The translations under genes and the position numbers were made by a program. The notes beneath the pieces were generated by a model. It made no database searches and had not been told where the DNA came from. It worked only from the letters and a program-made list of their open reading frames with translations. From a bacterium (GTDB taxonomy: Bacteria > Hinthialibacterota > Hinthialibacteria > Hinthialibacterales > Hinthialibacteraceae), in contig JBHGBC010000093.1 of assembly GCA_041946805.1 (NCBI GenBank), forward strand, positions 1 through 23,320: 23,320 nucleotides of DNA, in the 5' to 3' direction. Below are positions 1 through 23,320 of the stretch, one piece after another. Numbering within the stretch: position 1 is the first letter of the stretch; each line of letters opens with the position of its first letter.

Positions 1-35
1 AAAAGTGAAAATGCAACGGATATGTTCTATATATT

Positions 36-92
36 GTGGTGCAGGCATCCTGCCTGCAATCCTATTTCGTGCAGACAAAATGTCTGCACCAC
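36..92. repeat. REPIN-like inverted doublet of GTGG-type REP palindromes
   Basis: gtggtGCAGGCAtccTGCCTGCa (36-58) is followed by its diverged inverted partner tGCAGACAaaaTGTCTGCaccac (70-92). Each unit is a hairpin preceded by GTGG. Confidence 0.75.
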
Positions 93-372
93 CATCAGGT
101 GACTTTTTGCCGCTCCGTCTTATAAATCGGGCTCCCTTCCAAAATACTCATTCATGGAATTCCTGGGGAGGATCCCGAATGGCATCTTTGAATGATGACT
201 CTGCTTCCTCCGGGAACGGGACAATACATCATGAAAATCGTACAGGAGGGGAAGGGATATGCATGTTGTGAATCGATTTTCTTTCTGAATATATATGCGA
301 TATCTATTTTTTGGTTCATCCGCGAAGTGCGCACATCCTGAGGCAAAATCGACCCCCTTCTCTCCGGGATGA

Positions 373-398
373 GGGCGGACACCCAGGTCCTCCCCAAC
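373..398 (-). repeat. Degenerate GTAG-type REP hairpin
   Basis: The minus strand reads gttgGGGAGGACctgggtGTCCGCCC, an imperfect palindrome preceded by a GTAG-like tetranucleotide. Confidence 0.5.
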
Positions 399-405
399 AA
401 CAATA

Positions 406-519
406 CCCTCACCCTGGCCCTCTCCTAGAGGGAGTGCGTTATGGGGGGGTTTTCATCGATTCTTTCGAAGCAATTCGATCCGGCGATCTGAAAAAAGTAT
501 GCACTGGCCCGATGAACCG
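406..519 (+). repeat. About 115-bp dispersed repeat, copy 1 (CCCTCACCC REP plus conserved tail)
   Basis: Aligns over its length with the reverse complement of 3706-3825 (ccctcaccctggccc...tatggggggg...tttcatcgat...ccggcgatctgaaaaaagta.gcact.gcc.gatga.ccg). Confidence 0.85.
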
Positions 520-549
520 TATTTATGTTTATGGAAGGAGTACCCCGTA

Positions 550-2232
550 ATGGTTACCAAATTACGGATGTTCATTCTTTACTCCTTGTTTGCCACCCCC
601 ACACTGGCTCAAACCCTGGGAAACAACCTGTTCAAAAATCCGGGAGCGGAAGAAGGACTGCTATGGTGGAATCATATCAGCGTGGTGGTTTTGCAATATC
701 CGCCAGCGCACGAAGGAACCTACAACTTCCAATTTCCCTTTCTGGATCCCGGATACTTGCTTCAACATGTTGAAGTGAGTGACTACGCCGGAAAAATCGA
801 CAGCGGCGGCCTGCAAGCTTTGATGGGGGGATGGTGCTATACGGAGTTTTCCCCCAACGATTTTTGGATCGAGGTTCGCTTCTTCGATAGTGTGGGATTT
901 GAAATCAGCCGCTGGAAGCAGGAAAACATCACTCCCCCGGCGCTGGAATGGGCCGAGCTGAAATTTCAAATCACTTTGCCTCCCCAAACCCGGTCCCTGG
1001 ACGTCTATTTCAGGAAAGACATCAACAAGCAGCCGTATTTATTGGACGACCTTTTTTTCCGTCTCCTTCTACCAGATTCTCCGCTTCCCACGGGCACTCC
1101 GCCCTCCACTCAGCCCACCCCCGTTTTCGATCCGAATCACCCCCTGGGTGACAACCTCCTCAAGAATCCGGGGGCCGAGGAAGAACTGATCTGGTGGAAT
1201 TCTTTAAGCGTGGTTGTTACCGCATATCCCCCTTCCCATACGGGTACGTACAGTTTCGAATTACCCTTTCTTGAACAAGTGAGTTATTTGCTGCAAAATA
1301 TTGATTTAAGTAAATACGCGGATTTGATCGATCAAGGCCTTCTGGACGCCCTGGTGGGCGGCTGGCGGTACACGGAGTATTCCCCTAACGAGTGCTGGAT
1401 TGAAGTCCGCTTCCTTGACCGTTTGGGATTTGAAATCAGCCGCTGGAAACAGGAACACATCTCCACCCCGGCATTGGAATGGGCCGAGCTGAAATATCAA
1501 TTATCATTGCCCCCCCAAACCCGCGGGGTGGCTGTGTACTACCGGAAAGATGTCAACCACCAGGCCTATTCCCTCGATGATCTTTTCTTTCGTCCCCTGC
1601 TGCGGGAATCTTCCCAGCCAACGGCTACTCCACCCCCGTTTTCTTTGCCGACGCCCACGAATACTCCTCCACCCCAGCCGAATACCTCTCCCGGTGTCAC
1701 GTACCACTTCAATGAATCCACTCCAGCGGGAAACCATCTGTTGATATTTCCTCCCGGGCGGCCCGGGGAATACAATTTGGGGGAAGTATTTTTCCGTCCC
1801 CTTAGCATCCCGGCCGGAAGCGAACGCTTCACCGATGGTTTCGGTTTGGTGGTTTCGTTGGATGCTGGAGAAGGCGTGACTCTGTTTGGCCCGCCGTATG
1901 TCATCGAATCGGATTATGCCTTCTTGCGGGTCAACGCCTGGGTCTCCGATGCGAATGTATCCCTGGCGTTGGGGGCGCTCGATGCCGACGCGGCCGATAC
2001 CCTGGCCGGCGCCAACGTCAATGGCTCCATCGGCCTGAATCTGCTGCAAAACGCTGCCCGTTTCGTGAATCATTTTGCGAGTCTGGAAGCATTCTACAAA
2101 AGTGAGCGCCGGGCGATTGTCCCGGTGATTCAAGCTGTCAATCCCAATCCGGAAGGGAACTTATCCGTCCAGTTCGATAATTTGGAAATTTACCGGATAA
2201 CCACCAATGACTTTCCCGTGCCGCCCAAATGA
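550..2232 (+). CDS. Secreted protein with two tandem FBA/galactose-binding-like domains, Pro/Thr linkers and a C-terminal beta-sandwich domain (560 aa)
   Basis: AAGGAG at 535-540 precedes ATG 550. Signal peptide ends ...ATPTLA. There is a duplicated ~150-aa unit, NL(F/L)KNPGAEE...W...LLQ...D...GGW.Y...EVRF.D...W.E......LPPQTR...LDDLFFR, plus PTPT linkers. Confidence 0.85.
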   Translation: MVTKLRMFILYSLFATPTLAQTLGNNLFKNPGAEEGLLWWNHISVVVLQYPPAHEGTYNFQFPFLDPGYLLQHVEVSDYAGKIDSGGLQALMGGWCYTEFSPNDFWIEVRFFDSVGFEISRWKQENITPPALEWAELKFQITLPPQTRSLDVYFRKDINKQPYLLDDLFFRLLLPDSPLPTGTPPSTQPTPVFDPNHPLGDNLLKNPGAEEELIWWNSLSVVVTAYPPSHTGTYSFELPFLEQVSYLLQNIDLSKYADLIDQGLLDALVGGWRYTEYSPNECWIEVRFLDRLGFEISRWKQEHISTPALEWAELKYQLSLPPQTRGVAVYYRKDVNHQAYSLDDLFFRPLLRESSQPTATPPPFSLPTPTNTPPPQPNTSPGVTYHFNESTPAGNHLLIFPPGRPGEYNLGEVFFRPLSIPAGSERFTDGFGLVVSLDAGEGVTLFGPPYVIESDYAFLRVNAWVSDANVSLALGALDADAADTLAGANVNGSIGLNLLQNAARFVNHFASLEAFYKSERRAIVPVIQAVNPNPEGNLSVQFDNLEIYRITTNDFPVPPK

Positions 2233-2539
2233 AGCCCGATCCTGGAATGGTCATCCCTCCCTGCTGACAACACTTTGCATACCGTGACTCCCCCCCTGGC
2301 GGATGAACCCGCCACGGCATCCCCTTCCCCTTTTCTGGATCTCGAGGTAGAGATCATATAGGCGAAACCGATCAAGGACCGTGGGCCGGCACTGCCTATT
2401 TTCCAAGCCGCCGATGGATTCTCCGGCAGAAGATCTCCCGCTGGCGTGAGACGAGTGGCGCGGCGGGAAAAATGGCCTCGTTTTGCGTACTCGGAATTCC
2501 GGCTTACAGGTCTTCGCGAACGTGTGTGAAAGCGTACCC

Positions 2540-3661
2540 ATGAACCTGTCCCTTTACCGTGACGAATTCGAGCCGCCCCGGCCGGGTTTTGTGTATCTCA
2601 ACCATGCCGGCGTTTCGCCGCTTCCCCGGCGATGTTCTGAAGCCCTGCATCAAATGGTGGAAGACAACCGGGCCCTTTCACCGGAGAGTTACAGCCGCGC
2701 CATGGCCAGGCTCAAGGACTGCCGGGAAGCGGTGGCGCGCATGCTCAACGTGACGCCGGATGAAGTCGCCCTCTCGCGCAACACCACCGAGGGTCTCAAC
2801 TGGGTCGCCAACGGCCTGCCGTGGCGGCCGGGCGACCGGGTGGTGTCGATCAACCGCGAATACCCGGCCAACATCTATCCCTGGATGCGCCTAATGAGCC
2901 GGGGAGTGGAATTGCACCTCATCGAGCCCGTGGAGGAGCGGGTGAGTTTGGAGGCCCTTGCGCAAGCCCTGACGCCCACCACGCGCCTCGTGACCCTCAG
3001 CTTCGTGGAATTCGCCAGCGGATTCCGTTTCGACCTGGAGGCGGTGGGAAGCCTGTGCCGCGAGCGGGGCGTGCTTTTCCTGGTGGACTTGATCCAGGGC
3101 ATGGGAGTGTTCCCTCTCGATTTGTGGCGCTGGAAAGTGGATTTCGCGGCGGGCGGCGGGCAGAAATGGCTGCTGGGGCCGCAAGGCGCGGGATTCTTCT
3201 ATTGCGCGCGGGAACGCCTGGAGACGCTGGAAGTGTCCTGCGCGGGAGCGTCCAGCGTGGCACGCTGGACGCCCTATACAGAATACAATTACACGCTCCC
3301 CGGGCACGCGAAGCGGTTCGAATACGGCACGCCCGCAACCCTGCCGTTGGCGGGGATGGGAGTGTCGGTGAATCTGCTGCTCGAGGCGGGCCTTGAAAAC
3401 GTGCGGGATCGCGTGCGCCTGCTGACCGATATTTTGGTGGACGGCCTGACACGCAAGGGATACCGCTGCCACTCACCCCGGGGCGAAGGCGAGTGGTCCG
3501 GGATCGTTTGCTTCACCCATCCCACGCGGCCGTCCGCGTCCGTGGTGAACGAGTTGCTGGGACGCGACATCTGGGCGGTGGAGCGGGAGGGCCGCATCCG
3601 CCTCACTCCGCATTTCTATCAAACCGAGGAGGAGATGAAGCGGGTGGTGGAAAACATGTGA
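2540..3661 (+). CDS. PLP-dependent aminotransferase class V (cysteine desulfurase/cystine lyase-like, 373 aa)
   Basis: Motifs YLNHAGVSP, NTTEGLN, VDLIQ, GGQKWLLGPQGAG (Schiff-base Lys), RFEYGT and RLTPHFYQ. Start placed at ATG 2540. Confidence 0.93.
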   Translation: MNLSLYRDEFEPPRPGFVYLNHAGVSPLPRRCSEALHQMVEDNRALSPESYSRAMARLKDCREAVARMLNVTPDEVALSRNTTEGLNWVANGLPWRPGDRVVSINREYPANIYPWMRLMSRGVELHLIEPVEERVSLEALAQALTPTTRLVTLSFVEFASGFRFDLEAVGSLCRERGVLFLVDLIQGMGVFPLDLWRWKVDFAAGGGQKWLLGPQGAGFFYCARERLETLEVSCAGASSVARWTPYTEYNYTLPGHAKRFEYGTPATLPLAGMGVSVNLLLEAGLENVRDRVRLLTDILVDGLTRKGYRCHSPRGEGEWSGIVCFTHPTRPSASVVNELLGRDIWAVEREGRIRLTPHFYQTEEEMKRVVENM

Positions 3662-3705
3662 AGGGACTGGCTTAGAAATGACGAAGCGGCAAAAAGTCAT
3701 TTTAT

Positions 3706-3825
3706 CGGCTCATCCGGCTAGTGCGTACTTTTTTTCAGATCGCCGGTTCGCATCTCTCCAAAGGGATCGATGAAAACCAACCCCCCCATATGCCCTCTCT
3801 CTCTGGCAGTGGGCCAGGGTGAGGG
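3706..3825 (-). repeat. About 115-bp dispersed repeat, copy 2 (inverted relative to 406-519)
   Basis: The reverse complement matches 406-519 with scattered substitutions and small indels. Confidence 0.85.
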
Positions 3826-3829
3826 TCGT

Positions 3830-3904
3830 TCGGAAAGAGCGTAAAGCAATAATTCCCTCTCCCTCTGGCAGAGGGCCAGGGTGAGGGAAAGCCCTGAAAG
3901 AGCG
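3830..3904 (-). repeat. CCCTCACCC-type REP with flanks related to the 12174/14511 elements
   Basis: The minus strand reads cgctctttcagggctttCCCTCACCCTGGCCCTCTgccAGAGGGAGAGGGaattattgcttt...tctttcc. It lies in tandem with the REP in 3793-3825. Confidence 0.8.
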
Positions 3905-3963
3905 AAAAAACGGCTCTCCGCGCAATCGGTTCCATCTTGGTATTTTTACTCAATAGAACCTCG

Positions 3964-4030
3964 CCCAGGGCTTTAGCCTTGGGAGGATAATTGGCGCTGG
4001 GTACACCCCTCTCCCTCTGGGAGAGAGAGA
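3964..4030. repeat. CCCAGGGCT..GCCCTGGG-type hairpin plus a partial CCCTCTCCC/GGGAGAG hairpin
   Basis: cccagggctttagccttggg (3964-3983) matches the hairpins at 12287-12306 and 14620-14639. cccctctccctctgggagagagag follows at about 4006-4029. Confidence 0.6.
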
Positions 4031-4242
4031 CGAAAAGGGAGGTTGCGGATTTGAGGGATTACGTGCTGACACGCTAATCCATCCACTTATACTTGTGAGT
4101 TAAGATCACCCCAGGGAGTGAGGGAATTGATTACTTTTCTCTACCCTGGAGGAAGAGGGGATATAGGGAGTGGTTCTTTCCGGTCTGATCTATTGGCAAC
4201 GAATCTCCCTTATGGAAAATGTGCACACACATCGGATGCGCC

Positions 4243-4271
4243 AAAAAAAAGGCCAGGGGCAGGCCTGGCCT
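4243..4271 (-). terminator. Rho-independent terminator of the coiled-coil gene
   Basis: The minus strand reads AGGCCAGG-cctgcc-CCTGGCCT followed by a T tract, 27 bp after the stop at 4299. Confidence 0.75.
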
Positions 4272-4298
4272 CTCCATCAATAACCTCAGACAGGCAGG

Positions 4299-6071
4299 TT
4301 ATGGACTCGCTTCTTGCGTGGCGGGGACCGGCGCCATGCCGATCGGTTCCGCTCCGGCCGGAGTCAATTGAGCGGCCAGGCTGGAGATTTCCTTCTGGAT
4401 GGCCTCCACCTGGTCTTGGGTGGCTTGAATGGATTTGGCCATATCATCCAGGATGGTTTGAAACGCCGCGCGCGCCTCTTCCGATTCGGGATTTTCCATC
4501 CACGCCGCGGCTTGGCTCCGGGCCGCCTCGATTCCGGTTTTCAGGGCGCCATGCAGGGTTTGGATCTCCCCGCTCAGCGTTTGCAGGCCTTTGATCGTGT
4601 TACTGTATTCCTCCCGTTCCGTTCCCTCCGTCACGGATTGCGCGGCCAGGGTTTCCTGCACCGTGTTCAATTGTTTCGCGAGATCTCCATGGATCCCCTC
4701 CACCCGTTGCCCCAAGTCTCCGAGCTGATTCCGGGCGCTCTCCATGGCCAGCCGCGTCTGGGTCTGAATTTCCAAGGCGGCGGCGAAGTCCTGATCCCGC
4801 CGGGATTCGGTGCTGATCCATTGTTGAATCATTTCCCGGGACGAAGCGGCCAGGGACCGCGTGTCGGCTACGGCGTCCGCCAAGCCGGCGAGTGACTGGC
4901 TCAGGGATTCCATCCCCGCGGCCAGGGTTTCCCGGTTGGGCTCCGCCGGTTGCGCCGGGATTTGTTTCAGGGCGGCCAATTCGAGCCACAGATCTTCCGT
5001 ACGTCCGCTAAGCGCATACTCCATTTCCCGGATATCGTTCCGGAGGATTTCCACGGACTCCTTCCCGCCCGCGAAACCGAACTGAGTATCATCCGCCAAC
5101 GCTTGGATCTGCCCGTCGATCCGCGTTTGCCAATCAGTCAGGAATGTCTTTTGATCCATCTGGCCGGCGTGCAAGGTATCCATCAACGCGTCCACCTGGT
5201 TGCCCAACGCGGTTTCCACGCCTTGGGTATCGATCCGCTGGCTTTCCGCGTATCCGTCCAGAATTCCCGTGATCTGCGCCAGACCCTCGTGGGCGAGCGT
5301 TTCCAACATCGTCCGGCCGCTTTGCGTATCCGTGGAGATTCCCGCCAGCTGGGTCTCGATATTGTCGAGGCTGCGCCGCGAATCTTCCCGCAAGGCGGTC
5401 AGTTGCGTGTTCAGGGTTTTCGCCTGTTCGTCCAGACGGCTGCTGAGGGCCAGGTTCGCCTGCTGGCTCCACTCGCTCATCGAGGTGAGGCCCGCCATGA
5501 AATCCTGGCTGAGCTGCTGCACGCCGGCCCGCAGGTCCTGGCCGTTTTGTTCCACCCGCCGGGCCAGCGCCGCCAGCTGTTGGTCCACCGCCTGGACCTG
5601 GTCCTTGGCCTGCACAGCGGCCTCGCGGGTCGCCGCGGTGTCCTGCGCCAGGGTGGCGGCCAGCGTCTGGAGGGCGTCCTTCTGATTTTGGTCCTGCGCT
5701 TCGATCGCCTGAGTCAGTTCGGAGGTTTGCCGGGTGAACGCCTGGACGGATTGGGTCACCAGGGCCGACATATCCGTCAGGGTGGTGGAGAATTTCTGGG
5801 CGAACTCGGCGCTTTCCGCCCGGTTGCCCAAAATATCCTTGCGCGCGTTTTGAATGGCTTGCAGCGTGTTTTCGGTTTGCTTGGATACATCACCGGTCTG
5901 GGACAACACCCGGCTTTCCAGCGAGGTCAACCGCGCGTCGATGTAATACGCGACGCCGCCAAATCCGATCAGCATCACCCAGAGGATCCCCCAGCCGGTT
6001 CCACGGGAGGAACCCTTGTTGCGGATATCCTCCCCGGGATTTTCTTGCAGGTTGGTGTTCGACTCATCCAT
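4299..6071 (-). CDS. Single-pass membrane-anchored long coiled-coil (apolipoprotein-like) hypothetical protein (590 aa)
   Basis: AAGGAGAG precedes ATG 6071 (MDESN...). One TM segment (WGILWVMLIGFGGVAYYI) is followed by about 500 aa of A/Q/E/L-rich heptads, and a terminator lies downstream. Confidence 0.8.
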   Translation of the reverse strand: MDESNTNLQENPGEDIRNKGSSRGTGWGILWVMLIGFGGVAYYIDARLTSLESRVLSQTGDVSKQTENTLQAIQNARKDILGNRAESAEFAQKFSTTLTDMSALVTQSVQAFTRQTSELTQAIEAQDQNQKDALQTLAATLAQDTAATREAAVQAKDQVQAVDQQLAALARRVEQNGQDLRAGVQQLSQDFMAGLTSMSEWSQQANLALSSRLDEQAKTLNTQLTALREDSRRSLDNIETQLAGISTDTQSGRTMLETLAHEGLAQITGILDGYAESQRIDTQGVETALGNQVDALMDTLHAGQMDQKTFLTDWQTRIDGQIQALADDTQFGFAGGKESVEILRNDIREMEYALSGRTEDLWLELAALKQIPAQPAEPNRETLAAGMESLSQSLAGLADAVADTRSLAASSREMIQQWISTESRRDQDFAAALEIQTQTRLAMESARNQLGDLGQRVEGIHGDLAKQLNTVQETLAAQSVTEGTEREEYSNTIKGLQTLSGEIQTLHGALKTGIEAARSQAAAWMENPESEEARAAFQTILDDMAKSIQATQDQVEAIQKEISSLAAQLTPAGAEPIGMAPVPATQEASP

Positions 6072-6699
6072 CGTTCCACTCTCCTTGCCTTCGTTTGGAA
6101 TGGATCCACCCGCCGGTCCTTGGCCAGGCAAAATGGAGGACAAGGACCGGCGGCTCGATGAACCGATGGAAATCCGAGGTCAACCAGACAAAAATCCCTT
6201 CACACAAACCATCCAATCGGTTCGGCTTCGGTACGGACGCGGTCCGCCGGGGTTCATGCTGGATGGCCAGGAATGCGGCGCCCCGCCGGAATCCGTCCGC
6301 CCGCTTGAAAATCGCGGGATTTCATACCATTGGATGACATGTTGGGGATGAGGGAAGTGAAAACACAGAAACGCAGGAAAATTCAGGGTTTTGTCCACCC
6401 GGACCCGCCATCGCGGCATTCCCACGCTTCGCGGACGGTTCCGTCAAGTCCAAGATCCCTCAACCAACTGCATTTGTATATGGCTATATTGCACTGAATC
6501 TAACTTTTTGTCAATCCATTTTTTGGGATTTTTAGGAAAAGGGGCTTGGTTCCATATAGGGAATGAAATGGGGTTCATCCGGGAAGTGCGTACATCATGA
6601 AGTAAAATCGATCCACTTCACTCCGGGATGATGGCATGGAAGGGACACCTTTTCCCCAGTTCGGTACACACTCCCCGGTTAATCCAAATTTTTTATATG

Positions 6700-6729
6700 T
6701 TGACAAAATAATCATCATCTTGATATAGT
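6700..6729 (+). promoter_or_regulatory. Sigma70-type promoter for the bEBP gene
   Basis: TTGACA (6700-6705), 18-bp spacer, TATAGT (6724-6729) with an extended -10 TG at 6721-6722 and AT-rich upstream sequence. Confidence 0.65.
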
Positions 6730-6823
6730 ATAAATAAAGATATTTGATCGTAAATTATGGGGTAATAATGAGTTCCGCCCCGAGAGCCACTTTGGGGGGA
6801 TCCGGTCCCGGGCGCGCACGGCC

Positions 6824-8044
6824 ATGAAACGCCAACGAATCCACGGAGAACCACTTCGGCTCGTGGGAACCAGCCGCGCGATGGTGGATGTCCGTGACCG
6901 AATCAATCAAATTTCCCAACTGGCCGAGAGTCACCTCACGGTTCTGGTCACGGGAGAGACAGGCACCGGCAAGGACCTGGTGGCGCGGCTCATCCACCAA
7001 ACATCCGTGGGGGCGGAAGGCGGGGCGTTTGTTCTGGTCAATTGCTCCGCCGTGGCGCGAGGATTGGTGGAGAGGGAACTGTTTGGTCATATCCAAGGCG
7101 CCTTCACGGGAGCGGAAAAATCCCGCAAAGGCTTCTTTCACCAAGCCCGCCGGGGGACGCTGTTTTTGAATGAAATCGGGCATACGTCTAAAGCCTTCCA
7201 GGCGAAATTGCTTTCCGTGTTGGAGGAAAACATGTTTTACCGGGTAGGTTCACCGCATGCGGAAGCAACCGACATCAAGCGCTTTGTGTTCGCCACCAAC
7301 CAGAACCTGGAACGGCTGGCCGCGGAAGGCCGCTTCCGCGAGGATTTGTACTACCGTATCGCTCAACACGAAATCCACCTTCCTCCCCTCCGCGAACGGG
7401 TTGAGGATATCCCCGTGCTGATTGATTATTTTACCGATTCTTCATCTCGTGGATCCAGTTTGAAATTCACCAGGGAAGCCCTGCGAGTGTTGTGTGAATA
7501 TCCCTGGCCGGGAAACGTGCGCGAACTGAAAACCGTCGTGAACCGATGTTTTATGCAAGATTTTTCTGGAGAAATCGATGCTGGAGATTTGATTCGTGTC
7601 TACTCCCGGTTCTCATTTGCTTCGGTTAAACCCGGTTGCCGAACGCGAGGGGAGGAAGACCCCCCCGTTCCCTGCTGGCAGCCGCTTGAAACACTCCCCG
7701 CGCCGGATTTTGTCGAAAAGATCAAGAATTGTTGGTCATGTGACCGGTTCCAGTTCCAACGGCAACGACTGTTGAAGGAAGCGGCGGGTGACAACATCGC
7801 ATCCTTTGTGCTGCGCAACATGCCGAAATTGCTGGAACAGCATCCCGGGGTTATCGAGTTGAAAAGCGTGAATCCCGGGCAAATCACATTGGAAGAAATC
7901 AAGGAAAAAGCGGAGAAACAGTATTTGCAATGGCTGCTACGAAAACCTGGCATGGACCGGGGAAAGTTGGCAACAGAACTCCGGTGCACGCGGCGTCACG
8001 TCAACCGGTTGCTCAAAAAACATGGCTTGATGGAAACCGATTGA
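6824..8044 (+). CDS. Sigma54-dependent enhancer-binding protein (AAA+ plus Fis-like HTH) with no N-terminal sensor domain
   Basis: Walker A GETGTGKD, ELFGH..GAFTGA, variant Walker B TLFLNEI, GRFREDLYYRI, WPGNVREL and C-terminal HTH RGKLATELRCTRRHVNRLLKKHGL. Confidence 0.93.
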   Translation: MKRQRIHGEPLRLVGTSRAMVDVRDRINQISQLAESHLTVLVTGETGTGKDLVARLIHQTSVGAEGGAFVLVNCSAVARGLVERELFGHIQGAFTGAEKSRKGFFHQARRGTLFLNEIGHTSKAFQAKLLSVLEENMFYRVGSPHAEATDIKRFVFATNQNLERLAAEGRFREDLYYRIAQHEIHLPPLRERVEDIPVLIDYFTDSSSRGSSLKFTREALRVLCEYPWPGNVRELKTVVNRCFMQDFSGEIDAGDLIRVYSRFSFASVKPGCRTRGEEDPPVPCWQPLETLPAPDFVEKIKNCWSCDRFQFQRQRLLKEAAGDNIASFVLRNMPKLLEQHPGVIELKSVNPGQITLEEIKEKAEKQYLQWLLRKPGMDRGKLATELRCTRRHVNRLLKKHGLMETD

Positions 8045-8050
8045 TCGAAA

Positions 8051-8162
8051 GACATTGAATGTCCCGCACGGGACATAAAATGTCCCCGGGATTATCCATT
8101 GATTTTCTTTGATTTAAAGAAAAGAAAGCCATTATGCATGGATTCAGGGGACATGTGATGTC
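8051..8162. promoter_or_regulatory. Three palindromic GACAT-N3-ATGTC boxes (putative bEBP upstream activator sequences)
   Basis: GACATtgaATGTC 8051-8063, GACATaaaATGTC 8072-8084 (21-bp period) and GACATgtgATGTC 8150-8162, all upstream of a -24/-12 element. Confidence 0.75.
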
Positions 8163-8239
8163 TTAAGTTCTGAAGGTTGAAATTGTTGGATTATTATGTT
8201 AGTTCATTATTTTCAGAGAGTTATTGAATTTTGGAATTA

Positions 8240-8255
8240 TGGTATTGGAATTGCG
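8240..8255 (+). promoter_or_regulatory. Sigma54 (-24/-12) promoter
   Basis: TGGTATTGGAATTGCG has GG at 8241-8242, N10, then GC at 8253-8254. It resembles TGGCACG-N4-TTGC and lies about 55 bp before ATG 8311. Confidence 0.7.
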
Positions 8256-8310
8256 TATAAAAAAATAACTTGAGTCATGTTACAGAAATAATATTCTGGG
8301 GGTACATTCA

Positions 8311-9879
8311 ATGTATAACAAAAAGTTTTTATTATTACTAGCAGTCCTTTGTTACCACACAACTGTCCAAGCAAGCGAAAATCAACAACAAGTCAACAAA
8401 TTATCCGCAGAGGACCGCTTTGAGCGGAATCGATTGAAGCTTCAACAAGAAAGTGATCCCGAAGTCCTCGTTAAGGCCGCGCAAGACCTTGTCAATTTTG
8501 TCCATCTGAGCCCCACACCGGAAGAACTCATAAACAGCCTTGACCAACAAATCTCCAACCTGATAGGGAAGAATATGAAAATTTACCAAGATCTGGCCCT
8601 GGTCAAGGCAAACATCTTGGCACGGATTGGCCGTTGGAATGAAGCCAAAACTCTCTTTGAAACTGCGATCCAGGAAAAATGGCCCCAATCGCTACAATCC
8701 TACCTGGATTGCATGACCGCCACCGGACGAAACCGGGAAAGAGCCATTGAAGAGTTCAACCGGTGTGTGGATACGCCTTCCTACCTGGATTATCGGGGAC
8801 GACGGGAAGATCTGAGCGTATTCATGACGATACTACTTTTCGCCCGGAAGGACGATCCTGATTTTCGAGCTGTACAAGATGTGTTTCCCAACCTGATCTT
8901 CAATGACAAAAATCCGTATTTATTAGAATTGTCACACGCAATCTGTTTGATTACAGATGATAATTATGAGGAAGGCATTGCCCGTTTCCAATCGATTGAA
9001 TCCGCCTTGCGGGAAGCCAACACTGGTGATCCAGTATATAAGGATATCCCTCTTTTCATTGCTTGGGCTTTATTTAATGAAGGCAAGAATTACGATCAAG
9101 CCCGGGAATGGCTACGCATCTTTCAAGAACGTAATCAAGAAGACTTAGGACACGTCCTCGGCCGTATTCTACGCATTGCATACTATTTCGAACGGTACGC
9201 GGATTTGCGTTACAAGATCGTAGAGGTCACCGCATTTCTTCTCGATAACCTTATGTTCACCAATCCAGAAATCCGGTCTAAGTTGAATGCGGAAGTCCAA
9301 AGCAATACGAAAATGAAGGCCAAAATGCCCTCCGACCTGTATGCCCATGTTCTTGAACTGCATGCGCATAGTCTCTCGTGGAAATTCGATTGGCCGAACG
9401 CGGTAAAAATCTGGGATGAGATCATCGAGGATTATTACCCGCATACGATCACTGGAGCCAGCGCCATGATGAGCAAAATCGTGTACCTGGCTTCTTCCAA
9501 CAATGTAGAGGGTGGAGATATCGGAAGTGCTTTGGCGTTGTTGGATCATCTTTTAGAGAATGCACCCTATGACGAAATCATTTTTCATGCCCTCCGCCTA
9601 AAAGCGAAATACAAAGGGATGTCAGGTGAATATAATGAATCCTTGTCCATTCTTCAACAGCTATATGATTGGATACCACCCAATCCGACGCCTGAACAAA
9701 AAGAGTGTCTTGAAAAAGCAAAACGGATGGAGGAAAATATCTACAAATCCATGGAGTATCAACGCATGGCCGATGAAAATAGGATGCGGCGGGAACGTTT
9801 TCGGAATATGACCCAAGAAGAAAGAATGAAAGAAGCCCTGGAAGCCGCGCGGAAACGAAAGAGTGGGGGATCCCAGTGA
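8311..9879 (+). CDS. Exported TPR-like alpha-solenoid protein
   Basis: Signal peptide MYNKKFLLLLAVLCYHTTVQA, TPR-like helices (KANILARIGRWNEAKTLFETAI; KAKYKGMSGEYNESLSILQQL) and a charged C-terminal helix. Confidence 0.8.
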   Translation: MYNKKFLLLLAVLCYHTTVQASENQQQVNKLSAEDRFERNRLKLQQESDPEVLVKAAQDLVNFVHLSPTPEELINSLDQQISNLIGKNMKIYQDLALVKANILARIGRWNEAKTLFETAIQEKWPQSLQSYLDCMTATGRNRERAIEEFNRCVDTPSYLDYRGRREDLSVFMTILLFARKDDPDFRAVQDVFPNLIFNDKNPYLLELSHAICLITDDNYEEGIARFQSIESALREANTGDPVYKDIPLFIAWALFNEGKNYDQAREWLRIFQERNQEDLGHVLGRILRIAYYFERYADLRYKIVEVTAFLLDNLMFTNPEIRSKLNAEVQSNTKMKAKMPSDLYAHVLELHAHSLSWKFDWPNAVKIWDEIIEDYYPHTITGASAMMSKIVYLASSNNVEGGDIGSALALLDHLLENAPYDEIIFHALRLKAKYKGMSGEYNESLSILQQLYDWIPPNPTPEQKECLEKAKRMEENIYKSMEYQRMADENRMRRERFRNMTQEERMKEALEAARKRKSGGSQ

Positions 9880-11210
9880 AAAGGGGGTGTGTAATCATGC
9901 AAAACGCAATATCGAAGTCAAAATTTAGAATCACCATACGGTTTGTATCGATTCCAGGATGCCTGATCCTCCTCTCACTCTCCATTATGTCTGGTCAATC
10001 TTGTCCTCCGCCTCCGGAATGCGAGACTCCTGGACGATATGTTTTATGGGCGAAACGTAATTCGGCTGTCATCGCGCAAACCGAATTGGGACAAAGCGTT
10101 TATCTGGACTCTTACTCATCACAATCTGACCGGGTGATTAAGTATGAATTGGTCTCACAAGTTTATAAGGATGGGCAATGGCAAATATGGTATTATGACC
10201 TGGCGGATTGTGGCACCTGCAATGTAAAACCTTGCACTTTCTCACGAAGTGGAGGATCAATCACTTCGTCTGGAAATAATTATATCATGGTGAGTTACGA
10301 TTCCTCTCCGCTAGCAGGATACGTGCGGGGAACACACAATGGCTGGGAATGCTACAAAACGCAGTATGGCGGTTATATCATCCCCGGCGGTTCGCAGATC
10401 AACATGAATGTCTACGTAGTTAAGGTAACAATTCTAGGCGCGGATATTCCCGATGATCTCATTTCGGTACAGTTACAACCTTCCGGATTAACCGGTTTCA
10501 TGGAACTCGCCCTGGATGGGGATACCTGGCATTTGATCCGGCAAGTGTCCCGTTCATCGGGAATCCATTCGGAATCCTTCGACATCCCCAACCTTCCGGA
10601 AGGAGAATTTGATTTTGTCTATGCCTCTTGGTGTCTGGAGGGAGAATATTTGTTTGATGACTTGTTAGATTATCACATTCGCGTTTTAGGGACTTATAAC
10701 AATACTCGCTATAACATACCTTATGAATCAGACTGTACAGGTTCTATTTTGTCTTTTTATTTTACAAGTGGCAATTGTTCTCCTACGCCACCCTGCAATT
10801 GGAACTCAGGTCCAGGTAGAAGTGGATGGTTGGAAGAAACAAAAGAAAATGGCAGTGGGAAAGGTGCTTCCGGAAATTATTATGCTCTTGAATGGGATTG
10901 CGACCGTGGTTTAACTTATGAATTTAGAAAAATTCCAACTGAAGGTTGTCCATCTTGTGTTGGCGAAGCTTTAATTAAAGATAAGACGGTTGCACGTTAT
11001 AAATATCATACTAATTTGCAATGTGGCGATTATGTTTTTGTGCATACGGTTGGAGTCCGGAAAGTAACGGATCAGGGATCTGGCTCATCAGGCTGGTCAG
11101 AATACGAGAAACAACATTGGTTGGATCATTATGATGGTTGCAGTGGATGCAACAAACCAATAAGTATTGGTAATAAAAAAGTTATTCTTCTGTATGGTTA
11201 TTCAGAATAG
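9876..11210 (+). CDS. Cys-rich exported protein with a C-terminal 3D/MltA-like domain (putative peptidoglycan-lytic effector)
   Basis: GTGA overlap with the upstream stop (alternative start ATG 9897) and a hydrophobic signal region. The C-terminus has TRYNIPYESD...ENGSG...TVA...GDYVFVHTVGVRKVTDQGSG...WLDHYDG, matching the 3D-domain pattern. Confidence 0.7.
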   Translation: MKRGCVIMQNAISKSKFRITIRFVSIPGCLILLSLSIMSGQSCPPPPECETPGRYVLWAKRNSAVIAQTELGQSVYLDSYSSQSDRVIKYELVSQVYKDGQWQIWYYDLADCGTCNVKPCTFSRSGGSITSSGNNYIMVSYDSSPLAGYVRGTHNGWECYKTQYGGYIIPGGSQINMNVYVVKVTILGADIPDDLISVQLQPSGLTGFMELALDGDTWHLIRQVSRSSGIHSESFDIPNLPEGEFDFVYASWCLEGEYLFDDLLDYHIRVLGTYNNTRYNIPYESDCTGSILSFYFTSGNCSPTPPCNWNSGPGRSGWLEETKENGSGKGASGNYYALEWDCDRGLTYEFRKIPTEGCPSCVGEALIKDKTVARYKYHTNLQCGDYVFVHTVGVRKVTDQGSGSSGWSEYEKQHWLDHYDGCSGCNKPISIGNKKVILLYGYSE

Positions 11211-11225
11211 ATAAGGAGAGTTATA

Positions 11226-12173
11226 ATGCTAAATCTTAGCATGTCTTTTATTCAAATTGCTATTATTATTTTCAACCCCATGGCCATTACCATGGAGGAA
11301 TCTTCTTCCTACGTCAGCCCCAATTTCAAACTCGAGAACGATCAATTTGAAATCATTTCGATACAAGTAACCCCCTTGGAAGATTTAGGAAAATATGTGA
11401 AAGATGTCAAAATTGAGGTTCAAAACAAAATTGATCAAAAAATATTTCAAATCAAGTATCAGAACGCATTTCAAGATCTATATCGGGCCGAAATGGTTGA
11501 TCAAAACCTGTTGCTGGTGTTCGCCAATCTTCCCCGGGACGGCGGGTGTATAACGATATGCGATATCCAGAAAGAAAAATGGATTGAAACGCTCCGTTGC
11601 CATAAATATGATTTCTCTCCTTCCCGGAACTATTTGATCTATGAGACCTGGTACCCCCGGCTTGCTCCTCCCGATGCCCGCAAATCGATTCTCATGCTCT
11701 ACGATTTCAGCCGCAGTGAAGAAAACAAGCCGATAATGAATTCATTATCCGATTATCCACCGATGGCTGCCGGCTGGCCTCTATTTCCCGAAGAATCCGC
11801 TGCCTTGCAATCCTCCGATATTTCATTGCTCTCGGATTATTCAATTCTCTCTCCTTTTTTATGGTCATCTGGGGAAAAGGAATTCATTTTTTTTACTTAT
11901 GATGAATCGATCCGTGAAAATTTCATTGTCCGGATTGATTTGAACGATGGAATCGATCATCCCCGGATTAAAAGAAAGCCGATTGACGTTGATTCACTGA
12001 TTCACTGGGACCGAATGAGAGATAGCACCCGAAATGAATTTATGAAAAGACCATTCCGGTTTTTTGTGCGGGAAATGAAATGGATCGATTCAGATCATAT
12101 TGAAGCAATCCCTGTAGTCGAAGAGGATTGGTTAAAGGAGAAATATGAATTCGAGGTGCCAAGAATTGAATAA
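11226..12173 (+). CDS. Exported hypothetical protein, putative immunity/inhibitor (paralogue 1)
   Basis: AAGGAGAG RBS, starts 15 bp after the effector stop, hydrophobic N-terminus, clear paralogue of 12386-13336. The function is inferred from context. Confidence 0.75.
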   Translation: MLNLSMSFIQIAIIIFNPMAITMEESSSYVSPNFKLENDQFEIISIQVTPLEDLGKYVKDVKIEVQNKIDQKIFQIKYQNAFQDLYRAEMVDQNLLLVFANLPRDGGCITICDIQKEKWIETLRCHKYDFSPSRNYLIYETWYPRLAPPDARKSILMLYDFSRSEENKPIMNSLSDYPPMAAGWPLFPEESAALQSSDISLLSDYSILSPFLWSSGEKEFIFFTYDESIRENFIVRIDLNDGIDHPRIKRKPIDVDSLIHWDRMRDSTRNEFMKRPFRFFVREMKWIDSDHIEAIPVVEEDWLKEKYEFEVPRIE

Positions 12174-12367
12174 ATGCAACTATCTAATCGATCGCTGATA
12201 AAGGATGCCTTTTGCCCTTCCACGGCTTCCCTCACCCCGGCCCTCGCCCAGAGGGGAAGGGGAGTAATTACTATTGTTTTATCTTTCCCAAAGCTTACGC
12301 CCTGGGCTGCATTCTTGGCGCGCCGTTGGCGCTCAAAAGCAGCACTGCAAACCGGTAAGTAGTTACA
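12174..12367 (+). repeat. Composite MITE/attC-like element, long subtype (copy A)
   Basis: Imperfect inverted ends tgcaactatcta...taagtagttaca, an internal CCCTCACCC REP and a CCCA..GCT.ACGCCCTGGG hairpin. Collinear with 14511-14697. Confidence 0.8.
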
Positions 12368-12385
12368 AAAAAGAGGTGTTGTGCC

Positions 12386-13336
12386 ATGAAACAAACTACA
12401 TATAGAAAGCTAATTACCACTTTAATGATCTGCTTTTTCGAGTTTAATGGTTCAGCGCAGCCAGATAAAAAATTACATATTGATATGCAATTTAATAATT
12501 ATCGGATCTCAGGATTATTGGAGCAAAAAGAAAAGAAAGGTTCCGATATAATTCAATTGAAGGCATTGCAAGTATATAATGCGATCCAGGATGCCACAAA
12601 AACGGTTCAATTGCCTTATTCTTTAATACAAATATATCAACAATTCGTAACATATAACGATTTGTTTTTTCTTCAAGGCGAAATCGCACCCCTTATTGAG
12701 ATCAATTATATTATATCCCTTGAAAAGGGGTGTATAGGAGATTTTTTTGTGTCAAATTATGTTATTCCTTCACCCTTTCATAATTATATTGTTTATCAAA
12801 CATCTTTCCCTCGAATGGCTCCTCCTGAATTCAAGTGTTCTTATCTCATGATTTATGACTTCAAAAAACTTGATGACCCGAAACCGATTCATACAACGAA
12901 TCGAGAATTTCCCCCTACGACCGTGGGCTGGCCTCTTTATCCCCCTGAATATGTGATTGCTCAGGAACATTCAGCCCAAATACAGGATGTCCATATCAAT
13001 CCCCTTATCTGGGCTCCTGACGAAAAGGGGATTATTTTTATCAGTTGGACCGATGATCCATGTGAATATTTTTTGGTTTCGATTGATATTTCTCAGGGTG
13101 TCGAAAGGTTATTGATCCGGCAAAAGAAAATTGATGTACTCGGTTTAAGCAAATGGGGCAAAATGCATGAACGGACCAAGCAGTCCTATGACAAAAATTG
13201 CTTGCCTTTTTCGGTTAGAAAACTGGAATGGGTGGATGAAAAAACAATATGTTTGCACATGGATCCTTCTCGTTCGTTATTATTTGATAAAACTATTATA
13301 CTATCCTTGGAGGATATGGAAACTGTCTTGGAATAA
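12386..13336 (+). CDS. Exported hypothetical protein, putative immunity/inhibitor (paralogue 2)
   Basis: GAGG RBS and signal peptide. Shares SP..NY..Y.T..PR.APP....S.LM.YDF, PP...GWPL.P.E, P..W...EK..IF, ID...G, IDV..L..W..M and F.VR...W.D with paralogue 1. Confidence 0.75.
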   Translation: MKQTTYRKLITTLMICFFEFNGSAQPDKKLHIDMQFNNYRISGLLEQKEKKGSDIIQLKALQVYNAIQDATKTVQLPYSLIQIYQQFVTYNDLFFLQGEIAPLIEINYIISLEKGCIGDFFVSNYVIPSPFHNYIVYQTSFPRMAPPEFKCSYLMIYDFKKLDDPKPIHTTNREFPPTTVGWPLYPPEYVIAQEHSAQIQDVHINPLIWAPDEKGIIFISWTDDPCEYFLVSIDISQGVERLLIRQKKIDVLGLSKWGKMHERTKQSYDKNCLPFSVRKLEWVDEKTICLHMDPSRSLLFDKTIILSLEDMETVLE

Positions 13337-13376
13337 TTGGTTGCAAGATTTCACACGATTCCAGGAGAGAAATATG

Positions 13377-13488
13377 TTTCGCACTTCCACGGCTTCCCTC
13401 ACCTTAACCCTCTTCCAAAGGGAGAGGGAATGGTTTAGCGCTCCCATTTAAGAATTGAGAAAGTTCTGCATTCGGGTAAATAGTTACA
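13377..13488 (+). repeat. Composite MITE/attC-like element, short subtype (copy B)
   Basis: ttccacggcttccctcacc...gggagaggg...gagaaagttctgcattcgggtaaatagttaca. The 3' 32 bp differ at one position from copy D. The left end is unclear. Confidence 0.75.
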
Positions 13489-13524
13489 AGACATTTCAAC
13501 AGTCCGCATAGCGAGGTTCTTCCA

Positions 13525-14469
13525 ATGAGCAAAATATTCATCCCTATTCTATTTGGCCTTCTACTAGCCTACCCCTTCCCTTCTCGCGCGGATTCGGAAT
13601 TCATCCAAGTCTTAACGTACTCCTTGCCCGATGAACCGAATCCGGCGACCGTGGACTACAGCCGTCAGGCTTTCTTTTTGGAATTCGTGAATCCTCAAAT
13701 CCTCTCCGTCTATCTCCCCTTTTATTATGAAGAAATGGCCTATGCCGCCGTGGATCATGTTTTTCAGGTGGATTGGAACCTGACAGATCATTCCTACAAA
13801 TTGTTGAAACCGGACACTTTGCCCGTCGGGGATCATCCATTGGAAATCAATCGCGAATCGAATTCCATCCGCTTGAATGAACATGAATTGTCTCTTGAGA
13901 TCAATCCCGGCGCTTATCCCATCCTCGCGATTCTATCCCCCGATAAAACCTGTATCGGCGGAGTACTAAAGCAAGATGGGGATTTTTTCACCTATGCGGA
14001 CATCCCGGTCCTTTGGAGCGCGTCAACCGGACGATTCATCCACAACTCCACCCAAAGTTACAGTTACGGCCATGCATCAGAAAATCAATTCTCCAGGGAT
14101 GGACGCTATTTTTATTCCCGTGGAAACCGGAACCACTCCTTCGGCAAACCCCTCTCTTCCCATGAATACCGTATGATTCTCGATGTCTGGATGATTGATA
14201 CCCAAACCAGGGAACCCATTGACGCCTCGGCGGATGTCGCCTTCACATCGGACCTCCGCTATTTCCTCACAGAAAGAGGTAAAGTCCCCACCTTAGTTGA
14301 TGCGGAAACTCATCAATCCATTCAGCGCTATGATTTGGGTGGATTGCGAATGACCGCGGCAGTTTTCTCGGACGACAACCAATACCTCTACATCGCCGGG
14401 GAGGACAATAACATCTACGTCTTCCCCAGCCAACTCCCATCCGCGGTGAGTGATTGGGAAAACAATTGA
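13525..14469 (+). CDS. Exported WD40/beta-propeller-like protein with C-terminal SAVSDWENN tail
   Basis: Signal peptide ending ...PSRA, and blade motifs LSPDKTCI, FSRDGRYF, FTSDLRYF, FSDDNQYLYIAGEDNNIYVF. Confidence 0.8.
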   Translation: MSKIFIPILFGLLLAYPFPSRADSEFIQVLTYSLPDEPNPATVDYSRQAFFLEFVNPQILSVYLPFYYEEMAYAAVDHVFQVDWNLTDHSYKLLKPDTLPVGDHPLEINRESNSIRLNEHELSLEINPGAYPILAILSPDKTCIGGVLKQDGDFFTYADIPVLWSASTGRFIHNSTQSYSYGHASENQFSRDGRYFYSRGNRNHSFGKPLSSHEYRMILDVWMIDTQTREPIDASADVAFTSDLRYFLTERGKVPTLVDAETHQSIQRYDLGGLRMTAAVFSDDNQYLYIAGEDNNIYVFPSQLPSAVSDWENN

Positions 14470-14510
14470 ACTTCTATCCTAAGTGATCCTGAATTACAAA
14501 GGCAATATCC

Positions 14511-14697
14511 ATGTAACCGATTGCACTGTTATAGAGGATGAATTGCACCCTTTCACGGCTTCCCTCACCCTGGCCCTCTACCAAAGGGAGAGGGGATTAA
14601 TTACTTTTGTTTTATCTTTCCCAGGGCTGACGCCCTGGGCTAGGCTCATGCCGCGCCGTTGGCGCTCGAAAAATTTTCTGCAACCCGGTAAATAATA
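14511..14697 (+). repeat. Composite MITE/attC-like element, long subtype (copy C)
   Basis: Begins atgtaacc and is collinear with copy A for about 160 bp. The right end is degenerate (ccggtaaataata). Confidence 0.8.
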
Positions 14698-14850
14698 AAG
14701 ATAAACAGAGTCCGATCATTCAGCGCGTATCGCGTCAGCTATTTTGCGCTGATTTTTCCTCCTCTCCCCGATTACCCCCTCATTTCCGCGGCTTCTTCCC
14801 CATATAGAGAAGGAATTTTTGCATCCCCTGATTTCCCGCAGGAGGAAACC

Positions 14851-16158
14851 ATGTGGCCCCGAATCCGCAACTGGTTCGCCAAGCCGTCATCCCCTGAAGG
14901 TCCCGCCCGCGCGCGCAAAGTGGCCTGGGCCACTCCATCCACACTGCCCGCCTCGCCCCGTTCGCGCCCTCTGTACGAAGGCTCCCTCTCCCTCTTCGGC
15001 CCGGACGGCGGTTATTGGCCGCCCCAGGGACTCGACCCGCGCATCCTGTTCCCGTTTCTCCGGCGGCTGCGCGATTACATCCCCGACGTCTCGGCCGGCG
15101 TGTGGGCGTGGGTGCGGCTGTGCTCGACGCCCCAATCCTGCTCGCTCTCCGAAGGCTCCGAGGCCGAGCAGGCGCGCGCCCGCGCGGTCCTGGACGCCCT
15201 GGACCGCCGCCTCGTGGATCTCCCCACCGGGCAGGACCACGGCGTGGAAGCCCTGGTGCAATGCTTCTTCCTCTCGGTGTTCACCTACGGCGCGTTTTGC
15301 GGCGAGGTGGTGCTGGAGGATTCCCGCCGGCAAATCGACCGCTTCCTGATCATCGATCCCGCGACCATCCGCTTCCGCCCGGATGTCCAGACCCGCCGGT
15401 TTCTCCCTTTCCAGATCCAGGACGACGGGACCCTGACGCCCCTGCATCCCGCCTCGTTCTTTTATTTCGGCCTGGACACGGACGGTCTTTCCCCCTACGG
15501 CCGCTCGCCGCTCCTGGCCTTGCCCCTGGTGGTGAAACTGCAACAGCAGATGCTGCGCGACATGGCCCGCGCCCAACACAACGCCGGCTACCCGATGGTT
15601 CATTTCCAGATGGAAAAACCCGCGCCCGGCATCCGTGAACAACCGGGAAACTACAACGCCCGCCTGCAGGAAGAACTGGAAGCCCTGCGCGCCGAAGTGC
15701 GCGGCCGCGAGGCCGACAGCAACTTGGTCACCTACGACAACGTGCGCGTGAGCTACATCGGGCCGGATGGGTACTCGCATCAGTGGCAAGAGAGTCTGCA
15801 GGCGATCGGAGAGCAAGTGATCTCCGCCCTGCACCTCGCGCCCTTCATGATCGGCCGCAACTGGGGAACCACGGAATCGTGGGGCACGGCGCAATACCAA
15901 CTGCTCACCAACAACGCCCGCACGGTGCAAGAAGGAGCCAAGCGGCTGGCCGAATGGCTCCGCAACCTGGAACTGACGCTGCAAGGCTCGCCGCTGAGCG
16001 TCCGGCATCACTTCGCGCCGCATCACCACCTCGACGCGGACGGCCGCGCGCGGGCGCTGCAAACCATGGCCAACACCCTGGTGACGCTGACGGAGAAAGG
16101 ACTGCTCGATCCCGCCGCCGCCCGCCAGCGCATCGAAACGCTGTTAAGGTTTTATTGA
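14851..16158 (+). CDS. Phage portal-like protein (orphan)
   Basis: AGGAGG RBS, 435 aa. Portal-type motif order: LRDYIPDVSAGVWAWVRL, FTYGAFCGEVV, IIDPATIRF, SPYGRSPLLAL, NAGYP, EQVISALHLAPFMIG..WGTTES. Confidence 0.75.
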   Translation: MWPRIRNWFAKPSSPEGPARARKVAWATPSTLPASPRSRPLYEGSLSLFGPDGGYWPPQGLDPRILFPFLRRLRDYIPDVSAGVWAWVRLCSTPQSCSLSEGSEAEQARARAVLDALDRRLVDLPTGQDHGVEALVQCFFLSVFTYGAFCGEVVLEDSRRQIDRFLIIDPATIRFRPDVQTRRFLPFQIQDDGTLTPLHPASFFYFGLDTDGLSPYGRSPLLALPLVVKLQQQMLRDMARAQHNAGYPMVHFQMEKPAPGIREQPGNYNARLQEELEALRAEVRGREADSNLVTYDNVRVSYIGPDGYSHQWQESLQAIGEQVISALHLAPFMIGRNWGTTESWGTAQYQLLTNNARTVQEGAKRLAEWLRNLELTLQGSPLSVRHHFAPHHHLDADGRARALQTMANTLVTLTEKGLLDPAAARQRIETLLRFY

Positions 16159-17136
16159 TTACCGCACCATCCAATCGGCCACGGCGGCTTGCGCGGGCAG
16201 CAGGATGAGTCCCGTCAACTCGGCGCTGCTGTCCCAATTGCCGGCCCGGCCGGTGGTGTTCTGCTGATGCTCGCGCGTGGGGGGAATGTCATACACATCC
16301 GCGTCGTTCTGCTGGGGGCTGAGACCGATCACGTCGTTCGCCTTCAGCTGGTGAATCACGTTGAGGGAATCCGCGAAGAAATCCTTATAGCCGTTATCGA
16401 TGTTGGCTTGGTCCGCCGTATCGATCCCCACGGTGGTGGTATTGAACATCTGGTCGAAGACCACGATCTTGAATTCCCAATTCCACTCCACGGCCGATTC
16501 GGCCCACATCGCGGGATTGGCGCCGGTGGCCCGCAGCATCGCGGCCGACTGGACATAATCGTCATTGAGATTGTACGGCATGCCCGAGGGGGTGATGCTG
16601 CCGTCGATGGCTTCCAGCACGGGGACCGAAATGAACTGCGAACTCACCGGAACGTCCGCCAAACCCACGGGCGCGTCATCGAGCGTGTTGGGCAGGTCGA
16701 AGGTGTACTGGGTGTGAAATTCGGAATTCTCCCCGTGGGTGGCTTCACCTGTGTTGAGCCCGTTGAGGATCAGCTCCATGCGCTCGTTCTGCCACCCGCT
16801 GTCGCCCGCCGAGGATCCCCGGCCGAGCACGTTGACGAACACGTCGTCCTTGATGTTGAACGCAAAATAAAGCGCATTGGTCTGTTGGTCCCAGGCCACT
16901 TTCATGGTGATATCCAGGTCGCCCGGCTCCGTGGCCGCGGGACTGTCCCCGCTGCCGGTGACGGCCACGGCCGGCACATTGGCCCAGGCCGCGTCGTCAA
17001 GTTTCCCGTCGATGACCGGCGTGGTGGCGAGTTCCGGCGCGTTCAGGGTATTGACATTCACGCTCGTGTCCTGCGCGAACGCCGGCATTCCCGCCAAACC
17101 GGCCACAAACCAAGCCAAAATTATCTGTTTATTCAT
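16159..17136 (-). CDS. Exported CBM9-like (DOMON-like sugar-binding) protein with C-terminal AAVADWMVR tail (325 aa)
   Basis: AAAGGAG RBS before ATG 17136 and signal peptide ending ...PAFA. Motifs PVIDGKLDDAAW, MKVAWD...ALYFAFNIKDD, W.NERMEL, IGLSPQQNDAD. Confidence 0.82.
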   Translation of the reverse strand: MNKQIILAWFVAGLAGMPAFAQDTSVNVNTLNAPELATTPVIDGKLDDAAWANVPAVAVTGSGDSPAATEPGDLDITMKVAWDQQTNALYFAFNIKDDVFVNVLGRGSSAGDSGWQNERMELILNGLNTGEATHGENSEFHTQYTFDLPNTLDDAPVGLADVPVSSQFISVPVLEAIDGSITPSGMPYNLNDDYVQSAAMLRATGANPAMWAESAVEWNWEFKIVVFDQMFNTTTVGIDTADQANIDNGYKDFFADSLNVIHQLKANDVIGLSPQQNDADVYDIPPTREHQQNTTGRAGNWDSSAELTGLILLPAQAAVADWMVR

Positions 17137-17246
17137 GTACTGGCTCCTTTCAATATGAATACCGTCACGATATCCCCTTTTGGCCATCAATCAATGCCGC
17201 CCCCCCGCCTCCTTCCGGCCATCCATTTGGATTCGAAAAACATGTA

Positions 17247-18269
17247 TCAAGGATGCATCCGCCATTCGCACCCCGTGCTCAGCCCCTTGCTTTTGTAGAA
17301 TTCCACCCCGCCGTTCCGGTTCAGGTCCGCCACCTTGCGGATCAATTCCAGCCGGCTCTCCTCGCTCAGTTGCGTGAAGGAGCGGGCCAAGTCGATCTTC
17401 TCCTGCAGCTGCTCCACCGTGTTCGGGCCGGTGACCAGCGTGCTGACCGGCAGGGACCACACGAAATGGATCGCCTCGCGGACCGGCAGGCGGTCGGGGC
17501 AGATTTTCGGCTTGGGGCCGTTCTCGAAATACGTGGTCCCGCCGAAAAAGCCTCCGCACGCCAGGGTTTTCATGGCGATGACGCCCAGATCGCGCTCCAC
17601 CAGTTTGGGCATGACGTTGAGGATAAAACTGCCGTAGTTGGGATCGGCGCAGTTGACCGGCATCTGGCAGGTTTCGAAGATGTCCGTCTTCCCCAATATA
17701 TGCAAATGCGAATCAGGCATGTTGTGCCCGCTGAAGCCGATGTGCCGCGCCTTGCCCGAGGCCTTTGCTTCCAGAAACACATCGAGCACCCCGCCGGCCA
17801 TGCGGGTATCGGCGTCCTCGGGATCCATGACCTGGTGCATCTGCCACAGGTCGACGTAATCGGTTTTCAGGTTCAGCAGGGAGGTATCGAGCTGCTTGCG
17901 CACGGTTTGCGCGTCGAACAAATGGGCCTTGGTCATCAGAAAAACATGCTCGCGGTATTTCGGGGTGAGATATTTGCCGTACCGCCGCTCGCCCTCCCCG
18001 TTCCCGTAACTCGCCGCATTATCGAAAAACCGGATGCCGCCCTCGATGGCCAGATTGATGGCCTTCTCCGCGTCCCGCGCGCTGAGGACCGACGCGACAT
18101 GCGCTCCGCCCAGCCCCAGCATGGTGACGAATTCGCCGGTTCTCCCCAGGCGCCGCGTGGGGAGGATTTCACCCAACGCGTCGCTGGTTCCGAAGGAAGA
18201 CCCGGGGGCGGCCAGCAACCCCGCCGTGAGGGACGACAACACCGTGAGAAACTCGCGCCGGTTGTACAT
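17247..18269 (-). CDS. Aldo/keto reductase with twin-arginine signal (340 aa)
   Basis: AGGAG RBS before ATG 18269 and Tat motif NRREFL. Motifs RRLGRTG, LGLGG, GIRFFDNAASYG, LMTK, DYVDLWQMH, GKARHIGFSGH, IAMKTL. Confidence 0.93.
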   Translation of the reverse strand: MYNRREFLTVLSSLTAGLLAAPGSSFGTSDALGEILPTRRLGRTGEFVTMLGLGGAHVASVLSARDAEKAINLAIEGGIRFFDNAASYGNGEGERRYGKYLTPKYREHVFLMTKAHLFDAQTVRKQLDTSLLNLKTDYVDLWQMHQVMDPEDADTRMAGGVLDVFLEAKASGKARHIGFSGHNMPDSHLHILGKTDIFETCQMPVNCADPNYGSFILNVMPKLVERDLGVIAMKTLACGGFFGGTTYFENGPKPKICPDRLPVREAIHFVWSLPVSTLVTGPNTVEQLQEKIDLARSFTQLSEESRLELIRKVADLNRNGGVEFYKSKGLSTGCEWRMHP

Positions 18270-18388
18270 GGGATGCGTCTCCTGGAGATGGATTTGACTC
18301 TCCGGTTCCTCGGACAACTGCATACTTGTTTACTCCAATTCCCGATCAAATCCTCATTGCATTGACCTATGAAAACCACTCTAAAATT

Positions 18389-18421
18389 CCCTCTCCCGCT
18401 GGGAGAGAGCCAGGGTGAGGG
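18389..18421 (-). repeat. CCCTCACCC-type REP hairpin
   Basis: The minus strand reads CCCTCACCCTGGCTCTCTCCCagcGGGAGAGGG. Confidence 0.85.
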
Positions 18422-18724
18422 AAATTTTGCAGGAAGGATCTTCCTGTCCGCACGAATCATGGAATGGATGATAAAACGTATCCCCCTCACGGACTCGTTT
18501 CTCGGATGAACCGTATTTCTGGTAATTGGACTCGAGGCATCAACGCCTTTCACCCGTGTACTGGTTTACCTGTTCGACAGGTCATTGTCTATACCGCTCA
18601 ACCATCCCCTGTCGCCGCGTTGAGAAGAACGAGATCATCTCCGCGTCTCTGGCCACACCAACTCAGCTCACATAATCCGCCCGTGCCATCTCCGCGGAAG
18701 CGGGGATCTTGAATATTTAATCAT

Positions 18725-20824
18725 TCAATTCTCCGAAGGCTGATAAATCCGCTGAGGCACTTCAATCGGGCCCGCCACCGTCGCCGAACCGGCTGGATAC
18801 CCCGCTTGCTCATGCATACCGAAGTTTACCGTGATGGTCACTTCGCCGCCGTTCAGAGGGAATACGGTCCGCTGGACCATCCGGTCCCCGCTCAGGCACT
18901 CGAAACGGATCAACGGTGACGCCGCCAGTTCGCGGTGCAACGGCCCCCAAAAGGCCAAATGTTGGTGAATCCGTTCCCGCCGCAGGGGAAACGATTCCCG
19001 GTTGAGATGGTATAAGGGAGGAACCATGTACAGGATTTCGAGCAGTTCGCGCTCCGTGGCCTCATCGCTGAACTTGAATGAATCGAAGCTCCAATGATGC
19101 GTGACGATCACTTCATCATGCAGCGCGGCCTGGTACAGGGGGACCCGCGTGGCGGGATCGAAATAAGGGACTTTCAACGATGGCGGCAGCGGCACGGCTT
19201 TGAAGAAACTGTCCGGCATATCGGGCGGCCACACGCGCCCCAGGAAGTAGGGGCTTTGCCGGTCGCGGAAGGCCGGCTCCAGATGGCCGATGTACGGCGT
19301 TTGCACGCCGTGGCCGAAATGCACGAGGTCCGCGAACAAGACGGATCCCTCCTCGCTGCCGATTACGAGTTCATGGGCGGACTCCAGCCAACGCAGCCGT
19401 TTCCGCCGCGCGGCGAGATCGTCCATGCGGGTGGCGGGATGCAGTGGATGGTAATCGTCGAAGCATTCCGCCGTGGCGTCGCAGTCCATGAACCAGACCG
19501 AATAGGCAGCCTGCCGCAACAGACCTTCCACCCGGCGCTGGACATACGGCCAAGCCATTACCGGAGAAAATTGAAAACCCCGCTTCAAAAAACCGGCATG
19601 CCCCGAGCCGTCGGCATTCATCACCCGGCCCTGCTCATACGCCGCTTCGTCGAACTGCGCCGTTTCCCATGTCTCGTCCGGAGCGGCGCCGGGGGAATGG
19701 ACGGAGTGATACGAATCATACGGCCCGAACAGGTATCCCAATCCGGCGGCCCGGGCGGCCACATCCGGCCGGACCGCCCGTCCGTACAGATCGCTCAGCA
19801 CCAGCAACGCGCACGAGATCCCGGCGGAATCCAGCGCCTCGAGCATCGGCAGCGAGGGGCCGTCGCCCCAGGTCTCCGGGGGGCGCGTATATGTGCCATA
19901 GGCTTGGAGGAACGCTTCCCGGTTGCGGCTATACACTTCCGCCGGCGCGGTTTCCGGGGGAAGATCCAGCAAGCGGGAATTGCCCAGGGCGGATAGCAGA
20001 CCTTCGGACACTTCCACCGTGAGGTATTGGGCCGGGTGATCCGCGCGGGCCAGTTTCGCCAGCGCCTCCTTCTGGCTTGGCGTGAAAAGGCCCACGGCGC
20101 GGGCGCCCACATTCGGCTCGGCAGCAGCATACAAGGCCCGGGCAAAGGAAATCCACCGCTCCGGATCCACGTCATGGCGGCTGAAGAGCGCCGGCCCCCA
20201 CAGATACACATGCGGCGCTCCAAACAAACGCGCCACGTTGGGCAACGCCTCGGCTTTCTCCAGAAGGGTCCGGGAGCGGGGAATCGCGCCGGTATCCGCC
20301 GCGGATCGCCGCCATTCCCGGAACACCCGCGCGGCCTCCAGGGAATCGGCCCCCCCAAGCGCGGCCACCACGTGATTGGGAGTCGCGCCAAGGCGGTCTT
20401 TCGGGAAGGCATAGCGGATCCCCAGGCGCTCTTTCACGATCAGCTCGGCGTACAGCGGCCAGGGCGCGATCACCACCAGCGTCCGCTCCCCGTACCGCGC
20501 GCCCAAAACCGGGAGCTGCGAAAGATTCCATGGCGATCCCTCCCGCAGCCAGCGCGTCAACTCGGGACGCGCGGTGTCCACCCGCACGCCGCCGCACAGG
20601 GGAAGGACATACTCGTCCGCGCCCGCCGGCAGCCACCAGGTCAGGTCCTTCACGTCATTCCGGCCGGATTCCACCAACCGGGGCTGCGGGCCCAGATCCG
20701 CCAGGGATATTTCGATCTCCACCGGCTCCGCGCCGGCCGTCACCTCGCCAGGCGCCGCCAGCCCAACAACCGCCAGGAGAATCCCCTTTAGCAAAACTGT
20801 AGGTACATGTGTTCTATCGCGCAT
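18725..20824 (-). CDS. Exported glycoside hydrolase related to GH129/GH101 (GHL-type)
   Basis: GGAG RBS and signal peptide. Motifs LFGAPHVYLWG, GYLFGPYDSYHSVH, WETAQF, WFMDCDATAECFDDY, VIGSEEG, VPLYQAALHD.VIVTHHW, PPLYHLN. Confidence 0.8.
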   Translation of the reverse strand: MRDRTHVPTVLLKGILLAVVGLAAPGEVTAGAEPVEIEISLADLGPQPRLVESGRNDVKDLTWWLPAGADEYVLPLCGGVRVDTARPELTRWLREGSPWNLSQLPVLGARYGERTLVVIAPWPLYAELIVKERLGIRYAFPKDRLGATPNHVVAALGGADSLEAARVFREWRRSAADTGAIPRSRTLLEKAEALPNVARLFGAPHVYLWGPALFSRHDVDPERWISFARALYAAAEPNVGARAVGLFTPSQKEALAKLARADHPAQYLTVEVSEGLLSALGNSRLLDLPPETAPAEVYSRNREAFLQAYGTYTRPPETWGDGPSLPMLEALDSAGISCALLVLSDLYGRAVRPDVAARAAGLGYLFGPYDSYHSVHSPGAAPDETWETAQFDEAAYEQGRVMNADGSGHAGFLKRGFQFSPVMAWPYVQRRVEGLLRQAAYSVWFMDCDATAECFDDYHPLHPATRMDDLAARRKRLRWLESAHELVIGSEEGSVLFADLVHFGHGVQTPYIGHLEPAFRDRQSPYFLGRVWPPDMPDSFFKAVPLPPSLKVPYFDPATRVPLYQAALHDEVIVTHHWSFDSFKFSDEATERELLEILYMVPPLYHLNRESFPLRRERIHQHLAFWGPLHRELAASPLIRFECLSGDRMVQRTVFPLNGGEVTITVNFGMHEQAGYPAGSATVAGPIEVPQRIYQPSEN

Positions 20825-20895
20825 GATTCACTCCAGCGCCCCTTCCGAGCGCATCCTGTATCAACGGGAAGATCATATCCCACGTTTCGTTTTTC

Positions 20896-21059
20896 GTAAC
20901 TGTTTCCACCTTTGCAGAGAAAGGATGAATTCCGCCCTTTCCGGGCTTCCCTCACCCTGGCCCTCTCCCCGAGGGAGAGGGTATCAGTTCGCGTTCCCAT
21001 CGAAACACTAATCATGAATAACGCACTGAGAAAGTTCTGCATTCAGGTAAATAGTTACA
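20896..21059 (+). repeat. Composite MITE/attC-like element, short subtype (copy D)
   Basis: Inverted ends GTAACTgTTT...AAAtAGTTAC, internal CCCTCACCCTGGCCCTCTCCC.gaGGGAGAGGG. Shares its left part with copy C and its right part with copy B. Confidence 0.8.
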
Positions 21060-21060
21060 T

Positions 21061-21356
21061 CTATACGCAAAGGCATCAGAAATGGATGCGCTACGACGCC
21101 TGCCTGGCCGCGGGGATGCCGGTGGCGGCGGGGGTGGTGGCATCGGCGTGCGGGTCGGTGGTGAAGAAACGGATGGAAGGGGAGGGCGCCGAGGCGGTCC
21201 TGTTGCTGCGTTCCCTGGAGAAAAGCGAGGACTATCTGGCCTCTTGGCGTTTTCACGCCGCGCAAGAACGGAAACGATTGTACAAAAATGAGCTCCACTA
21301 TTCTCCGGTTATACAGTCAGCTCAGGCCGCCTGACAAACGGAAAAAAGTTACACAC
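21061..21356 (+). pseudogene. ISKra4-family transposase C-terminal remnant with probable right end
   Basis: MRYDACLAAGMPVAAGVVASACGSVVKKRME...GAEAVLLLRSL...WRFHAAQERKRLY resembles the ISKra4 C-terminus (MRY..YL..G.PI.SGV.E.AC...VK.RM). Stop at 21334, then gaaaaaagttacacac as a possible IR. Confidence 0.75.
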
Positions 21357-21697
21357 AACCAAGAAAACTTTTCACAATGCCTTAGGAGATTTAGTCGATA
21401 ATAATGGAAGAAGAATTCCTTTGGACCAGCCTTGGTAATCAATATACCTTCTTCTTTCAGGATCAAAATCCTCGATATATGTAAATAATATATACCTACT
21501 GATTTATCCAAGATTTAGATGATATTGCCTCATGCTGCGTCAAGGAATCACTTCTTTTTTCCCCCTCGCGCGGAGAACTAATTCCCTTTCGCCCCGCTCC
21601 TTCTCCCGCCCGTAATGCTAGGCACTATATCTCCCCGCCACCCCTCTGATAGACTGGGGCGCAGCATTGGAATTCCAACAGGGAGAAAGAAACCGAC

Positions 21698-23086
21698 ATG
21701 GCCGATCAACTTCATCAAAACCCCGTGGAGGACGTGTACGCCAAGCCGGGATTGTACCGCTGGCTGGCGCTGGCCGCCGGACTCCTGGCCTGGACTTTCG
21801 ACGGCGTGGAACAGAACGTGTATTCGGTGATGTCCCGGGCCGCGCTCAAGGACATCGTCCCCGGCATTCCGGAAAAAGTGCAACAGGCCGCCGCCCTGAA
21901 CGCGCAGGGGATGGCCGCGGAAGCCTCCCGCCTGATCCGGGAAGTGGACGAGTCGGTCGGATTTTATTTCGGGCTGGCCATGGCCATGTGGCTGTGGGGG
22001 GCCGCCGCCGGCGGAGTGTTGTTCGGCCGCTGGGGCGACCGTTACGGCCGGACCCGGACCCTGCTGTTCGCCGTGATCACCTATTCCGGCTTCACCGGCC
22101 TGTCGGCCCTCAGCACGCATTGGTGGCACTTCGCCGCCTGCCGCTTTTTGGGATCCATGGGCCTGGGCGGCGCGTGGCCCTTGAGCCTGGCCCTGATCGT
22201 CGAAACCTGGCCGGAGAAGCACCGCTCCGTCCTCGCGGGGCTGATGGGGGCCGGGGCCAACGTGGGCTTCATGATCACCGCGCTGTATTCGCGGGTGATG
22301 CTGGACCTGAACTTCAACTGGCGGTGGGTGATCGGCATGGGCTGCGTGATCGGCCTGCTGAGCCTGCCCCTCATCTACATGACTCCGGAACCGTCGAAAT
22401 GGATCCAGGCCAAAGCCAAAACGCAAAAGTCGCGCATGCGGGACCTGTTCGCGCCCGCCTACCGCCGCTCGGCCATCGTCGGCAGCCTGCTTTCGACGGT
22501 TGCCTTGTTGGGGACGTGGGGCTCGTTCCTGTGGCTCTCCACCTATGTGGACCAAGTGGCGGAGGGGACCCCGTACCAGAGCAACGCCAAGGCCACCATC
22601 ACCATCTTTCAATCGGTGGGGCAGATCATCGGGGGCTTCATGGGCGGTGTGCTGGCCGGATTGATGGGCGGAAACAAGCGGTCCTGGGCGTTTTTGTGCG
22701 TTACCGCCTGGGCATCGGTGTTCTCCCTGTATTATTTCAACGAGACCTTCAACCTGCAATTGATGATCATGGGGGCGTTCGCCGGCTTGTTCGTCACGGC
22801 CTTCTTCGGCTGGCTGCCCAAGTTCCTGTCGGAATTGTTCCCCACCCGCATCCGGGCGCTGGGACAGGGCTTTTCGTTCAACATCGGGCGGATTCTGGCC
22901 GGCATCGGCGTCTTGGGAGCCGGCACGCTGACCAACAAAGTGTTCAGTGGTGACTACCGCCGCACCATGCTGGTCATGTGCTCGATCTACCTGCTGGGCC
23001 TGATCGTCATCCTCTTCGCCCCCAACACCGGGGGCAAGATGGTCTCGGACGAGGAAGACGAAGCCCGGATGCGGGGGAGCGCGTAA
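21698..23086 (+). CDS. MFS transporter (sialate/organic acid:H+ symporter-like)
   Basis: About 12 TM segments, with WTFDGVE, motif A GRWGDRYGR, CRFLGSMGLGG, ETWP..HR and SELFPTRIRA.GQGF.FN.GR. Confidence 0.93.
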   Translation: MADQLHQNPVEDVYAKPGLYRWLALAAGLLAWTFDGVEQNVYSVMSRAALKDIVPGIPEKVQQAAALNAQGMAAEASRLIREVDESVGFYFGLAMAMWLWGAAAGGVLFGRWGDRYGRTRTLLFAVITYSGFTGLSALSTHWWHFAACRFLGSMGLGGAWPLSLALIVETWPEKHRSVLAGLMGAGANVGFMITALYSRVMLDLNFNWRWVIGMGCVIGLLSLPLIYMTPEPSKWIQAKAKTQKSRMRDLFAPAYRRSAIVGSLLSTVALLGTWGSFLWLSTYVDQVAEGTPYQSNAKATITIFQSVGQIIGGFMGGVLAGLMGGNKRSWAFLCVTAWASVFSLYYFNETFNLQLMIMGAFAGLFVTAFFGWLPKFLSELFPTRIRALGQGFSFNIGRILAGIGVLGAGTLTNKVFSGDYRRTMLVMCSIYLLGLIVILFAPNTGGKMVSDEEDEARMRGSA

Positions 23087-23233
23087 AAGCGTGATTATGG
23101 CCGGGGCGCACCTTGGTCTCCGCCCGGATGAATCACCCATGCGCCATGGGGGCGCGTTGCGAAGTGCCTCAGCGGTTTTTCACAGCCAGCCCAACGCATA
23201 AACATCCCTCATCCGGGTATCGGCAAGTGAAAA

Positions 23234-23266
23234 GGCTTTCCCTCACCCTCACCCTCTCCCGGAGGG
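23234..23266 (+). repeat. Truncated CCCTCACCC-type REP
   Basis: ggctttCCCTCACCCTCACCCTCTCCCggAGGG, with the same left flank as the 3830-3904 copy. Confidence 0.7.
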
Positions 23267-23320
23267 CTACTCTCCGCACACATTCTTTCTACGGGCCTAA
23301 AGAAGTGGCGATCTGCCAGC

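Follow-up and report, generated by a model that had tools for sequence, protein, structure and literature searches.

An isolated phage portal gene as part of a candidate dispersed, gene transfer agent-like particle system in the phylum Hinthialibacterota

The window analysed here is the complete 23,320-base contig C309 of a genome bin (G000) of the phylum OLB16/Hinthialibacterota, and it carries an intact gene for a phage portal protein (14851..16158, + strand). We consider it likely that this portal is part of a domesticated, co-regulated and dispersed particle system of the host lineage, which resembles gene transfer agents (GTAs). The system is a candidate new GTA in an uncultured phylum, DNA transfer being predicted from its genes. 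The literature that we searched yielded no description of this system.

The portal gene and its locus

The portal gene starts with an ATG and encodes 435 amino acids without an internal stop codon, and a ribosome-binding site AGGAGG (14840..14845, +) can be read from the sequence five nucleotides 5' of the ATG, in agreement with the first-pass annotation, which had described a full-length reading frame with a strong ribosome-binding site. The sequence AGGAGGAAACCATG at this ribosome-binding site is also found in the congener G001, with which an upstream block (14766..14850, +) is conserved according to blastn. The protein matches the profile phrog_3753 (“portal protein”) with an E-value of 1e-37, residues 67-426 (the portal core, 15049..16128, +) aligning with profile positions 58-417 of 503, and it matches two more portal PHROGs at 1.7e-16 and 4e-6. 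Its scores with the Pfam families Phage_portal (PF04860, 27.8 bits, curated cut-off 39.1) and Portal_Mu (PF06074, 23.7 bits, curated cut-off 23.9) lie below the cut-offs; many portal homologues have precomputed matches to PF04860 or PF06074. A search of NCBIfam with the portal protein gave no match. The near-invariant columns of 39 homologues concentrate in the portal core, and the N-terminal ~60 residues, which are rich in Pro, Arg and Ser, have low confidence in the model. Foldseek comparison of the AlphaFold model (pLDDT 76.6, pTM 0.67) to the PDB gave 138 matches at E ≤ 0.001; among the matches listed, all are portal, neck or connector entries, the top one being 8qem_R (E 3e-13, TM 0.43), with TM values all about 0.4. 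The gene product is confirmed as a phage portal protein by sequence profile and predicted fold, which bears out its initial identification.

With a GC content of 0.663 and a GC3 of 0.826, the gene lies above the genome average (GC 0.584), in the 99th percentile of the 1.3-kb windows of the genome. Its composition resembles that of the GC-rich host genes of the window, such as those encoding an aminotransferase (GC/GC3 0.636/0.791), GH129 (0.644/0.757) and an aldo-keto reductase (0.614/0.830), and the GC-rich, host-like composition noted in the first-pass annotation therefore stands. So does the statement that phage neighbours are lacking in the 23 kb: among the 31 ORFs of the window, scanned with Pfam and/or PHROGs, a phage structural, packaging or integration family was found only in the portal, a result that is valid for contig C309, since the window is one whole contig of 315. 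The contiguous integrase, replication, lysis and packaging modules of an intact prophage are not present at the window.

Comparison of the window to the corresponding locus of G001 (L013) by blastn resulted in a single alignment (14766-16158, 88.6% identity) with unrelated flanks. The homology stops exactly at the stop codon of the portal gene, and contigs from another metagenome (X3) likewise lose homology exactly at 16158/16159. The portal adjoins the same NHL/PMT_2 gene in six of the loci retrieved, which include one of the sister family f2, and RsfS in four loci. Flanks of the portal are unlike even between two species of one genus, and those of the contiguous clusters described below also vary among genomes within one genus. 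As the flanks differ within a genus, the loci move, though the trees show no transfer between families. In a search of sequencing runs, the entire stretch was found in one run only, probably the source run, with 21 other rows covering small shares of it; the three other runs that were compared hold relatives at 90-99% identity. One 251-nt contig of an RNA library from a different sample, 93% identical to the portal gene, is the sole hint of expression; it is the sequence of a relative and possibly a DNA carry-over.

Partner genes and a shared promoter-like element

A sister family carries the portal and its partner genes in a single 11-kb cluster, which opens with the portal gene, is flanked by host genes and is devoid of an integrase. 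The cluster encodes, in this order, the portal, an unknown protein, a head protein, the major capsid protein, a small protein, Dit, a prohead-protease-like protein, several tail-like proteins, an M15 peptidase, a baseplate-hub-like protein and the large terminase. Integrase and replication genes are lacking in the surroundings of the contiguous clusters, over ~9 kb on the upstream side and ~8 kb on the downstream side. The first-pass annotation had envisaged that terminase and capsid genes might lie similarly isolated elsewhere in the genome, and tblastn of the sister-family cluster against G000 located such partners. In the family and order of G000, the kit is split over four or more unlinked loci, which lie among housekeeping genes: the portal (C309), a nine-gene head/tail module (C282), the large terminase TerL (C34) and a hub-like gene (C279). 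Genes flanking the partner loci are those of TIM, AcrB, SAICAR synthase, VIT1, GT9 and GntR. The gene order of the module is constant in all 18 fetched f1/f2 loci, and the SAICAR synthase gene is close to the module in G000 and in 5 of these 18.

The module comprises a scaffold-like gene (u2), a head protein (matching phrog_4588), the major capsid protein (phrog_3922, E 5e-77; Pfam Phage_capsid_4), Dit (SPP1 gp19.1, 2x8k, E 2.7e-7; PF22768, 2.1e-9; phrog_33, 7e-12), a prohead-protease-like protein, fibre-like genes and additional conserved genes. A structure search with the N-domain of the protease-like protein retrieved the T4 gp21 prohead protease (a middling Z of 7.9), the VZV protease (6.0) and the HCMV protease (5.3), the assignment of the prohead-protease fold resting on this one Foldseek-independent search; Foldseek with the protease-like model retrieved nothing at E ≤ 0.001. 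The protease-like protein has an invariant His and an invariant Ser. Profile searches against PDB sequences gave no credible match for the families A3 (protease-like), A4 (f21), A5 (fibre-like d1) and A6 (f18). Alignment of u2 to the sister-family gene that follows the portal (hhalign) gave a probability of 2.7% and an E-value of 0.017 over 54 C-terminal columns. TerL matches Terminase_6N with 48.6 bits, above the cut-off, and phrog_2 at 8.7e-29; all 15 orthologues compared keep its Walker A, Walker B and nuclease Asp motifs unchanged, and Terminase_6C was not found in G000. The hub-like protein has Atlas scores of 0.97-0.98 to viral clusters, Mu gp44/GpP-type baseplate hubs among them. No tail tube, tape measure, small terminase or holin was identified, nor was an endolysin in the bin's own family. 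As is characteristic of GTAs, the host genome encodes a capsid, a portal, a large terminase and tail parts of phage origin.

The kit is chromosomal and dispersed rather than a binning artefact, as the long contigs of G010 demonstrate: the portal (C2:104,538), the hub (C2:80,804) and the capsid gene (C2:603,208) lie on one 1.85-Mb contig, on which the portal and the capsid module are up to 500 kb apart, and TerL sits on a separate 1.64-Mb contig. The length of these contigs also makes it unlikely that contigs from different organisms were combined. We infer that the ancestral state was a single ~11-kb cluster, such as the one still present in the sister family. In keeping with the lack of self-propagation of GTAs, the kit is without a replication/integration module and its genes are not one packaged unit.

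A promoter-like element of ~40 nt (14774..14813, +; alignment A7) stands before the portal gene and is common to the terminase and head-module loci; its consensus from 29 sites is AATnCCnnnTTTnTGCGGCnnTTTCTCTATnnGTAGAG. A related pattern stands upstream of the hub-like gene, and the exact pattern ATTAATC-N18-TTCTC has three matches in the genome, which precede TerL, the module and the hub gene. A first model, built from 29 sites of other genomes with the G000 and G001 sites left out, was used to scan 13.4 Mb (the 6.7-Mb genome), and in G000 the sites of TerL, the portal and the module came out at ranks 2, 4 and 8, respectively. A further model, R1, has the portal site as its sole strong match in the window (19.8 bits), this site having belonged to its training set. 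R1 was built without G010 and G007, and in both of these left-out genomes the portal site is the best match genome-wide; the portal, module and TerL sites take ranks 1-3 in G010 and ranks 1, 4 and 3, respectively, in G007. The hub-gene site was not found by R1 in G000 at E ≤ 5 and ranks 11th in G010 (E 1.3). The short core ATTAATC[CT]CC was discarded as a search pattern, since on its own it mostly finds an unrelated REP-like repeat. The same promoter element is found with small, fast-evolving paralogues (~150 amino acids; from four in G000 to seven in G007) that have an N-terminal domain in common with TerL.

Distribution, descent and selection

In a survey of 35 species genomes of the phylum, the portal was found in 31 and the hub-like gene in 30; in the 6.7-Mb G000 bin the portal is single copy. 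The major capsid protein is encoded in 17 of 19 genomes of the own family plus G000, in all four of f2, in six of seven of f5 and in the one genome of f6. Portal, hub-like and capsid genes are all absent from f3 (0/2; one genome being 95% complete, in nine contigs) and f4 (0/1). The terminase is kept less regularly than the portal and the capsid. An f1-type TerL is present in 13 of the 19 own-family genomes, including G006 with short fragments only, and neither G013 (95% complete) nor G015 (99% complete) yielded one. When other terminases were sought with phrog_2, the search gave nothing in G013, and only weak P-loop (Walker-A-region) matches without the promoter element beside them in G015, G006, G018 and G028. 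TerL of the sister family is so divergent that neither query retrieves the other. In G017 (82% complete) the portal is intact, the hub gene has four stop codons, and the capsid and TerL were not found, while in G008 (86% complete) the portal alone was found, so loss of the system may be under way in some lineages; alternatively, the portal may be useful by itself.

Portal identity decreases with taxonomic rank, from 91% between members of the genus through 57-66% (family) and 53-54% (order) to 43-46% with the sister family. The portal tree recovers f1 (100/100), f2 (100/99) and f5 (95/98) with four label changes, the minimum possible, taxonomy labels being used as a stand-in for the species tree. 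Although the genes are unlinked, capsid and terminase trees yield families and sub-clades identical to those of the portal tree. Judged by these trees, which follow taxonomy, the kit is inherited vertically. Pairwise dN/dS values versus the congener G001 (NG86; dS 0.23-0.55, unsaturated) are 0.11 for the portal, 0.07 for the capsid, 0.21 for TerL, 0.18-0.30 for the remaining module genes and 0.198 for f20 (L031:10779-11456); two host genes gave 0.09 and 0.17 in the same comparison. Nearly all genomes of four families retain intact reading frames. The kit thus shows vertical inheritance over long times and purifying selection, which are likewise characteristic of GTAs. Single-copy conservation, vertical phylogeny and selection on the portal were among the checks named in the first-pass annotation, and each of them came out in favour of its view that the gene does not belong to a decaying prophage, as did the wide distribution. 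The closest portals of cultured phages and of viral contigs are distant: 6 of 50,697 phage records match the portal, with at most 27.7% identity, and a search of viral contigs gave four matches with at most 38% identity. Two other phyla (34% and 29% identity) and viral contigs contain distant relatives of the portal, which lie in phage-like clusters.

Proposed working, alternative readings and known systems

We propose that the portal would form the vertex ring through which DNA enters a head-tail particle of phage origin, retained by the host lineage, and that the shared ~40-nt element would keep the scattered loci in step, presumably via one dedicated activator or sigma factor. Going by what these protein families are known to do in tailed phages and GTAs, induction would be followed by nucleation of a procapsid by the portal, together with the scaffold-like protein and the HK97-type capsid protein; the shell would then be matured by the protease, the terminase would dock on the portal and pump DNA in, and a short tail with Dit, hub and fibres would be attached. 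With its genes scattered and not accompanied by genes for replication or integration, the particle is unable to carry a genome of its own; any DNA packaged would be host DNA, as in a gene transfer agent. A more far-reaching scheme, in which the phylum has its own independently domesticated GTA, with packaging and head genes scattered into single-gene loci and tied together solely by a dedicated promoter code, and with the small paralogues as exchangeable adaptors that choose the load of the terminase, is put forward tentatively, and we are inclined to doubt it in this full form.

A domesticated particle may serve purposes other than DNA transfer, such as killing or adhesion, the containment of protein or nucleic acid, use as a decoy for or a defence against related phages, or assistance to a satellite as a helper set, a reading that we regard as unlikely and yet worth serious consideration. 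TerL is the least regularly kept part (13/19 in the own family, and not found in genomes 95% and 99% complete) and its type is unlike between families, small terminase and lysis genes were not recognised in the own family, and the small paralogues, having the promoter element and the N-terminal domain of TerL, might be cargo or adaptors. However, TerL, where present, is under purifying selection (0.21), its ATPase/nuclease motifs are invariant in 15 of 15 orthologues, and it has the same promoter element as the portal and the head module. Furthermore, no role of portal and terminase is known from tailed phages except the movement of DNA into the capsid. That the portal acts alone as a repurposed ring or channel, its tie to the other phage-like genes being only historical, is very improbable. 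The portal is indeed a single-gene unit, its homology with the congener covering only the gene and 85 nt upstream, and G017 and G008 have an intact portal with capsid and TerL not found and, in G017, a broken hub gene; these two genomes, however, are just 82% and 86% complete. Elsewhere the portal co-occurs with capsid and hub, all being absent together in f3 and f4, the promoter element is common with TerL and the head module in the three genomes tested genome-wide, and the portal, capsid and terminase trees agree.

We give hardly any credence to the idea that the genes are scattered, not yet decayed remnants of one or several old prophages, or belong to an active phage, even though every part is of phage origin and the distant relatives in two other phyla and in viral contigs lie in phage-like clusters. 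Intact frames in nearly all genomes of four families, dN/dS values of 0.07-0.30 at unsaturated dS, trees that track taxonomy, the conservation of gene order, housekeeping neighbours and the common promoter element, and the lack of accompanying integrase or replication genes all argue against remnants, and scattered genes are not packageable as one genome, so they do not constitute an active phage. The first-pass annotation had inferred a domesticated portal, either as part of a GTA-like system split across loci or as a repurposed ring channel. The former is supported by the partner genes and the shared element, its function being a prediction from the genes; we do not favour the latter, given that genes for capsid, protease, terminase and tail occur together with the portal and have its promoter element.

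The proposed GTA-like system can be compared to RcGTA-type GTAs (Rhodobacter capsulatus, Caulobacter, Dinoroseobacter), which likewise consist of host-encoded, phage-derived capsid, portal, large terminase, protease, Dit, hub and fibres, are mostly inherited vertically over long times and are without replication and integration genes. A passage in PMC10883770 gives at least 24 genes over five loci for RcGTA, 17 of them in one head-tail cluster. The distribution of genes over several loci is thus a likeness; here, the core packaging and head genes are also split, and portal, TerL and hub each occupy a locus of their own. The 17-gene cluster of RcGTA includes the terminase and portal genes, and control there is exerted by CtrA/GafA; in this other phylum, the putative control element is an own ~40-nt motif. 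Specific homology to the 17-gene cluster and its order was not found, the sister-family cluster opening with the portal and closing with TerL. The RcGTA portal structure is among the fold matches of the portal model (6toa_A, E 1.6e-9), but many other matches lie equally far away and there is no specific kinship, since RcGTA portal chains, with TM about 0.4, rank below several phage portals. BaGTA of Bartonella, VSH-1 of Brachyspira, Dd1 of Desulfovibrio and VTA of Methanococcus are independent domestications of a tailed phage by a host lineage; their DNA transfer was shown experimentally, whereas that of the system described here is a prediction from its genes. Tailed-phage portal families (PF04860, PF06074, PHROG 3753) are alike in profile and fold, but the portal studied here is not beside terminase or head genes, is fixed in a host lineage and has Pfam scores below the cut-offs. 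Defective or grounded prophages, PBSX-type elements and tailocins are phage structural genes kept by hosts without a phage life cycle. All of these are contiguous clusters, usually at strain or species level, unlike the phylum-wide, scattered system found here, and tailocins have no capsid, portal or terminase, all three of which are present here.

To our knowledge, only very few gene transfer agents have been recognised, and nearly all research concerns that of the Alphaproteobacteria. If our reading is true, a second GTA with long-term host ownership would provide an independent case for why bacteria keep such particles, and would show how far a virus-derived machine can be genomically dismantled and still run as a unit. 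The promoter element predicts a regulon that includes new small proteins, and it offers a handle for finding the regulator and for following expression in metatranscriptomes of sludge and sediment communities, the habitat of these uncultured bacteria. For genome annotation, it follows that a lone “phage portal” need not mean a prophage.

The portal gene and its contig

The gene at 14851-16158 (+ strand) is an intact ORF of 435 aa with an ATG start, and by sequence reading an AGGAGG on the same strand ends 5 nt before this ATG, in agreement with the first-pass annotation of a full-length frame with a ribosome-binding site. PHROG 3753 'portal protein' matches residues 67-426 (E 1e-37), and two more portal PHROGs also match the ORF; both Pfam portal models stay below their curated cut-offs (27.8 vs 39.1 bits and 23.7 vs 23.9), and an NCBIfam search returned no match. 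An AlphaFold model built with 39 homologues as input (pLDDT 76.6, pTM 0.67) matched 138 PDB chains at E <= 0.001. Since all of the matches listed are portal, neck or connector proteins (phage 812, G20c, T4, HK97, lambda and the RcGTA particle, the gene transfer agent (GTA) of Rhodobacter capsulatus), the portal fold assumed from the sequence is confirmed. With a GC content of 0.663 and a GC3 of 0.826 (genome GC 0.584) the gene is close in composition to GC-rich host genes in its surroundings, as had been noted.

The window is the entire contig C309 of a 6.7-Mb bin (315 contigs, 96.8% complete). Of 31 ORFs scanned on it with Pfam and/or PHROGs, the portal gene was the only one to match a structural, packaging or integration family of phages, and the earlier statement that the gene lacks phage neighbours on the 23-kb contig holds. 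Homology to the congener G001 is confined to 14766-16158, the flanks differing between both species of the genus, and an equally sharp homology end at the portal was found in another metagenome.

Directly upstream of the portal lies a low-GC tract (8311-14469; gene GC 0.36-0.49 vs 0.58 for the genome), which looks like a recent foreign insertion. Its five ORFs, all on one strand, encode a TPR protein followed by proteins of 444, 315, 316 and 314 aa. Besides the TPR repeats, their sole match in Pfam, PHROGs or NCBIfam is a weak Pfam one of the last ORF, below threshold. A REP-like palindromic repeat of ~70 nt (core ...AATTAATCCCCTCTCCCTCTGGGAGAGGG...GGGTGAGGG) is found in intergenic positions at 3856-3907, 13377-13449, 14537-14601 and 20912-20980, on many other contigs of the genome, and upstream of the portal in G001; despite a common ATTAATC core it is unrelated to the promoter-like element discussed below. 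A sigma-54 activator is encoded at 6824-8044 (+), its AAA+ domain starting from residue 23 with no N-terminal sensor or receiver domain. The 614-aa coiled-coil protein at 4299-6143 (-) has a homologue in genome G010 too (L015:638-2098), about 7.5-9 kb from the portal, and may be a remnant of an older neighbourhood.

The portal is present as a single copy in its own genome. It was matched in 33 of 61 genomes, a set made up of its own, those of 34 relatives and 26 of other phyla, with 2 of these 26 matching at 34% and 29% identity; at E <= 1e-20 it was found in 31/35 species genomes of the phylum. By family, it is carried by 18/19 genomes of its own family (f1), 4/4 of f2, 7/7 of the sister family f5, 1/1 of f6, 0/2 of f3 and 0/1 of f4, and identity drops with rank from 91% (genus) through 57-66% (family) and 53-54% (order) to 43-46% (f5). 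Two portal-family motifs retrieved 26 loci among 185,579 species (one genome per species): 11 labelled 'Candidatus Omnitrophota', one 'Candidatus Hinthialibacteria bacterium OLB16', and 14 just 'bacterium' or 'uncultured bacterium'. The nearest portals are at most 27.7% identical in phage records (6 matches among 50,697 records) and at most 38% identical in IMG/VR (4 loci). A maximum-likelihood tree of 27 portals recovered f1 (100/100), f2 (100/99) and f5 (95/98), joined f1, f2 and f6 (96/96), and shows 4 label changes, the minimum possible. Relative to G001, the portal has a dN/dS of 0.11 (dS 0.38), two host genes having 0.09 and 0.17. Copy number, vertical phylogeny and dN/dS all speak for the domesticated portal proposed in the first-pass annotation.

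Partner genes at unlinked loci

In f5 and f6 an uninterrupted cluster of ~11 kb starts with the portal. Next come an unknown gene, a phrog_4588 head protein, the major capsid protein (phrog_3922, E 6e-83), one small protein, the tail part Dit, a member of phrog_16951, several genes without a known product, an M15 peptidase, a protein of 366 aa and the large terminase (TerL; phrog_38, E 7e-72). Ordinary host genes flank these clusters (LptE, sugar nucleotidyltransferase, fucosidase, amidohydrolase, TPR protein, response regulator), with no integrase or replication genes within ~9 kb upstream or ~8 kb downstream. Most cluster proteins were matched by tblastn on other contigs of the window's own genome, G000, where the partners of a system split across loci, as had been envisaged, are found isolated: a capsid module on C282, a terminase on C34 and a 366-aa hub-like gene on C279.

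The C282 module sits between TIM/TetR/HlyD/AcrB and SAICAR synthase. Its genes are u2 (encoding a scaffold-like coiled-coil protein of 158 aa), those of the head and capsid proteins (the latter phrog_3922, E 5e-77), f18, Dit, the phrog_16951 gene, f21, d1 and d2. Dit is backed by a profile match to SPP1 gp19.1 (E 2.7e-7), PF22768 and phrog_33; the N-terminal motif of d1 is presumably one known from tail fibres. In the phrog_16951 protein a His, a Ser and a cluster of Cys residues are invariant, and its modelled N-domain is most similar to the T4 gp21 prohead protease (Z 7.9 over 131 residues), followed by the VZV and HCMV proteases and then by an unrelated entry (Z 4.5); with weak leads to S77, S78 and S80 proteases in the Atlas, there is moderate support for a putative prohead protease. 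The C279 gene belongs to the 366-aa family and is placed by the Atlas at 0.97-0.98 with viral clusters, including Mu gp44/GpP-type baseplate hubs. The C34 TerL (525 aa; Terminase_6N 48.6 bits; phrog_2 8.7e-29) has Walker A, Walker B/Glu and nuclease Asp motifs invariant in 15/15 orthologues, the motifs being assigned after T4-type terminases. Against G001, the capsid has a dN/dS of 0.07 and TerL one of 0.21, and the remaining module genes range from 0.18 to 0.30. The system genes also have a lower dS in this comparison (0.23-0.55) than both host genes examined (0.85, 0.90), possibly through codon bias or exchange between relatives.

These parts travel together although unlinked. The capsid protein is found in 17/19 f1, 4/4 f2, 6/7 f5, 1/1 f6, 0/2 f3 and 0/1 f4 genomes, and the hub-like gene follows the same pattern (30/35 genomes). 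The f1-type TerL is present in 13/19 f1 genomes (one with fragments only) and 4/4 of f2, the f5-type in 7/7 of f5, its weak matches in f1 and f2 probably representing other elements. Capsid and TerL trees give the families as in the portal tree, and all three share the sub-clades G000+G001, G009+G012, G003+G019, and G020 with G022+G024; in the capsid tree G013 additionally joins G003+G019, and G014, G015 and G005 form a group. The f5 TerL (L033:964-2385, G031) and the f1 TerL (L036:1159-2736, G000) do not match each other at E <= 1e-3, which would reflect either replacement or very fast divergence; the TerL of f2 has longer reading frames, of as much as ~700 aa, with an extra N-terminal part.

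The module order from u2 to d1 (then d2) was found in 18/18 fetched f1/f2 loci; SAICAR synthase lies near the module in G000 and in 5 of these 18, and no conserved neighbour gene was found for the terminase. The portal adjoins the same NHL/PMT_2 gene in six loci, one of them of f2, and RsfS in four, therefore the split is older than the divergence of f1 and f2. In G010 the portal (105 kb), hub (81 kb) and capsid (603 kb) lie on a single 1.85-Mb contig, with TerL on another, thus the scatter is real and no effect of binning.

A promoter-like element common to the loci

In G000, one common block precedes the portal, TerL, u2 and the hub gene. Exact ATTAATC-N18-TTCTC has three matches in the whole G000 genome, upstream of TerL, u2 and the hub gene, and the portal carries a one-off variant; the element recurs in orthologous upstream regions of other genera (29-site consensus AATnCCnnnTTTnTGCGGCnnTTTCTCTATnnGTAGAG). 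Circularity was avoided in two ways. An HMM trained on 29 sites, none of them from G000 or G001, was scanned over both strands of G000 and ranked TerL second (E 0.003), the portal fourth and the module eighth. A model built without the G010 and G007 sites (R1) was searched against both genomes in full: its three best matches in G010 were the sites of the portal, module and TerL (E 3.6e-4, 0.008, 0.025), with the hub site at rank 11 (E 1.3), and in G007 the portal came first, TerL third and the module fourth, a second TerL copy being among the matches too. In our reading, the distance between the two most strongly conserved blocks does not fit a sigma-70 promoter, and we infer that a putative dedicated sigma factor or activator reads the element.

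The other top matches in G000 lie ~85 nt upstream of paralogous ORFs of 145-154 aa on C292 (L100:2242-2697, -), C3 (L101:2356-2793, -), C119 (L102:2244-2693, +) and, lower down, C245 (L103:2281-2745, +). Their helical N-terminal ~60 residues resemble the TerL N-terminus (blastp E 2e-5 and 0.005), followed by a Pro-rich part with a conserved APGLL motif at the end; PHROGs gave no match. The family is multi-copy and fast-evolving within f1 (one short query found four copies each in G000 and G001, seven in G007, two in G015 and one each in G009 and G010). Adaptor, small-terminase substitute, cargo and regulator are candidate roles.

A proposed scattered particle system

The portal appears to work as one component of a phage-derived particle system whose genes are host-owned, scattered and co-regulated. 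A GTA reading is weakened by the differing portal flanks and by the uneven way in which the parts are retained: f1-type TerL queries found no terminase in G013 (95% complete) and G015 (99% complete), TerL is fragmentary in G006, G017 (82% complete) has an intact portal and a hub gene with four stop codons with no capsid or TerL found, and the portal is the sole part found in G008 (86% complete). Genes for a tail tube, a tape measure, a small terminase and lysis were not recognised in f1, and the sole, weak hint of expression comes from an RNA library, in which one contig matches part of the portal gene at 93% identity. The known GTA picture is taken from PMC10883770. In the main Hinthialibacter description (PMC9324843), the terms phage, capsid, prophage, virus and gene transfer agent do not occur; a search of open full texts found no literature joining 'gene transfer agent' and 'OLB16', and a paper joining it with 'Omnitrophota' names GTAs only as a general possibility. 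We propose that the scattered system, found in an uncultured phylum, is most likely GTA-like, with particle formation and DNA transfer as its putative functions.
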